This document shows positions 1-64,000 of a stretch of DNA of 64,000 nucleotides, piece after piece (position 1 is the stretch's first letter; each line of letters starts with the position of its first letter). Under the pieces are notes generated by a model. That model saw nothing but the letters and a program-made list of their open reading frames with translations, ran no database searches and was not told the DNA's origin. Source of the DNA: an uncultured delta proteobacterium (GTDB taxonomy: Bacteria > Desulfobacterota > RBG-13-43-22); contig CAVUPH010000013.1 in assembly GCA_963743305.1 (NCBI GenBank), positions 64,001 to 128,000 of the forward strand, given 5' to 3'. The translations under genes were made by a program, and so were the position numbers.

Positions 1-415
1 GCTCGCCTCTGTGCTGATCCATTTGCGGTGGGGCTTCCAAAAACAAAGGGAATTCCTGGCCGGCCTGAAGGAATTGGCCCTGAGGCAGGGGGTCAAGCCC
101 GAAAAAATACTCAGCGCTCCGCCCCTAATAGAATGGCTGAAAGGCGGGGATTTAAGTCCCCAGCAGCAAGGGGAGGCCATTCGAAAGTTCCTTCACCAAG
201 CGCTTTTTCCGGTCTCCACGGAAACGGAAAAAGAATTCAACGAAAAACGGGCCCGGATGAAACTGGATCCCCGGACCCAATTGACGCCGCCGCCCTTTTT
301 TGAAGGTGGAACCTATCGGCTGGATGTGCGGTTTTCAGAGAATAAAGATTTGAAAGCGTCCCTGGATCGGATCCAACGCGCACTCGAATCCGGTTGTTTC
401 GAAGACCTGCCATGA
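1..415 (+). CDS. C-terminal part of a hypothetical protein (5' truncated by the window), possibly the ParB-like partner often found upstream of SplB-like genes
   Basis: Open frame runs from the window edge to TGA 413-415, which overlaps the ATG of the next gene (ATGA). Function is inferred only from context. Confidence 0.5.
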   Translation, partial: LASVLIHLRWGFQKQREFLAGLKELALRQGVKPEKILSAPPLIEWLKGGDLSPQQQGEAIRKFLHQALFPVSTETEKEFNEKRARMKLDPRTQLTPPPFFEGGTYRLDVRFSENKDLKASLDRIQRALESGCFEDLP

Positions 416-1524
416 GGGGGGTTGGAAACCGGATGTTCAAATTTGAAAAAATAATTATTCATCGGGAAGTAGCCGCGACCCCCTTAGCTCGAAATATTCG
501 ACAAGCTTTCAGCGGCTTGCCGCTGGAATGGGTGGATCGGGAGCCGGAGCCCGGGTCGACGAAGATTTCGCTGAGGCAATCGAAGCGAATTCTTTATCTG
601 ACGGCCTTCCGAGGGCAATTGGTCAAGCCCTGCCCCGGCACTAAGGAGTATATCTGTTGCGGTTATCAGATTCTCAACACCGCCACGAACTGTCCGATCG
701 ACTGCAGTTACTGCATCCTGCAGGCCTATTTTAACCAATCGTTCATCCGCCTCTTTGCCAACACGGATGAAATATTCGCCCGGCTGAAAGCCTACGTTTC
801 CGAACGGAAAGGAAGTCCGGTACGTCTGGGCACCGGTGAATTCACCGACAGTCTAGCCCTGGATCCGGTTACGCAGTTCTCCTCCCTGTTGGCCGAAGCG
901 GTCGCGGGCCATCCCAATTTAGTCGTAGAGTTGAAAACCAAATCCCGGGGCGTCGAAAATCTGCTGCGTATGCCGCTAGTCGAACCCTTCCTGCTCTCCT
1001 GGTCTTTAAACGCCGAAGGGATTATTCAAAAGGAAGAGCAGGGAGCCGCCAGCCTGGTCGAGCGATTGGCGGCGGCGGATGCCTGCCAGAAGAAAGGGTA
1101 TCGGTTGGGGTTCCACTTCGACCCCCTGATCTACTTTCCGGGTTGGGAGGAAGCCTACCAAAATACGGTCAGTCGACTATTTCAACGGATCCGACCCGAG
1201 AATATCGCCTGGATCAGCCTGGGTTGTTTTCGCTATCTGCCGGTTTTGAAACCCATTATCCAAGAAAGGTTTCCTCGGTCCCGTTTTATTCACCAGGAGT
1301 TTATCCCGGCCATAGATGGAAAAAGACGTTACCCCCAAACCCTGCGGGTGGAAATGTACCGGCGGCTGGTCGGATGGATCAGGGAGTACGCGCCGGAGGC
1401 CATGGTTTATTTGTGCATGGAGAGCCCCGTGGTCTGGAAAAAGGTCTTTGGTTTTATCCCCGGATCCGGCTATCCGACTTTGGCCGAGATGCTCGATTCA
1501 CGGGTGGGAATAAAAAGCCCTTGA
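412..1524 (+). CDS. Spore photoproduct lyase (SplB)-like radical SAM protein
   Basis: CxxxCxxC motif (NCPIDCSYC), plus GTGEFTDSL, ELKTKS and GFHFDP motifs typical of the SPL family. Start could be ATG 412 or 433. Confidence 0.85.
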   Translation: MRGVGNRMFKFEKIIIHREVAATPLARNIRQAFSGLPLEWVDREPEPGSTKISLRQSKRILYLTAFRGQLVKPCPGTKEYICCGYQILNTATNCPIDCSYCILQAYFNQSFIRLFANTDEIFARLKAYVSERKGSPVRLGTGEFTDSLALDPVTQFSSLLAEAVAGHPNLVVELKTKSRGVENLLRMPLVEPFLLSWSLNAEGIIQKEEQGAASLVERLAAADACQKKGYRLGFHFDPLIYFPGWEEAYQNTVSRLFQRIRPENIAWISLGCFRYLPVLKPIIQERFPRSRFIHQEFIPAIDGKRRYPQTLRVEMYRRLVGWIREYAPEAMVYLCMESPVVWKKVFGFIPGSGYPTLAEMLDSRVGIKSP

Positions 1525-1588
1525 CCGTGACGATCAAGGGCTTCTCGGGCGATCCCCGGGCAACCTGGGGTTAATGGAAAAATAGAAA

Positions 1589-2476
1589 CTACTTGCCCTT
1601 GCCGGTCAAGGCGGCCGGGTTCATCGTCACCTTGGCTTTTTTGAGGGCCTGTTCAACGAACTCAGTGACTTTGGCCTCCTGCTTTTCCCGGAGGACCTGT
1701 TGGGTCACTTTATCCTTAATGGTTTCGAAAGGCTCGGCCACCGCCTCTTTTTTTTCATCGACCTTGATCACGTGAAAACCGAATTCCGTTTCCACCAAGT
1801 CGCTTACTTCTCCGGGTTTTAGAGAAAAGGCCGCTTGTTCAAAGGCCGGTACCATGCTGCCTTTGGAAAAGAATCCCAATTCGCCGCCTTTGGATTTCGT
1901 GCCGGGATCATCGGAGAATTCGGCAGCCAGCTTGGTAAAATCCTCTCCGGCCTTGACCTTCTTCAGCACTTCCTCGGCTTTTTCTTTCAGCTTCTTCTTT
2001 TCTTCATCCGTAGCCCCTTTGGGAACCTGGATGAGGATATGGCGGGCTTTGACCTGTTCGGGCGATTTAAACAGGTCCGGGTTTTTGTCGTAGTAGGCCT
2101 TGGCATCTTTTTCGGTTACCTTGATTTTGTTGAGCACTTCTTTTTGCAGGTACTGAACAGCCAGAAAATTATTGGTGATCATCTCCAGTTGGCCTTTAAT
2201 CTCCGGTCGTTTGTCAAAACCTTTTTCCCGAGCCAAACCGGCGATGACCATTCCCTGGACCGTTTGCCAGAGGAGGGTGGGTTTGGCCTGAGGGTTTTTA
2301 TCAATCTGCGCTCGTTGCTCGGCATCATAGTAACTGAGGATCTTATTGAAATCGGCCACGGTAATGGTTTTGTTGCCGATCCGGGCGACTACGTTGGGGT
2401 CCTGGGCGAATGCCGGATAGGCCAGTCCGGCCAGCATTAAGGTAAAAATCCCCAAAATCTTGAGGTAGATCTTCAT
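1589..2476 (-). CDS. PpiC-type (parvulin) peptidyl-prolyl cis-trans isomerase, exported foldase
   Basis: Signal peptide; ARHILI, FSDDPGTKSKGGELG, FEQAAF and ETEFGFHVIK rotamase motifs; RBS AAGGAG. Confidence 0.92.
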   Translation of the reverse strand: MKIYLKILGIFTLMLAGLAYPAFAQDPNVVARIGNKTITVADFNKILSYYDAEQRAQIDKNPQAKPTLLWQTVQGMVIAGLAREKGFDKRPEIKGQLEMITNNFLAVQYLQKEVLNKIKVTEKDAKAYYDKNPDLFKSPEQVKARHILIQVPKGATDEEKKKLKEKAEEVLKKVKAGEDFTKLAAEFSDDPGTKSKGGELGFFSKGSMVPAFEQAAFSLKPGEVSDLVETEFGFHVIKVDEKKEAVAEPFETIKDKVTQQVLREKQEAKVTEFVEQALKKAKVTMNPAALTGKGK

Positions 2477-2569
2477 AAAAATTCTCCTTTTATTAAAAAT
2501 AGTTTTCGGACCTATAGCACAATTCCGATGCCCTGAATATAAAAAAAGCGCCCGGATCGATCTGTCGAT

Positions 2570-3268
2570 TCACAAACGCAGCGCCCGGCGATTCTTCTCG
2601 AAGCGCATCTGCAAAAGTTCCACCAGGAGGGCAAACCCCATAGGCAGATAAATATAGGCTTTGGGGACGTGCCGGTGCAAGCCTTCCATGAAGATCGTGA
2701 CCCCGATGGTGATCAGGAAGGAGAGGGCCAGGATTTTGAGGGCCGGATGACCCAGAATGAATTCCCCCACCGGTTGGGCATAAATCAGAATGGCCAGAAA
2801 AGAGAGAAGCACCGCCAGAATAATGACCCAAAGGTTATTGGTCAACCCTACGGCGGTTATGACCGAATCGATGGAAAAGACGATATCCAACAGAACGATC
2901 TGGGTTACGACAGAGGTAAACCCCCCCATCAGCGTTCCGGCGGCCACCTTCTGTTCCTCTTTAAGTTCGACCGTGTAATGAATTTCCCGGACAGCCTTGT
3001 AAATCAGAAATAATCCGCCGCCCAGCAGGATCAGGTCCCTGACGGATAAATCCAGTACCAGCGCCTCGGTCAGGTTGGCCAGGACCAGGACCAGCCAGAG
3101 CATCCCGATCCTGGCTGCCAGGGCCAAACTGAGTCCGATCAGTCGGGCTTTTCGGCGTAAGGTTTCCGGCAGGCGGCCGGCAAAAACAGCGATGACCAGC
3201 ACATTATCTACGCCCAGGACCAATTCCAATCCGACCAGTAGGGCCAGAAGCAGGATGGCGTCAGTCAT
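2570..3268 (-). CDS. TerC family integral membrane protein
   Basis: LELVLGVDNV and DIVFSIDSVITAVG motifs; multiple transmembrane helices. Confidence 0.92.
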   Translation of the reverse strand: MTDAILLLALLVGLELVLGVDNVLVIAVFAGRLPETLRRKARLIGLSLALAARIGMLWLVLVLANLTEALVLDLSVRDLILLGGGLFLIYKAVREIHYTVELKEEQKVAAGTLMGGFTSVVTQIVLLDIVFSIDSVITAVGLTNNLWVIILAVLLSFLAILIYAQPVGEFILGHPALKILALSFLITIGVTIFMEGLHRHVPKAYIYLPMGFALLVELLQMRFEKNRRALRL

Positions 3269-3297
3269 CGAGGATTACCTCCAAAACCAGAGCGCGA

Positions 3298-3534
3298 TTA
3301 CTCCGACTTTTCGGCTGTTTCCGATCGGGAAGCCTGGGTTTCCAAGTCGGAAATCGGTTCTTCTTGCCCGGAGGCGGCAGCTTCCGCCGTGGCTTCCAAG
3401 GGGGATTCCGGCTCCTCTTCCCCGGAGGGTTCCCCTTTGTTCAAGCGACGCTGGCGCTTGGCCTCCTGTTTTTTTTGGCGGTTCAGTTCCTTGTTCCTTT
3501 TGCCGCTCTTATAGAATCCGGCGCGAGTTGCCAT
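3298..3534 (-). CDS. Small hypothetical protein with basic N-terminus and acidic C-terminus
   Basis: AAGGAGG RBS before ATG 3534; KRNKELNRQKKQEAKRQRR basic stretch followed by a low-complexity tail. Confidence 0.65.
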   Translation of the reverse strand: MATRAGFYKSGKRNKELNRQKKQEAKRQRRLNKGEPSGEEEPESPLEATAEAAASGQEEPISDLETQASRSETAEKSE

Positions 3535-3696
3535 CGGAACCTCCTTCAATCATAAATTTAAAAATCAATGTGGAAATGAGGGTAACTAACGGTGGGATTG
3601 TCGGTGAAGCCGCCGTTCAGGTTCTAAGAGTCCACATCGTTTGGCTGCCTGTTCCCCAGGCCGCTTGGGTTTAGTCCCCTTGAATTCATTTCAAAT

Positions 3697-3730
3697 GGCG
3701 GGGAGTCACGCCTAAGCGTGACTCCCCGCC
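3697..3730. repeat. Perfect 15-bp stem hairpin in the leader of the small basic protein gene
   Basis: GGCGGGGAGTCACGC-CTAA-GCGTGACTCCCCGCC. Confidence 0.85.
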
Positions 3731-3784
3731 GAGCAGAAAGTCATTTTTGGACTTATTGCTCGATCATCTTATCTTAAATGAATG

Positions 3785-3813
3785 ATGATAAAAGAATATT
3801 GATGATTAAGCAA
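3785..3813 (-). promoter_or_regulatory. Putative sigma70 promoter
   Basis: TTGCTT-17 nt-TATCAT on the minus strand. Confidence 0.45.
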
Positions 3814-3859
3814 GGGGAAAGTAGAAAGGGAGTGGTGGACAGTGAAAAGAATTTCGAGG

Positions 3860-4369
3860 CTACCGTTCCAGGGCTACGACCAGGGCGGTGGTCAGCTTGA
3901 CGATATCCTCATCGCTCTTTCGCAACCTTTTGGACAACAACTGACTTAGTCGAAAAAGAATCTTCACGCCCATGACCGGGTTTTGATTGAACAATCGGAA
4001 GGAATTTTCCTTGCTCAATTCGAGCATCCGGCAATCGGTGGAAGCGGTGACGTTGGCCGAGCGCACGTCATCTTCAATCAGTGCCATCTCGCCCAGCGTC
4101 ACCCCGTCTTCCGATCTCAGGCGGTTCATGATTCGTTCCAGAATGTCCGTCTGATCAATGGGCAGGAGCAGGCGTTTGGTGACTTCCACTTCGCCTTCAA
4201 GTAAAATATACATCTTCTCCCCGGGTTCCCCCTCGGCCATGATCACCGATCCGGCCGGAAATTCCCGGGGGAGGGAAGCCCCCCAAACTTCCGCCAGTTC
4301 CTCGTCCTGCAGGTCCTGGAGAATATATATTATTTTCAGGGTGTTAAGATCAGGATCGGGCCCTTTCAT
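3860..4369 (-). CDS. Stand-alone cyclic nucleotide-binding domain protein
   Basis: IMAEGEPGEKMYILLEGEVEV and GEMALIEDDVRSANVTA cNMP motifs; no HTH; directly abuts the channel gene. Confidence 0.88.
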   Translation of the reverse strand: MKGPDPDLNTLKIIYILQDLQDEELAEVWGASLPREFPAGSVIMAEGEPGEKMYILLEGEVEVTKRLLLPIDQTDILERIMNRLRSEDGVTLGEMALIEDDVRSANVTASTDCRMLELSKENSFRLFNQNPVMGVKILFRLSQLLSKRLRKSDEDIVKLTTALVVALER

Positions 4370-5602
4370 TTAAAAGCCCCTTCCCGTTGGGTGAATCTGC
4401 GGTTGTTCGGCGATGACCACGGCCACTTCCTCCGGGGAAAGGATATGGTCGTCCGGGGGATTGATCCGAAAATTTACTTTGTGGATCCCGAAAAGGTGGG
4501 CCTTCCCGGCCTCATTGAATTTTCGAAAAATAAACTCGTCAATCGCCGAGTGCTCCCCGGACAATAAGTCCTCCAGTTTAAGCCGCTGGCCCTCCGTGAA
4601 TAATCCGATCAACAGGGCCTGATTTCGTTCTTTGATATGGGCGGCGAAGACCTTAAGTTCAGCGCCCTTAAAACGGGCGGGGATTTCCAGGGCATAGAAA
4701 TTGGGGCCTTCCGGGGAAAGAAGGGTCTGCAAAACCTTGAAGAGGCCGGCTGACTCGGTGGCACTGGCGATCAGGGCGCTGTCGTATTCTCCGCGAAGGA
4801 TGATGTCCTCCACATGGGCCCGCTCGAGATGCAGGCGGTTGTCCGGGTAAAGGATTTCGGCGCAGACTTCGATTTTCGGGTTCAGGGATTTCAAGGCCAG
4901 GGCGGCTTGCAGGGTACGCTGGTCCACCTGCTCCCGGGGAGGATTGTCCACCCGGTCGGCCAGGATAACGGCGCGCCGCGCCTGCCCCAGGTTGGCCTTC
5001 AAAAGGACTTCTTCCCGAGTGAAATCTCCCCGGATATACTGGAGAGGATGTCCCTCGAATTCAATCTTGAGGGCCTCGAATTGTTCCGGCGGCAGGTTGT
5101 TGATCAGGATGACGACGGTCCGCCGGTCTAACCGGGAAAACAGGTTTTTTAAAATCTGATTTCCCCGGTAATGCCAGCCTAAAATGATGATATGATCATG
5201 GGCCAAAACACTTTCCAAACCCCGTTCCCTCCTCATTTTTCGTTCAATAAAAACCGAGGCGATGGTCGCGGTGGTCAGGGAGAGGAGGATCACTCCGGAC
5301 AACATCAGCCCCACCCCCAGCAGTTTTCCCCCCAGGGTTCGGGGAACCACATCCCCATAGCCCACCGTAGTGATCGTTACCGCGGCCCACCAAAGGCCCT
5401 GCCCCACCCGGGCACCGAAGTCTCCGCCGGCGGTTTCATTGAGGGCGAACCCCAGGGCGCCCAGCAGGATCACGACCAGGACTCCTCCGATCAGGAAGAA
5501 AATCCTTTCCTGCTTCAAGGTTGTGAGAAATACCGTCAAGATCGAGCCCAGGTCGTCCCGGGCGTCTTTCCAGCGGAGGAGGACTCCTTTTCGGAGCGGC
5601 AC
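4370..5602 (-). CDS. Potassium channel protein (2TM pore + RCK/TrkA-N domain)
   Basis: TITTVGYGD selectivity filter; HIIILGW...GDFTREEVLLKANL RCK domain. Confidence 0.92.
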   Translation of the reverse strand: MPLRKGVLLRWKDARDDLGSILTVFLTTLKQERIFFLIGGVLVVILLGALGFALNETAGGDFGARVGQGLWWAAVTITTVGYGDVVPRTLGGKLLGVGLMLSGVILLSLTTATIASVFIERKMRRERGLESVLAHDHIIILGWHYRGNQILKNLFSRLDRRTVVILINNLPPEQFEALKIEFEGHPLQYIRGDFTREEVLLKANLGQARRAVILADRVDNPPREQVDQRTLQAALALKSLNPKIEVCAEILYPDNRLHLERAHVEDIILRGEYDSALIASATESAGLFKVLQTLLSPEGPNFYALEIPARFKGAELKVFAAHIKERNQALLIGLFTEGQRLKLEDLLSGEHSAIDEFIFRKFNEAGKAHLFGIHKVNFRINPPDDHILSPEEVAVVIAEQPQIHPTGRGF

Positions 5603-5616
5603 CCTAGATTCTTTCT

Positions 5617-6147
5617 TTACAGATTATCACGGACGGCCTTGATCAGCTTCTGGATTTCTTCGGCGTTCAGCTTGCCGTCTTTTCGGAAGACCAATTTCCC
5701 GGTCTTATCAAAGACCAGGATATCGCTGCTATCATCGGCTATCTTCCAACTGGTAACCAATACTTTTTTTAGATCCCGGACATAAATGGTTCTGGGGTAG
5801 CGCTTCTGCTTTTTTTCCAGAGCGGAATTTATGGCAAAATTGGGCATCCAGGTGGCGGCCATATTAATAATGCCCCAGGATTGATATTTGTCCAGGGGAA
5901 ATTTTTCCTTGTCCAGCGCCTCGCTGGCCGGGTTGTTGGTGTCTTTTTCATCCGGATCGACATAAAATAGGACCTGGACCTTGCCCTGCAATTCTTCACT
6001 GCTCCAGGGTTTCCCGTCCAGTCGTCCCCCCAGTTTTTCCTTTAGTTCCACCTTGGGGGGAATTTCGCCGATTTCAAGGGCTTGGGCGGTTTGGTTTATC
6101 AGAAAGACACTCAACACCAGAATCAACCATTTTGAGAAACGCTTCAT
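5617..6147 (-). CDS. ytfJ: YtfJ family exported protein
   Basis: AAGGAGG RBS and signal peptide; PWSSEELQGKVQVLFYVDPD and IINMAATW motifs. Confidence 0.75.
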   Translation of the reverse strand: MKRFSKWLILVLSVFLINQTAQALEIGEIPPKVELKEKLGGRLDGKPWSSEELQGKVQVLFYVDPDEKDTNNPASEALDKEKFPLDKYQSWGIINMAATWMPNFAINSALEKKQKRYPRTIYVRDLKKVLVTSWKIADDSSDILVFDKTGKLVFRKDGKLNAEEIQKLIKAVRDNL

Positions 6148-6377
6148 GCCGGACCTCCTTAATGTTAGATGGGCAATTATTCTTCCTGGACCTGTCGGAG
6201 GTATTATTAGCATAGAAGAGAAAAACTGAAAAGGTCGTTTTTGGAAGAGGGGAAGGGGGGCGAACTCCTCTGAAAACTGAATTTTAAGCAATTTCGATGA
6301 TTTTAGTTGATCAAAGGGCTATAATATGGGAAAATAATATGTTGTATTCGGTAGTGGGTCCGCAAAAAGTTCCTTTT

Positions 6378-6517
6378 TGTCATCCTGAACCCTTCGCCTG
6401 TCACCCTGAGTCCTTCGCCTGTCATCCGGGGCGAAGCGAAGGATCTCGAATTTCGGCTCAGAGTAAACCCCGCGAAGGGTCTCGGTGCATGGCTCAGGGT
6501 AAACTTCGCGAAGGTCC
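6378..6517. repeat. Nested REP-like palindromic repeat cluster
   Basis: Three consecutive TGTCAYCC.. left arms (21-nt units at 6378, 6399, 6420) and two GCTCAGRGTAAACYYCGCGAAGG right arms. Confidence 0.8.
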
Positions 6518-6550
6518 CGTAACGTTAGAGGGAAAGGAATTCTTAAAAAT

Positions 6551-8305
6551 ATGATGAACGACGAAGATCCTTTGGATAAAGAAGAATCGGCCGAACCTGG
6601 GCCATCGGAACACGCGGTTTCGGATCAGGTTCAGGCGGCGGCCCAGGAGAACCCCTTGATCGAGCCCGAGAACAGGCTGCCGGAGATTTCCCTGGAGGAC
6701 CTGTCCGAGCGATTGCAACAGGCGGTGGCCAAGGCCGGCTGGAGCAGCCTTTTGGCGGTCCAGGCTAAGGCCATTCCTTACCTGCAGGCCCGGCGGGACT
6801 TGATGATTCAGTCTCAAACCGGGAGCGGCAAGACCGGGGCTTATCTCTTGCCTATCCTGGACCGCATCGACCCGGGGAAGGCCGTCTGCCAGGCCCTGGT
6901 CCTGGTCCCTACCCGGGAGTTGGCCCATCAGGTGGCCAGAGAAGCCGAGATTCTGGGCAGCGCCATGGGAGTCCGGTCCATCGCCGTTTATGGCGGTGTG
7001 GGCTATGGGCCGCAACTGGAGGCCTTCCAGCAGGGGGTCCAACTGGTGGTCGGCACGCCGGGCCGGGTGCTGGATCATCTGCTCAAACGCTCCCTTTCGC
7101 TGAAACATCTGGAGGTCCTGGTCTTTGATGAGGCCGACCGCCTCCTGTCCATGGGTTTTTACCCGGACATGAAACAGGTCCAGGAATACCTCCCCTCTCA
7201 GCCCATCAACGGCTATATGCTGTCGGCCACTTTCCCGGGCTTTGTACTGCGCCTGGCCCACGAGTTTCTCCATCAGCCCGAGTACCTCAGCCTGAGTCGG
7301 GACCAGGTCCATGTGGCCGGGACCGACCATTTCTATTATGTAACCCCGGGCATGGAAAAGGACCGGGCCTTGATCCGGATCATCGAGATTGAAAACCCGG
7401 TTTCGGCCATTATTTTCTGCAACACGAAAAGCAGCGTGCATTACCTCACCGTGGTCCTGCAGCGTTTCGGCTACGATGCGGATGAGCTGAGTTCCGACCT
7501 GGCCCAAGGGGCGAGGGAAAAGGTTATGGCCCGGGTTCGGGAAGGGACGTTGCGCTTCATGGTGGCTACCGATGTAGCCGCCCGGGGCATCGATATCCAG
7601 GAATTGTCCCACGTCATTCAGTACGAGCCGCCGGAAGATCCGGAGATTTACATCCATCGAGTCGGGCGCACCGGACGGGCCGGGGCCAGCGGCGTGGCCT
7701 TGTCCCTGGTCACTCCCCTGGAAGAAATCAAGTTGAAACAAATCGCCCGGAAATTCGGCATTGAACTCCAGGAGCGCCCGCTACCCGCGGATGCCGATGT
7801 GGAGGCGATCGTTTCCCAACGGGTTACCGCCTTACTGGAGGCGGATCTCCGCTCGCGGGACAGCCTGAAGGCCGAGCGCATGAAGCGTTTTCTTCCGCTC
7901 GCTCAAAGTCTGGGGCAGGGAGAGGATGAACTGGCCCTCCTGGCCATGTTGTTGGATGAATATTACCAGAAAACCCTCCCGGCTAAGCCGCCTCAACCTC
8001 CACTGGTCAGGGCCTCCGGGTCCGGTCCCAGGCCCGGGAAGGAAGGGCGGGGCGAACGGCCGAGGAAACGGGACCGGGGGCGATCCCGGAAGGAAAATAG
8101 CCGTTTCCATCCGGAGACCTTCCAGTCTGGGACTCGATCCGGCTCAGGGCCATTTAAGTCAAACGACCTGGACGCCGGCTGGAGTTCGGCCCCGCTCTTA
8201 AGGCGGGGCCGGAATGACTTCCTTTGGGCTAATCCACTAGTTCCCAATTTCAGGCACGCCCGCTCTGGGCATGAGGATTTATTATGCAGACTCGTCAAGA
8301 TTTAA
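6551..8305 (+). CDS. DEAD-box ATP-dependent RNA helicase
   Basis: QTGSGKT, PTRELA, GTPGR, DEAD, SAT and HRVGRTGR motifs. The last ~65 codons run through a REP-like element and may not be real. Confidence 0.95.
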
Positions 8306-10068
8306 GAAACTTAGCCATTATCGCCCATGTGGATCACGGCAAAACCACCCTGGTGGATGCCATGCTCTGGCAGAGCGGGGTATTTCAAGAACACCAGGCC
8401 GTGGTTGACCGGGTGATGGACAGCATGGACCTGGAACGGGAAAAAGGCATCACCATCATGGCCAAAAATACCGCCGTGGTCTATCAGGGGGTAAAGATTA
8501 ATATCGTGGATACCCCGGGTCATGCCGATTTCGGCGGGGAGGTGGAAAGGACGCTGAACATGGTGGAAGGCGTCATGCTCCTGGTCGATGCCACCGAGGG
8601 CCCCTTGCCGCAGACCCGCTTCGTTTTGGGCAAGGCGCTGGAACGGAGGCTCCCGCCGATCGTGGTGATCAACAAGATCGATCGAACGGATCGACGGATC
8701 AACGAAGTCCTCGATGAAATATATGACCTGTTTATTGATTTAGAGGCGACCGAAGAACAACTTGAATTTCCGGTGCTCTATACCAATGCCCGGGCCGGCA
8801 TCGCCTTGAATGATCCTGAGGGGCAGGAAAAGAACCTGAAAATACTTTTTGAAGCTATCTTGAAAACGATTCCGGCGCCGGCTTATGATCCCGAGGCCCC
8901 TTTGCAGTTCCTGGTCACCAACCTGGACTATAGCGACTACGTGGGTCGGATCGCCGTCGGCAAGGTGGTCAACGGCCGGCTGCAGAAAAGGCAGCAGGTT
9001 GCCCTGCTGAAAAATGGCGAGGTGGCGGGGCAGGCCCTGCTCAGCCAGATCTTCAGCTATGAAGGACTTAACCGGATCGAACAGGAAACCATTGAAGCCG
9101 GAGATATCGCCGCCGTGGCCGGGGTGGCCGAGGTCTTTATCGGCGACACCTTAGGCGATCTTCTTGATCCCCGGCCTCTGCCGACCATCACGGTGGAACA
9201 ACCCACCCTCTCCATGGTTTTCTCGGTCAACACCTCGGCGCTGGGAGGTCGGGAAGGCCACCTGTTAACCTCCCGCCACATCAAAGAGCGGTTGGATAAG
9301 GAATTGCTTTATAATGTCAGTATCGGGGTGGAGGCGGCGGAAAGTCGGGATTCTTACAAAGTCAGCGCCCGGGGAGAGTTGCAGTTGGCCGTCTTAGTGG
9401 AAATGATGCGCCGGGAGGGCTTTGAACTCTCCCTCTCCAAACCCGAGATCATCACGCGAAAAGTAAACGGTCAGTTAATGGAGCCCCTGGAGTTGGCCGT
9501 GGTAGATATCCCCGAGGAATACATCGGAGTGGTCAGCGAAAAGCTTAGCGCCCGCCGCGGGCGGATGACCAAAATGATCAACCACGGATCCGGCCGGGTC
9601 CGTCTGGAATTTGAGATCCCCTCCCGGGGGCTGATAGGATTGCGGAGCCAATTCCTAACGGACACCCGGGGCACCGGGCTCTTCAATACCCTGGTTACCG
9701 GGTTTACTCCTTATGCCGGGGCCATCCCGGCCCGGCCCAATGGGGTCCTCATCTCCGACCGCCCCGGCAAGGCCGTAGCCTATGCCATCTTTCATCTCCA
9801 GCCTCGGGGGACTATTTTCGTCAATCCCGGGGAACCGGTCTATGCCGGCCTGATCGTGGGGGAGAATTCACGAACCGAAGACATGTGGGTCAATATTACC
9901 AAAGAAAAAAAACAGACGAATATCCGGGCTGCCAATACGGACGAGGCCCTGCGCCTGGTTCCCCCGCGACGCTTTACCCTGGAACAAGCCATGGAGTACA
10001 TCAATGACGATGAACTGGTTGAGATTACCCCGCAATCCATCCGTCTCCGGAAGATAAGAAATAAGTAA
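8284..10068 (+). CDS. typA: Translational GTPase TypA/BipA
   Basis: [27 protein letters not shown] and NKID motifs; C-terminal [16 protein letters not shown]. Confidence 0.97.
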
Positions 10069-10230
10069 AGAAAATCCCAGAACTCCCGAAGAATACAGTA
10101 AACCCTCCAATCCCGGGGCGCGCACTCGCGAAGCCTAAAAATAACGGGAAGGGGAGGCTTGGGCCTCGCCGGCCGGGCGAGTGAAGTCGCCCCCGCCGGG
10201 AAAGAGTCTTTTCGGAGGAGGAGCTGGGAA

Positions 10231-10446
10231 ATGGCTGATAAAGTTTTGATTTTTCTTTCAGCGGCCTTTATTCTCTTGGTCGTTTGGGGTGGGGAGCCCC
10301 TGAGCTCCTTTGTCGATCCTTTTGTTCAAACACTTGACCGGATCAGCGCGCCGGCCCTCGTCCCGGAAGGGGCTTCGGTCAATAAGAGTCCCTATCCACC
10401 CCCGGTGTTTAATCGACGGGTTTTTCTGCCGCTGATTAATAAATAG
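10231..10446 (+). CDS. Small exported hypothetical protein ending in a VFLPLI motif
   Basis: GGAGGAG RBS, hydrophobic N-terminus, C-terminal RRVFLPLINK. Confidence 0.5.
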   Translation: MADKVLIFLSAAFILLVVWGGEPLSSFVDPFVQTLDRISAPALVPEGASVNKSPYPPPVFNRRVFLPLINK

Positions 10447-11435
10447 TGATTCCCCGAAAATTCCGCCATCCCCTTTTATTGTTGATTTGGCTTTGTTCGC
10501 TGAGCGGTCCGTCCCCGCTGCCGGCCTTTTCTTTACAAACTCCGGCCAGTCCTTATTCGGTCCATCTTCCGCTGCTGCTGAACGAATTTCAACCGCCCGC
10601 GCCGCTCATCGGTTGGCTGTCCTACGTAAATTATTATCGGGAGACCGCCGGCCTTCCGCCCGTCAGTGAAAAACCGGAATGGAGTGCCGGGAACCGCAGC
10701 CATGCCCTCTACATGGTTCGCAATGACGTCATCGAGCACGACGAAGACCCCGGAAACCCCTGGTACACTCCCGAAGGTCGAACTGCCGCCCGGAGCAGCA
10801 ATTTAATTGTTAGTTTTGACGTGCAGGCCACGGATGAATGGGCCATCGATGGATTTATGCAGGCCCCTTTTCACGCCTTGGGAATTATCGATCCCCGACT
10901 TTTGCAGGTCGGCTATGGGAGTTATCGGGAAGCCGACGGGCAGTACGAGATGGCGGCGGGGTTGGATGTCATTCGTGGAATGGGTTTGGTCGCGCGAACC
11001 CCTTATCCAATTTTTTGGCCCGGAAACGGGGTTTCCGTCCCTCTTTTCTCCTATTGGGGAGAACACCCGGATCCGCTCAGCAGTTGTCCCGGCTACAGCG
11101 CTCCCAGCGGACTTCCCATTATCCTGCAGCTCGGACCCGGGATGCTGACCCCTTCAGTTTCGGCATCGTCCTTGTCGAGCAACGGCCAATCCCTGGAGCA
11201 TTGTGTCTTTGATGAAACCAGCTACGCCAACGGGGATCCGGTTCAGCAGGACCTGGGAAGAAATATTTTGAATGCCCGGGACGCGGTTATCCTGATCCCG
11301 CGGCAGCCTTTGACGCCGGGTTCGACCTATAGCGTCTCGATCACGGCCAATGGGCAGGTCTACGACTGGGTTTTCAGCATAGCGGTCAGGGCCGGGGATT
11401 CCAGTAGGAGGGTTTTTTCAGGTTTCGTCAAATAG
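10446..11435 (+). CDS. CAP (SCP-like) domain secreted protein
   Basis: Signal peptide; VNYYRETAGLPPV, HALYM..HDE and QAPFHALGIIDPRLLQVGYG CAP motifs. Confidence 0.85.
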   Translation: MIPRKFRHPLLLLIWLCSLSGPSPLPAFSLQTPASPYSVHLPLLLNEFQPPAPLIGWLSYVNYYRETAGLPPVSEKPEWSAGNRSHALYMVRNDVIEHDEDPGNPWYTPEGRTAARSSNLIVSFDVQATDEWAIDGFMQAPFHALGIIDPRLLQVGYGSYREADGQYEMAAGLDVIRGMGLVARTPYPIFWPGNGVSVPLFSYWGEHPDPLSSCPGYSAPSGLPIILQLGPGMLTPSVSASSLSSNGQSLEHCVFDETSYANGDPVQQDLGRNILNARDAVILIPRQPLTPGSTYSVSITANGQVYDWVFSIAVRAGDSSRRVFSGFVK

Positions 11436-11461
11436 GTAATAAAATTGAAATGAAAGAAATT

Positions 11462-11538
11462 TGGTGCCCCTGGCCCGACTTGAACGGGCGGCCTACAGAT
11501 TAGGAATCTGTCGCTCTATCCTACTGAGCTACAGGGGC
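11462..11538 (-). tRNA. tRNA-Arg (anticodon CCT)
   Basis: Minus strand reads GCCCCTGTAGCTCAGTAGGATAGAGCG ACAGA-TT-CCT-AA-TCTGT ..GTTCAAGTC.. CAGGGGCACCA: a full cloverleaf with encoded CCA. Confidence 0.96.
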
Positions 11539-11668
11539 TTTAGAGATTTCAAGTGGTACGGGAAGGATACTACCACAAATCGGTTGAAATAGAAAGGATT
11601 GGAAATCAAAAAGGCCTTTGGGGTGGAAGTCTTTATAAGCCGAAAATACCGACGTACCCGACGCCGCC

Positions 11669-13175
11669 TTACTTCGGACCGAAGGCATCGGAGCGGTCTT
11701 CAGGGACCACCGCCTCAAGTTTAACGGAACGGGGTTTAGGCGGACGTTTGACGACCGGGGGTTTTTTCGCCTTATCTTTTTTCATCCGGCTTTCTTTGGC
11801 GATCAGGTCCCGCAACTCCTTGATCCGTCCGTTGGCCTCATCATTGCCGGGCTCCAGCTCGAGGGCCTTGAGCAGATCGGCCATGGCCCTCGGATAGTCA
11901 GCCCGGGCTATTTTTATCTCCGCCCGTTCGGCATAGGCCGGGGCGTATTTGGGTTCCAGTTCGATGGCTTGATTGAAATCCGCCAGGGCACCCTCCAGGT
12001 CCCCTTGCTTCTCCCTGAGTTCACCCCGGGCCGTAAAAGCCTTGTGATTTTTGGGAGAGATTTCAATCGCCCGGTTGAAATCCGCCAGGGCCCCGCTGGA
12101 ATCGCCCAATTCCATCTTGATCTCCCCCCGGTTGCGGTGGGACCCGCTAATGTTCGGATTGATGGAGATGGCCTGGTTAAAATCCTTCAGGGCTTCCACC
12201 AATTTGTTGTCTTTAAATAGGATGACTCCCCGGTTGTGGTAGGCGTTCCAGGCCCCCCGAGGATCCTGGGCGATCGCCTGGCTGTAGTCCTTCAGCGCTC
12301 CTGTCGAATCGCCCTGCTTGGCCTTCAAGAAACCCCGAAAGTTGAAGGCCTGGCTGAAAAGTGGATTGAACTCGATCGCCTTATTGTAGTCGAGCAGTGC
12401 CCCTTCCGGATCGGACAGCCTTTCCTTCAGCCGGCCCCGGGCGAAGTAGGTGTTGGCCCCCCGAGGATCCAGTTCAATTGCCCGGTTAAAATCAGTTAAG
12501 GCGCCATTCAAATCGTTGGTCCTGAGCTTGACCTGTCCTCGGTTGTGGTAGGCCCCGGATAGCTTGGGATCGATACTCCAGAGCCCGGGAATGATCCGCC
12601 AGCGCCCCTTCCACATCATCCTTTCGTAGTTTCATGTAGCCCCGCATGGTATAGGGTGGGGCGTAATCAGGATTCAGCTCGATGGCCTGGTTCACGTCGA
12701 CCAAGGCGCCCTCATAATCCTCCATCAGGTATTTCAGTTCCGCCCGGTTGGCGAAATAGATGCTTTGGCTCTGCCGGGTAGCCTTCAGTTCAAGAGCGCG
12801 GTTGTAATCCGCCAGTGCCCCTTTGAAATCCCGCAGCCTTTTCTTCACTACGCCTCGACCGTTATATGCCGAGGCATAATTCGCGTCGAGTCCGATGGCC
12901 CGGGTGTAATCGGTCAAGGCCCCGGGCAGATCGTGATTCCTTTCCTTGGCCACGGCGCGGAGGCGGAAAAAAGTGGGGTTTTGGGAGTTTAGATTTATGG
13001 CCCGGCTGAATTCGGCGATTGCGTCTTCGAACCTCTTCTGGTCGAAATATTTAAGACCCCGGTCATAAAAAGTGTTCGCTTCCTTAGAGGATGGGGTCGT
13101 CTGCGCCGACAGGACCGGACAGAATCCGATCAACAACCCCCCCAAAAAAATCACCAGCAGAATAATTTGCTTCAT
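11669..13175 (-). CDS. Exported tetratricopeptide-repeat protein, split by one frameshift near 12580
   Basis: ORFs 12492-13211 and 11669-12619 both carry continuous GALADYNRAIELxP TPR repeats; signal peptide from ATG 13175. Confidence 0.85.
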
Positions 13176-13366
13176 TCTTTCTCCGCTGACCCGAACTTGA
13201 ACATCCTTCACCTTACAAATGCCTTTCGGCGAAAGGCTGATTTAACTGAAACCCTTTTAACCCCCACTCCCCGCCTGTGGGGAGCCCGCGAAGCATGGAA
13301 ATAGAAGGGCAGACCTAAAGCCTAAGTTTTTGACTTCAATAATTAATAATCAATTGTGACAATCTC

Positions 13367-13502
13367 GCAAAAGTCCAAAAACCTGTCATTGCGACCCCGG
13401 ACTTGATCCGGGGGAAGCAATCCCTACCATGGTAACTAGCTGATTCTTGGGGATTGCTTCGTCGCTTCACTCCTCGCAATGACAGCGCTGGGGACTTTTT
13501 GC
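13367..13502. repeat. REP/MITE-like inverted-repeat element
   Basis: TGTCATTGCGA..GAAGCAATCCC / GGGATTGCTTC..TCGCAATGACA, with outer arms GCAAAAGTCC / GGACTTTTTGC. Confidence 0.8.
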
Positions 13503-13531
13503 TGGTTATAGAGTCTATTTTTGTATTAAAC

Positions 13532-14319
13532 CTATTTCCTTAATGCCCGGGCATAGGCAAAGACGGCCTGGACGTAGTTATCGCAGTGGTTATAGGCGTA
13601 TACGGCTTTCTTTTTCTTAAGGGGGCTTTGGGTGGACCAACCGAATGTCTTCAGATAGTTGGCCATGCTGGCGAAGGCATCGGTCAGGTTGAAAAGATCC
13701 ACTTTTCCGTCTCCGTTGCCGTCCGCCCCGTATTTTCTATAGGAGGAGGGCACAAATTGCGGTATTCCAAAGGCCCCGGCCCAGGAGCCCTTCACCGAGA
13801 GGGGATCCTTTTTCTGTTCCCGGCCGATCAGCAACAGTTGGCCGAGTTCCGCTTCGGCCCATTCGGAACGCCGGTTTTCAATGAGGGCCATGGTGAGCAG
13901 GCTGTTGAAAACAGGACGGTTTCCCGTAAACCGGCCGAAGTTGGTCTCGATGCGGAGAATGGCCACCAGGACCTCCCGGCCCACTCCGTAAGCGGCCTCG
14001 ATTTTTCGGAGGATACGTCGGTTTTCGCGGAGTATAATTTTCCCTTGCTTCACCGACTTTTTGGTGAGCAGTCCGAAGCCCCGTCCAGATAGTTCAGGCT
14101 TTTCCCCGTACGCTCGAGAATCTCCGGGTAAAGCGTTACCCGGTCGTCTGAAAAAACGCGGGAAAGCTCCTCCTCCGTCAAGCCCCGGTCCATGAGCTTT
14201 AACCGCAGTCCATCCAGCTTTTCGACGCAGGGGTGAACAAGAGTCGCCTCTGTAGAAGTACCGGCCGCGACGACCAGGAAAACGCCCAGGAAGATGCTAA
14301 CGATTTCAGATGCCCTCAG
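13532..14319 (-). CDS. Lytic murein transglycosylase (MltB/SLT_2 family), frameshifted near 14075
   Basis: AILRIETNFG, GSWAGAFGIPQFVPSSY, DGNGDG and AYNH motifs; the signal-like N-terminus continues in another frame to ~14319. Confidence 0.82.
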
Positions 14320-14827
14320 CCTTTCTCCCTCCCTTCACAAAAACTCCGTTCATGTCCACTCCCGGATATTCGTCTCGGATGCCGGCCATCCGATCGGAGG
14401 CGACCGGGAACCGATTCGACCATAAGCTGTTCGCCTATCATAGCCTCATGACGGGAATTCTTGTCAAGCCGAAAAAGTTCAGGATTCTATCAGACAGGGA
14501 AGGAGCCCGGCCCCGCACCCGGCCTGGAGTTTATCCAGCACATGAAGCGCGACCGGTTGACAGTTCTTATTGTAATGGTGAGAAGATTTTCATAGGGGTG
14601 TCCTATTCTTCGGGACGTCGTAAGCCAGCTTGGGGGATTGCTTCCCCCGGATTGAGTCCGCGGGAAGCAATGACGGTTGGTGAGTATCAGGGACTATTAT
14701 TAACGAACCTTCGGGCGGGTTGCCAAAAACTCTTTCCCCTGCTCCTCTACTGGGCAAGGAAAAGGGGTAGGCAGCAGGGCTTAATAAGGGTCTGTAAACA
14801 AATAACCTTGACAAAGCGACACTACAA

Positions 14828-14894
14828 CCGTTCGCCCTGAGCTTGTCGAAGGGTGAACGATACGGCCATGCTTCGACAAGCTCAGCATGAACGG
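14828..14894. repeat. REP-like inverted repeat
   Basis: CCGTTCGCCCTGAGCTTGTCGAAG .. CTTCGACAAGCTCAGCATGAACGG; related arms at ~38050-38089. Confidence 0.8.
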
Positions 14895-14955
14895 AGATAC
14901 CGCGCCATTGTACAGCTTATTTCTTGACGAGTTCTAAGGGTCTTCCTTCAGGAAT

Positions 14956-15252
14956 CTAAACAGATTCTACAGGAAAGGGCTCTCCCATATCGGCAAAGGA
15001 GAAAGCTAAAAAAATGTGGTGACCGTCATAGTCCAACACCCTCAGGTCGTCTGTCTCGTGGAGATCGCCCATAACGACGGAGAAATGCGTTCCATATTCT
15101 TTCTTTACTTTCTCCAAAGAAAGCTCGTAAGCGATGAATTTTTTGATGCCCCGGGCTTTCAACTTATTTACAAAATTTGGATCCGTTAAAGAATTATACG
15201 AGGTTAGAATGAGAATCGGACCTGTTCCGGTGAAAATAACTCCTGCTTTCAT
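14956..15252 (-). CDS. Conserved hypothetical cytosolic protein
   Basis: AGGAGG RBS; clean 98-aa ORF (MKAGVIFTGTGPILILTSY...DLRVLDYDGH). Confidence 0.7.
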   Translation of the reverse strand: MKAGVIFTGTGPILILTSYNSLTDPNFVNKLKARGIKKFIAYELSLEKVKKEYGTHFSVVMGDLHETDDLRVLDYDGHHIFLAFSFADMGEPFPVESV

Positions 15253-15505
15253 AACGTGCCCTCCTTTTTTTGTAAGTTATTAAAATAAAATACTTTTATT
15301 TAAAATACGTCCATAAAAATCTTAAGTCGACTACTCATTAAATGTCAATAAAAAAATAGAGCCGCGGCGTACATTCTTATGTGGTCGGGGTTACCAAAAT
15401 CCCTCCTCCGAACGCTGCGGAAATGATACCGATTATCCTCTATTTCCCTTTTCCTAAGGTTTGGGATAAAATAATAAAAAAATTCAGCCAAAGGGAGGCC
15501 CCATT

Positions 15506-15961
15506 ATGAATCATAAAGACACGTCCCTTTTAACAACTTTGCTGGTTGGTTTTATTGCCGGTTTCCTGTCAACCCTGATCTTTCATCAATTGACGCTGGC
15601 CTTGTTATGGAGCATCGGCCTGGCGCCCTTCGGACCTTTTCCCCTGGCCGCCACCAAACCATTCGGGGTCCCCGCGGTCTTTTCCCTGGCCTTTTGGGGG
15701 GGCATCTGGGGTATGGTCTTGGTCCTGATTCAGGGACGCTTTCCCCGGAAAGGCTATTGGCTGTCGGTTTTTATGTTCGGAGCCATTTTAACTTCCCTGG
15801 TTGCCCTGTGCCTGGTGTTGCCGCTTAAAGGCAAGCCCCTGGGTGGCGGCTGGCATCCGGCTCTCTTGCTGACCGCCTTCCTGATCAACGGCGCCTGGGG
15901 GATCGGAACCGCCCTGATCTTTAGGGTCCTATCCAGGCGGTCAGGTGGTCGGCGCGACTAG
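15506..15961 (+). CDS. Hypothetical 4-TM membrane protein
   Basis: GGGAGG RBS; hydrophobic helices; PFGVPAVFSLAFWGGIWG. Confidence 0.75.
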   Translation: MNHKDTSLLTTLLVGFIAGFLSTLIFHQLTLALLWSIGLAPFGPFPLAATKPFGVPAVFSLAFWGGIWGMVLVLIQGRFPRKGYWLSVFMFGAILTSLVALCLVLPLKGKPLGGGWHPALLLTAFLINGAWGIGTALIFRVLSRRSGGRRD

Positions 15962-16140
15962 GAACCAGGAGTGAAGAACCGTGAAGGGTATTGGAAGGCG
16001 GCGCATAATTAAATTCATCCCTGGTTCTCAGACCGTCAGCCCCTGACACAGCGGACCGGATAGCGGTTGGTTTTGTAATAGCTCAGCAGGTAGGCGCCGT
16101 CGAGTACCAGAATTTAGGCGTTTTTCGTGTCTTTCTCGAA

Positions 16141-16206
16141 AAGGGTGGAGGCGACCCGGGACACGTAACACATGTGGCCGGCGGTCAGGACGTTGGGGGT
16201 GCCCAG
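16141..16206 (-). pseudogene. Short remnant of a molybdopterin oxidoreductase-like gene
   Basis: Minus strand reads LGTPNVLTAGHMCYVSRVASTL directly after an AAGGAG RBS, with no proper start codon. Confidence 0.45.
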
Positions 16207-16219
16207 AGCAAACTCCTTT

Positions 16220-16421
16220 TTAGTCCCCGGTCTCGGCCAGGTCGGAGATCCCGAACTGCAGGACCCGAACGAAACTCAGCATGGCCCGGACGTTTTTTTC
16301 GACTACCGGCATCCCCTGACCTTTTCCCTTCAAGTCCAGGAGCAGGATTTCCAGTTGATCGATGATTACGCTTCATTTCGGCCGGATCGGCCCCGGCCCC
16401 GGTTTCGATTGGTTTCTTCAT
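16220..16421 (-). CDS. Small (~66 aa) helical protein with a one-base frameshift near 16366; homolog of 31240-31419
   Basis: Joined frames read MKKPIETGAGADPAEMKR/IIDQLEILLLDLKGKGQGMPVVEKNVRAMLSFVRVLQFGISDLAETGD*. Confidence 0.6.
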
Positions 16422-16425
16422 CGGC

Positions 16426-17751
16426 TTATCCCTTCCGGTTATCTTTAAAGCGTTTTGATTTTAAGGTGTAGCGCGGGAGGCCTCCAGGGGGTACCGGCTC
16501 GATCTTGAAACGGAGGTTGGTCTTGGTCTTGAGCCGTTCCGCGATGCGCCGCTTAAAGCCTTGGAAGACCTCGATCCCCATTTCCTCCCGGGGCTCCACC
16601 TTGAGCGTGATCTCATCCATCACGTCTACGCGTTCCACCCAGATTTCATATTCCACGATTTCCGGGAACTCCCGCCGGACGATTTCTTCGACGGTCACGG
16701 GGGTAAACAGGACTCCTCGGATTTTCCGCAGGTCGTCGGTCCGCCCTTCGACCCCGGAGATCATCCGGGCCGTTCGCCCGCAGGGACAGGCGTCGCTTCC
16801 CCGCCGGACCACATCCTTGGTGTTGAAGCGGATCAGGGGAAAAGAGCGCCGCCCGAGGGGCGTGATCACCGCTACCCCCAATTCCCCCGGGCCCACTTCC
16901 CGGGTCAGGGTTTCCATGTCCAGGATTTCCACCAGGAAGAAAGGCTCCAGGAGGTGCAGGCCCCGGCGTTCGCCGCACATGGCCGCCCAGGCGCAGGGCT
17001 CCGTACCACCGATGTGGTCATAGACCTCGGCCCCCCAAATTTGCTCCAAACGGTTTCGAGTGGCCGGCGGTAACGGTTCCCCGGCGCAGAGCATCCTTTT
17101 TATCCCCAGGGTCCTGGGGTCGATCCCCTCCCGGACGGCTTCCTCGGCCAGATGCAGGCCGTAGGTGGGGGTATTCAGGAGGGCGGTGGCCCGGACTTCC
17201 CTGATTTTGCTGATCCGGCCCCGGGTGTCGAGGGCGCCGCCGGGAACCACCTCGCAACCCAGCTTTTCGGAGGCGTAATGGCCTTCCCAGAAGGCGACAT
17301 AGACGTTGTAGCCGAAGGGGATAAAGACGCGGTCGGTCTCCCGAAATCCGGCCATCCAGAGGATGTGGCACCAGATTTCGATCCGCCACTGCCAGCTCTC
17401 ATAGGATTCCGGGACGTACACCGGCCGGCCTGTCGTCCCCGAAGTCTGGCGGAAATGAGACACCTCGGTCAGGTCGACGCCCAGCATCTCTCCGTAAGGA
17501 AAGGGCTCCTGACCTTCCTGCGCTTTCCGCAGTTCTTCCTTATCCAGGAGGGGGAGTTGCCTGACCGCCTCCAGACTCCGAATTTCCTCGGGAAAAATGT
17601 CCTGGTATTTACGCCGATAAAAGGCCGAGTGATCCTTGGCATATTGAAACATTTGGCGGAAGTTCTTGAGTTCAATGGCTAACCGTCTTTCCGGTTCCAA
17701 AGTTTCCAGCAAGGGGTTCCAGTAATTGCTTCTCTGTTCGGTCATCTCCAA
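16426..17751 (-). CDS. Phenylacetate-CoA ligase family (PaaK-like) protein
   Basis: QTSGTTGRP P-loop; CAGEP, YDHIGGTE, GRTDDLRKIRG and KSKRFKD motifs. Confidence 0.9.
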   Translation of the reverse strand: MEMTEQRSNYWNPLLETLEPERRLAIELKNFRQMFQYAKDHSAFYRRKYQDIFPEEIRSLEAVRQLPLLDKEELRKAQEGQEPFPYGEMLGVDLTEVSHFRQTSGTTGRPVYVPESYESWQWRIEIWCHILWMAGFRETDRVFIPFGYNVYVAFWEGHYASEKLGCEVVPGGALDTRGRISKIREVRATALLNTPTYGLHLAEEAVREGIDPRTLGIKRMLCAGEPLPPATRNRLEQIWGAEVYDHIGGTEPCAWAAMCGERRGLHLLEPFFLVEILDMETLTREVGPGELGVAVITPLGRRSFPLIRFNTKDVVRRGSDACPCGRTARMISGVEGRTDDLRKIRGVLFTPVTVEEIVRREFPEIVEYEIWVERVDVMDEITLKVEPREEMGIEVFQGFKRRIAERLKTKTNLRFKIEPVPPGGLPRYTLKSKRFKDNRKG

Positions 17752-18035
17752 GGATCCTCCTTCGGGCTAATCTAATAAGGCGGTGCCCGATAAAAAGTGG
17801 TCTCTCCAGACCCGGGACGCCACCTCGTATTTTAGGGATACCCCCCTAATCAAGGGGAAGCACAAAAGTCTATATAGAGAACATGAGGTCTTGGTATAGA
17901 ACAAAAATTTTCGCCGGTCAAGTAAAAATTATTGACAAGGGGCTGAAGACTGGGGTACAGAGTACCAAAAAGCGGAACACAAAATTCCTTTCAAGCGTCC
18001 AGAAATTCGAAGGGCTTTCCGGGTCAGAGCAATCC

Positions 18036-18576
18036 ATGGTCGAAATAAAATTCTTCGGGCGGGGGGGGCAGGGGGCGGTGATCGCTTCCCAGATACTGGC
18101 CAAGGCCTATTTTCTGATGGGCTGGTATCCCCAGTGTTTTGCCCTGTTCGGGGGCGAACGCCGCGGGGCGCCGGTCTTTAGCTTCCTGCGAGTGGATGAA
18201 AAAAAGATCCTCCTCAAGTGCGAGATCATCAAGCCCGACCAAATGATTTTTCTGGCTTCCGATTTGCTGGAAGAAAGGGAAATCGAACGCCTGCCTGAAA
18301 CCGAACGGCCTGATTCTAATCAATAAGACCCAACCCCACCAACCGGCCCTACCTTCCAACCATTTTCGCCTGGCCCAGGTGGATGCCCTGCGCGTTGCCG
18401 CCGAACAGGGGTTGGGAAGCATTATCAATACAGCCATCCTGGGCGCCTACTGCCGGGCCGCCGGGGATGTCCCGCTCACCTGCCTGGAAGAGGCGATTCG
18501 GGGCACGGTGCCGGCCAAGGTGGAGGCCAACGTGGCCGCGGCCCAAAAGGCCTATGAGTTGACCCATATGTTTTAA
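18036..18576 (+). CDS. 2-oxoacid:acceptor oxidoreductase gamma subunit (PorC-like), frameshifted near 18300
   Basis: GRGGQGAV and FGGERRGAPV motifs; second part IINTAILGA...EANVAAAQKAYE. Confidence 0.85.
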
Positions 18577-18585
18577 AGACTTTTA

Positions 18586-18660
18586 TTCACCGCCCGCTTC
18601 GCTCAAGACGCAAAGGGCGCGAAGAAAAAATTCCTTGGCGTCCTTTGCGCCTTGGCGGTG
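18586..18660. repeat. REP-like palindrome; a half copy lies at 21573-21601
   Basis: CACCGCC..CAAGACGCAAAGGGCGC / GCGTCCTTTGCGCCTTGGCGGTG. Confidence 0.7.
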
Positions 18661-18674
18661 CGAAAAATATCTCT

Positions 18675-20418
18675 ATGGATATTAAAGACATCGAACAGAT
18701 AGCCCCCGTTTCCCGGGGGTCCACCGAGATTTTCAAGACCGGCCAGTGGGGATCCGGGAAGCCGTACTACCTGGAAAAAACCTCTCCCTGCCGTCAGGCC
18801 TGTCCGGCGGGTATCGATATGGCCCGGGCCTTGGCCGCGGCCGCCCTGGGGCGGTTCGACGAGGCCTTGCGGATCGTCCGGCAGGACAATCCCCTGCCGG
18901 GTGTCTGCGGGCGGGTCTGTTACCACCCCTGCGAGAAGGAATGCAACCGCCAGGATTTCGATGAGGCGGTCAATATCCGCGGTTTTGAACGGTACCTTTC
19001 CGACCACGGACGAGTGGACCTGGAAAGGGAGGTCCCGCCCGAAATGAAAAAAGAGCGGGTCGCCATTGTCGGTTCCGGCCCGGCGGGCCTGAGCGCCGCC
19101 TGGCAGTTGGTTCGCCAAGGCTACCCGGTTACCATCTATGAGGCCCTGCCCGAACCGGGCGGGATGCTGCGCTACGGCATCCCGGAGTACCGTCTGCCCA
19201 AAGAGGTACTCCGGCGGGAAATCGGCTTCATCCGCCAAAGGGGAGTGGAGATTCAAACCGGGGTCCGGGTGGGTCGGGAGATTTCCCTCAAGGAGATAAG
19301 AACTAAATCCCAGGCCCTGTTCATAGCCGCCGGGGTGCCGGGGTCGCGGCGGTTGGGGATCGAGGGGGAGGGACTTCCGGGGGTCATGGAAGGGATCGCC
19401 TTTCTGCGGCGGATCAATGGGGGGGCATCTCTCGAAGTGGGCCGGAGGGTAGCGATCATCGGCGGCGGGAACACGGCCATGGATTGTGCCCGCACGGCCC
19501 GGCGTCTAGGCGGCGAAGAGGTCACGGTAGTTTATCGGCGGTCTCGGGCCGAAATGCCGGCCCTGGCCGAAGAGGTGGCTTCGCTGGAACCCGAAGGGAT
19601 TCGACTGCTGCCGCAGGCCGCTCCGAAGAGGCTGCTGGCGGAAGGGGGCCGGCTATCTAGCCTGGAATGTTTAAAAATGGATTGGGGGGCGCCGGATGAC
19701 CACGGCCGGCCTCGTCCCGTTCCGATCGCCGGATCGGAATTCATTTTACCGGACCGATACGGTCATCATCGCCGCAGGTCAGATCGCGGAGGCCGGGTTT
19801 GTGGGGGAAATCGGTCTGTCCCTGGGCGTCACGGGTTTGATCACCGTCGACCCGGAAACCAGGGAGACCAACGTGAAGGGGGTATTTGCCGGCGGTGACC
19901 TGGCCGGGGAGCGGTCCTTCGTGGCCGACGCCGTAGCCGGCGGCAAACGGGCGGCCCTGGCCATCGCCTGCTTCCTGGAGGGCCGGGATGTTCAAAAAGA
20001 ACTGGAACGTCTGCGGATCGGCTCCGGGGCAGCAATCGCTTTCGGACCTTTTTTGGACCCGGGAAAGAATCGGGCGGACTTGCAAAAAGTGGTCCCCTTT
20101 GAAAAAATCAATACCCTTTGCTTCCCCTTGGCCGGTCGCCGGTCCAACCCCGAGCAGCCGATGCCGGAGCGATGGCCTCGGAGCTTTGAAGCGCTGAGCG
20201 GCGGACTGGACCCGGCGCAGATGAACGGGGAAATTTCCAGGTGCTTCAAGTGCGGCACCTGTGTCCACTGCGACCTCTGTTTCCTGCTCTGTCCGGATGT
20301 CTCCATCGAGAAGATCGGCGGGGAGGGCTACCGGGTCAATCCTGATTATTGCAAAGGCTGCGGCCAGTGCGCCGCCACCTGTCCCCGGCAGGTGATCGAG
20401 ATGGAAGGGCCGGCATGA
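18675..20418 (+). CDS. GltD/NfnB-like FAD/NAD(P) oxidoreductase fused to a PorD-like 2[4Fe-4S] domain, frameshifted near 19748
   Basis: CRQACPAG..CGRVCYHPCEKEC, GSGPAG, YGIPEYRLP, GGGNTAMD, VFAGGD; C-terminal CVHCDLCFLLCP and CKGCGQCAATCP. Confidence 0.87.
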
Positions 20419-21566
20419 GGACCTTGCTATCCGGAAACGAGGCCGTCGCCGAGGCCGTCCGTCTGGCCCGGGTGCCGTTCGTGGCCGCCTACCCGATCAC
20501 CCCTCAGACCCCGATCTATGAAAAGCTGTCCGCGATGGAAAACGAGGGCAGGCTTCCCGGGACCATGATGCGCACCGAATCCGAGCATTCGGCCATGGCC
20601 GCCTGCGTCGCCGCTTCCCTGACCGGGGTGCGGACCTTCACCGCCACCGCTTCCCAAGGGCTGGCCCTGATGCACGAGATGCTGCACTTCGCCTCCGGGA
20701 ACCGGGTCCCGGTAGTCATGGCCAACGTGAACCGGGTCCTGGCCGTGCCCTGGGCCTTCGGCAGCGACCAGACCGACAGCCTTTCCCAACGGGATACGGG
20801 CTGGCTGCAACTATACTGCGAGGACGGGCAGGAGGCCCTCGATACGGTCCTCCAAGCCTACCGGATCGCCGAGCAGGTCATGCTGCCCGTCATGGTCTGC
20901 CTCGACGGTTTTTTTACTTCCCATTTCATCGAACCCCTGGAGATCCCCGATCAGACCACGGTGGATGCTTTCCTGCCCCCGCCCAGCATCCCCAACCGGT
21001 TTGACACCCAAAATCCCGCCTACCTCTCCAATGTGGTCAGCCCCGCGCAGTTCATGCGCTTTCGGCAGCGGAGTTTCGAGGATATGGAAAAGGCCCGGCC
21101 GCTCATCCAGGTCGTCGACGAAGAATACCAACGCTTCTTCGGCCGGGGCTACGGGCTGGTGGAGGCCGTGGAAACCGGGGAGGCCGAGATCGTCCTGGTG
21201 ACCAGCGGGGCCATGACCGGCACGGCCCGGGTGGCCGTCCGGGCGTTGCGGGACCGAGGGGTCCGGGCCGGACTGCTGAAGATCAAGGCCTTCCGGCCTT
21301 TTCCCAGAGAGGAGGTCCAGACCGTCCTGAAGGGTGTGCCGAAAGCGGCGGTGGTGGACCGGAATATTTCCCTGGGCAAAGAGGGGATCTTCTGCCAGGA
21401 ATTGAAGGCCGCCCTTTACCCCTTGGAGCGGCGTCCGCAAATCACCGGATACATCGCGGGACTATGCGGCGACGATGTCTCGCCGGAGACCCTCGAGGAA
21501 CTGGTACTGGAAACGCTGCGGAGCGACCAACCGCCACCGGGGCCGATCTGGGTGCGGAAGGATTGA
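20415..21566 (+). CDS. 2-oxoacid:acceptor oxidoreductase alpha subunit (PorA-like)
   Basis: SGNEAVA, AYPITPQT, ESEHSAM and TATASQGL motifs. Confidence 0.92.
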   Translation: MRTLLSGNEAVAEAVRLARVPFVAAYPITPQTPIYEKLSAMENEGRLPGTMMRTESEHSAMAACVAASLTGVRTFTATASQGLALMHEMLHFASGNRVPVVMANVNRVLAVPWAFGSDQTDSLSQRDTGWLQLYCEDGQEALDTVLQAYRIAEQVMLPVMVCLDGFFTSHFIEPLEIPDQTTVDAFLPPPSIPNRFDTQNPAYLSNVVSPAQFMRFRQRSFEDMEKARPLIQVVDEEYQRFFGRGYGLVEAVETGEAEIVLVTSGAMTGTARVAVRALRDRGVRAGLLKIKAFRPFPREEVQTVLKGVPKAAVVDRNISLGKEGIFCQELKAALYPLERRPQITGYIAGLCGDDVSPETLEELVLETLRSDQPPPGPIWVRKD

Positions 21567-21601
21567 AAAACTTTCACCGCCAAGACGCAAAGGGCGCAAA
21601 G

Positions 21602-22471
21602 ATGGAAAAAGAATATTTTCGGTCGGGTCATATGGCCTGTCCGGGGTGCGGCATGGCCTCCACCATCCGATTGGTGTTGAAGGCCCTGGGTGAAAAGACG
21701 GTCGTGGTCATCATCCCTTCCTGCGTCGGGGTCATCAGCGCCGCCTTTCCGAACAGCACCCTGACCGTACCCTGTTTCCATTCGGCCTTTGAGATCGCGG
21801 CCCCGACGGCGGCCGGCATCGCCCAGGCCTTGAAAATTCAGGGCGACGAGGAAACCACGGTGCTGGCCCTGGCCGGCGACGGCGGGACCTTCGATATCGG
21901 GTTGCAGTCCTTGTCGGGCGCCGCCGATCGGAATGAAAATTTCCTCTACGTCTGTCTGGACAACGAAGGCTACATGAACACGGGCATTCAATCCAGTTCG
22001 GCCACTCCCCGGGGGGCCTGGACGATGACCACGCCGGCGGGCCGGAGCGGGAAAAAGAAACACTTCATGGAAATCATAGCCGCTCACCGTCTTCCCTATG
22101 CCGCCACCGCCTCCATCGGTCAACCGCTCGATCTCCTGGAAAAGGTCAAGAAGGCCAAAGCAGTCCGAGGGACCCGCTTCATCCATACCCTGGTCCCTTG
22201 CCCGACCGGCTGGCGGATGCCCGAGGACCAGAGCGCCCGGTCGGCCATGCTGGCCGTGGAAAGCCGGATCTTCCCACTCTATGAGATCATCGACGGGACC
22301 CGCTACCGGATTACCCACGAGTCCCGGGGCCTTCCGGTCAGGGAGTATCTCAAGCTGCAGGGCCGTTTCCGCCATTTGAGTGAAGAAGCGATCGAAGGGA
22401 TCCAGCAGGAGGTGGACGAAGATTGGGAGCAGCTCCTGGTCCGTACCCGGGGTTGTTCCCCGGAGGGCTGA
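21602..22471 (+). CDS. 2-oxoacid:acceptor oxidoreductase beta subunit (PorB-like, TPP-binding)
   Basis: GHMACPGCG; GDGGTFDIG..DNEGYMNTG TPP motif; PCPTGW. Confidence 0.92.
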   Translation: MEKEYFRSGHMACPGCGMASTIRLVLKALGEKTVVVIIPSCVGVISAAFPNSTLTVPCFHSAFEIAAPTAAGIAQALKIQGDEETTVLALAGDGGTFDIGLQSLSGAADRNENFLYVCLDNEGYMNTGIQSSSATPRGAWTMTTPAGRSGKKKHFMEIIAAHRLPYAATASIGQPLDLLEKVKKAKAVRGTRFIHTLVPCPTGWRMPEDQSARSAMLAVESRIFPLYEIIDGTRYRITHESRGLPVREYLKLQGRFRHLSEEAIEGIQQEVDEDWEQLLVRTRGCSPEG

Positions 22472-22478
22472 TTAACCT

Positions 22479-23153
22479 ATGAAAAAGCTGGTAATCCGCG
22501 ATAGCGACACTATCCGGAAGAAGGTTTACGCCCATGTTCGCGATCGGATTCTGGCCGGAGAGATATCTCCCCATCAGCGCCTGATCGAGACCAAGATCGC
22601 GCAGGAGATCGGGACCTCACGGACCCCGGTCCGGGAGGCCCTGCATAATCTGGAAGTCGAAGGGCTGATCGAATCCATCCCGCGGGTCGGCTACCGGGTC
22701 AAATTTTTAAATCCGACGGAGGTGGAGGAGATCTGCGCCATCCGAGCCACTATCGAAGAGATGGCCGCCGACTGGGCCATGAATAAGGCCCCTGGAAAGC
22801 TGGTGTCGGAACTAAAGAAAAATATCGCCCAATCAGAGAAAGCCATCGCCCAGGGGGCGATTAAGGCCTTTGTGGATCTGGATGCCCAATTTCATGAGAT
22901 TATCGCCAGACTCAGCGGTGGTCACCGTCTCCTGGAACTGGCCCAGACTCTCCGGCGCCATATGCTGCGCTACCGGATAGAGAGTATTTATACGCTGGAT
23001 AACGTCAGGCGGGCCATCGACGGACACAAAGGCATTCTCCAGGCGATCGAGAAGGCCGACCGTCCGGGGGTGGGACAGGCCATCATCGCCCATCTGGAAC
23101 AGTCGAAGCGGGATATTCTGCGGTATGCGTTTAAAGAACACCATGAAGAATAG
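22479..23153 (+). CDS. GntR family (FCD) transcriptional regulator
   Basis: GTSRTPVREALHNL HTH; DAQFHEII and GHKGILQAI FCD motifs. Confidence 0.92.
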   Translation: MKKLVIRDSDTIRKKVYAHVRDRILAGEISPHQRLIETKIAQEIGTSRTPVREALHNLEVEGLIESIPRVGYRVKFLNPTEVEEICAIRATIEEMAADWAMNKAPGKLVSELKKNIAQSEKAIAQGAIKAFVDLDAQFHEIIARLSGGHRLLELAQTLRRHMLRYRIESIYTLDNVRRAIDGHKGILQAIEKADRPGVGQAIIAHLEQSKRDILRYAFKEHHEE

Positions 23154-23161
23154 GGGTTATT

Positions 23162-23200
23162 CCCCCCTCACCCCAACCCTTTCCCCCGGGGGGGCGAGGG
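23162..23200. repeat. REP-like CCCCTCACCCCAACCCT..GGGGGCGAGGG element
   Basis: Intergenic imperfect palindrome; related sequence at ~32655-32690. Confidence 0.55.
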
Positions 23201-23271
23201 AGGCCCGGGGAAACAGCCCGAAACACCAACTTTTCATTGATAATGGGACAGTTGGGTTTGGTTAGCTGGCT

Positions 23272-23769
23272 ATGATGGGACGATCTTTTTGGCCAATTTT
23301 TGACCGGATCCTTGACCTGCTGGCCGCCCTGGCCGGCCTGATCCTGGTGTTTATCGTCGGGGCCGTTTGTTACTCCATCGGCCTGCGCTATCTGTTTACC
23401 CGGACTACGATCTGGATCCTCCAGACCACCGAATATGCCCTGCTGTGGATCGTTTTTCTTTCCACCGGCTGGCTATTGCGAGAGGGGGGTCACATTACTA
23501 CCGATATCCTGACCAGCCAGCTCCCCACGCGGGTCCGACGGATCCTCGACGGCGTCATGTGTATAGTCGGCGGACTGACCTGCGCGCTCTTGGTTTATTT
23601 GGGGCTTGTCCATAGCTGGGACTGTATCAGCCATCAGGTGACCGATGTCCGGGCCGTGACCGTTCCCAAGGCGGCGGTCTTCTTTATCATTCCGCTGGGC
23701 AGCCTGCTCCTGACCATTCAGTTCCTGCGGATGGCCTGGGATCGTCTGGTCCGCCGGATCGAGGACTAG
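23272..23769 (+). CDS. dctQ: TRAP transporter small permease
   Basis: 4 TM helices; REGGHITTD motif; adjacent to DctM and DctP. Confidence 0.88.
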   Translation: MMGRSFWPIFDRILDLLAALAGLILVFIVGAVCYSIGLRYLFTRTTIWILQTTEYALLWIVFLSTGWLLREGGHITTDILTSQLPTRVRRILDGVMCIVGGLTCALLVYLGLVHSWDCISHQVTDVRAVTVPKAAVFFIIPLGSLLLTIQFLRMAWDRLVRRIED

Positions 23770-23772
23770 CCC

Positions 23773-25092
23773 ATGGAATGGTATACGATTATTTTTTTAT
23801 TGTTCGGGGGCATGGTCCTCTTGCTGCTGACCGGACTGCCCATTGCCTTTGCCTTTCTGGTGGTGAATATGGTCGGGGCGTATTTTTTTCTGGGGGGGAT
23901 GCCGGGACTGATCGGGGTGGCGACCGGAACCTTCACTTCCATTACCACCTTCACCCTGCTTCCCGTACCTTTTTTCATCCTGATGGGAGAACTCATCTTC
24001 CATTCCGGCTTGGGACTGAACGCCGTCAACGTGCTGGACAAATGGCTGGGCAAGGTCCGCGGGCGGCTCTCCATCCTGGCCATCTTTATGGGGGTCATCA
24101 TCGGGGCCCTCTCCGGCTCCACCATCGCCACCTGCGCCCTGCTGGGGACCATCCTGCTTCCGGACATGCTGAAAAGAGGCTACAGCAAGAACATGAGTCT
24201 CGGCCCGCTCATGGGCGTCGGCACCGTGGACGCCCTGATTCCCCCCAACGCCCTGACCGTGGTACTGGCCAGCCTGGCCGGCATCGACGTGGGGCAACTG
24301 CTCATCGCCGGCATCCTGCCGGGCATCATCATGTCCGGCCTCTATCTGGTCTACGTCCTCACCCGCTGTCGCCTCAAACCGGAAGAGGCGCCGCTCTACG
24401 ATGTGCCGCCCGTCCCCTGGAGGGAAAAGATACAAGACACCATCCAATACCTGCTGCCCCTCAGCCTGATTATTTTTATGGTCATCGGTTTCATTTTTCT
24501 GGGTATCGCCACCCCCACGGAGGCCGCCGCCTCCGGGACTTTGGGGTCCTTTATCCTGGCCCTGGCCTACCGGCGATTAACCTGGGAGCTATTCAAGAAG
24601 TCGGTGTACGGGACCGTGAAAGTCACGGTCATGATCTTCATGATTATCATCGTTTCCAGCACCTACGGTGAAATACTGGCCTTTACGGGTGCGGCCTCCG
24701 GAATGACCGGATTCATGACCCACCTCACCGTCCCCCCCCTGATGATCGTTATCGGTATGCTGGCGCTGGTGCTGCTGCTCGGCTGTTTCATGGAAACGGT
24801 GGCCATTATGATGATCACCATCCCCATTTTCATGCCGGTCGTCAACGCCTTCGGTTATAATCCGATCTGGTTCGGGGTCCTCCTGCTGATAGCCCTGGAG
24901 ACCGGGCTGATCACGCCTCCTTTCGGGGTGACCCTTTTTGTCATGAAGGGGGTGGCGCCTCCGGAGGTGACCATGGCTGATATCTGGAAGGCGGTTACGC
25001 CGTATGTGTTGATCGATATTTTGTGTATCGCCCTGGTCCTGGTCCTGCCGTTTCTGGCCACCCTGGTCCCGGGGCTGATGGGGATGAAGTAA
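23773..25092 (+). CDS. dctM: TRAP transporter large permease
   Basis: VPFFILMGE, LIPPN, TPTEAAA and GLITPPFG motifs. Confidence 0.93.
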   Translation: MEWYTIIFLLFGGMVLLLLTGLPIAFAFLVVNMVGAYFFLGGMPGLIGVATGTFTSITTFTLLPVPFFILMGELIFHSGLGLNAVNVLDKWLGKVRGRLSILAIFMGVIIGALSGSTIATCALLGTILLPDMLKRGYSKNMSLGPLMGVGTVDALIPPNALTVVLASLAGIDVGQLLIAGILPGIIMSGLYLVYVLTRCRLKPEEAPLYDVPPVPWREKIQDTIQYLLPLSLIIFMVIGFIFLGIATPTEAAASGTLGSFILALAYRRLTWELFKKSVYGTVKVTVMIFMIIIVSSTYGEILAFTGAASGMTGFMTHLTVPPLMIVIGMLALVLLLGCFMETVAIMMITIPIFMPVVNAFGYNPIWFGVLLLIALETGLITPPFGVTLFVMKGVAPPEVTMADIWKAVTPYVLIDILCIALVLVLPFLATLVPGLMGMK

Positions 25093-25174
25093 GGAGCGGG
25101 GAGAGGGCTGTGGTCGCCAAACTCGAAATTCGAAATGGACCAAAATGACTGAATATCAAAAAAGGAGGTAGATT

Positions 25175-26164
25175 ATGAAAAGAAGTCTGATCTTGACGTG
25201 GGTGTTGGCTCTGGCCGTTTGGGCGGGTACGGCGGGATGGGTGCAGGCGGAAACCTTGGTTCTCAAGGCAGTGACGGCCTGGCCCAAAACCGCCAGCGAG
25301 TACAAGGCCTTCACCACCTTTACCGAGCTGGTCGAACAGATGGTGGCCAAGAAGTATCCGGGTGAACTGAAAATTCAGTATATCGGGGGTCCGGAGGCGG
25401 TGAAGACCCCGGACCAGGTGCAGGCCCTGCAACGCGGTATGGTGGATATGGTTTTCACCACCACGGCCTATTATGTCTCGGTTCTGCCGGAAGTGGACGC
25501 TCTCAAGCTGTCCGACTGGACGCCGGCCGAGGAGCGGACCAACGGCACCTGGGCCTTCATGAATGACCTGCACAAAAAGCTGGGGTTGACCTACCTGGCT
25601 CGGCTGGGGCTCGATATTAAATTTCACCTCTACCTGAAAAAACCCATTAAGAGCGCCGATCTCAAGGGACTCAACATCCGGGTTTCCCCCATGTACCTGC
25701 AGATGATCAAGGGCCTGGGAGGCAATCCGGTAGTCATTCCGCCGACCGAGGTCTACGTGGCCCTGGAACGGAACGTGGTCGACGGCTATTGCTGGCCGTC
25801 CACGGGCATCCGCGATTGGGGCTGGGACAAACAGACCAAATACGTCGTCGATCCCGGTTTTTACGGGGTACCCAATCCGCTGCTCATGAATCTGAATACC
25901 TGGAACAAGCTGCCCAAGAAGCTTCAGGACCTGTTGACGGAAGCAGCGACCGAAGCGGAAAAGAAGGTGGTCGTCCAATTTGAGGAACTCGCCAAAAAAG
26001 AACGCCCCCTCCTGGTGAAGGAAGGGATCCAAGTCATTGACCTGCCGGCGCCGGAAAAGGAAAAATTCCTCAAGGTGGCCAACGAAGAGGGCTGGAAGGA
26101 CGTGCTGCAAAAGAACCCCAAGACCGGTCCGGAATTGAAGAGCCTCCTGACCAGGAAGAAGTAA
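25175..26164 (+). CDS. dctP: TRAP transporter substrate-binding protein
   Basis: Signal peptide; DLKGLNIRV, EVYVALERNVVDG and WNKLP motifs. Confidence 0.93.
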   Translation: MKRSLILTWVLALAVWAGTAGWVQAETLVLKAVTAWPKTASEYKAFTTFTELVEQMVAKKYPGELKIQYIGGPEAVKTPDQVQALQRGMVDMVFTTTAYYVSVLPEVDALKLSDWTPAEERTNGTWAFMNDLHKKLGLTYLARLGLDIKFHLYLKKPIKSADLKGLNIRVSPMYLQMIKGLGGNPVVIPPTEVYVALERNVVDGYCWPSTGIRDWGWDKQTKYVVDPGFYGVPNPLLMNLNTWNKLPKKLQDLLTEAATEAEKKVVVQFEELAKKERPLLVKEGIQVIDLPAPEKEKFLKVANEEGWKDVLQKNPKTGPELKSLLTRKK

Positions 26165-26280
26165 AGCATGGGCCGAAAAGTCCAGGGTGGTTCATGTCAC
26201 CCGGAGGCCTTCTCCCGAACAGGCGGCCATCTTCCCTTCCGGGGGGACGGGTCATACCGGATATCTCTTGAGAGAAGAAA

Positions 26281-27662
26281 ATGGAACAAAAGATCAAAGA
26301 ACAATTGATCCAAATCGTGGGTAAGGGAAACGTGTCCGAGACCCTGGTAGATCGGATCAACTGTTCGCAGGATTTTTCAGAACACCGCCACCTCCCGGAG
26401 GGGACCGTCTGGCCGACTAGCCACGGAGCAGGTCTCGGCCGTCCTCCGACTGGCCAATCAGAAAATAATCCCGGTCACCCCCCGGGGGGCGGGCACGGGG
26501 GCCACGGGTATGGCCGTGCCCTGCCGGGGGGGAATCGTCCTCGACCTGGTGCGGATGAATAAAATTCTGAAGATCAGCATTGAAGACCGCTTAGCCGTGG
26601 TCCAGCCGGGGGTAGTCTACGCCGACCTGCAAAGGGCCCTGGGCCGCTTGGGGTTTCTTCTTTCCGCCTGATCCGGCCTCGGGCAAGGTGGCTACCCTCG
26701 GCGGAAACGTGGCCACCAACGCCGGAGGAATCAAAGGGGCTAAATACGGCACCACTAAGGATTATGTCCTCGGCCTGGAGGTGGTGCTGCCTGACGGACG
26801 GGTCATGCGGACCGGCTCCAACTGTATGAAGTCGGTCTCCGGCTACGGCCTGACCCAACTCCTGGTGGGCTCCGAGGGGACCTTGGGGGTGATTACCGAG
26901 ATCCGGCTTAAGATCAATCCGCTGCCCGGCGCCACATCTACCGGTTTAGCCGCCTTCGACCGCTTACGGGACGCGGGCCGGGCCGTCACTCAAATCATGT
27001 ATTCCGGGATTATCCCCAGTGTCTGTGAAATCCTGGACCGCCGGACCATCGAGCTTCTTCTTCGGCATACCGAAGTGCATTTACCCCCCGCGGAGGCGGT
27101 CATCCTGGTGGAAACGGACGGCTATACCCCGGAGGAGACCGAATTTCAGATGAATAAAATCATCGAGGTTTTTCAAAAGAACCGGGCGGTCCAAATCAAG
27201 CAAGCCGCTTCGGCGGCCGAAGCGGAAAGTCTCTGGTCCGCCCGCAAATCTCTGGGCAGCGTGATTATGCGCTTAAAGCCGAACTTTTTGGTGGAGGATG
27301 TGACCGTTCCCATGTCCAGAATAACCGACCTCCTGGAAGGGATTGAGGCTATCGGCGGCCGCTATGGCCTGGACTTGGTCACCTTCGGCCATGCCGGCGA
27401 CGGCAATCTTCACCCGCACGTCATGTACGACGGCGCCAACCCGGAAGAAGTGAGCCGGGTGTATCAGGCGGCGGCCGATCTCTTCCGGCTGACCTGTCAA
27501 CTGGGCGGAACGTTAACTGGAGAGCACGGCATCGGGTTGAGCAAGGCCCCTTTCATGTCCCTGGAGCACGATCCGGTGGCCTTGGAGATGATGCGCACCC
27601 TGAAGCGGGTTTTTGATCCTCAGAATATCCTCAACCCGGGAAAGATGGGGCTGGAGGTTTAA
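26281..27662 (+). CDS. FAD-linked 2-hydroxyacid dehydrogenase (GlcD-like), frameshifted near 26420 and 26650
   Basis: TPRGAGTG (shifted frame), TLGGNVATNAGG, GSEGTLGVITE, GHAGDGNLH, GEHGIG and LNPGK motifs. Confidence 0.88.
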
Positions 27663-28782
27663 ATGGCGGGCGGCTCGACTCTCGGGGAAAAATACCGGGA
27701 TCAGATTTCCCGTTGTTCGCGCTGCGGATTTTGTCAGGTTTCCTGCCCGGTCTACGGGGCCACACTCCGGCCGGCGGTCAACCCCCGGGGGAAGATGCTT
27801 ATTTTAAAGGAGCTGCTGGCAGGGAGGCTGGACCTTCGGCCAGGACCTGCGGGAAGTTTTCTATCAGTGTACCCTTTGCGCCAGTTGCGCCTCGAATTGT
27901 CCCGCCGGGGTTGATGTGGCCGAGGTCCTCCTGGAGGTCCGGAAAGAGATGGTCAGGACGGGGAACGGTCACCCGGTATTCGAAGGGTTGCAGCAGAGCT
28001 TGGCCGGGCAGCCCAATATCTATGGTGAAGAGCGGGGGGATTATTTCGGAAGGGAAAAGAACGAGTCCGCCGAATACGTTTTCTTTGTCGGCTGCGTAGG
28101 TTCATTCCGGGAAATCGAATCCACTCGGCAAATCCTGATCCTTCTGGACCGACTGAAGGTGGATTACACCTTGATCGACGAGGTCTGTTGCAGCGGCATC
28201 CTGGAAGAGGTCGGTTACCCGATCAGCGCGGATCGGGTCAGGGAAAATTGTCAGCGCATAGTTAAGACGGGGGCTAAAACCGTCATTACCGGCTGTCCTT
28301 ATTGCTTTCGGACTTTTAACCGGGCCCCGGCTTACGCGCCGCTCCGGGACCGGGGGATCGAGATTATTCATCTGACTCAGTTCTTGGAGGCCTTAGACTT
28401 CGGCATCACCACGAAAAAAAGGATAACCTATCACGATCCCTGCGACCTGGGGAGGCACTCAAAAATGTACGCCGCACCCCGCCGGATCATCCAGCGGATT
28501 GCCCCGAACTTTGTGGAAATGGTCCACAACCAGGACCAGGCCCTCTGCTGCGGTGCGGGGGGCGGGATGCGGGCCGCTTATCCCGGGACCTCCATTAAAA
28601 TGGCCGGCAATTGTCTGCGGGAGGCCACGGATTGTGGGGCCGATATCCTTTTGACCAATTGCAACTCCTGTTTACACAATTTGTCCAATGCCCAAAAAAG
28701 ATATTCCCTTTTTCGGAAAGATAAATTGCACATTTATAACTTGGGCCAGTACCTTAATCTCCTTCTGGATGGGGCCGGCTGA
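27663..28782 (+). CDS. Fe-S oxidoreductase (GlcF/HdrD-like, CCG domains), frameshifted near 27840
   Basis: CSRCGFCQVSCP, CTLCASCASNCP (shifted frame), EVCCSG, YHDPCDLGR and ALCCGAGGG motifs. Confidence 0.87.
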
Positions 28783-28846
28783 ACCCGGAAGCGGGTGTTT
28801 TTCGGTTGACAAAAGGACGAGATTATTTATAGCGTTACCCCAAACA

Positions 28847-28861
28847 GTTCATCTGGTGAAC
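28847..28861. promoter_or_regulatory. Palindromic putative IclR operator (autoregulation)
   Basis: GTTCAT-CTG-GTGAAC immediately upstream of the iclR start and downstream of TTGACA at 28806. Confidence 0.5.
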
Positions 28862-28865
28862 ATTC

Positions 28866-29663
28866 GTGTCAAGAGATAAAAAAGAACCTTTTTATAACCG
28901 ATCGTTGGAAAGGGCTTTACAGATCCTCAATGCCTTTACCGGTGAGAGGAAACTGCTTACCCTTAGTCAACTGTCAGAGATCCTGAGTCTCTCCAGGGCT
29001 ACGGTTTTACGATTGTGTTCGACACTGGTCAATTACGGCTTTCTCAGTCAGGATCCCGCCTCTAAGGAATATTCTCTGGGCCTTCGATTGTTCGAGCTGG
29101 GGAGTATCGTCTTACACTCATTTTCCCTGAGAAAAACGGCCTCTCCCTTTTTGGACCCATTGCACCGGAAACTGGGTAAAACGTTATTCCTGGCCATCTT
29201 GGAGCAGGGGCAATTGATCTACATAGACAAGAGAGAGGACTCGCACAACCCGATCACCTTTACCTCGAAGATCGGCACCCGCCGCCCTCCCTATTGGGGC
29301 ATGTTGGGACCCATGCTCATGGCCCATTTGCCTGACTCGGAAGTCGAATACCTGTTGGAGAAAAACCCGCTCCAGGCCACCACCAAAAAATCGTTTACAA
29401 AAAAAGAGGAGTTTAAAAAATGGCTCGGCCAGGTGCGCGAGGACGGGGTTGCCGTCGATGTGGAGAGGACCTTTGACGGCATTACCGGGGTAGCCGTCCC
29501 GATTCGTGATTTAAGGGGGAAGGTGGTGGCCAGCTTAGCCGTCTGTTTCATTTCTTCTTCGGTGGATGGCCGGGAATTGAGGCGGATCATCAAAGAAGCC
29601 CAGAAAACGGCTCTGAATATTTCCAGGGAAATAGGCTACCCCGAAAAGAAGCTGGACTTTTAA
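28866..29663 (+). CDS. IclR family transcriptional regulator
   Basis: SLERALQIL, LSRATVLRLCSTL HTH and GVAVPI motifs. Confidence 0.92.
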   Translation: MSRDKKEPFYNRSLERALQILNAFTGERKLLTLSQLSEILSLSRATVLRLCSTLVNYGFLSQDPASKEYSLGLRLFELGSIVLHSFSLRKTASPFLDPLHRKLGKTLFLAILEQGQLIYIDKREDSHNPITFTSKIGTRRPPYWGMLGPMLMAHLPDSEVEYLLEKNPLQATTKKSFTKKEEFKKWLGQVREDGVAVDVERTFDGITGVAVPIRDLRGKVVASLAVCFISSSVDGRELRRIIKEAQKTALNISREIGYPEKKLDF

Positions 29664-29766
29664 AGGAATTTGGTGTCCGGCCCAAAAGTTCATCTTTTTA
29701 CCCCATCCCCTTTTTTTTGCTTGACAGGATCGGAGGAAAAGATGATAGGATTCATTCACCGAACAA

Positions 29767-29789
29767 CTAGTTTCATTAGATGAAACTAG
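29767..29789. promoter_or_regulatory. Perfect palindrome, putative IclR operator
   Basis: CTAGTTTCAT-TAG-ATGAAACTAG upstream of the CoA ligase; shares TTCAT-N3-RTGAA with 28847-28861. Confidence 0.6.
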
Positions 29790-29816
29790 GAAAATTGAGC
29801 GAATCCGATAGAGGTC

Positions 29817-31161
29817 ATGATGACAATTTTGGAAGCAGACAGCGAAAAAATATTGGAACCCCCTGATGGAGCGCCTTCCGCAGGAGCACTTGCGCGCCCT
29901 TCAGCTTCGGAAGTTCAAAAAAGTCCTTACCTGGGCCTATGAGCGGTCAAAGTTCCATCGCCGCCTGTATCAGGAAGCCGGGTTGGAACCGGGAGATATC
30001 CGGACTTATGAGGATATTCCAAAAGTTCCTAAGGTGGAAAAGTCGATGATGCGCGAAATCCAGCGCAAAGACCCTTTCCCCTACGGGGAAGCCCTCTGCG
30101 TCCCTTTGGAAGAGGTGGTCGAATTTCGGCAGACCAGCGGCACCACGGGACAGCCGGTATATCAGCCGGATACCTGGCAGGACTGGGAGTGGTGGGCCGA
30201 ATCCTGGGCCACTATCCTCTATGCCCAGGGGTTTCGCAAGACCGACCGGGTCTTCCTGCCCTTCGGTTATAATGTCTTTGTGGCCTTCTGGGCCGCTCAC
30301 TACGCGGCGGAAAAATTGGGTTGCGAAGTGGTGCCCGGAGGGGTTTTGGACACGGCCGCCCGGATCCTCAAGATTCAGGAGCTCAGGGCCTCGGCCATGA
30401 TGGCCACTCCGAGCTATGTTCTGACCATGGCCGATACGGCTAAAAGCCGTTTGAACATCACCCCTTCCAAAGACCTGACCATCAGAAGGATCGTCTGCGC
30501 CGGTGAACCCGGGGCCAGTATCCCCGGCACCCGGAAGCGGATGGAAGAGGCCTGGGGAGCCAAGGTCTTTGATCATGTAGGGGCCACTGAAATCGGGGCC
30601 TGGGGATTCGAATGTCAGGAGCAATCCGGGATTCATATTAATGAAGCCCTTTTCCTGGTGGAAATCGAGGACCTGATCACCGGGAAAACAATCACCGCTC
30701 CGGGCCAAAGAGGGAAAATGGTCATCACGGCCCTGGACCGTATGGCCCAGCCCTGTATCCGCTTTGATTCCAAGGACGTGGTGGAATGGGCCGGGGCCTC
30801 TTGTGCCTGCGGCCGGACCTTCCGATTGTTTAAGGGGGGGGTCTCCGGTCGGGCCGACGACATCACCAAAGTCAAGGGGGTGTTGCTGTCTCCATCGGCC
30901 ATCGAGGAGGTGGTGCGCGGTTTTCCCGAATTGGCAGATGAATATGAGGTGCTGGTGACCAAGAAGGGCGATACGGACGAAATTACCCTGAAGGTGGAAA
31001 CCTCGCCGGGCCAGGAAGGGAATCAAAAAGAAATCCTGGCTCGTTTGAAGGACCGGTTGAGACTCCAGACCAACTTGAATTATCTGATCGAGTTTCATCC
31101 TTTCCAAAGTCTGCCCCGGCCCGAAGGCAAGGCCCGGAGGTTTAAGGATTTGCGGAAGTAA
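29817..31161 (+). CDS. Phenylacetate-CoA ligase family protein (second paralog); N-terminal frameshift in the A-run near 29850
   Basis: QTSGTTGQP, CAGEPG, FDHVGATE and GRADDITKVKG motifs; KYWNPL precedes ORF start 29866, matching NYWNPL of the paralog. Confidence 0.9.
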
Positions 31162-31239
31162 AAAGCAGTCCCATTTTCGTGTTTCGCGGCGCCCCACAGG
31201 GGCATTGGGATTTAAAAGGAAGAAAGCGGGGGGACACCC

Positions 31240-31419
31240 ATGAATCAACAGGAACGTGAAGGCCTTGAAAAAATGAATGACCGAATCCAGATCATCAAAA
31301 AGGCCGCTTTGGAATTGAAAAATCTATCGGAGGGTGTCCAGGCCGCGGAATGCAATGCGAAGCGGATTCTGGCCAGTATAAAAATGCTGGAATTAAATTT
31401 CAGCGACCTCCTGGGGTGA
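31240..31419 (+). CDS. Small 59-aa helical hypothetical protein (below the ORF-track cutoff)
   Basis: MNQQEREGLEKMNDRIQIIKKAALELKNLSEGVQAAECNAKRILASIKMLELNFSDLLG*; similar to 16220-16421. Confidence 0.7.
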   Translation: MNQQEREGLEKMNDRIQIIKKAALELKNLSEGVQAAECNAKRILASIKMLELNFSDLLG

Positions 31420-31627
31420 GCTCATCCTTAAGAAGGATTTTTCCCCTTGACAATCTTCCTTCTTCGGTAAAAATTATACTTTCAAAAATAACTATAATGT
31501 GATTACCAGATAATCAAATAACTCTTAAAGAAAGGGAGGTGAGATAAGGTTTAAACTATGGGGCGTCCTGTGAAACGGTAGGTTTAAACGGTTTCAGTTG
31601 ACAAACTATCACTTAAGGAGGTTGATC

Positions 31628-32650
31628 ATGTTTAAAAAGGGGTTGATTTTTTTTATCGGAAGTTTTTTTATGTTTTCCTTTCTTCTGACCGGGGGCGGTT
31701 TTTCCCAAACCAAGCCGGTTACCCTTACCTATTCCACTTTCTTCCCGGCCACTCACACCCACACCCTGCTCTCCAGCGAATGGGCCAAAGAGATTGAAAA
31801 AAGGACCAACGGTGCGGTAAAGATTAACCTGTTTCCCGGGGCCACCCTTACTCCGCCCAATCAGGCCTACGACGGCGTGGTCAAAGGCATTTCCGATATC
31901 GCCTTGTCGGTCTTCAGTTACACCCCCGGCCGTTTTCCCCTGATGGAACTCATTGACATGCCCCTGGGATACAAGTCCGCCCTTCAGGCCACCCACCTGT
32001 GCAATGCCTTTTACAAGAAATTTCAACCTAAGGAATTGGAGGCCGTCCAGGTTATGTATCTCCACGCCCATGGGCCTGGCATTTTGCATACCAAAAAACC
32101 GGTGCACAAACTGGAGGACCTGAAAGGTATGAAAATCCGCTGCACCGGCACCACCGCCAAGTTAGTGGCCAAATTAGGGGGCATTCCGGTGGCCATGCCC
32201 CAGACCGAGACGTATGACGCCCTTCAGAAAGGGGTGGTGGATGGCGTCATGAATCCCTTTGAAGCCTTAAAGGGCTGGAAAATTGCCGAAGTCATTAAAT
32301 CGACCACGCTTAATTATGATTCCGCCTATTCCATGGCCTTTTTCGTCGTCATGAACAAACAGAAATGGAATGCCCTGCCCAAGGAGGTCCAGTCGGTAAT
32401 TGAAAAGGTTAACGAAGAATGGATCGAAAAAACCGGCAAGGCCTGGGATGACATTGATAAAGGCGGAATGGAATTCACCAAGGCAAAAGGAAACCAGATC
32501 ATCCCCCTGCCCCAGCAGGAAGACGAACGATGGGCCAAGATGGCTCAGCCGATCTTTGCCGAAACGGTCCAGGCCGTCAAAGCCAAGGGATTACCGGGTG
32601 AGGAGGCCTTGAAGTTCATCCAGGACTTCCTGAAAAAGAACCCTAAATAA
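31628..32650 (+). CDS. dctP: TRAP transporter substrate-binding protein
   Basis: AAGGAGG RBS, signal peptide, DLKGMKIR and YDALQKGVVDG motifs. Confidence 0.93.
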   Translation: MFKKGLIFFIGSFFMFSFLLTGGGFSQTKPVTLTYSTFFPATHTHTLLSSEWAKEIEKRTNGAVKINLFPGATLTPPNQAYDGVVKGISDIALSVFSYTPGRFPLMELIDMPLGYKSALQATHLCNAFYKKFQPKELEAVQVMYLHAHGPGILHTKKPVHKLEDLKGMKIRCTGTTAKLVAKLGGIPVAMPQTETYDALQKGVVDGVMNPFEALKGWKIAEVIKSTTLNYDSAYSMAFFVVMNKQKWNALPKEVQSVIEKVNEEWIEKTGKAWDDIDKGGMEFTKAKGNQIIPLPQQEDERWAKMAQPIFAETVQAVKAKGLPGEEALKFIQDFLKKNPK

Positions 32651-32709
32651 TTGTTCACCTCTCCTTCCCTCCCCCGCAAGGGGGAGGTGGTCGTCTTGAG
32701 GAGTCCTGC

Positions 32710-33186
32710 ATGAAAATGATCGTTTCCATTATTAACGGCCTTTCCCGTTTTATGTACTGGATTGCCGGGGCCTCCCTGGCGGGGATTGTGTTCCTGACCG
32801 TGGCCGATGTTATTTTGAGGCTTTTTGACCATCCAATACTCGGGTCCTATGATATTGTGTCCATATTAGGGGCCGTCGTCATCGGGTTTGCCATTCCCCA
32901 GACCTCCTTGGAGAGAGGACACGTATTGATGGAATTTTTGATTGAAAAGCTTCCCTTCGGGGGGCAAAAGGTGTTTCATTTCCTGACCAGACTATTGGCC
33001 ATCGGCACCTTTCTTATTATTGGCTGGAACCTCATATCCTACGGAAATGATTTAAGACAAACCGGAGAGGTTTCCATGACGCTGAGATGGCCTGAATATC
33101 CCATTGCCTACGGTATCGGGCTCTGTTGTTTCATCGAATGTCTGGTCCTGGCTTCCAATATGGTTTTTAAAAAGGAGGGGGAATGA
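32710..33186 (+). CDS. dctQ: TRAP transporter small permease
   Basis: 4 TM helices; VADVILR and ERGHVLME motifs. Confidence 0.88.
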   Translation: MKMIVSIINGLSRFMYWIAGASLAGIVFLTVADVILRLFDHPILGSYDIVSILGAVVIGFAIPQTSLERGHVLMEFLIEKLPFGGQKVFHFLTRLLAIGTFLIIGWNLISYGNDLRQTGEVSMTLRWPEYPIAYGIGLCCFIECLVLASNMVFKKEGE

Positions 33187-34487
33187 TGAGCCTGGAAATG
33201 ATCAGCCTTTTAACTGTGATACTCCTTTTTGTTTTTTTTCTCATGGGCCTGGAGATCGGGTTTTCCATGGCCTTGGCCGGCTTTATCGGTTTTTCCTGGA
33301 TCGTGGGACTCCAACCTGCCTTGAGCCTGATGGCCAGGGATATATACCAGGTCTTTTCTAATTATGGGTTCACGGTCATACCTCTCTTTGTCCTTATGGG
33401 TCAGGTGGGCGCCAGCGGCGGTATTGCCCGCAGTTTGTATGATTCGGGGTATAAATTTATGGGTCATATCCCCGGGGGCCTGGCCATCGGCACCGTTGCC
33501 GCGGCTACGGCCTTCAAGGCCATTTGCGGCTCTTCACCGGCCACGGCGGCCACCTTTGCCACCATTGCCGTGCCGGAAATGGACCGCTACGGCTATGATA
33601 AACGATTGTCCTGCGGGACCGTGGCGACGGTGGGAACCTTAGGGGTGCTTATCCCGCCCAGCGTCACCTTGATTATTTACGGCATCCTGACGGAAACGTC
33701 CATCGGTAAGCTTTTCCTGGCCGGAATCATCCCCGGTTTAATTGTCGCCTTTTCATTTGTCATTACCTTGTACGGCTGGTGCAAGATTAATCCCAAAATG
33801 GGACCGAAGGGGCAAAAATCGACCTGGAAGGAACGGTTCGCCTCTCTTCCACCGGTTCTATTGGTTCTGGTCATTTTTATCGTGGTGGTCGGCGGCCTGA
33901 TGAAGGGATATTTCACGCCCACGGAAGCCGGCAGTGTGGGCACCTTTGCCGTTTTGCTTCTGACCCTGGCCAAGAGGGATATGAATTTAAAAAAGTTTAT
34001 CAAATCCATCAATGACACCCTGCGCATCGGCTGTATGGTCATCACCTTGATCGCCGGGGCCACCATTCTGGGCCATTTTTTCGCCGTGACCCGAACCCCT
34101 TATATGGCGGCTGATTTCCTGGGAAACCTCGACGTTAACCGGAACATCATTATGGTCCTGATCTTTGCGGTCTATCTCATCGGCGGTTCTTTTATTGAAG
34201 ATATGGCCTTTCTGATTCTAGCCACTCCTATATTCCTGCCCCTGGTCTTAAAATTGGGTTACGACCCGGTGTGGTTCGGCGTTATCGTTTGCGTAATCAC
34301 CATGATCGGCATCATTCTACCCCCCATGGCCATCAACGTGTTTGTTGTGGCCGGGATTACGAAAGTGCCTATTAACACGATCTATAAGGGGATTTACCCT
34401 TATATCGTCGGGATGTATATTTGCCTGTTTATCTTTTTGTTCTTCCCTCAAATCTCCCTCTGGCTCCCCGGTTTGTTTTTTAAATGA
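33183..34487 (+). CDS. dctM: TRAP transporter large permease
   Basis: IPLFVLMG, GVLIPPS, FTPTEAG and DPVWFG motifs. Confidence 0.93.
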   Translation: MMSLEMISLLTVILLFVFFLMGLEIGFSMALAGFIGFSWIVGLQPALSLMARDIYQVFSNYGFTVIPLFVLMGQVGASGGIARSLYDSGYKFMGHIPGGLAIGTVAAATAFKAICGSSPATAATFATIAVPEMDRYGYDKRLSCGTVATVGTLGVLIPPSVTLIIYGILTETSIGKLFLAGIIPGLIVAFSFVITLYGWCKINPKMGPKGQKSTWKERFASLPPVLLVLVIFIVVVGGLMKGYFTPTEAGSVGTFAVLLLTLAKRDMNLKKFIKSINDTLRIGCMVITLIAGATILGHFFAVTRTPYMAADFLGNLDVNRNIIMVLIFAVYLIGGSFIEDMAFLILATPIFLPLVLKLGYDPVWFGVIVCVITMIGIILPPMAINVFVVAGITKVPINTIYKGIYPYIVGMYICLFIFLFFPQISLWLPGLFFK

Positions 34488-34510
34488 TTTTGAGTTAATA
34501 TTTGAATAAG

Positions 34511-34609
34511 GGCCCACCACCAAGGCCAGGCCCTTGGCTGGCGGTGCGGGGGGAGGGATGCGGGCCGCTTTGCTCGGACCTCCAATAAGATGGCCGGCCG
34601 TTGTCTGCG
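34511..34609 (+). pseudogene. Degenerate ~100-nt copy of an internal part of the GlcF-like gene (28521-28619)
   Basis: Hand alignment gives roughly 80% nt identity with two 1-nt indels; similarity ends where IS-associated sequence begins. Confidence 0.7.
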
Positions 34610-36460
34610 AACCATCAAAAAAATAGAAAACCTCGTTGAACTCGATGGGACGAGGTGATAGAGTTTTTTTAAGAGAAAAAACTATCATCAACGAGGTGAA
34701 AGCATTATGGCACAAGGGGTTCTTTCATTCAAGTATGAAGAGGAGAAGAAAGCGACGGGGATGACGGCGTTGGGGGGATTACCGGTTTATCTGGACTTAG
34801 CCGCGGTCGTGGGGATAGCGGGCAGCATCGAGAGGCACTTACACCTAAAGAAGCAAGGCTGGACGGATACCCAGACGGTACTCTCGTTGCTATTGATGAA
34901 TCTTGCCGGCGGGGATTGTGTAGAGGATTTACGCCGGTTGGAGGGGGATGAAGGATTTTGTCAGGTAGTAAGGCGTATAGAACACCAAGGGCTGAAACGA
35001 CGGGAGCGGCGAGAGGCGGAGCGGCGTTGGCGAAAGGAACGGAGGCGAACCGTGCCTTCCGCCTCTGCAGTTTTTCGATATTTATCATCCTTTCACGATG
35101 CGGAGCAGGAGAAGAAACGGGTGGCGGGGAAGGCGTTCATACCGGTCCAGAATGAGGCCCTAAGGGGATTAGCGAAAGTGAACGGGGACCTGGTTGCTTT
35201 TATGCAGCAGCAGAATCCCCAAAAGGTAGCCACGCTGGATCAGGATGCGACCTTGGTGGAGACGGCGAAGCGGGAGGCTTTATATGGGTACAAAGGATAC
35301 AAGGCCTACCAGCCATTGAACACCTGGTGGGCGGAACAGGAGATGGTCTTACATACGGAGTTTCGGGATGGGAATGTTCCGGCGGGGCATGAGCAGTTAC
35401 GCGTTTTGAAGGAAGCCTTGGCCTTACTACCGGAAGGGGTTGAACAAGTCCGTTTACGTTCCGATACGGCCGGATATCAGCATGAGTTACTCCGATACTG
35501 TGAAGAAGGGGAAGAGGAGCGATTTGGTCGGATCGAGTTTGCGATTGGCTGTGATGTGACCCCGGAGTTTAAGCGGGCGGTTTTGGAAGTAGCGGAACCA
35601 GAATGGAAGGTGATTTACAAGGAGGCGGAAGGGTATCGGATCAAGACGAATCAAGAATGGGCCGAAGTCTGTTTTGTCCCTGGAAAGATAGGTTATAGCA
35701 AGAAGTCTCCGGTGTATCGGTACTTGGCCATCCGGGAGGCAATGGGGTCGATGACGCTACCCGGGATGGCCGTAGTACAGCAGTCATTACCCTTTCCGAC
35801 GATGGAGATCGGCAGGCAAGGGTACAAGCTTTTTGGGGTGGTGACGAATATGGATTGGGAGGGGGGGGCCTTGATTGACTGGCATCGAAAGCGTTGCGGG
35901 AAGTCCGAGGAGGCCCATTCGGTAATGAAGGGAGATTTGGCCGGGGGGCAATTACCTTCTGGTGATTTCGGTGAGAATGCCGCCTGGTTTTGGATCATGA
36001 TTTTGGCCTTGAACCTTAATAGCGCTATGAAGCAGTTGGTCTTAGGGAAGTCCTGGGTATCCAAACGAATGAAGGCGATTCGGTTTTCGTTGATTAACTT
36101 ACCCGGGCGCATTGTTGAACGTTCCCGAGAGTTGATCATTCGGTTGGTGAAGGGGCATCCGGCGTTTGATCTCCTTCTGGAGGCCAGAGGCCGGATCATG
36201 GCCCTTGATCCGGTGCCGTCAGGGTAATGGGGCATAACCATTAACTCGAAAGCATTCGCTGGGCTCAAATGGTTGGGGTAATTTTCCAGGAAAGGGAGGC
36301 GGTGCGCCCATCTCGAGCCCACCGAGCTACGGGAGGATGCTTTTCCATAAATAATTGATCAAACAGGGCCTCTTCCGAGGCCACAGGCTTTAACCGGCAT
36401 GAAAAATAGTGTTGAAAAATAGAAAAAGCAACCTGTGAAAAATTAGGTGGTGGATTCAGG
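34610..36460 (+). mobile_element. IS1380-family insertion sequence (boundaries approximate)
   Basis: Contains an intact transposase. Plausible right end ..GGTGGTGGATTCAGG at 36460; left inverted repeat not clearly resolved. Confidence 0.65.
34707..36227 (+). CDS. IS1380-family DDE transposase
   Basis: TLDQDAT, GYKAYQPL, EFRDGNVPA, RLRSDTAGY and HRKRCGKSEEAHSVMK motifs. Confidence 0.88.
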   Translation: MAQGVLSFKYEEEKKATGMTALGGLPVYLDLAAVVGIAGSIERHLHLKKQGWTDTQTVLSLLLMNLAGGDCVEDLRRLEGDEGFCQVVRRIEHQGLKRRERREAERRWRKERRRTVPSASAVFRYLSSFHDAEQEKKRVAGKAFIPVQNEALRGLAKVNGDLVAFMQQQNPQKVATLDQDATLVETAKREALYGYKGYKAYQPLNTWWAEQEMVLHTEFRDGNVPAGHEQLRVLKEALALLPEGVEQVRLRSDTAGYQHELLRYCEEGEEERFGRIEFAIGCDVTPEFKRAVLEVAEPEWKVIYKEAEGYRIKTNQEWAEVCFVPGKIGYSKKSPVYRYLAIREAMGSMTLPGMAVVQQSLPFPTMEIGRQGYKLFGVVTNMDWEGGALIDWHRKRCGKSEEAHSVMKGDLAGGQLPSGDFGENAAWFWIMILALNLNSAMKQLVLGKSWVSKRMKAIRFSLINLPGRIVERSRELIIRLVKGHPAFDLLLEARGRIMALDPVPSG

Positions 36461-36531
36461 CTCTCTTCCTTCCTTGACCCCCCCGGTTCTTTCCAGTAAA
36501 ATACCCAAACAAATTCCAAGATCGAGGCGAG

Positions 36532-38008
36532 GTGGCTATGAATCCCTTTAAGGTGCTGTTCGTTTCACCGGAAGTCGTTCCTTTTGCCAAAACCGGCGGG
36601 TTGGCCGATGTGGCCGGTTCACTGCCCAAGGCGTTGAAAAAATTAGGCTGCGATGTCCGTCTGGTCATGCCGCTCTACCGCATGGTCCGGCAGGGCAATT
36701 TTCCTCTAAAGAAAACACTGGAGGGAGTCCGGGTCCCGGTGGGTGGACGGGCCATGGAAGTGGATATTTACGAATCGACCCTGGAGGAAGGACTGCCTGT
36801 TTATTTTATTGAACGGGATGAATTTTTCGATCGCGAGTAATCTGTACGGCACTTCTCGAGGGGACTATTTTGACAACGACCAGCGCTTCGTCCTCTTCTG
36901 CCAGGCAACCCTGGCCCTGGCTCCCCGGATCTCCTTTCAACCGGATGTCTTTCATGGCCACGACTGGCAGACGGGTTTGATTCCGGCCTATTTGCACTTC
37001 CTTCGGACCCGGGACCCCTTTTGGGCCAACACGGCCAGTATTTTCACCATCCACAATATCGCCTATCAGGGGATATTTGATCCAGACATCATCCCTCTGG
37101 CCGGCCTGCCTTGGGAGACCTACAACCCTTCCGGGCTGGAATTTTGGGGATCGGTCAACCTCTTGAAGTCCGGGATCGTCTACAGCCAGATCATCAATAC
37201 CGTGAGCCGGCAATACGGTGAGGAAATCCAAACCGAAGAATACGGATACGGTTTGGAGGGGATTCTCTCGTACCGTCGGAATGACCTTTTCGGCATCATC
37301 AATGGCGTTGATTATGAGTCCTGGAACCCCCAAACAGACCCCTTAATCGCCGCCGCTTTTGGGGCAGACGACCTTTCGGGAAAAAGGGCCTGCAAGGTCG
37401 ATCTGCTGAAGCAATTCAACCTTTCGGAGGAACGGCAGGTCTATCCGCTCTTGGGGGTTATCTCCCGCCTGGCCGACCAGAAAGGGTTTGACCTGCTGGC
37501 CGCAGTCATGGACCGGCTGATCGAGAAAGAGGTAACCCTGGTGGTTCTGGGAACAGGTGAGGAGAAATACCATCAACTCTTTTCCGAGCTGGCGGCGAAG
37601 GTCCCCCAAAAAATCGGCCTGCGATTGGCTTATGATAACACCCTGGCTCACAAAATTGAGGCCGGGAGCGATATGTTCCTCATGCCTTCCCGTTACGAAC
37701 CCTGTGGGTTGAATCAGATATACAGCCTGAAATACGGAACGATTCCCATTGTGCGGGCTACCGGCGGCCTGGACGATACCATCCAGCCTTTCAAATCCCT
37801 GGATCAGTCGGGTACCGGGTTTAAATTCCAGGAATACCAGGCCGAGGCCTTCTGGCAGTCTCTGGAGGAGGCCTTAGAAACCTATGAAATTCCCCATCTC
37901 TGGCGGGCGCTGATGCGCAATGCCATGTCCCAGGACTTTTCCTGGGAGAATTCCGCCCGCGAGTACCTGGGCCTGTATCAAAGGGCCCGGGATCGTCTTA
38001 GCGCTTGA
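36532..38008 (+). CDS. glgA: Glycogen synthase, frameshifted near 36835
   Basis: [33 protein letters not shown] and [11 protein letters not shown] motifs across two ORFs. Confidence 0.93.
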
Positions 38009-38131
38009 GAAAATCGGCAGGGAGGTTCGACCTGAGCGATTCGACTGATCCTTTTCGGCAAGCTCAAGGCCCTGAGCCTGTCGAAGGGCTCGGGTCGCCG
38101 GCCGATACAAAAACGAGGCTCTAAAATCCAA

Positions 38132-38671
38132 ATGGTCATAACCAGCATGGTTCGATTTTTGAAGATAGTTCTCCGCTCGCGGCTGTGGACGGGAACTTTG
38201 ACGCTGATCCTGGTTTACGGCCTGGGTGCCGGCCTTTCCACGGCCGGGCCACCCGATAGGGAGTGGGAAAGCGGGTCGGATAAGTTGAACTTGACTGACG
38301 ATCAGGCGCAAACTCTTCAGGAACTTGGGAACAGGTTTCGTCAGGAAATGATTCAGGTCCGGAAAAAAATGGCGAGTAAGCGGTTGGAACTGCGGACCTT
38401 GAGTGAAGAAGAATTTCAAGGCCCTCGAGGGGAAGAAATTCGAAAAGAACTCCAGACCCTTTTCCTGAACGGCCGGGAAAGGGCTTTGGTGTATCAATCG
38501 GAGGCCCTGAAGATTCTGCGGGCGGACCAGAAAGAGAAACTTCCTCCCGGAAGCGACCTGGGTTTTCGCTGCCATTGGGGTTTTTTCATGGGGGGAGGCT
38601 TCGGCAGGGATTTCCATAGAAACCGAAACCATCCTGGTCTTCCGTCGGGGAACCCCCCCAGCCGACCCTGA
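38132..38671 (+). CDS. Spy/CpxP/ZraP-like periplasmic protein
   Basis: Signal peptide; LNLTDDQ and ILRADQ (LTxxQ-like) repeats; upstream of a sensor kinase. Confidence 0.65.
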   Translation: MVITSMVRFLKIVLRSRLWTGTLTLILVYGLGAGLSTAGPPDREWESGSDKLNLTDDQAQTLQELGNRFRQEMIQVRKKMASKRLELRTLSEEEFQGPRGEEIRKELQTLFLNGRERALVYQSEALKILRADQKEKLPPGSDLGFRCHWGFFMGGGFGRDFHRNRNHPGLPSGNPPSRP

Positions 38672-38735
38672 ATTGAGAATCAGATATTTTAGGGTAGGAA
38701 GCCTTCCCGTTAATCCTTAGAACAGACTCCGGGCC

Positions 38736-40478
38736 ATGAATCAACGACCTTTTCATTATGCCTACTATTTGCTTCCGGTCCTGGCGGTTCTGATCCTGTT
38801 GCTGTTGATCAACGGATATTTTGAAATTCAGCGAACCCGAGCCCAGTTGTTCGACCTCCTGGAGACGGAAGGACAACTGCTCATCCGGGGGATTGACACC
38901 AATGCCACCAATCTGATCAAACGTTTTCTGGACGCCGGCCGCCAGTCGCCGGTCACGAATCTTCGGGAGACCCTGGAAACGGAACCGTTGCTCGGGCTGG
39001 AGGATATCCTCATCGAGCGACTGGTCGACCTGGGCCTGCGGTTGGATCAGGAAGCGGCGAAGAAATCCGGAGATTCCGGATATCAGAGCGGGTTGATAGC
39101 CAAGACCGGATTGGCGCATATCGAATTTATCGCCCCGCCCCGGGAAGACCGGTCCTTGATGCCGCGTTACCGGGAGTTCTTGAAAAATCCATCTTTTCAG
39201 AAGCTGTTAAACGGCCAATCCCGGCTTTTTCTTTCTCGAGAAGAGCCGGGAAAGGAGAGTCCTTTTCCCCTGACGCTGGCCCTGGCCCGGCGTTTTGACC
39301 GAGGCTTTATTCTGATCCGTATCTCCCCGGAGGAATACCGCTTCCTGGGGGAGCAGATCATTATCCAGGGATTGATCAATGAATTTTTCGGGAAAGGAAA
39401 TCTGGCTTACCTGGAAATCCTGGATTCCCGAAAACGGGTTTTGGGAGAAGCAGGGAACGGGTCAGCGTCCAACCCGCCAACGGTTGAATGGAAAAAACCC
39501 TGGCCGGGGAAAGAAGCCCCTTTGGCTTGGATAAAAAGATCCGATGGTGAATTTTTAGAACTGTCCCGGGCCTTCGCCCCGGACGGACGGTCTCCGGGTT
39601 CTATCCGGCTGGGTCTATCCCTCAAGGGAATCACTCCCATCCTCTATCAATCCCAGAATCGTATTCTCCTCATGACCGCCGTGCTTTTGGCCTTGGGCAT
39701 AGTCAGTTTTATTATCATTTTTCAAATCCAAAATCGCCATTTCAGCAAAATAAAGGAACTGGAGGAGCGGATGCGACTTCAGGATGAACTGTCGGCCATG
39801 GGCCAACTGGCGGCCGGTGTGGCCCATGAGATCAAAAACCCCCTGAACGCCATCGGCCTGGTTGTGCAACGTCTTCAAAAAGAGTTCCGCTGGGTGGACC
39901 CTCAAGCGCAGCAGGAATACGAGCGGTTTACCGGAATCGTCCGGGACGAGATCAGCCGGGTCAATAAAATCATTGAACAGTTTCTATTTGTGGCCCGGCC
40001 TTTCCAGTCGGAATTCAAAGAGCAGGCAGTAGATGAAATTTTGGATTACGTCTTGAGTCTGCTGGAGGAGACCATAAAAGGCAGCGGGATAGCCCTGGAG
40101 AAAAATTGGGAAAAGAATCTTCCGCCCGTGCTGGGGGATCGCTCCCAGTTGACTCAGGCCTTCCTGAACCTGCTCAATAACGCGCTGGAAGCGATGCCCC
40201 GTGGCGGTCGATTGAAGGTGGTCTCAAAATCAATCCCGGGATCAAAATCCATCGAATTGCGGATCGAGGACAGCGGGTCCGGGATTCCCCCGGAAGATCT
40301 GAAAAAGGTCTTTGCCCACTATTTTACCACCAAGGAAAAGGGGATTGGCTTGGGTCTGGCCATCACCCAAAAGATCATCCAGGGACATAAAGGCCGCCTG
40401 GAAGTACGCAGCCTCCCGGGACAGGGGACGACGGTCAGGATTCGCCTCCCGGTAATGGAGAAGAAAATGAATGCCTAA
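38736..40478 (+). CDS. Membrane sensor histidine kinase (ZraS/NtrB-like); no adjacent response regulator
   Basis: Two TM helices; AHEIKNPL H-box, NLLNNALEAM, DSGSGIP and GIGLGL motifs. Confidence 0.92.
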   Translation: MNQRPFHYAYYLLPVLAVLILLLLINGYFEIQRTRAQLFDLLETEGQLLIRGIDTNATNLIKRFLDAGRQSPVTNLRETLETEPLLGLEDILIERLVDLGLRLDQEAAKKSGDSGYQSGLIAKTGLAHIEFIAPPREDRSLMPRYREFLKNPSFQKLLNGQSRLFLSREEPGKESPFPLTLALARRFDRGFILIRISPEEYRFLGEQIIIQGLINEFFGKGNLAYLEILDSRKRVLGEAGNGSASNPPTVEWKKPWPGKEAPLAWIKRSDGEFLELSRAFAPDGRSPGSIRLGLSLKGITPILYQSQNRILLMTAVLLALGIVSFIIIFQIQNRHFSKIKELEERMRLQDELSAMGQLAAGVAHEIKNPLNAIGLVVQRLQKEFRWVDPQAQQEYERFTGIVRDEISRVNKIIEQFLFVARPFQSEFKEQAVDEILDYVLSLLEETIKGSGIALEKNWEKNLPPVLGDRSQLTQAFLNLLNNALEAMPRGGRLKVVSKSIPGSKSIELRIEDSGSGIPPEDLKKVFAHYFTTKEKGIGLGLAITQKIIQGHKGRLEVRSLPGQGTTVRIRLPVMEKKMNA

Positions 40479-40622
40479 TTTTTTCTGTTGACAATTGGAC
40501 TAGATATGCTGTTTATTGAATAGCATTCGTAATTCGCTGTGACTTTATATAAAGTTCTCCACCTAATCTGAACTGACCAAGGATCTGGAAATGACGTGGG
40601 AGTATCGCCAGGTTCCGGCAGG

Positions 40623-40661
40623 AAGCCTCCGGGGGGTCAAACCCATTGGTAGGCTTTTTTT
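40623..40661 (+). terminator. Intrinsic terminator-like hairpin ~45 nt upstream of the selenoprotein gene
   Basis: AAGCCT-CCGG-GGG..CCC-ATTGG-T-AGGCTT followed by a T-run. Confidence 0.55.
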
Positions 40662-40704
40662 ATTTAGGCTATCCAAAAATTTTCCAAGTTAGGGAGGCGC
40701 CAGG

Positions 40705-41277
40705 ATGCTGCTAAAAAGGTTTGCCCTTCGCATGTTGGGCGTGGTTTTCTTCATTTTGATCAGTATGCACTGTTCATTGATTTACTCGGCCGAGACCCTT
40801 CCCCCGGGAAGTAAAATTCCGGATTTTGAATTAAAAGGTCCTGCCTCACCCCAAACAAAGGCCTATCTAGAGGTTAGTGATGAAAAGCTATTTTCTTTAT
40901 CGCAGATTAAGACGAAAGTCGTTTTGATCGAATTTTTCGACGTATTCTGACCCGTGTGTCAAAAAAACGCGCCTGTGGTCAACAGGGTCTATAATTTATT
41001 TAAGGAAGACAAAAAGTTGAGTAAAGATTTCAAAATGATCGGCATTGCCATCGGAAATCAGCCCGAAGACGTGTCCTCTTATAAAAAGGCTTTTAAAATA
41101 GACTTTCCCTTGTATGTCGACCCCAAGAAAGAAATCGCCAAAAAGGCAAAAGTGCCAGCCGTCCCCCTTACCATTTTGGTGGACAAGAACGGTAAAGTCC
41201 TCATGAGTCACTCCGGTCCCATAGGGAACTTTGATGCTTACCTAATGGAGATCAAAAAAAAGTTACAGGCGCAATAG
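40705..41277 (+). CDS. TlpA/ResA-like thioredoxin-fold selenoprotein with UxxC motif (TGA 40948-40950)
   Basis: ORFs 40705-40950 and 40954-41277 are in frame; readthrough gives LIEFFDVF-U-PVC-QK; cis-Pro motif AVPLTILVDKNG; SECIS-like hairpin CCTGT-GGTCA-ACAGG at 40972-40986. Confidence 0.9.
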
Positions 41278-41483
41278 CCTGACCCGGGGGGGTAATACGA
41301 AAATAGAACCGGGTACCGCAAAGCCTTTATTAAAAATTAATAAGGAACAAGTGATTATTAATTATTAATGTCAATCAGTTAGGCTTATGTCTCGCTCCTT
41401 TATTTTCATGCTTCGCGGGTACCTCTCGGGGCCTGGGGGGTGGTTAAGATTTCCAATCCGTTTAGTTTGATTGCGAGGTTATA

Positions 41484-42407
41484 ATGCCCGTAAATGAAGA
41501 CGCGGCGGAAGTCCTGGCCCAAAGCCCGGTTTTTAAAGAGTTGCCCCAGAATGCGCTGGAGGCCATCGCCGGGGCGGTAGATGCTCTGGTGGTGCCCCAC
41601 AACTCGATTATCCTCAGACAGGGCGATCCCGCTGATTGCCTCTACATCATCCGCTCCGGGTCCGTAAGGATCTTCAGGAGAAACCCAGAGGGGTTGAATT
41701 TAGACATTTCCATCAAGGGGCAAGGGGAGACCTTTGGGGAAATAGCGCTCCTGACCGGAGAACCCAGGTCAGCCGACGTGGAGACGTTGGAAGAGACCCA
41801 CCTGATGGTTCTCTCCAAAGATCAACTGGATCGAATCATGAGCGAATTTCCCGACATCTCCAAAATGTTCGTCAGACAGATGCGGAGTTGGCTGATCAGC
41901 GATGAAAAGCGTCTTGAGATCCAGGCCCAAGAAGTACGCAAGTCTTGGCGGATTACCTGGTTTGATTTTCTTCTGATTATGGTCGTCAGCGTTATCCTGG
42001 CCACGATTTTCAACTACTCCAATCCTAACGGAATCCCTCTTTTCCCCGAATATCCCGACAGAAACGCTTTCCCGACAATAAGTCCTGCGGCGGCCTGGGA
42101 AGAATTCCGCAGCCGTCAATCGCTATTTTTAGATGCCCGACCCGCCAATTTTTATCAAGAGCGCCACATTAAAGGGGCGGTCAATTTTCCTTTGGCACTT
42201 TTCGATATCCTTTACCTGATGACCTTCGCCAAAGAAGACAAGGAAAGGAAAATTATTGTCTATGGAGGAACGGTCAGCAAACTCTATGACTTGGAGTTGG
42301 CCGGGAAGCTGATCCTCCGAGGCTACGAGAAAGTCAGGGTCCTGGAAGGGGGGCTGGCGGCCTGGGAGGAAAAAGGATTTCCCCTGGAAGAAAAGGAGAA
42401 GGAATGA
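41484..42407 (+). CDS. cNMP-binding domain + TM + rhodanese-like domain fusion protein
   Basis: FGEIALLTGEPRSADV; TM helix; FLDARP..HIKGAVNFP and LEGGLAAWEEKG; usual active-site Cys position reads IVYGG. Confidence 0.85.
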   Translation: MPVNEDAAEVLAQSPVFKELPQNALEAIAGAVDALVVPHNSIILRQGDPADCLYIIRSGSVRIFRRNPEGLNLDISIKGQGETFGEIALLTGEPRSADVETLEETHLMVLSKDQLDRIMSEFPDISKMFVRQMRSWLISDEKRLEIQAQEVRKSWRITWFDFLLIMVVSVILATIFNYSNPNGIPLFPEYPDRNAFPTISPAAAWEEFRSRQSLFLDARPANFYQERHIKGAVNFPLALFDILYLMTFAKEDKERKIIVYGGTVSKLYDLELAGKLILRGYEKVRVLEGGLAAWEEKGFPLEEKEKE

Positions 42408-42907
42408 TCGGGCCGCACCTCCGGGGAATATTGACGAGCAAATATTTGGCTTTCGCGCTCCGGTTGTGCGTGGGAGGATTTTTCCTCTACGCCAGCATGA
42501 GCAAGATCGTTTATCCGGCTCAGTTTGCGGAGGCAACGGCTGATTACCGACTTTTGCCCTATTGGCTGCTTAACCCGGTGGCGGTGATTTTGCCGTGGGT
42601 GGAGTTTGTCTGCGGGCTGTTTCTGGTCATCGGATTCACCTCGAGGGCTTCCGTCGTCCTTATAGGACTATTGCTGGTGATGTTCAATATGATGGTACTG
42701 ATCAACATGTACTGGGGGGCCTCCATCAGTTGCGGGTGTTACGATACTGTCGGTGAGCCCATCGGCTGGAAGAAAATCGCTGAAAACATCCTGTTGCTGA
42801 TTTTTACCATCCACATCTACTATTTTGATCGACTCTTGCTGTTTCGCCGGGGAGGCCGGACTGATCCGGCAAAAATCATGGTCCCTTCTCCTAATACTTC
42901 ACGATAG
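42404..42907 (+). CDS. MauE/DoxX family redox-associated membrane protein
   Basis: ASMSKI, LPWVEFVCGLFL and ISCGCY motifs. Confidence 0.85.
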   Translation: MIGPHLRGILTSKYLAFALRLCVGGFFLYASMSKIVYPAQFAEATADYRLLPYWLLNPVAVILPWVEFVCGLFLVIGFTSRASVVLIGLLLVMFNMMVLINMYWGASISCGCYDTVGEPIGWKKIAENILLLIFTIHIYYFDRLLLFRRGGRTDPAKIMVPSPNTSR

Positions 42908-42916
42908 GGGTCTCCC

Positions 42917-43261
42917 ATGGGTGTAACTCCAAAATCCATTTTTCATTACCGGTTGCCGACTCTTTTTCTGCTATTGATCCTCGTATCCGCCTGCGGCTCG
43001 AAAAACGAAGTCGCCGGAAATTACCAGGCCTCGGGAAAAGACTTCCCCGGAGAGGCCACGACCGTCCTGGAGCTCAAGGCCAATGGAGAAGGCGCCTGGA
43101 AATCAGGCGGTGAAGAAATACCCTTCTCCTGGTACCTTAAGGGCGCTGAGCTTAGAATTAACACCAAAGGGGGCGGAGTCATCGTCGGCGACATCGAAAG
43201 GGATACGATTCGCCTAACCCTTCCCGGCAGTAAGCAGTTAACTTTTCGGAAAATCAGGTAA
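42917..43261 (+). CDS. Hypothetical lipoprotein
   Basis: Lipobox LVSAC after a hydrophobic stretch. Confidence 0.7.
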   Translation: MGVTPKSIFHYRLPTLFLLLILVSACGSKNEVAGNYQASGKDFPGEATTVLELKANGEGAWKSGGEEIPFSWYLKGAELRINTKGGGVIVGDIERDTIRLTLPGSKQLTFRKIR

Positions 43262-43317
43262 CCAAGGCTTTATCCGATTGCTGAAGGCCTGAAATTCGGC
43301 TTTACCGGCAGAGAAAC

Positions 43318-44115
43318 ATGGATTGGAAAAACGACCCGGCCTATCACGGTAAAATACTAACCGGCCATTACAGCCAGGCGCTCAAAGAGCGGGTGGCAAA
43401 ATGTATAGCCGATAATCGCGTTTTCGAAGATACGGGAAACCCTGCTATCTGTTATATCGCCGCCTGGCACGAAAAAGATCGCATCATCTGGTACGAATTC
43501 GCCAGCAGTCGGTTAAGCGAGTTACTGGATTGTGAAGCTGGGCAAGTAGCCGAAGTCTTCCGCAAGAGCGTGATCGAACGGCGCGTCTACAAATACCAAA
43601 CGGATGAACCTGGAATAAAGAAAGAAATCATCCACCGACCGGAACTGACCAGTTTCCGAAAACAGTTGCGCGAGGAGGTAAAAAAGACCGGTGTCATCGA
43701 GGCGGTTTATAAACTTTCTTTACCCGCCGGTCGATCTTTTTGGCTGAAGGATCAGGCCGAGATAGAAAGGCATCCAAGGGACCACTCCAGCATCTCCCTT
43801 GGCTGCCTGACCGAGGTCTCCAAGGAAATGGAAGCCGCGGAAGAACGGGAGAGGCTGGTGGTAGAGCTTCAGGAGGCTTTATCCAAGGTCAAACAGCTTA
43901 GCGGTTTGCTGCCCATCTGTGCTTCCTGCAAAAAAATACGGGACGACCAAGGATATTGGAATCAGATCGAAGAATATATTCGGAATCACTCCGAAGCCGA
44001 TTTCAGTCATGGCCTTTGCCCCCCCTGCATCGAAAAACTTTACCCCGATTATGTCCAAGATAAAAGCAACAGGGATGAAATGGCAAAAAAAACGGGCAGA
44101 AAAAATTTCACTTGA
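43318..44115 (+). CDS. PAS-like sensor domain protein with a C-terminal Cys-rich (LPICASCKKIRDD..SHGLCPPC) domain
   Basis: FWLKDQA PAC-like strand, coiled coil, CxxC...CxxC motif. Confidence 0.75.
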   Translation: MDWKNDPAYHGKILTGHYSQALKERVAKCIADNRVFEDTGNPAICYIAAWHEKDRIIWYEFASSRLSELLDCEAGQVAEVFRKSVIERRVYKYQTDEPGIKKEIIHRPELTSFRKQLREEVKKTGVIEAVYKLSLPAGRSFWLKDQAEIERHPRDHSSISLGCLTEVSKEMEAAEERERLVVELQEALSKVKQLSGLLPICASCKKIRDDQGYWNQIEEYIRNHSEADFSHGLCPPCIEKLYPDYVQDKSNRDEMAKKTGRKNFT

Positions 44116-44140
44116 AATCACAGCAAAGGAGGAAACCAAG

Positions 44141-44845
44141 ATGACCCAGACGATCACCCGGGATAAGACTTTTCAGGTTGTTATGAAACGAATGGTGGAA
44201 AAGGGGCGGGCCCCGCATTATACGGAAATTGCGTCGGAGTTGAGGGTTTCAGTCGAAGAAGGCAGGAAGGCCCTTCACGACCTCCATTTCCCGGGATTTC
44301 CCGGTTGGCTGGCTCCCAATACGGATTATATCTCGTCATTTCCGCCATTCAGCAACCTGCCCACACAATACCGCATCACTATTGAGGGTCGGCAGGATTG
44401 GTTCGGCCAATGAGGGTTTGAGTCGCTGGCGGTCAGCTGGCTCTTCCCCGGGAAAACGGTCCAGGTCGATGCCCCTTGCCTCGATTGCGGTTCTCCGATC
44501 AGGATCCGTATGAAAGATGGTAGATTAGAAAGTACCGATCCCGAAAACCTGGTAGCCTACACCTCGGTCCCATTCCGGGAATGGTTTAATAACCTCCCCT
44601 ACGCCTGAAGCACCATGAATCTCTTCCGGTCGGAAGAGCACGTTCGTAACTGGAGTGGATTTAAAACGAAGACCGAGGAAGGCATCATTCCTTTATCCGC
44701 AATGGTCAATGTCTTCTCGGGAAATTTCTTCGCGAAGAGGCTGGATCCGGATTATATGTCGCACTTTCAGGAGTATATTGGTGAATTCATTTCGACGGTC
44801 AAGGAAATCGGGAAATCCCGTCCATTTTGGGCACCCGAGTCTTAG
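44141..44845 (+). CDS. MerB (organomercurial lyase)-like protein with two selenocysteines (U91, U156; 234 aa)
   Basis: AAGGAGG RBS; in-frame TGAs at 44411 and 44606; reads PFSNLPTQYRI..WFGQ-U-GFE..DAPCLDCGSPI..PYA-U-STMNLFRSEEH; hairpin after each TGA. Confidence 0.88.
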
Positions 44846-44938
44846 AGGGAACCCCATCTTTGCGGAGACAGTACGGCAATCCGCGGCCAGGAGGCGTACG
44901 GAGCCAGATTTCCCCATAATAAAGAGTGAGGGCGGACA

Positions 44939-45403
44939 ATGTATTTCGAGGAATTTGTGGTTGGGGCTGAATTCGCTACTGGCCCGCGGCAGATAATCAA
45001 TGCCGAGGTGACCGCTTTTTTGGATCTCTCCTTGCTTAAAAACCCGATTTTTATGGATGACCAGGCCGCCCGGACCGTTGGGCACCCGAAACGCATTCTT
45101 CCGGCCCCGTTACTCATTAGTATGGCCATGGGCTTATGTCAGCAACGGGGGCTTTTCGACCATATGGTCGCAGTCTTGGAGTTCGAATACGTCAAGTTCC
45201 AGAGACCCAGCTATCTCGGCGATTCGGTCCAGGTAAAAAGCCGGGTAGTCCTGGCCCGACCGACCAAGAACCTTCACCGGGGACTGGTCAAAATACGTTT
45301 TGAGCTCCACAATCAACGCCGGGAGTCCGTATTGGAAATGCAGGCGGTATATTTGATGGTGCGCCGGCCACCCGAGAAATCCATTTTGCCAATCACCCCT
45401 TGA
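44939..45403 (+). CDS. MaoC-like (hot-dog fold) dehydratase
   Basis: MYFEEFVVG, NPIFMD and VKFQRPSYLGD motifs. Confidence 0.8.
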   Translation: MYFEEFVVGAEFATGPRQIINAEVTAFLDLSLLKNPIFMDDQAARTVGHPKRILPAPLLISMAMGLCQQRGLFDHMVAVLEFEYVKFQRPSYLGDSVQVKSRVVLARPTKNLHRGLVKIRFELHNQRRESVLEMQAVYLMVRRPPEKSILPITP

Positions 45404-45438
45404 AGAAGCAATAGGGCTTATTAAGAAAATCTCCTGGC

Positions 45439-46281
45439 ATGGACAAACTGATCATTACCGCGGCTTTGACCGGCGCCGCCCCCACCAAGGAGCAAAATCC
45501 CGCCGTTCCTTACAGCCCGGAGGAAATCGCGACCGAAGCCCTGCGGTCCTGGCGGGCCGGGGCCGCTATCGTGCATATCCATGTTCGCGATCCCCAAAGC
45601 GGGAAGCCGGCCTTTAAAAAGGAACTCTTCGCCGAGGTAGTGGATCGAATCCGGGCGGAGAGCGATGTGCTCATCAACCTGACTGCCAGCGCTTTTAACC
45701 TGGAAGGACCGGAAGTGGGCCTCCGGCGTCTCATGCCTTTGGAGCTGGAACCCGACCTCTGTTCCCTGGATGTGGGCAGCCTCAATTTCCGTGGCGGCCG
45801 GGTCTTTGTCAATCCTCCGGATTGGGTGGAACTGGCGGCTGTGGAAATGCGGAAGGCCGGGGTAAAACCGGAGCTGGAAGTCTTTGACCTGGGACATGTC
45901 CGCCAGGCCGTCGATCTGCTGGAAAGAGGTCTTCTGGACGATCCGCCCTATTTTCAGATTTGCCTGGGTGTGCCCTGGGGGATAAACGGCGACCTGGAGG
46001 GACTTCTGGCCATGAAAAATCGCCTGCCCCCAGAATGCCAGTGGTCCGTAATGGGGGTAGGGCCCACGCAGCTCCCGTTGACCACCCAGGCGCTGCTTCT
46101 GGGCGGACACGTCCGGGTGGGGTTTGAAGACAATCTCTACCTGAGCCGGGGGATGAAGGCCGACTCCAATGCCCGGTTTGTGGAACGGTCCGTCGCTCTG
46201 GCGAAGCTGCTGAACCGGGAGGTGGCTTCCTGCACCGAGGCGCGGGAAATCCTCAGGCTTCCTTCCCGCGGGAACTCCTGA
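45439..46281 (+). CDS. Beta-keto acid cleavage enzyme (BKACE/Kce, DUF849)
   Basis: IITAALTGA, AGAAIVHIHVRD, KPELEVFD and GHVRVGFEDN motifs. Confidence 0.92.
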   Translation: MDKLIITAALTGAAPTKEQNPAVPYSPEEIATEALRSWRAGAAIVHIHVRDPQSGKPAFKKELFAEVVDRIRAESDVLINLTASAFNLEGPEVGLRRLMPLELEPDLCSLDVGSLNFRGGRVFVNPPDWVELAAVEMRKAGVKPELEVFDLGHVRQAVDLLERGLLDDPPYFQICLGVPWGINGDLEGLLAMKNRLPPECQWSVMGVGPTQLPLTTQALLLGGHVRVGFEDNLYLSRGMKADSNARFVERSVALAKLLNREVASCTEAREILRLPSRGNS

Positions 46282-46430
46282 TCATCTGAATTTATACCTC
46301 ACACCATTGCGGTGTGGTTAGATAAAGAAGGCTTTTAAGACAAATTAATAATCAATAATGATGGTTTGCAAGATTGTCAATTATTAACCGTTTCGGTTCT
46401 ATGTACATATTAATGAGGGGCTGATTATTC

Positions 46431-47366
46431 ATGCCTGAAATTGGAATTATCGGCGCCGGGACCATGGGCCACGGCATCGCCCAGTGCTTTGCCGTCAAAG
46501 GGTGGCAGGTCAGGCTATATGATGTCAACCGGGAGGTCCTTGACAGCGCCCCGGTCCGCATCCGTTCCAATCTGGAACTCTTTATGGAATGTGGATGGGC
46601 TCAACCGGAGTCCGTCGAGGCAGCTCTTCGGAATATTGCTTTATCTGAAGACCTGCCTTCGACCGTCCGGACCCCTGAGCTGATCATCGAATCGGTCAGC
46701 GAAGAATTGGACCTCAAGCGCCGTCTCTTTGCGGAATTGGAGGAGCTGACCATTCCGGAGACCATTCTCTGCAGCAATACCTCGGCCTTGAGCATTACCT
46801 CCATCAGCCGAGGTCTGAAACACCCGGAACGGGTCCTCGGCACCCATTTCTGGAACCCGCCCCATATCCTGCCCTGCGTGGAAGTAATCAAAAGCGAAAC
46901 CACTTCCGACCGGGTTTTTGAAGAAGTCGTCTTCCTGTTGGCCGGTTTGGGCAAGGAACCGATCCGGGTGCTCCGGGATGTGCCCGGGTTCGTAGGCAAC
47001 CGCATGCAACACGCCCTGCAGCGGGAGGCCATGAACTTGGTGGACCAGGGGATTGCCGCGCCGGAGGAGGTGGACCGGGTGGTCAAATTCGGCTTTGGCT
47101 TGCGTCTGGCCCTGATGGGACCGCTGGAGCGTTCCGACTGGGGTGGGCTGGACATCACTTACCGGGTCCAAAAATATCTGCTGCCCTACCTCTGCAATGA
47201 TACCAACCCCTCACCGCTGCTGACCCGGAAAGTGGCAGCCGGGGAGTTGGGAGCCAAAACCGGGCAGGGCTGGTATGACTGGCCGGAGGAGAAAAAGGCT
47301 CGGGCTATTAAAGAGAGAGATCGGCGATTGATTGAACTCATTCGATTGACGCGCCAGGAAGGATGA
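46431..47366 (+). CDS. 3-hydroxyacyl-CoA dehydrogenase family protein
   Basis: GAGTMGHG, SNTSAL, GTHFWNP and PGFVGNRMQ motifs. Confidence 0.92.
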   Translation: MPEIGIIGAGTMGHGIAQCFAVKGWQVRLYDVNREVLDSAPVRIRSNLELFMECGWAQPESVEAALRNIALSEDLPSTVRTPELIIESVSEELDLKRRLFAELEELTIPETILCSNTSALSITSISRGLKHPERVLGTHFWNPPHILPCVEVIKSETTSDRVFEEVVFLLAGLGKEPIRVLRDVPGFVGNRMQHALQREAMNLVDQGIAAPEEVDRVVKFGFGLRLALMGPLERSDWGGLDITYRVQKYLLPYLCNDTNPSPLLTRKVAAGELGAKTGQGWYDWPEEKKARAIKERDRRLIELIRLTRQEG

Positions 47367-47507
47367 TTTCGCAGAAAATTCCAAACTGACATACCGATCG
47401 AAGTTGTTTACCACCAAAACCCCCGTCTAAAAACCCTTTGCCTTCCCGTCTGGTTTGAATAATAATCAGTAACTCGGCTAACGTTTCTAAATGCAAAAGG
47501 AATATCC

Positions 47508-50192
47508 ATGGACCAACGGAAAGTGCTCTACCTGATTGATGGCAGTTCCTATATCTACCGGGCCTTTTACGCCATTGCCCACCTGTCCAACAGCAAAGGG
47601 ATGCCCACCCAGGCCATTTACGGGTTCGTCCAGATGGTGAACAAAGTTTTGGAAGAGCAAGCGCCCCAATACCTGGCCCTGATATTTGATGCCAAAGGCC
47701 CCACCTTTCGCCACGAGATCTTTCCGGATTACAAGGCCACCCGGCCCCCCATGCCGGAGGCCCTCCAGGTCCAGATTCCTTATATTAAGGAGGTCAGCCG
47801 GGGTTACGGCTTTCCTATCTTAGAAAAGGCGGGGATGGAGGCCGATGACTTGATCGGCACCCTGGCCCTGGAGGCGGAAAAAAAAGGATTTGAGGTAGTC
47901 ATCGTTTCCGGAGATAAGGACCTGATGCAGCTTATTTCCAAAAAGGTCTGGATGTGGGACACCCTGAAGGATCAGGTCTTTGACTTGAACACCGTCCAGG
48001 AACGCTTCGGCACCACCCCTAATCATGTCCCCGACGTGATGGGCCTATCGGGCGACAACAGTGACAATATCCCCGGTGTCCCGGGCATCGGGGAGAAAAC
48101 CGCGAAGAAACTGATCCAGGCCCATGGTTCGCTGGATAAGCTGCTGGCGAACCTGCCCAACGTCACTCCGCCCAAGATACGGGAGAAAATCGTCGCCTTT
48201 CGGGAACAGGCCCTCCTGTCCCGGCGTCTGGCCACGATCGACACCGGTGTTTCCCTGGACCTTTCCGTAGAGGAACTGAAGCCGGGGCCGGCGGATTTGG
48301 AAAAATTGAAGGCGCTGTTTACCGAACTGGAGTTCAAGAAATTCCTGGACGGGCTGGGCGAGGTGACGGAGGTGCGCGACCACCCCCGGGACTATCAAGG
48401 GGTTTTCGAGCAAAAAGACCTGGAGCGGATCATCCAGCAGATCAAGAAAGCCGGCCGGGTATCCCTGGACCTGGAAACGACCTCGGCGGACCCCATCCGG
48501 GCCGAGATCGTGGGCATCGCCCTCTCCTGGAAAGAGGGTGAAGGTTTTTATGTCCCCGTAGGCCACACTTATTTAGGCGTCCCCGATCAACTACCGCGGG
48601 ACCGGGTGCTGGCCGAACTGACCGACCTGATTCAAGATTCCCGGATCGCCAAAATCGGTCAAAATATCAAGTACGAATGGCTGGTTCTGCGCCGTTACGG
48701 GTTGGATTACCAGGGGATCGCCTTCGACACCATGCTGGCTTCCTACCTGCTCAACCCCGGCCGCCGGGCGCATAACCTGAATCAGATCGCCTGGGAACAC
48801 CTCAATCAAAAACTGATCACCTACAAGGAAGTGGTGGGCTCGGGTCCCAAGGCCTTGAATTTCAGTGCCGTGCCGGTGAACCGAGCCGTGGAGTACGCGG
48901 CTGAGGATGCGGAGGTCACCCTGACGCTGGCGGACTTGCTGGGACCGCTGCTGACCAGGGAGGGGTTGGACGATCTGTTCAGGGAAATGGAAATGCCTTT
49001 GATCACCGTGCTGGCCGAAATGGAGTGGCAGGGTATTCGGATCGACAGCCGGTCTCTCAGCGATCTGTCCAAGGAGTTGGAGGGGAAATTAAATCAGATC
49101 GAGGAGCAGGTCTACACCCTGGCCGGGGAACGCTTCAATCTCAACTCCCCGCAGCAGATGAGCCGGATCTTGTTCGAAAAACTGCAACTGCCCTCCGCCA
49201 AGAAAACCAAGGGTAAAAGCCACAGCTCCACGGACGCCGAGGTCCTCCGGGACCTGGCCGTGCAATACCCGATCGCCGCGGAAATCTGGAACTATCGTAC
49301 CTTAAGCAAGCTGAAATCCACCTACGTCGACGCCCTACCGAAGCTGATCAACCCGGAGACCGGGCGGCTGCATACCTCCTTCAACCAGACCGTGACGGCT
49401 ACCGGTCGGTTGAGCAGCAGCGAGCCCAATCTGCAGAATATCCCGGTACGCACCGAGGAGGGGCGCCGCATCCGACAGGCCTTTGTGGCCGAACCCGGTT
49501 GGGTGCTGCTGTCGGCCGACTATTCCCAGATCGAACTGCGGGTCATGGCCCATTACAGTCAGGACCCCAACTTGATGGCCGCCTTTCAAGCCGGGGAGGA
49601 TGTGCATACCCGCACGGCCGTCGAATTGTTCAACGTGCCTTCCGGTGAGGTGACCGCGGATATGCGTCGTCAGGCCAAGGTGATCAATTTCGGGATCATC
49701 TACGGCATGAGCGCCTTCGGTTTATCCAAGGAATTGGGGATCGGGGCCCGGGAGGCCCAGGAAATGATCGACCAGTACTTTTTAAAATATGAAGGCGTAA
49801 AACGCTTTTTGGATCAGACGCTGGCGGAAGCCCGGGAAAACAGGTTTGTCACCACCCTCTTCAACCGGCGCCGGATCATCGAGGAAATCAACAGCTCCAA
49901 CCGGGTGGCCCGTCAGTTCGCCGAGCGCACGGCCATCAACACCCCCATTCAGGGGAGCGCCGCCGACCTGATCAAGATGGCCATGATTGTGATCGACCGG
50001 GAAATGAAAAAGCAGGGTCTGCGGGCCCGAATGCTCCTTCAGGTGCATGACGAACTGGTGTTCGAAGCGCCGGAGCAGGAAGTCGAGGCGCTGAAAAAAC
50101 TGGTCAGGCAGCACATGGAAGCGGCCATGGAATTGCGGGTCCCGCTGTTGGTGCAGATCTCCACGGGGCGGAATTGGGCCGAGTTAAAATAA
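47508..50192 (+). CDS. polA: DNA polymerase I
   Basis: 5'-3' exonuclease (DGSS, EADD), 3'-5' exonuclease (DLET), DYSQIELR, AKVINFGIIYG and QVHDEL motifs. Confidence 0.98.
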   Translation: MDQRKVLYLIDGSSYIYRAFYAIAHLSNSKGMPTQAIYGFVQMVNKVLEEQAPQYLALIFDAKGPTFRHEIFPDYKATRPPMPEALQVQIPYIKEVSRGYGFPILEKAGMEADDLIGTLALEAEKKGFEVVIVSGDKDLMQLISKKVWMWDTLKDQVFDLNTVQERFGTTPNHVPDVMGLSGDNSDNIPGVPGIGEKTAKKLIQAHGSLDKLLANLPNVTPPKIREKIVAFREQALLSRRLATIDTGVSLDLSVEELKPGPADLEKLKALFTELEFKKFLDGLGEVTEVRDHPRDYQGVFEQKDLERIIQQIKKAGRVSLDLETTSADPIRAEIVGIALSWKEGEGFYVPVGHTYLGVPDQLPRDRVLAELTDLIQDSRIAKIGQNIKYEWLVLRRYGLDYQGIAFDTMLASYLLNPGRRAHNLNQIAWEHLNQKLITYKEVVGSGPKALNFSAVPVNRAVEYAAEDAEVTLTLADLLGPLLTREGLDDLFREMEMPLITVLAEMEWQGIRIDSRSLSDLSKELEGKLNQIEEQVYTLAGERFNLNSPQQMSRILFEKLQLPSAKKTKGKSHSSTDAEVLRDLAVQYPIAAEIWNYRTLSKLKSTYVDALPKLINPETGRLHTSFNQTVTATGRLSSSEPNLQNIPVRTEEGRRIRQAFVAEPGWVLLSADYSQIELRVMAHYSQDPNLMAAFQAGEDVHTRTAVELFNVPSGEVTADMRRQAKVINFGIIYGMSAFGLSKELGIGAREAQEMIDQYFLKYEGVKRFLDQTLAEARENRFVTTLFNRRRIIEEINSSNRVARQFAERTAINTPIQGSAADLIKMAMIVIDREMKKQGLRARMLLQVHDELVFEAPEQEVEALKKLVRQHMEAAMELRVPLLVQISTGRNWAELK

Positions 50193-50220
50193 AAAACCGC
50201 ACCCTCGGGTGCGATTTTTT
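50192..50220. terminator. Bidirectional intrinsic terminator between polA and vapC
   Basis: A-run, CGCACC-CTCG-GGTGCG, T-run. Confidence 0.7.
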
Positions 50221-50644
50221 ATGAAGGGACCCGCCATTTCAGCCCCGGGAACCGGGCATAGTCGCGGTCGAGGGTAATCCATTCACAGCCCGACTCGATG
50301 GCCAGGGCCGCAAACCAGGCATCCGGGGCCAGGTTGCCGCGGGCGTCTGCCTCGAGGCATAGGCGGGTAAATATCCCCCAGTGCCGTTCCCCCGGTTGGA
50401 TGATCAGACCTTGGGGTTGGGCTAACAGGATTTCACAGAATCCGACAACCTCGTCCAGGCCACTCGGCTCCTTAAACACCTTCGGATGGGTGGTAATTCG
50501 AATAAGACCGCTCAAAACCTGGGGAGACATCCCAAAACGTCCCTCACCGTTGACGACCTCCTGAAGCCACTTTCTGCAAACCGAATGGTGCGAGGCATCG
50601 GACCGGAAGGCGTGAACCAGGATGTTGACATCGGGAAGAATCAC
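50219..50644 (-). CDS. vapC: VapC PIN-domain toxin
   Basis: MILPDVNILV, GNLAPDAWFAALAIE and TLDRDYARF motifs. Confidence 0.9.
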   Translation of the reverse strand: MILPDVNILVHAFRSDASHHSVCRKWLQEVVNGEGRFGMSPQVLSGLIRITTHPKVFKEPSGLDEVVGFCEILLAQPQGLIIQPGERHWGIFTRLCLEADARGNLAPDAWFAALAIESGCEWITLDRDYARFPGLKWRVPS

Positions 50645-50881
50645 GGCTTATCCATAACTTCTTCCAGTTCCCCTGACCGATTGAGGTCCACACCCGGAAG
50701 GACTCCCTCCCGAGGCCTTAGATATCGGCAACTGAACCCGCTTCCGGCGGTCACCCTTCGCTGGGGACAGGACCATGGTCAGACCCTCTTCGATCACCGA
50801 GGTGAGGGCTCTTCCCTCATCGGCCGCCCGCTTTTTTGCCCGTCGCAGGAGATCGTCTTTTATTCGAACGGTTGTTCTCAT
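50641..50881 (-). CDS. VapB-type antitoxin, frameshifted near 50705
   Basis: MRTTVRIKDDLLRRAK RHH; the corrected tail VLPGVDLNRSGELEEVMDKP* overlaps the vapC GTG. Confidence 0.8.
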
Positions 50882-51103
50882 GCATATAAACATATAAATA
50901 TTGCATCAATATGTCAAGTAGAAAAAACCGGACCGATAGGGGTAAAAAATTTTAATTGATATTATAGTAAAAATCCGATAAAAAAGCAGGTGATTCAGAT
51001 TACAAAAAGAGAGTCATCGTTAACCCTCACCCTGGAGGAAGGCGATCCAAACCAAAGCCTCGTTCTAAATTCTTAAAACGGGGCTTTTTTTATAACAAGA
51101 AAA

Positions 51104-51445
51104 CTAAAGAGCCAGGCTTAATCTAAGTGCCTGGTCAACCTCTTCCATTTTCTTCTCTTCAATGAGGCCCAATCTTTTTTCCAGTCGATCTTTGGAAACC
51201 GTGAGGATTTGGCCGGCTTTTACGATGGAGGGTTTAGTCAATCCTCCCTGGGGTGGTTCGATCAAGACATTCATGGGATAAATTCTGATGGCGGCCGAAA
51301 GGGCGGCGACAATCGTGGTGGAGGCATGTTCATTGCCAATATCGTTTTGAATAACCAGCGCGGGCCTTTTCCCCGCCTGTTCGTTTCCGCGGGCAGGATT
51401 CCAGTTGACCAGCCAAATTTCACCGCGTCGGGGAAAGGGATTCAT
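51104..51445 (-). CDS. mazF: MazF/PemK family endoribonuclease toxin
   Basis: RRGEIWLVNWNPARGNEQAGKRPALVIQND and QILTVSKDRL motifs. Confidence 0.92.
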   Translation of the reverse strand: MNPFPRRGEIWLVNWNPARGNEQAGKRPALVIQNDIGNEHASTTIVAALSAAIRIYPMNVLIEPPQGGLTKPSIVKAGQILTVSKDRLEKRLGLIEEKKMEEVDQALRLSLAL

Positions 51446-51675
51446 CGCAACATTTTCCTTTGGACCTCAAAAGCCCATTCGGCCCATTGCCTGTCTTCTT
51501 CCGCCATTTCCCGGTATCCCTTCCTCATCAAAGTCCCAGTCTGCTTTGTTAACCACAGGGAAAGGGCTTCCTGGGCTACTTGGCTGCGAGCCATCTTAAA
51601 ACGCTTGCTGGCTTGGTCAATAGCCGTGCATAATCCTTCGTCGATGGTAATCGTTATTTTCTTTTTGGTTTGCAT
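51442..51675 (-). CDS. Ribbon-helix-helix antitoxin (MazE/NdoAI-like)
   Basis: KITITID..RSQVAQEAL..MRKGYREMA; overlaps the toxin start (ATGA). Confidence 0.82.
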   Translation of the reverse strand: MQTKKKITITIDEGLCTAIDQASKRFKMARSQVAQEALSLWLTKQTGTLMRKGYREMAEEDRQWAEWAFEVQRKMLR

Positions 51676-51781
51676 AATACCCCCAATAAATCAGATTTTT
51701 TATAAGATATTATGACATATTAATTATCCTGTCAATTTCTATATTTTAAACGGGACTTTCTGGTTAGGAAAGGTCATCGAA

Positions 51782-54700
51782 ATGACACTGACAAGAAATA
51801 CCCCAAGCAGAAGCAGTCGCCCAATCCTCCGGAAAGCTGTTCCCCGGGAGCGGCTTTTTGAGCGGCTGGACCGCTTTTGGGAAGGCCCGGTCATCTGGAT
51901 CTCCGGTCCGGGGGGCTGCGGCAAGACCACCATGGCCAGTTCCTACCTGCAGGAACGGGGTATCCCCAGCCTCTGGTACCAGGTCGAGGAGGCCGACAAA
52001 GACCTGGCCACCTTCTTTTATCATTTGGGAGCCGCCTTTAGCAGTGCTTTCCCTAAACGAAAAAAAACCCTGCCCCTTTTGACCTCGGAATATCTTCAGG
52101 GCATCCCCACCTTTGCCAGGCGTTTTTTTAAGGAAGCCTTCAGCCGCTTGAAACCCGGGACCACACTCGTTTTCGACAATGCCCAGTTCATTCCGGAAAA
52201 TTCAATCGTCCAGGAGGTTGTTCTCCTGGGGGTGAACGAAATCCCCCAGGACAAGCACCTGGTGCTGATCAGCCGGGGGACCCCGCCCCCATCCTGGATC
52301 AGGCTTCAGGCTAACCAGCAATTGGGGCTCTTGACCTGGGAGGACCTGCGCCTGACCTTAGAGGAAACAGTGGAGATCGCCCGACTGCGAGGCGACCGGG
52401 ACGCTCCCGCAAGAGACGATTGAACACGTGCACGCCCTGGCGGACGGCTGGGCGGCGGGATTGATGCTGATGTTGGACAGCCTGAGCCAGAGGGATCGAT
52501 CTCCCGGCGGTGGAGGAAACCACCCGGGAGGGGATCTTCCATTATTTTGGAAATGAGATCTTTGCCAGGATCAGCCCGGAGGTTCAGGATTTTTTTCTGC
52601 GGACAGCCTTTCTGCCTCAAATGACCATCGGTATGGCGGAAGACTCTGACAGGCCTCCCCCAGGCCGGTTCCATCCTGTCCGCGGTGATGCGGAACAATT
52701 ATTTTATCGAGCAGCGATACCTCCAAGAGCCGGTTTACCAGTACCACCCTTTGTTCAGAACATTTTTACGCCGTAAGGCCAAGGTCATTTTTGACCCGGA
52801 ACCTTTCAAGGAATTAAGCCGGAAAGCCATTCACCTTCTGGAAACGGACGGGCAGATCGAAGAAGCTTTCCATCTGGCCCGGGAAGCGGATGACCGGGAA
52901 ATGATAAAGCGGATCATCCTTCAGCAGGCCCCAACACTGCTGTGGCAGGGAAGGTACCTTCTGCTGGCGGAATGGCTGGACGGCTTACCAGGCGATCAGA
53001 TTGAACAGGATGCCTGGCTTCTGTTCTGGAAAGGAACCGCCCGGTATCTTTATGATCCAGTTCCAAGCCGGGATCTCCTGGAGCGGTCTTATGAAAAGTT
53101 CAAGCAAAATGAGGAAATAGACGGGATGCTGCTGGCCTGGTCCACGGTCATTCGAGCCATCATTCAATGCACGTATGACCAGTTGGACCATTGGATTGAT
53201 GAACTTGAACTCCATATCCGGGATCCTTTCCAGGAATTTCCTTCTCCCTGGATAGGGTCCCAGGTTTCCACCTGTATGTTTTCGGCCCTGACCCAGAGAC
53301 AGTCCGGTCATCCGGAGATAGAGCAATGGGCGGATCGCGCCTTGGCCCTGACGGAGGCCCCTGAATTTAAATACGATAGAATGATGGTTCTATTCCATCT
53401 GATACTTTACGGAATCTATGCCGCCCGTTTTGATAAGGCCACCCTGGCGCTGGAACTGCTCAACTCGTTGAACCAGACTCTGGAAATACAGTCGGTCAAT
53501 CGTGCCTGGGGCTACCTTGGAGAGGCCATATTTTTTGACATGGCGGGCTTCCCGGAGAAATGCGAAAAGGCCGTTTCCGAGGGTCTTGAGTTTTCCCGAA
53601 CCTTGGGCTTCCATGCCGCGGACGATTTATTGCTGTTTCACGCCATCCAGAATTCATTGAATATGAATGACACCGAAAAGGCGCGCCTGTTCATTAACCG
53701 GTTGTCAACCTCCTCGAACAGCCCGGGGATGGAAAACAGGGCTATGGCCACCCGTGATCAATACTTATATTGTTTAAGTTTAGCCAGAGAAGAACTTATT
53801 CGGGGAGCCTACGATCAAGCCGCCATTCATGGAGAGGAGGCCCTGCGTTACGGGATCGAGACCGGCGCTCCGTTCATTTTCGGGGTCGCTTATTTGCTGA
53901 ACGCCGTTATTCTGAATCACCGCGGGATGGATGATAAGGCCCGGGAATACCTTTCCCAGGGCTTGGCCTCCTCCCGACAGATCAAGAGCCCATTCCTGGA
54001 ATTCAATGCCCGGCTGCAGCAGGCCTATATGGCCTTCAAGAACCAGGAGGAGAACCAGGGCCTCATGTTTCTCCGGGAAGCGTTGATCCTGGGGAAGGAA
54101 GCGAAGTTATTGAATACCTACATTGATTGTCCGGCCGATACCGCCTTTCTCTGCGAGAAGGCGCTGGAAGAGGGGATCGAGGTGGAATATGTCCAGGAAA
54201 TCATCCGCCGGAGACGACTGGTGCCGGAAAGCCCTCCGGTTCATCTGGAAAATTGGCCCTGGCCGTTAAAGGTGTACACCCTGGGGCAATTCAAAATTTA
54301 TAAAGATGGGCAGCCCCTCCGTTTCTCCCGCAAGGCCCAACAGAAGCCCCTCGATCTGCTCCAGGTCCTCATTGCCACCGGGGACAGAGGCATCCGGGAT
54401 GAGGAATTGGCCGATGCCCTCTGGCCGGAGGCCGACGGGGATGCAGCGGCCCAAACGTTAAAGACCACGCTGTATCGGCTTCGCCTGCTGATCGGCAAGG
54501 ACGAGGTGGTTAAGGTCCGCGAAGGGCGGGTGAGCCTCGATTACCGTCATTGCTGGACCGACGCCTGGGCCTTTGAACAGCTTCTAGGAGAGGCTGATCG
54601 GAGCAATTCCCAGGCCGCCCTTCCGCTGCTGGAAAAGGCCATCGGGTTATACCAAGGCCCTTTTCTGGTCCGGGGAATGGAGGAGCCCTGGCTGCTGTCC

Positions 54701-54997
54701 GCTGCGGAAAGGCTGCGCAGCAAGTTCCTGCGCGGGGTTGAAAAATTGGGATCTTTCTGGAGCCGAGGCGGGGAGTGGGAGAAGGCCCGTGAGTGTTACC
54801 GGAAAGGGCTGGAAGTGGACGGGTTAGCCGAGGAATTCTGCCAGGGCTTGATGCTGTGCTGCCAAAACCTGGACTTGAAGGCCGAGGCTCTATCTCTATA
54901 CAAGAATTTTGAGAAGAGACTTAAAACGGAACTGGGAATCGAACCGGCCGCCAAAACCAGGGCCTTACGGGACAGCTTGCTGGGAGGGGCGTTATGA
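51782..54997 (+). CDS. MalT-like STAND ATPase with C-terminal winged-helix/BTAD activator domain, frameshifted near 52410 and 52650
   Basis: GPGGCGKTT P-loop, (L)ADGWAAGL, YQYHPLFR, TPR-like middle region, LADALWP..TLYRLR and ELGIEP. Confidence 0.85.
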
Positions 54998-55125
54998 GGG
55001 GAGTAGAGAGAAGACAGAACAGAGAAGAGAGATAAAAGATGGAAGATGGAAGAAAAAGACAGGGGGAAGAGGGAAGAGTGAAGAAAAAATTAGACAGGCC
55101 GGAGGCCATAGCGGTGAAGGAAGCC

Positions 55126-55250
55126 TTGACCAGCCTCAAGGGTATGGTTCCCAAACCTGAAAAGAAATTGTCGTTGGAGGAGATGGACGAGGCTATTGCT
55201 CAAGAAACCAACCGGTGATCGGGTTGGACGCTAATGTCCTGGCCTTATGA
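55126..55250 (+). pseudogene. Remnant of an AbrB-type antitoxin C-terminus plus VapC N-terminus
   Basis: LTSLKGMVPKPEKKLSLEEMDEAIAQETNR* overlapping the GTG of MIGLDANVLAL*. Confidence 0.6.
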
Positions 55251-55479
55251 TCAGGAAGCGGCGGAAGACGATCTGTTTCGCCTTGTCCCGCTTTGATCTG
55301 CCCGGCTTGGTCGACCACTTCCACCCCGGTTACCCTGGTCCCACCACTCCAACTGGATCCGCTTCGCTTGATCCACCATAACATAGATACTCTCTTCTCT
55401 TTTCTCTCGTCTTCCTTTCCAATCCGGGTCCAGCGGCCAATAAAATTCAATCCCCTCACTTTTTTTCCATTTCCCTCTA

Positions 55480-55501
55480 ATCTGTAACCTATCTGTAACC
55501 T
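55480..55501 (+). promoter_or_regulatory. 11-bp tandem direct repeat, candidate binding site of the BTAD/SARP-type regulator
   Basis: ATCTGTAACCT x2. Confidence 0.55.
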
Positions 55502-55682
55502 CACCCCGGGTAATCTACCGCCATTCGCAGAATGCAATCCCTTTTCCCCGCCCTCTCCAGCATGGAGGTAAATAAAGGGATAAGGAGGTGATTATTTAAC
55601 GGGAAAAAAGGTTGGACGGATGGTCAACCGAATAGAAAACACCACCCAGGTTCCGTTTAACACCAAAAAGGAGGATGCGAAC

Positions 55683-55982
55683 ATGGTAAGATGGACAAGA
55701 AGTGTTAGGATTGCGCGTGGAAAACCCTTAGAAGCCATGCAATGGGCCAAGGAGATAACGGAATGGATCAACAAAAAATACAACCTCCAGACGAAAGTTT
55801 ACGTGGACTCCTTCGGCGAGGTTGGAACCCTACGCTGGTTCGTTGACCACGAAAGTCTTGCCGTCCTGGAGAAGAGTTGGGATCAGTTGCTTGGAGACCA
55901 AGAATACTGGCAAAAAGTCAACCAAAGTAATGACCTATTCGTTGAAGATAGCCTCTTTGACACCGTCATGCGCACTATCTGA
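55683..55982 (+). CDS. Small NIPSNAP/dimeric alpha-beta barrel-like hypothetical protein
   Basis: AGGAGG RBS; ESLAVLEKSWDQLLGDQEYW pattern. Confidence 0.7.
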   Translation: MVRWTRSVRIARGKPLEAMQWAKEITEWINKKYNLQTKVYVDSFGEVGTLRWFVDHESLAVLEKSWDQLLGDQEYWQKVNQSNDLFVEDSLFDTVMRTI

Positions 55983-56002
55983 GTTGACCTAAGGCCAAGA
56001 GC

Positions 56003-56045
56003 AAAGGCAGGGCCGAAAACGGGTATTTGGCCCTGCCTTTTTTTT
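56003..56045 (+). terminator. Intrinsic terminator
   Basis: AAAGGCAGGGCC..GGCCCTGCCTTT followed by a T-run. Confidence 0.85.
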
Positions 56046-56123
56046 AAAAAGACTCAATCCTTAAACGTCCTTTTGGGTCGGCAGATTCAGGCAAAGTTAG
56101 CCTGCTGGGTCGATTGAGGGGTC

Positions 56124-56302
56124 ATGAATCCGGTCGTCAATTACATCATTCGGATCTACCGGTGCGAAAAGGACCGACCCCAAAGTCTGGTGGGGGTCGT
56201 GGAAGAGGCGGGAAAAAGGGGAAAAAGGCCTTTCAGAGCTATGATGAGCTTTGGGATATTTTGAATTCACCAAAAAAAAGCGAAACATCTAAGGAAGGAT
56301 GA
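56124..56302 (+). CDS. Small hypothetical protein, frameshifted near 56215
   Basis: Joined frames read MNPVVNYIIRIYRCEKDRPQSLVGVVEEAG/KKGKKAFQSYDELWDILNSPKKSETSKEG*. Confidence 0.55.
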
Positions 56303-56393
56303 GGAGGTGATCAGGTAACGGGTAAATAGATTTGGCGGATAGTCAACCGAATAGAGAAAATTAGAAGGAGGTGTCCCATGCCAAAGAACTTTA

Positions 56394-58085
56394 ATGGCCT
56401 GGCCGAAGGGCTTTCCCAGAAATCAATATTATCCGGGAAAACCTATTTTTTCCATCCTGGAACAAACGGCAAAAAGGGTCCCCAATCGACTGGCCATCAT
56501 TTTCGCCGGTACCGAAATCACCTATGCCGAACTCAAGGAACTTGCCGAACGCTTCGCCTCGGCCCTTGTTGATCTGGGAGTTCAAAAGGGCGACCGGGTT
56601 TCCATTCATCTGGTAAACTGCCCCCAATTCGCCATTGCCTATTACGCCATCATGAGAATCGGTGCGGTTTTCACGCCTCTCAGCCCGCTTTCTTCGCCCA
56701 GAGAATTCACCTATCAGCTCAATGATTGCGGGGCCGAAACTTTAATTACCCTGGACCTCTTGTATCCTGGGATCGCTTCGGCCATTCCTCAGACCAAGGT
56801 CAAACGGATGATCACCACCAGCCTGGCCGACTGTTTTAACCCGATTACCGCTCCGCTCAAACCCCTGGGCAAGATGGTTGTACCGGACACCCTCGATATG
56901 GCCCCTCTCTTGATAAAATACCCACCTTTCACCGCCCAGGTGGATATCGATACGGCGAACGATGTGGCCCACCTGGCCTATACCGGAGGCACGACAGGAC
57001 TTTCAAAGGGTGTTGTTCTAACCCATGCCAATGTCGAGGCCAATGTCCTTCAATTCGGGAACTGGAGCAGCGGCGCCGTTGTGAAGGAAATAGACGGTGT
57101 CTGGGAAGCGGTGTACCCGGACGGTGTTGAACTATCTGCTTTGCCGATCCGGCAGGACGAGGAAACCTCCATCGTGGTTGTGCCCTGGTTTCATGCCATG
57201 GGAACCGTTGGGTATCTTAACGCCCAGATATATGGCGGATATACCATGGTGGTGCTGCCGAGGTTCGATCCCCAAGAGTATCTGGATGCCATTGTCAAAT
57301 ACAAGGCGACCTTTATCGGCGGCGCCCCGCAGTTGTATATTCCCTTAATGAATCATCCGGATTTTGAGAAATACGACCTTTCCCACATAAAGAGAGCCGT
57401 TTCAGGCGCCGCACCGCTTCCTGTGGCGATATTCGAAAAACTTGCCGGTGCTTTCGGCGTGGAATACATCAGCGAAGCCTATGGCTTGACCGAGTGTACC
57501 ATGGGGGCCACGATGACTCCTCCGAGCGCAGCGGGCGCCCGGGCGGGATCCGTCGGTCTGCCGGTTTTTGATACCGAAATCAAAATCGTGGAGGTCACCA
57601 CCGGAAACGAACTTCCGGCCGGACAGGAAGGTGAGGTTTGGATCAAGGGTCCCCAGGTCATGAAAGGGTATTACAACAAACCGGAAGCCACCGCGGAAGT
57701 GCTGAAAGACGGATGGCTTCATACCGGTGACATCGGCAGGATGGATGAAGATGGATACCTTTTCATTACGGACAGATTGAAGGACATGATCATCTACAAG
57801 GGCTACAACGTCTATCCAAGAGAACTCGAAGAGATCCTCTTCCGGCATCCCGCCGTTGAACAATGTGCTGTGGTGGGTAAACCCGATCCGGATGCGGGGG
57901 AGATCCCGGTAGCTTTCATCAAGCTCGCTCCGGGCAAGGAGGCCATCCGTGAAGAAGTAATGCAATTTTTGAATACTGAGGTGGCGGCCTACAAAAAAAT
58001 CAGGGAGGTGATTTTTCTGAAGGAAATTCCCGTAAGCGGAGCTGGAAAGGTCCTGAAACGAGAACTGAGAGAACAATTGAAATAA
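56394..58085 (+). CDS. Long-chain fatty acid-CoA ligase (AMP-binding family); true start may be ATG 56378 with a frameshift
   Basis: YTGGTTGLSKG, AYGLTE, TGDIG, DRLKDMI and GKVLKR motifs. Confidence 0.93.
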   Translation: MAWPKGFPRNQYYPGKPIFSILEQTAKRVPNRLAIIFAGTEITYAELKELAERFASALVDLGVQKGDRVSIHLVNCPQFAIAYYAIMRIGAVFTPLSPLSSPREFTYQLNDCGAETLITLDLLYPGIASAIPQTKVKRMITTSLADCFNPITAPLKPLGKMVVPDTLDMAPLLIKYPPFTAQVDIDTANDVAHLAYTGGTTGLSKGVVLTHANVEANVLQFGNWSSGAVVKEIDGVWEAVYPDGVELSALPIRQDEETSIVVVPWFHAMGTVGYLNAQIYGGYTMVVLPRFDPQEYLDAIVKYKATFIGGAPQLYIPLMNHPDFEKYDLSHIKRAVSGAAPLPVAIFEKLAGAFGVEYISEAYGLTECTMGATMTPPSAAGARAGSVGLPVFDTEIKIVEVTTGNELPAGQEGEVWIKGPQVMKGYYNKPEATAEVLKDGWLHTGDIGRMDEDGYLFITDRLKDMIIYKGYNVYPRELEEILFRHPAVEQCAVVGKPDPDAGEIPVAFIKLAPGKEAIREEVMQFLNTEVAAYKKIREVIFLKEIPVSGAGKVLKRELREQLK

Positions 58086-58208
58086 TAACGGGGCGATCCA
58101 TCATTTCTTTCAAGGGAAGAAGAAAGGAGGTGAGGGGCTTGGTTCTGTCGGCAGGGTAGATGTTGGATACCAATAACCATTAATGAACTCATTAAAGGAG
58201 GGAACATC

Positions 58209-58904
58209 ATGAATAGTTCAAAAATAACGAAGTGCTGCTTTATCGCAGCCGCCATCGCGCTACTAGCTGTGTTCGTGGCCGTTCCGGCCGGGGCGGGGGG
58301 CCTGGACCGAAGGCTCTACGGGGACTATACCTATAATGTAGCCGCAACTTGCGCATACGCTGTATGCGGCCCGGACCAAAACGGCAAATACGACTGCCAA
58401 TCCACTCCGGGGCTCAACCCGGATAATTTAGTGCGATTAATAACAGGAAGATCGCAAAGCTATAACGTCCTGGGTGTGATTCACTTTGACGGCCATGGGA
58501 AATCGACCCTTAAGGGGGAGGTCATGACTGTGCGTATTAGTCCGTCCACGGACCCGGTTGATATTCCGGCGACCCAGTCTGCCCTGGATTGCGTCGGCAC
58601 CTACGTAGTAGATTCTGAAGGCAATGAACTGTTTGTTGACATCACATTCACCAACTGCACTGGCAAGATCAAGCAGCCGGCGATCTTAGGGGCTTGGGAG
58701 TTTAATCTTACTGGTTCCACCACTGTCCGGGGACGGTTGGACACTGTCACTGGGAGCAGCACTGTGATCATAAGCAACACGTTACCCTACATAGAAGAAT
58801 TAGAGTATACTGCGGGACCCGCTAGCGGCATGAAAGAACAAAGAATCTGCAATAACATGGGAACCATAGTGAAGCTTTCACCGTGGCACTGGTTCTCAAA
58901 ATAG
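58209..58904 (+). CDS. Secreted Cys-containing beta-rich hypothetical protein
   Basis: AAGGAGG RBS, signal peptide, several Cys in the mature part; codon usage looks different from neighbours. Confidence 0.7.
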   Translation: MNSSKITKCCFIAAAIALLAVFVAVPAGAGGLDRRLYGDYTYNVAATCAYAVCGPDQNGKYDCQSTPGLNPDNLVRLITGRSQSYNVLGVIHFDGHGKSTLKGEVMTVRISPSTDPVDIPATQSALDCVGTYVVDSEGNELFVDITFTNCTGKIKQPAILGAWEFNLTGSTTVRGRLDTVTGSSTVIISNTLPYIEELEYTAGPASGMKEQRICNNMGTIVKLSPWHWFSK

Positions 58905-59069
58905 CAAACGGACGACTCGAAAACTAAAAATTAGCCATTAAAGTTTGTCTCCAATTCCGGCAGGGCCGCCCTCGGCCCTGCCTCCCCTTTTTCCGGGGAA
59001 TAGAACCCATAAAGAAGCCAGCCGAGAATGACCTGTTCCGACCATTTTCCAGATGCTTCGTGAAAAAAG

Positions 59070-59195
59070 GTCGAGAGATCGAAAGGCTACCAGGTCAAGT
59101 TTGGAGTACATTTGGATGATCTCGAAATGATTATCGAGGGTCAATAACCTCAGACCGTTTTCAATAGCGACTTGGGCAATCAGGAGATCAACCAC
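59070..59195 (-). pseudogene. C-terminal fragment of a VapC PIN toxin
   Basis: VDLLIAQVAIENGLRLLTLDNHFEII with no N-terminal half. Confidence 0.6.
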
Positions 59196-60069
59196 TCCTA
59201 CTGGCGAGGCAAATAGGGTCTATTGAATTCCCATTCGAAAGCGGTAACCTTGAAATCGAAAGACGATGCCCTTTGGATATATTTCCTCCACCCTGCAGCC
59301 CTTCGGTTGAAACCTGTCCTTCATGGAGAAGCTGCTCGTTGACCTGAACCAAGCGGTTCTGCGGCTCGGGGCTGTAAACGTGAGCCGAGATCTTCAACGG
59401 TGGTAGGGCGCTGCGGATATCGGCCGGCAAGTCGTTCAGGTTGAAAACCCGGTCGCTTGGCAGCGCCGCCGTTTTTGACGCCTTCCGGGGCGGCACCTTG
59501 GCCTGATCGGAGGTGGAGGCCTTTTTATCCGGAGGCGGTGGAGTTTTCTCCGGTTCGGTTGCCGGCACCCGCGCTTGGGGCGGTCCGGGAGAGGGTAGGT
59601 CCACCGGACTCTTGGGTGTCGCCGGAAACGAGGGCCGCTTCTCGGCAGGTATCGCCGTCTTGACCGGGTCGGAAACCGGCAATTTCTCCGGAGGGGCGAT
59701 TGAGGTTTTCCGGTCTTCCGGGCCCTTGGAGCCCGCCGGAGTCGGGGTCCGCTCCGAGGACTTCTTTTGGCGGTCTGCGTCCTGGACGAGAGAGGTCACA
59801 GGAGGGGGGGCGGCCGTGGGGCCCTGTTTGACGAGGGCCCGCTGGGGGAGTAGCGGGGCGGGTCGGGGCGGTCGGTATGGTCCCCGGAAAACAATCCACC
59901 AGAGCAGGACCATTACGTTGAGGATCAGCCCCACCGCGACCAGGGTTGGCCAATGGGCCCTGGGGCGGGCTTTCGGCAGGGTTGCGTCCGCCAGGGTCAG
60001 GGTTGGACGTTTTTCCCCCTGTTGCCTCTTCCGTTCGAGTTTTTTCAGGGCTTCCGGGATATAGGACAT
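59188..60069 (-). CDS. ExeB/GspB-like type II secretion accessory protein (C-terminus frameshifted near 59295)
   Basis: MSYIPEALKKLERKR, TM helix, Pro-rich linker, ISAHVYSPEPQNRLVQVN. Confidence 0.78.
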   Translation of the reverse strand: MSYIPEALKKLERKRQQGEKRPTLTLADATLPKARPRAHWPTLVAVGLILNVMVLLWWIVFRGPYRPPRPAPLLPQRALVKQGPTAAPPPVTSLVQDADRQKKSSERTPTPAGSKGPEDRKTSIAPPEKLPVSDPVKTAIPAEKRPSFPATPKSPVDLPSPGPPQARVPATEPEKTPPPPDKKASTSDQAKVPPRKASKTAALPSDRVFNLNDLPADIRSALPPLKISAHVYSPEPQNRLVQVNEQLLHEGQVSTEGLQGGGNISKGHRLSISRLPLSNGNSIDPICLASRSG

Positions 60070-60071
60070 AC

Positions 60072-60585
60072 CTAAAAGGACCCTTTCCCGTCGTGAAGCA
60101 CCGGGTCGTCGGTATCGGATGCACGACTCAACGGCATGATCGTCAGGGTGCCGACGATCCCGTCGGGCACCAGGCCCACGGACAGTTGGAATCGTTTGAT
60201 CTCCCGACCCAATGTTTGGTCATATTCGGGGTCCTTTTCGGTTGGTGAGGTTCGCCCCTGGGCCAGCGCCAGGTGACGCTTCAACCAGGCCACGATGGGA
60301 CCCCGGCTTCCTGGTTTCACGTCTCCCCGGTAATTAGGGGGTGCCCGCCAAAGCAGCAGGTATTCGCCTGTCCAACTCCGGTTAATTTCCTCGAGTTCAA
60401 CGACCCTGGCCCCCGTTTCGAGTACCACGTTGGCCGTTTTCCCCCGGAGGGAGGATGGCGCGTCGGCTCCGGCTGTGAATGGCCAGGAGATAGTCATGGA
60501 TGCCGGAGACCAGTGTCTGGTTCGTGGCCGGGCCCTCGGGCGGGCTGATCCCGAACTCCCGGCAGAGGGTAAACAGCAATTCCAC
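60072..60585 (-). pseudogene. Truncated, internally deleted ExeA/GspA-like gene
   Basis: AAA-domain fragment (ELLFTLCREFGI..HDYLLAIHSRSRRAIL) abuts the C-terminal WTGEYLLLW..IKRFQLSVGLVPDGIVG peptidoglycan-binding part. Confidence 0.7.
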
Positions 60586-60775
60586 TAGGAATTCAATATA
60601 CTATAGAAAAGATTGAAAAGGAAGCCTGGAAGGGGAACCATCGGGTTACGGTTCCGTGTAAAGATCGAGATTGCTTGGGGAGGACCTGGTGTGAACGTAA
60701 ATAGTTAAGTCCATTTAAAGGCAGTATAGGATAATTCGTATTGACAATTATGATTTTAGATGCTAAAAACAAAAC

Positions 60776-61225
60776 ATGTCCTTGCAAATCCTCAAGATAG
60801 CCGCGCAGATTCGCCGAGTTATCAACCGGTCCATGTTCCTGGAGAAACGGACCATTTTGCGCCATGAAGCCCTGCGGCTTTATCCCTCGGAAATCCATCT
60901 GCTGCAGGTCATCCACGAATCCCCGGAACTGAGCGCCGGGGAAATGGCTCGGAAGTTGGGCATCAGCATTGGAGCCGTGTCCCAGACCCTGAATCGGCTG
61001 GAGAAAAAAGGGGTTATCCATAAGACCAAGGACCCGGCCCTTAAAAACAGGCTGTCGGCCAGATTGACCGGGGTCGGACAAACGGCTATCCGGCAATTCG
61101 AACAAGGGCAGGAGGTTACGATGAAGGCGTTTTCCAGCTACCTGGGCGGATTGTCAAACGGAGAAAGAAAGGTTGTCGAGGGATTTCTATCCCACTTGGA
61201 GGAATTCTTGAAACGCCTGGAGTAA
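60776..61225 (+). CDS. MarR family transcriptional regulator
   Basis: SEIHLLQVI, GISIGAVSQTLNRLEKKGVI and LTGVG motifs. Confidence 0.9.
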   Translation: MSLQILKIAAQIRRVINRSMFLEKRTILRHEALRLYPSEIHLLQVIHESPELSAGEMARKLGISIGAVSQTLNRLEKKGVIHKTKDPALKNRLSARLTGVGQTAIRQFEQGQEVTMKAFSSYLGGLSNGERKVVEGFLSHLEEFLKRLE

Positions 61226-61275
61226 TTTTTTTTGTAATATGTTTATAGTATCTAAAATCAAAAAGGAGGATGATT

Positions 61276-62019
61276 ATGAACAACAGTTTGCTGACCGGCT
61301 TTTGGCGTACCATGGTGGGAGTGCCTCCCTTTCTTTGGGAGAAACAGATTAAAAAGACAAGACAAAAAGTTACAAAGGCCATGGCTTTCATGTCACCGGA
61401 CCATCGCCGGGTTCATCACTATGTGGTCCGGGAGTTGCCGCGGATAGGGGGTCCGCTGGAGGCGGAAAGGGTGGCCCGGGATCTGGTCTTGTCCGTGGAG
61501 CGGACCATTGAAATTTTACAGGATCTGGAGAAGCATTTGACCTTTCTGGTTCGGAACGAGCAGGGGCAGGTCGTCTGGGCCTACCCGGTTACTGTGGAGA
61601 AAACCCCACACCGGATCAGCTTTGGATCAGGGGAGCAATTGTATTCTGCCTGAGCGGTGGACGCTTTCGCGACGCCCTTCGTGCAAGGGCGACTGAGACA
61701 GGAGCAGGTGGTTATTCAGGTGGAAACGGAATGCGCCCATTGTAAAGAGCCCATGCGCCTGGAAATCGACAGCGATATGCATTGCCATGGCCAGGAGTCC
61801 GGAGACAACTTGATTATTTTTGTCCCCGACGTGGATTTCGGACGCCTGAAAGATCCCACCATCATCGAGGCCTTCTGAAAAGAAAGCGTTTTCTTCCGGT
61901 CGGAAGAGCACGCCAGGGCGTTTCGAAGGAAAGAGCATCGAATCCGTGGTGCGTATTTCACCACCGTTCAGATCGCTTATTTAAATAAGGCCATCCAAAG
62001 CGCCATCTTTGGCTGGTGA
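61276..62019 (+). CDS. Second MerB-like protein with two selenocysteines (U126, U201; 247 aa)
   Basis: AGGAGG RBS; in-frame TGAs at 61651 and 61876; reads AYPVTVEKTPHRI..LYSA-U-AVDAF..TECAHCKEP..EAF-U-KESVFFRSEEHA; hairpin after each TGA. Confidence 0.88.
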
Positions 62020-62037
62020 ATATCGGGGCGGAAGGAA

Positions 62038-63264
62038 TTAATCGGAGAATCGCTTTGAACTGCGATTATCCCCCAAGAGCCTTTTTTTGCGAACCGACTG
62101 AATGGCCCCGTCCAGACGTTGTAGGAAGAGGGATCGATCTTTCTTTTGGAAAGGCGCCGGTCCGCCGGCCAGGGATCCGGCATCGCGTAATTGGGAAAGG
62201 AGATCGCGGGTGGCCAAGGCATCCCCGATGTTCTCTTCGGTAAAGGGGCGGCCTGTAGGCCGGAGCACCAGAGCCCCCCTCCCCAGACAGCGGGCGGCCA
62301 GGGGGATATCCCCGGAGATGACAATATCATCTGCTTCCAGGTGATCGACGATATAGTTGTCCGCCGCGTCAAAGTGATTGGTGACGATGACCAGTTCAAT
62401 CCAGTCCTCCACCGGGGTGCGCATCCGGGAATTGGCCACCAGGATGACCCGTAATCCGTAGCGTTCGGCCACCCGGTATATTTCTTCTTTCACCGGACAG
62501 GCATCGGCATCGACAAAGATGTCTAGCAAGAAGGGTCCTTCCGCGGGCGACTTTTTTTGGGTCTGCGGCGCCGGCAGCGATCCCATCGATCGCCGGTCGT
62601 GAATCGGGGCCAGCCAGATGGTGTGTCGTCTCCTGCCCAGATGGCCCCAGGGCCGCACTTCCTCCACCCCGAAATCCGCGCGACGCAGGCGCTGGGCAAA
62701 GGCCTGATCGGGTCCGGCCGACCAAACGGCTAGGATCCCGTCCGGCCGGAGGGCCCTCCGAATGACCTCCAGACCGGTGACGTCGTAGATCCGGTTATTA
62801 CCTTTACTGATCAGGTCCGCGGGGCCGTTGTCCACGTCCAGCAAAATGGCGTCGTAAGCCTGGTATTCGGATTGGAGTATTTTGACGACGTCCTCTTCCC
62901 GGACACGGACCCGTGGGTCTTGAAGCGGGTTGCCGGCCAAATGGGCCAGGGGGCCCCGGAGCCACCGGACCACCGCCGGCACCAGTTCGGCTACCACCAC
63001 TCGGCCCTGAGGTCCGATCCGGCGCAGAACCGCCGCCGTCGTGAACCCCAGACCCAACCCCCCGACCAGGATTCGGGGGCCGGCCCGGTCGGCGATCCGG
63101 GCGCAAGCCAATTCGCCCAAGGCGTCCTCCGAACTGTGGGCGGTGCTGTTCATGATTTCCCGGCCCTCCATCCGGATCGAAAACTCCTCCCCGCGCTTAT
63201 ACAGACGCAGCTCTTGGTCGTTTCCGGGTACCGAGGCGGTATCGAGTAATTCCCAGGGAATCAT
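62038..63264 (-). CDS. Spermidine-synthase-like SAM-dependent methyltransferase fused to a YaiI/YqxD (DUF188) domain
   Basis: VGGLGLGFT and ILLDVDNGP; then IFVDADACPVK, DAADNYI and DIPLAARCL in one open frame. Confidence 0.82.
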   Translation of the reverse strand: MIPWELLDTASVPGNDQELRLYKRGEEFSIRMEGREIMNSTAHSSEDALGELACARIADRAGPRILVGGLGLGFTTAAVLRRIGPQGRVVVAELVPAVVRWLRGPLAHLAGNPLQDPRVRVREEDVVKILQSEYQAYDAILLDVDNGPADLISKGNNRIYDVTGLEVIRRALRPDGILAVWSAGPDQAFAQRLRRADFGVEEVRPWGHLGRRRHTIWLAPIHDRRSMGSLPAPQTQKKSPAEGPFLLDIFVDADACPVKEEIYRVAERYGLRVILVANSRMRTPVEDWIELVIVTNHFDAADNYIVDHLEADDIVISGDIPLAARCLGRGALVLRPTGRPFTEENIGDALATRDLLSQLRDAGSLAGGPAPFQKKDRSLFLQRLDGAIQSVRKKRLLGDNRSSKRFSD

Positions 63265-63360
63265 GAGCGTTTCACCAAAGCAGCGGATGACGGTTTAAAG
63301 GCCAACGGGGAGAGATCAATGATTAATAGCCTCATAATTGTATTTACACGCTGATAAAAA

Positions 63361-63389
63361 GGGATTCTTCGCTCTCGCTCAGAATGACA
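63361..63389. repeat. Half REP-like element
   Basis: GGGATTCTTCGCTCTCGCTCAGAATGACA, the complementary arm type of the 6420 element. Confidence 0.6.
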
Positions 63390-63544
63390 AACTTGATCTG
63401 ACCGACTTATTCCGAGTCTGTCAATAACTAAGTTACCAGAAGTGCCAATCGAAGGCAAGCCGCCGGGGTTGTCGTTCACCTGCGCTGCCTGCGGGACCGG
63501 GGTGGCCGAATTGAGGACCCTCCGCTTGTTTGCCGGATCGAGGA

Positions 63545-64000
63545 TCACTTGCCGTGAGTCAGGGCGATCTTCTCGAACATGGTCACCAACCCCACGCAGA
63601 GCGAATAGATCGATTCGATTTTGAGGTTTTCCTCCGCGGTGACGTCAAAGAACAGGTGCAGCGAAGAATCCATACCGTCCTCTTTTTTCCAGTAACACAA
63701 TAAAACGGGCAGTCGGGGCAGGGGATGGATGACTACGGCGATATCCGAATTGAAGCGGTCGGGTGCGGGTTCACCCGCGAAAATTTCGATCAGCAGCTCA
63801 AGAAGTTCGGTATATTCGTCGATGACTTTTTTTAACGGCTTTTCGCAACGCTGCTCGAAAAGGCGCCACCAGTCCGCTCCGCCCTTGGTGTCTCTAAGCG
63901 GAAGCCACTCCCCTCGGGGCTCTCGACCGGCGCAATCCAGGAGATAGTTCAAAATCGGAATGGAAACCCAGCGGTTCACGTGGCAATCGGAATGGATGAC
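63545..64000 (-). CDS. DUF3786-like protein, C-terminal part (5' truncated by the window)
   Basis: IPILNYLL, WLPLRDTKGG, PLPRLPVLLCYW and LFFDVTA motifs. Confidence 0.7.
   Translation of the reverse strand, partial: VIHSDCHVNRWVSIPILNYLLDCAGREPRGEWLPLRDTKGGADWWRLFEQRCEKPLKKVIDEYTELLELLIEIFAGEPAPDRFNSDIAVVIHPLPRLPVLLCYWKKEDGMDSSLHLFFDVTAEENLKIESIYSLCVGLVTMFEKIALTHGK

Follow-up and report, generated by a model that had tools for sequence, protein, structure and literature searches.

A near-invariant dual-coding hairpin, probably a SECIS, follows the second in-frame UGA of two divergent MerB-like genes

We found that two MerB-like genes in the window, by which we mean the whole 64,000-nucleotide stretch of DNA analysed here, each contain two in-frame TGA codons, and that the second TGA of both is followed by the same 21 nucleotides, TCTTCCGGTCGGAAGAGCACG. 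The 21-mer is exact at 44622-44642 in gene A and at 61892-61912 in gene B; it begins 14 nt past the A of the second TGA (44606-44608 and 61876-61878, respectively), and in frame both copies read (L/F)-F-R-S-E-E-H-(V/A). A first-pass annotation of this DNA had described the two copies, their distance from the second TGA, and the FRSEEH peptide they encode, and exact matching and the reading frames agree with it on each of these points. Each 21-mer is very probably the core of a coding-region SECIS that serves selenocysteine (Sec) at the second UGA of a MerB-like gene. The observations behind this reading are the anatomy of the hairpin, its conservation at the level of single bases, the contrast with Cys-type genes, and the presence of SelB and tRNA-Sec in the genome.

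Gene A occupies 44141..44845 on the forward strand (234 codons from ATG 44141, a tentative start) and matches PF03243 at 78.2 bits. Gene B lies 17 kb away on the same strand, at 61381..62020, with its start at ATG 61381 or farther upstream and its stop at TGA 62018-62020, and matches PF03243 at 57.4 bits. The gathering cut-off of this family is 27 bits, and both matches cross both TGAs. With TGA read as U, the frame of gene A is open, and its homologues are 60-74% identical over the full length. Its first putative Sec codon (codon 91, 44411..44413, in the context W-F-G-Q-U-G-F-E) stands at the position of MerB Cys96, where homologues carry Cys, and its second (codon 156, the in-frame TGA at 44606..44608) at the position of MerB Cys159. 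The alignment to a solved MerB was made for gene B only, where each TGA falls on one of the two catalytic cysteines of MerB2 (PDB 5C17). The first Sec codon of gene B (61651..61653, forward strand), in Y-S-A-U-A-V-D-A-F, is aligned to F-A-W-C-A-I-S-T-L, so that MerB2 ...FAWCAIS... faces ...YSAUAVD..., and the second (61876..61878) is aligned to the Cys of ...GGTCKQIHYFSSVEH, where MerB2 ...GGTCKQIHYFSSVEHANKW faces ...EAFUKESVFFRSEEHARAF. The MerB catalytic pattern, two Cys and, three residues past the first of them, an acidic residue, is found here with Sec for both Cys, the acidic residue falling in U-A-V-D in gene B and in U-G-F-E in gene A. The two UGAs are separated by 192 nt in gene A and 222 nt in gene B.

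Neither gene could be assigned to a more narrowly defined member of the family. Organomercurial lyase MerB proper was rejected, with best scores of 58 bits against a cut-off of 193 (NF009710) and 46.8 against 200 (NF033555). SaoL (NF040728) was rejected as well: the scores were 42.2 and 45.5 bits against a cut-off of 140, and the genes have no C-U dipeptide, showing Y-A-U and A-F-U instead, with two Sec each. Among 15 neighbouring reading frames scanned, there were no mer operon or mercury-resistance families, nor was the SAO locus there. The neighbours scanned include a MarR regulator, a cNMP-binding rhodanese protein, MauE/DoxX, and acyl-CoA enzymes; the MarR regulator is directly upstream of gene B, while gene A is preceded by unrelated genes.

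Both second-UGA hairpins consist of a 7-bp upper stem and a 4-nt loop placed 19 nt after the UGA. The gene A element (44615..44647, forward strand, fold -13.2 kcal/mol) has the lower stem AUGAAU/GUUCGU (44615-44620/44642-44647) and the upper stem CUCUUCC/GGAAGAG (44621-44627/44632-44638), capped by GGUC at 44628-44631. Its counterpart in gene B (61886..61913, forward strand, fold -14.7 kcal/mol) has the lower stem GCGU/ACGC (61886-61889/61910-61913), a 1x1 internal loop, and the upper stem UUCUUCC/GGAAGAG (61891-61897/61902-61908), again capped by GGUC (61898-61901). These lower stems lie within the minimum-energy folds of 48-nt stretches, as expected from the earlier suggestion that the flanks differ and yet each copy forms a lower stem of its own; in gene B this fold makes up 72% of the ensemble of the 48-nt stretch. 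The upper stems alone contribute -9.1 (A) and -7.1 (B) kcal/mol. The bacterial SECIS consensus of the bSECISearch model, as given in the available portion of PMC13188914, has a loop of 3-9 nt, an upper stem of 4-16 bp, a spacing of 16-37 nt, and an energy of -7.5 kcal/mol or lower, with G in the first or second loop position followed by G or U. Loop size, stem, loop G, spacing, and energy of both second-UGA hairpins all agree with the consensus in that form.

Candidate SECIS elements were also found after the first UGAs. In gene A, the stem GCUGGC/GCUGGC carries a GGUCA loop 17 nt after the UGA (44425..44441, forward strand, -7.3 kcal/mol), and in gene B, the stem CGCCCUU/AAGGGCG carries a CGUGC loop 26 nt after the UGA (61673..61691, forward strand, -9.8 kcal/mol), a loop that recurs at the same place in 6 of 7 B-type genes. 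A further SECIS-like hairpin, with stem CCUGU/ACAGG and loop GGUCA 26 nt after the UGA, is present at 40972..40986 on the forward strand, in a Redoxin/TlpA-like selenoprotein gene whose TGA (40948-40950) lies in the motif U-P-V-C and is spanned by a PF08534 Redoxin match. The earlier observation that GGTC also sits at the apex of the TlpA hairpin and of the first hairpin of gene A is therefore accurate, both loops being GGUCA.

The folding energies are unremarkable, with z of -1.5 for gene A and -1.3 for gene B, and 17 and 23 of 200 shuffles, respectively, fold as well. The E. coli fdhF element, which is experimentally proven, does no better than these (z -0.67). In a 60-nt context, gene A has a competing fold of -15.9 kcal/mol versus -13.2 for the SECIS fold, and the upper-stem pair probability is 0.09. 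Neither hairpin matches any SECIS or credible family in Rfam, at gathering or at E up to 10. Across the family the lower stems are weakly kept, with 62.7% of cells paired among 150 sequences and pair 10-42 unpaired in 124 of them; an alternative AUG/CAY lower helix is 77.8% paired, with no double changes.

Apart from the two sites described, the 21-mer has no copy in the whole 4,912,098-base genome, and within the 64-kb window a third match is absent at up to 3 mismatches; none of 100 shuffles gave two matches. It is the sole exact word of at least 10 nt shared by genes A and B, the next longest being 9 nt, and the 45-nt flanks on its two sides are identical at 16/45 and 9/45 positions. Protein identity is 26%, with FRSEEH as the sole identical run. 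An exact 21-mer shared by paralogs 17 kb apart on one strand could have been left by a short, recent gene-conversion tract. We consider this very improbable, because no other shared word exceeds 9 nt and the flanks are at chance-like identity, and because orthologues of A and B in sister genomes do not differ from each other in the 21-nt stretch. Moreover, 53 of 195 homologues have the 21-mer and 178 have its 14-nt core, across many species and soil metagenomes; with such a spread, exchange inside this genome is not needed. The identity of the two paralogs is thus the consensus of the family, rather than a peculiarity of one genome.

This family-wide comparison was made with 202 genes read with TGA at the second site, of which 195 are of the F-R-S-E type: 38 from phylum genome loci, 77 from genome contigs, and 80 from metagenome contigs. 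The 195 genes reduce to 169 distinct 57-mers, and since the collections overlap, some species are possibly counted twice. The core TCTTCCGGTCGGAA is that found in 178 of the 195, and the codons that form the hairpin are nearly fixed (TTC in 194, CGG in 192, TCG in 187, and GAA in 194). The loop starts 19 nt after the UGA in genes A and B, and every one of the 195 FRSE-type homologues keeps this distance. Over 150 of the 169 distinct sequences, pairing in the upper stem reaches 97.4%, versus 40-55% for partners shifted by 1-3 columns. Stem changes are few and mostly compensatory, with both sides changed in 3 of the 7 upper-stem pairs (CG 99/UA 18/UG 8; UA 144/GC 3; CG 148/UA 1). CTC...GAG alternates with TTC...GAA; one gene (L033) has TGG...TCA, in which C-G becomes U-A through R-to-W and a silent TCG to TCA, and three others (L015, L018, L034) have TGC...GCG or GCA, in which U-A becomes G-C through L-to-C and E-to-A. 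In the loop, base 2 (column 24) is G in 150/150 aligned sequences, and base 1 (column 23) is G in at least 90%, with A in one of the 195 genes (L253); positions 3 and 4 are looser, as in the GGGG, GGGC, and AGGC variants.

Conservation of the FRSEEH peptide combined with codon bias, with no role for the RNA, was weighed as an explanation for the identity. The peptide is indeed constrained by itself: solved, Cys-type MerB2 has YFSSVEH where genes A and B have the FRSEEH region, Cys-type relatives have FFSSEE, and [FY]-F-x-S-x-E-H is, as the alignment with MerB2 shows, an old protein motif of the MerB family, and FRSEEH is partly a protein-level motif. The codons nevertheless make this explanation scarcely credible. 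Within the hairpin, CGG encodes Arg 192 times out of 193; a few codons downstream, the same genes use it in 32 of 253 cases, and there, five to seven codons on, CGC (149) leads CGG (32), CGA (30), CGT (25), AGG (14), and AGA (3). Ser is TCG in 187 of 188, and the first Glu is GAA in 194 of 195, versus GAG 142/GAA 30 for the next Glu; GAA is held even in GC-rich soil genes whose remaining codons are mostly GCG, CGC, and similar. Codons just outside the upper stem vary (AAC 96/AAT 81, CAC 108/CAT 77). The amino-acid changes in compensating pairs and the free codon choice of Cys-type genes, which use TTT, TCT, TCC, TCA, and GAG, likewise speak against codon bias. The first-pass annotation had argued that identity even at synonymous positions implies selection on RNA structure, and the fixed hairpin codons beside free flanking codons, the compensatory changes, and the loss of the hairpin in a close Cys/Cys homologue all support it.

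The comparison of Sec- and Cys-type genes that the annotation had proposed was run, and the Cys-type genes do not have the same nucleotide conservation: the 14-mer is in 0 of the 9 Cys/Cys genes parsed, one of which is a close homologue. At the hairpin site these genes read, for example, TTC AGC TCG GAG, TTT AGC TCT GAG, TTC AGC TCC GAA, or TTT CAT TCA GAA, and their Phe (TTC/TTT), Ser (TCG/TCT/TCC/TCA), and Glu (GAG/GAA) codons vary. In the close Cys/Cys homologue (L095, peptide FRSREH), the sequence CTC TTT CGA TCG CGG GAA makes the hairpin impossible, and it was lost by synonymous and other changes together. As an exact Cys-type FRSEEH control at the DNA level this set is thin, consisting of that one close homologue, with the others reading FFSSEE or FFHSEE or being more distant. 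Three database entries (P0049, P0050, P0074), available as protein sequences, also appear to combine Cys with F-R-S. The first catalytic site gives a far larger contrast, and within a single family: all 6 pairs of GCUGGC/GCUGGC form in 104 of 106 UGA genes and the full stem forms in 0 of 82 Cys genes; the loops of the UGA genes there are GGUCU (43), GGUCA (29), AGUUU (16), and others.

Genes of this kind are widespread. PF03243 matches were found in 66 of 401 phylum genomes sampled, and of the 89 matches, 67 have two TGAs, 10 have one, and 12 have none; the two-Sec form is therefore the dominant MerB form in the phylum as sampled. In the taxonomic family of the window, 16 of 20 other genomes have MerB-like genes, and a single genome can have as many as five. 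When one genome was scanned per species, 451 relatives came up. TGA stands at both sites in 76 of the best 80 of these 451; of the other four, one has Cys then TGA, one is Cys/Cys, and two were unparsed. These best 80 are mostly labelled as Desulfobacterales, Syntrophales, and Thermodesulfobacteriota MAGs, with single Poribacteria, Dehalococcoidia, and Thermodesulfovibrionales entries. One-Sec relatives are common in soil metagenomes: among the genes from a scan that started from Cys-looking relatives, 80/80 pair a first-site Cys with a second-site TGA. Database copies of the MerB-like family either have W in place of both UGAs or break off at residue 155.

The genome encodes a full-length SelB (363 bits over about 580 model positions) and a tRNA-Sec (75 bits, anticodon TCA). 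A ribosome arriving at the second UGA would have downstream of it, in the mRNA, the 7-bp stem capped by the GGUC tetraloop, 19 nt past the UGA; SelB with Sec-tRNA(Sec) would bind the loop and deliver the tRNA, and the UGA would be read as selenocysteine. The ribosome would then melt the hairpin and translate (L/F)-F-R-S-E-E. We infer both the binding of SelB and the actual insertion of Sec. The same bases would have to encode F-R-S-E-E-H and to pair, TTC with GAA, CTC/TTC with GAG/GAA, and the C of CGG with the G of TCG, and the loop would also have to present G-G. Constraints of peptide and pairing on the same letters would explain the near-total base invariance, including the same 21 nt in paralogs that are 26% identical.

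A different decoding route, which we regard as unlikely, is that a selC*/selB* pair reads the hairpins wholly or partly and that one or both UGAs become Cys, for example when selenium is scarce. On contig C14, 58 nt upstream of SelB-like frames, is a tRNA of 92 nt whose anticodon is GCA, with U as the discriminator and an acceptor stem of 8 bp. This is the layout of the selC*-selB* arrangement described for Syntrophobacterales and Desulfobacterales in the available text of PMC5389517, and where a genome has a selC*-type tRNA, Cys may be inserted at one or both UGAs, according to the accessible part of PMC13582414. However, a complete canonical SelB and tRNA-Sec are also in the genome, the SelB-like gene beside the selC*-type tRNA is split over two frames in the assembly, and the pair has no specific link to the MerB-like genes. 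The same hairpin is also carried by 80 soil metagenome genes. Canonical decoding of the second UGA as Sec is the reading we retain.

We also evaluated a broader proposal of the first-pass annotation, that the GGUC-capped hairpin is a SECIS signature of the lineage that could reveal hidden selenoproteins, and neither half of it held. E. coli fdhF has GGUC too, G[G/U] at the loop start is already part of the published bacterial consensus (PMC13188914), and only 6 of 25 selenoprotein sites in the genome have a GGUC-type loop. These 25 sites comprise 16 from a codon-score screen with a Pfam domain across the TGA, 4 weaker ones, the Redoxin gene, and the 4 MerB sites; 3 of the 25 (two CCG-domain proteins and one cytochrome) have no Pfam match across the TGA. 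The codon-score screen missed gene A (score about 0), so the 25 are a sample rather than the whole selenoproteome. Of the six GGUC-type sites, three are among the four MerB sites, and the remaining three are one FdhA, a CMD-domain site, and the Redoxin gene. AGGU then C is found at two HdrA sites, and other sites have GGU, CGGGU, GGA, GGG, GGC, or GUG loops, with two lacking a clear hairpin. A genome scan for TGA-stem-GGTC-stem gave 22 open-frame hits, versus 6-47 for eleven other loop words, and only 3 of the 22 are true sites; six hits sent to Pfam gave no family, had a composition like that of out-of-frame sequence, and were rejected as false. The pattern is neither sensitive nor specific as a selenoprotein finder.

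The exact hairpin, for its part, leads to further MerB-like genes only. In the 401 genomes there are 66 occurrences of the core CTTCCGGTCGGAAG, 52 of them inside PF03243 matches, and a reversed control word has about 21 hits in the same genomes. Six of the 14 non-MerB occurrences were inspected, and in none of the six does the F-R-S-E frame contain a TGA at SECIS distance. Since it falls mostly in MerB-like genes, the core is a barcode of the protein family, not of the SECIS elements of the lineage, and it can serve as a specific probe for that family.

The two genes offer an unusually clean natural example of dual coding, in which the joint demands of protein and hairpin leave nearly no base free over 14 nt, in several phyla whose codon usage differs widely, with amino-acid replacements occurring in compensating pairs. 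There is also a practical consequence for annotation, as gene callers break or mistranslate the MerB-like family. We put at about even the broader reading that A and B represent a large uncatalogued family in which both metal-ligand cysteines are present as Sec, each with a SECIS of its own, and the UGAs are perhaps read, in genomes that have selC*/selB* as this one does, as Sec or Cys depending on selenium. A MerB-type site with two selenols, if true, would be of interest for organometal chemistry in anaerobes.

Taken by itself, the RNA element is an ordinary, textbook bacterial SECIS that also codes for protein. In E. coli fdhF, loop bases of the SECIS contact SelB. The fdhF element resembles the MerB-like one in being a coding-region hairpin directly after the Sec UGA with a GGUC tetraloop (folded from NC_000913.3), and its loop starts 18 nt after the UGA, versus 19 nt in the MerB-like genes. 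It differs in having an unrelated stem sequence, a bulged U in the upper stem, and a long lower helix, whereas the MerB-like element has an uninterrupted 7-bp upper stem and a short, unconserved lower stem. The SECIS consensus, in the portion of PMC13188914 available, allows a free stem sequence, whereas the bases of the MerB-like stem hardly vary from phylum to phylum, as the protein also fixes each stem codon.

In a search of the main text of papers, we did not find a two-Sec MerB-like family in print, and the only match was SaoL. According to the available part of its description, SaoL is a MerB-like selenoprotein of the nine-gene SAO locus whose single Sec belongs to a C-U dipeptide (Haft and Gwadz, bioRxiv 10.1101/2022.07.06.499078). 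Like genes A and B, it belongs to PF03243 and has Sec where MerB has Cys159, on the same partial account (10.1101/2022.07.06.499078); genes A and B differ in their two Sec, the lack of a C-U dipeptide, and unrelated neighbours. SaoL-like genes of the phylum (with the C-U motif; L037, L038, and L043) have a hairpin at the same place, on the F-F and (E/K)-(E/K) codons, with UGUAC, UGUCA, and CCGUACA loops versus GGUC in genes A and B. Evidence of the same kind has been described for Group 4 [NiFeSe] hydrogenases, in which, in the accessible part of PMC13582414, the loop G is kept in Sec-type genes and lost by synonymous or conservative changes in Cys-type genes, and Cys-type relatives still show hairpin-like folds. 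The hydrogenases, as covered there, are another protein family, and the MerB-like genes have two SECIS elements for two separated UGAs.

The codon-usage score of gene A, the MerB-like paralog at window positions 44141-44845, was found to be approximately zero (-0.003 to 0.06), whereas its paralog gene B (61381-62020), scored in the same way, gave 0.08 to 0.26, a difference that hints at acquisition of gene A from elsewhere. The strand that carries gene A also has, 3 kb upstream of it, a Redoxin/TlpA-like gene with a U-P-V-C motif and a GGUCA-loop hairpin 26 nt past its TGA (TGA to hairpin end, 40948-40986). Gene B is immediately preceded, on its own strand, by a MarR-family regulator (60776-61225), and the two possibly constitute a single operon.

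Cys-type MerB relatives (L039, L041, L047, and L052) retain the potential for a 7-12 bp hairpin at the place of the SECIS, because the codons for F-F (UUY UUY) and E-E (GAR GAR) are complementary. This potential could be the relic of a lost SECIS, or it could be a prior helix that eased the gain of selenocysteine. Among public protein entries for the family, P0001-P0013 show Trp in place of both UGAs, which is what translation with a code in which TGA is Trp would give. Other entries are ~155 aa long (e.g., P0058, P0092, and P0104) and stop precisely where the second UGA would be read; several of them bear the name organomercurial lyase.

In-frame TGAs were also observed in genes on other contigs of the same genome. 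In an RtcB RNA ligase gene (L068, C20:86465), the TGA sits at the conserved cysteine of ...G-Y-D-I-N-C-G... and is crossed by a PF01139 match of 420 bits; the hairpin 3' of it is weak, with 4 bp and a CGGGUU loop. Contig C28 holds a single frame with two TGAs (L073 and L085, at 46951 and 47236), in which a SAM-methyltransferase domain is fused to a CMD (AhpD-like) domain, and a CCUUGC-GGUC-GCAAGG hairpin lies 17 nt downstream of the second TGA. On the same contig, a URO-D family gene (L067, C28:67184) has its TGA close to the C-terminus, in the context F-A-P-G-U-D, together with the hairpin UGUUCC-GGU-GGAACA. Two Fe-S/CCG-domain paralogs (L077, C7:219316; L078, C23:10653) share a TGA within the motif E-U-G-H-A. 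Their Pfam stretches do not cross this TGA, and no clear hairpin was seen in L078.

Outside the window, at C14:98758-100799, the genome carries a tRNA-Sec-like tRNA and a SelB-like gene (L002 and L004). The tRNA is 92 nt long, with the anticodon GCA, discriminator U, and an acceptor stem of 8 bp, and the SelB-like gene lies 58 nt downstream of it. Two frames share that gene, one of 465 aa corresponding to positions 1-342 of the selB model and one of 213 aa corresponding to 525-580. The pair agrees with the selC*/selB* arrangement, a tRNA-Sec-like tRNA-Cys with a SelB paralog, as described in the published account (PMC5389517).
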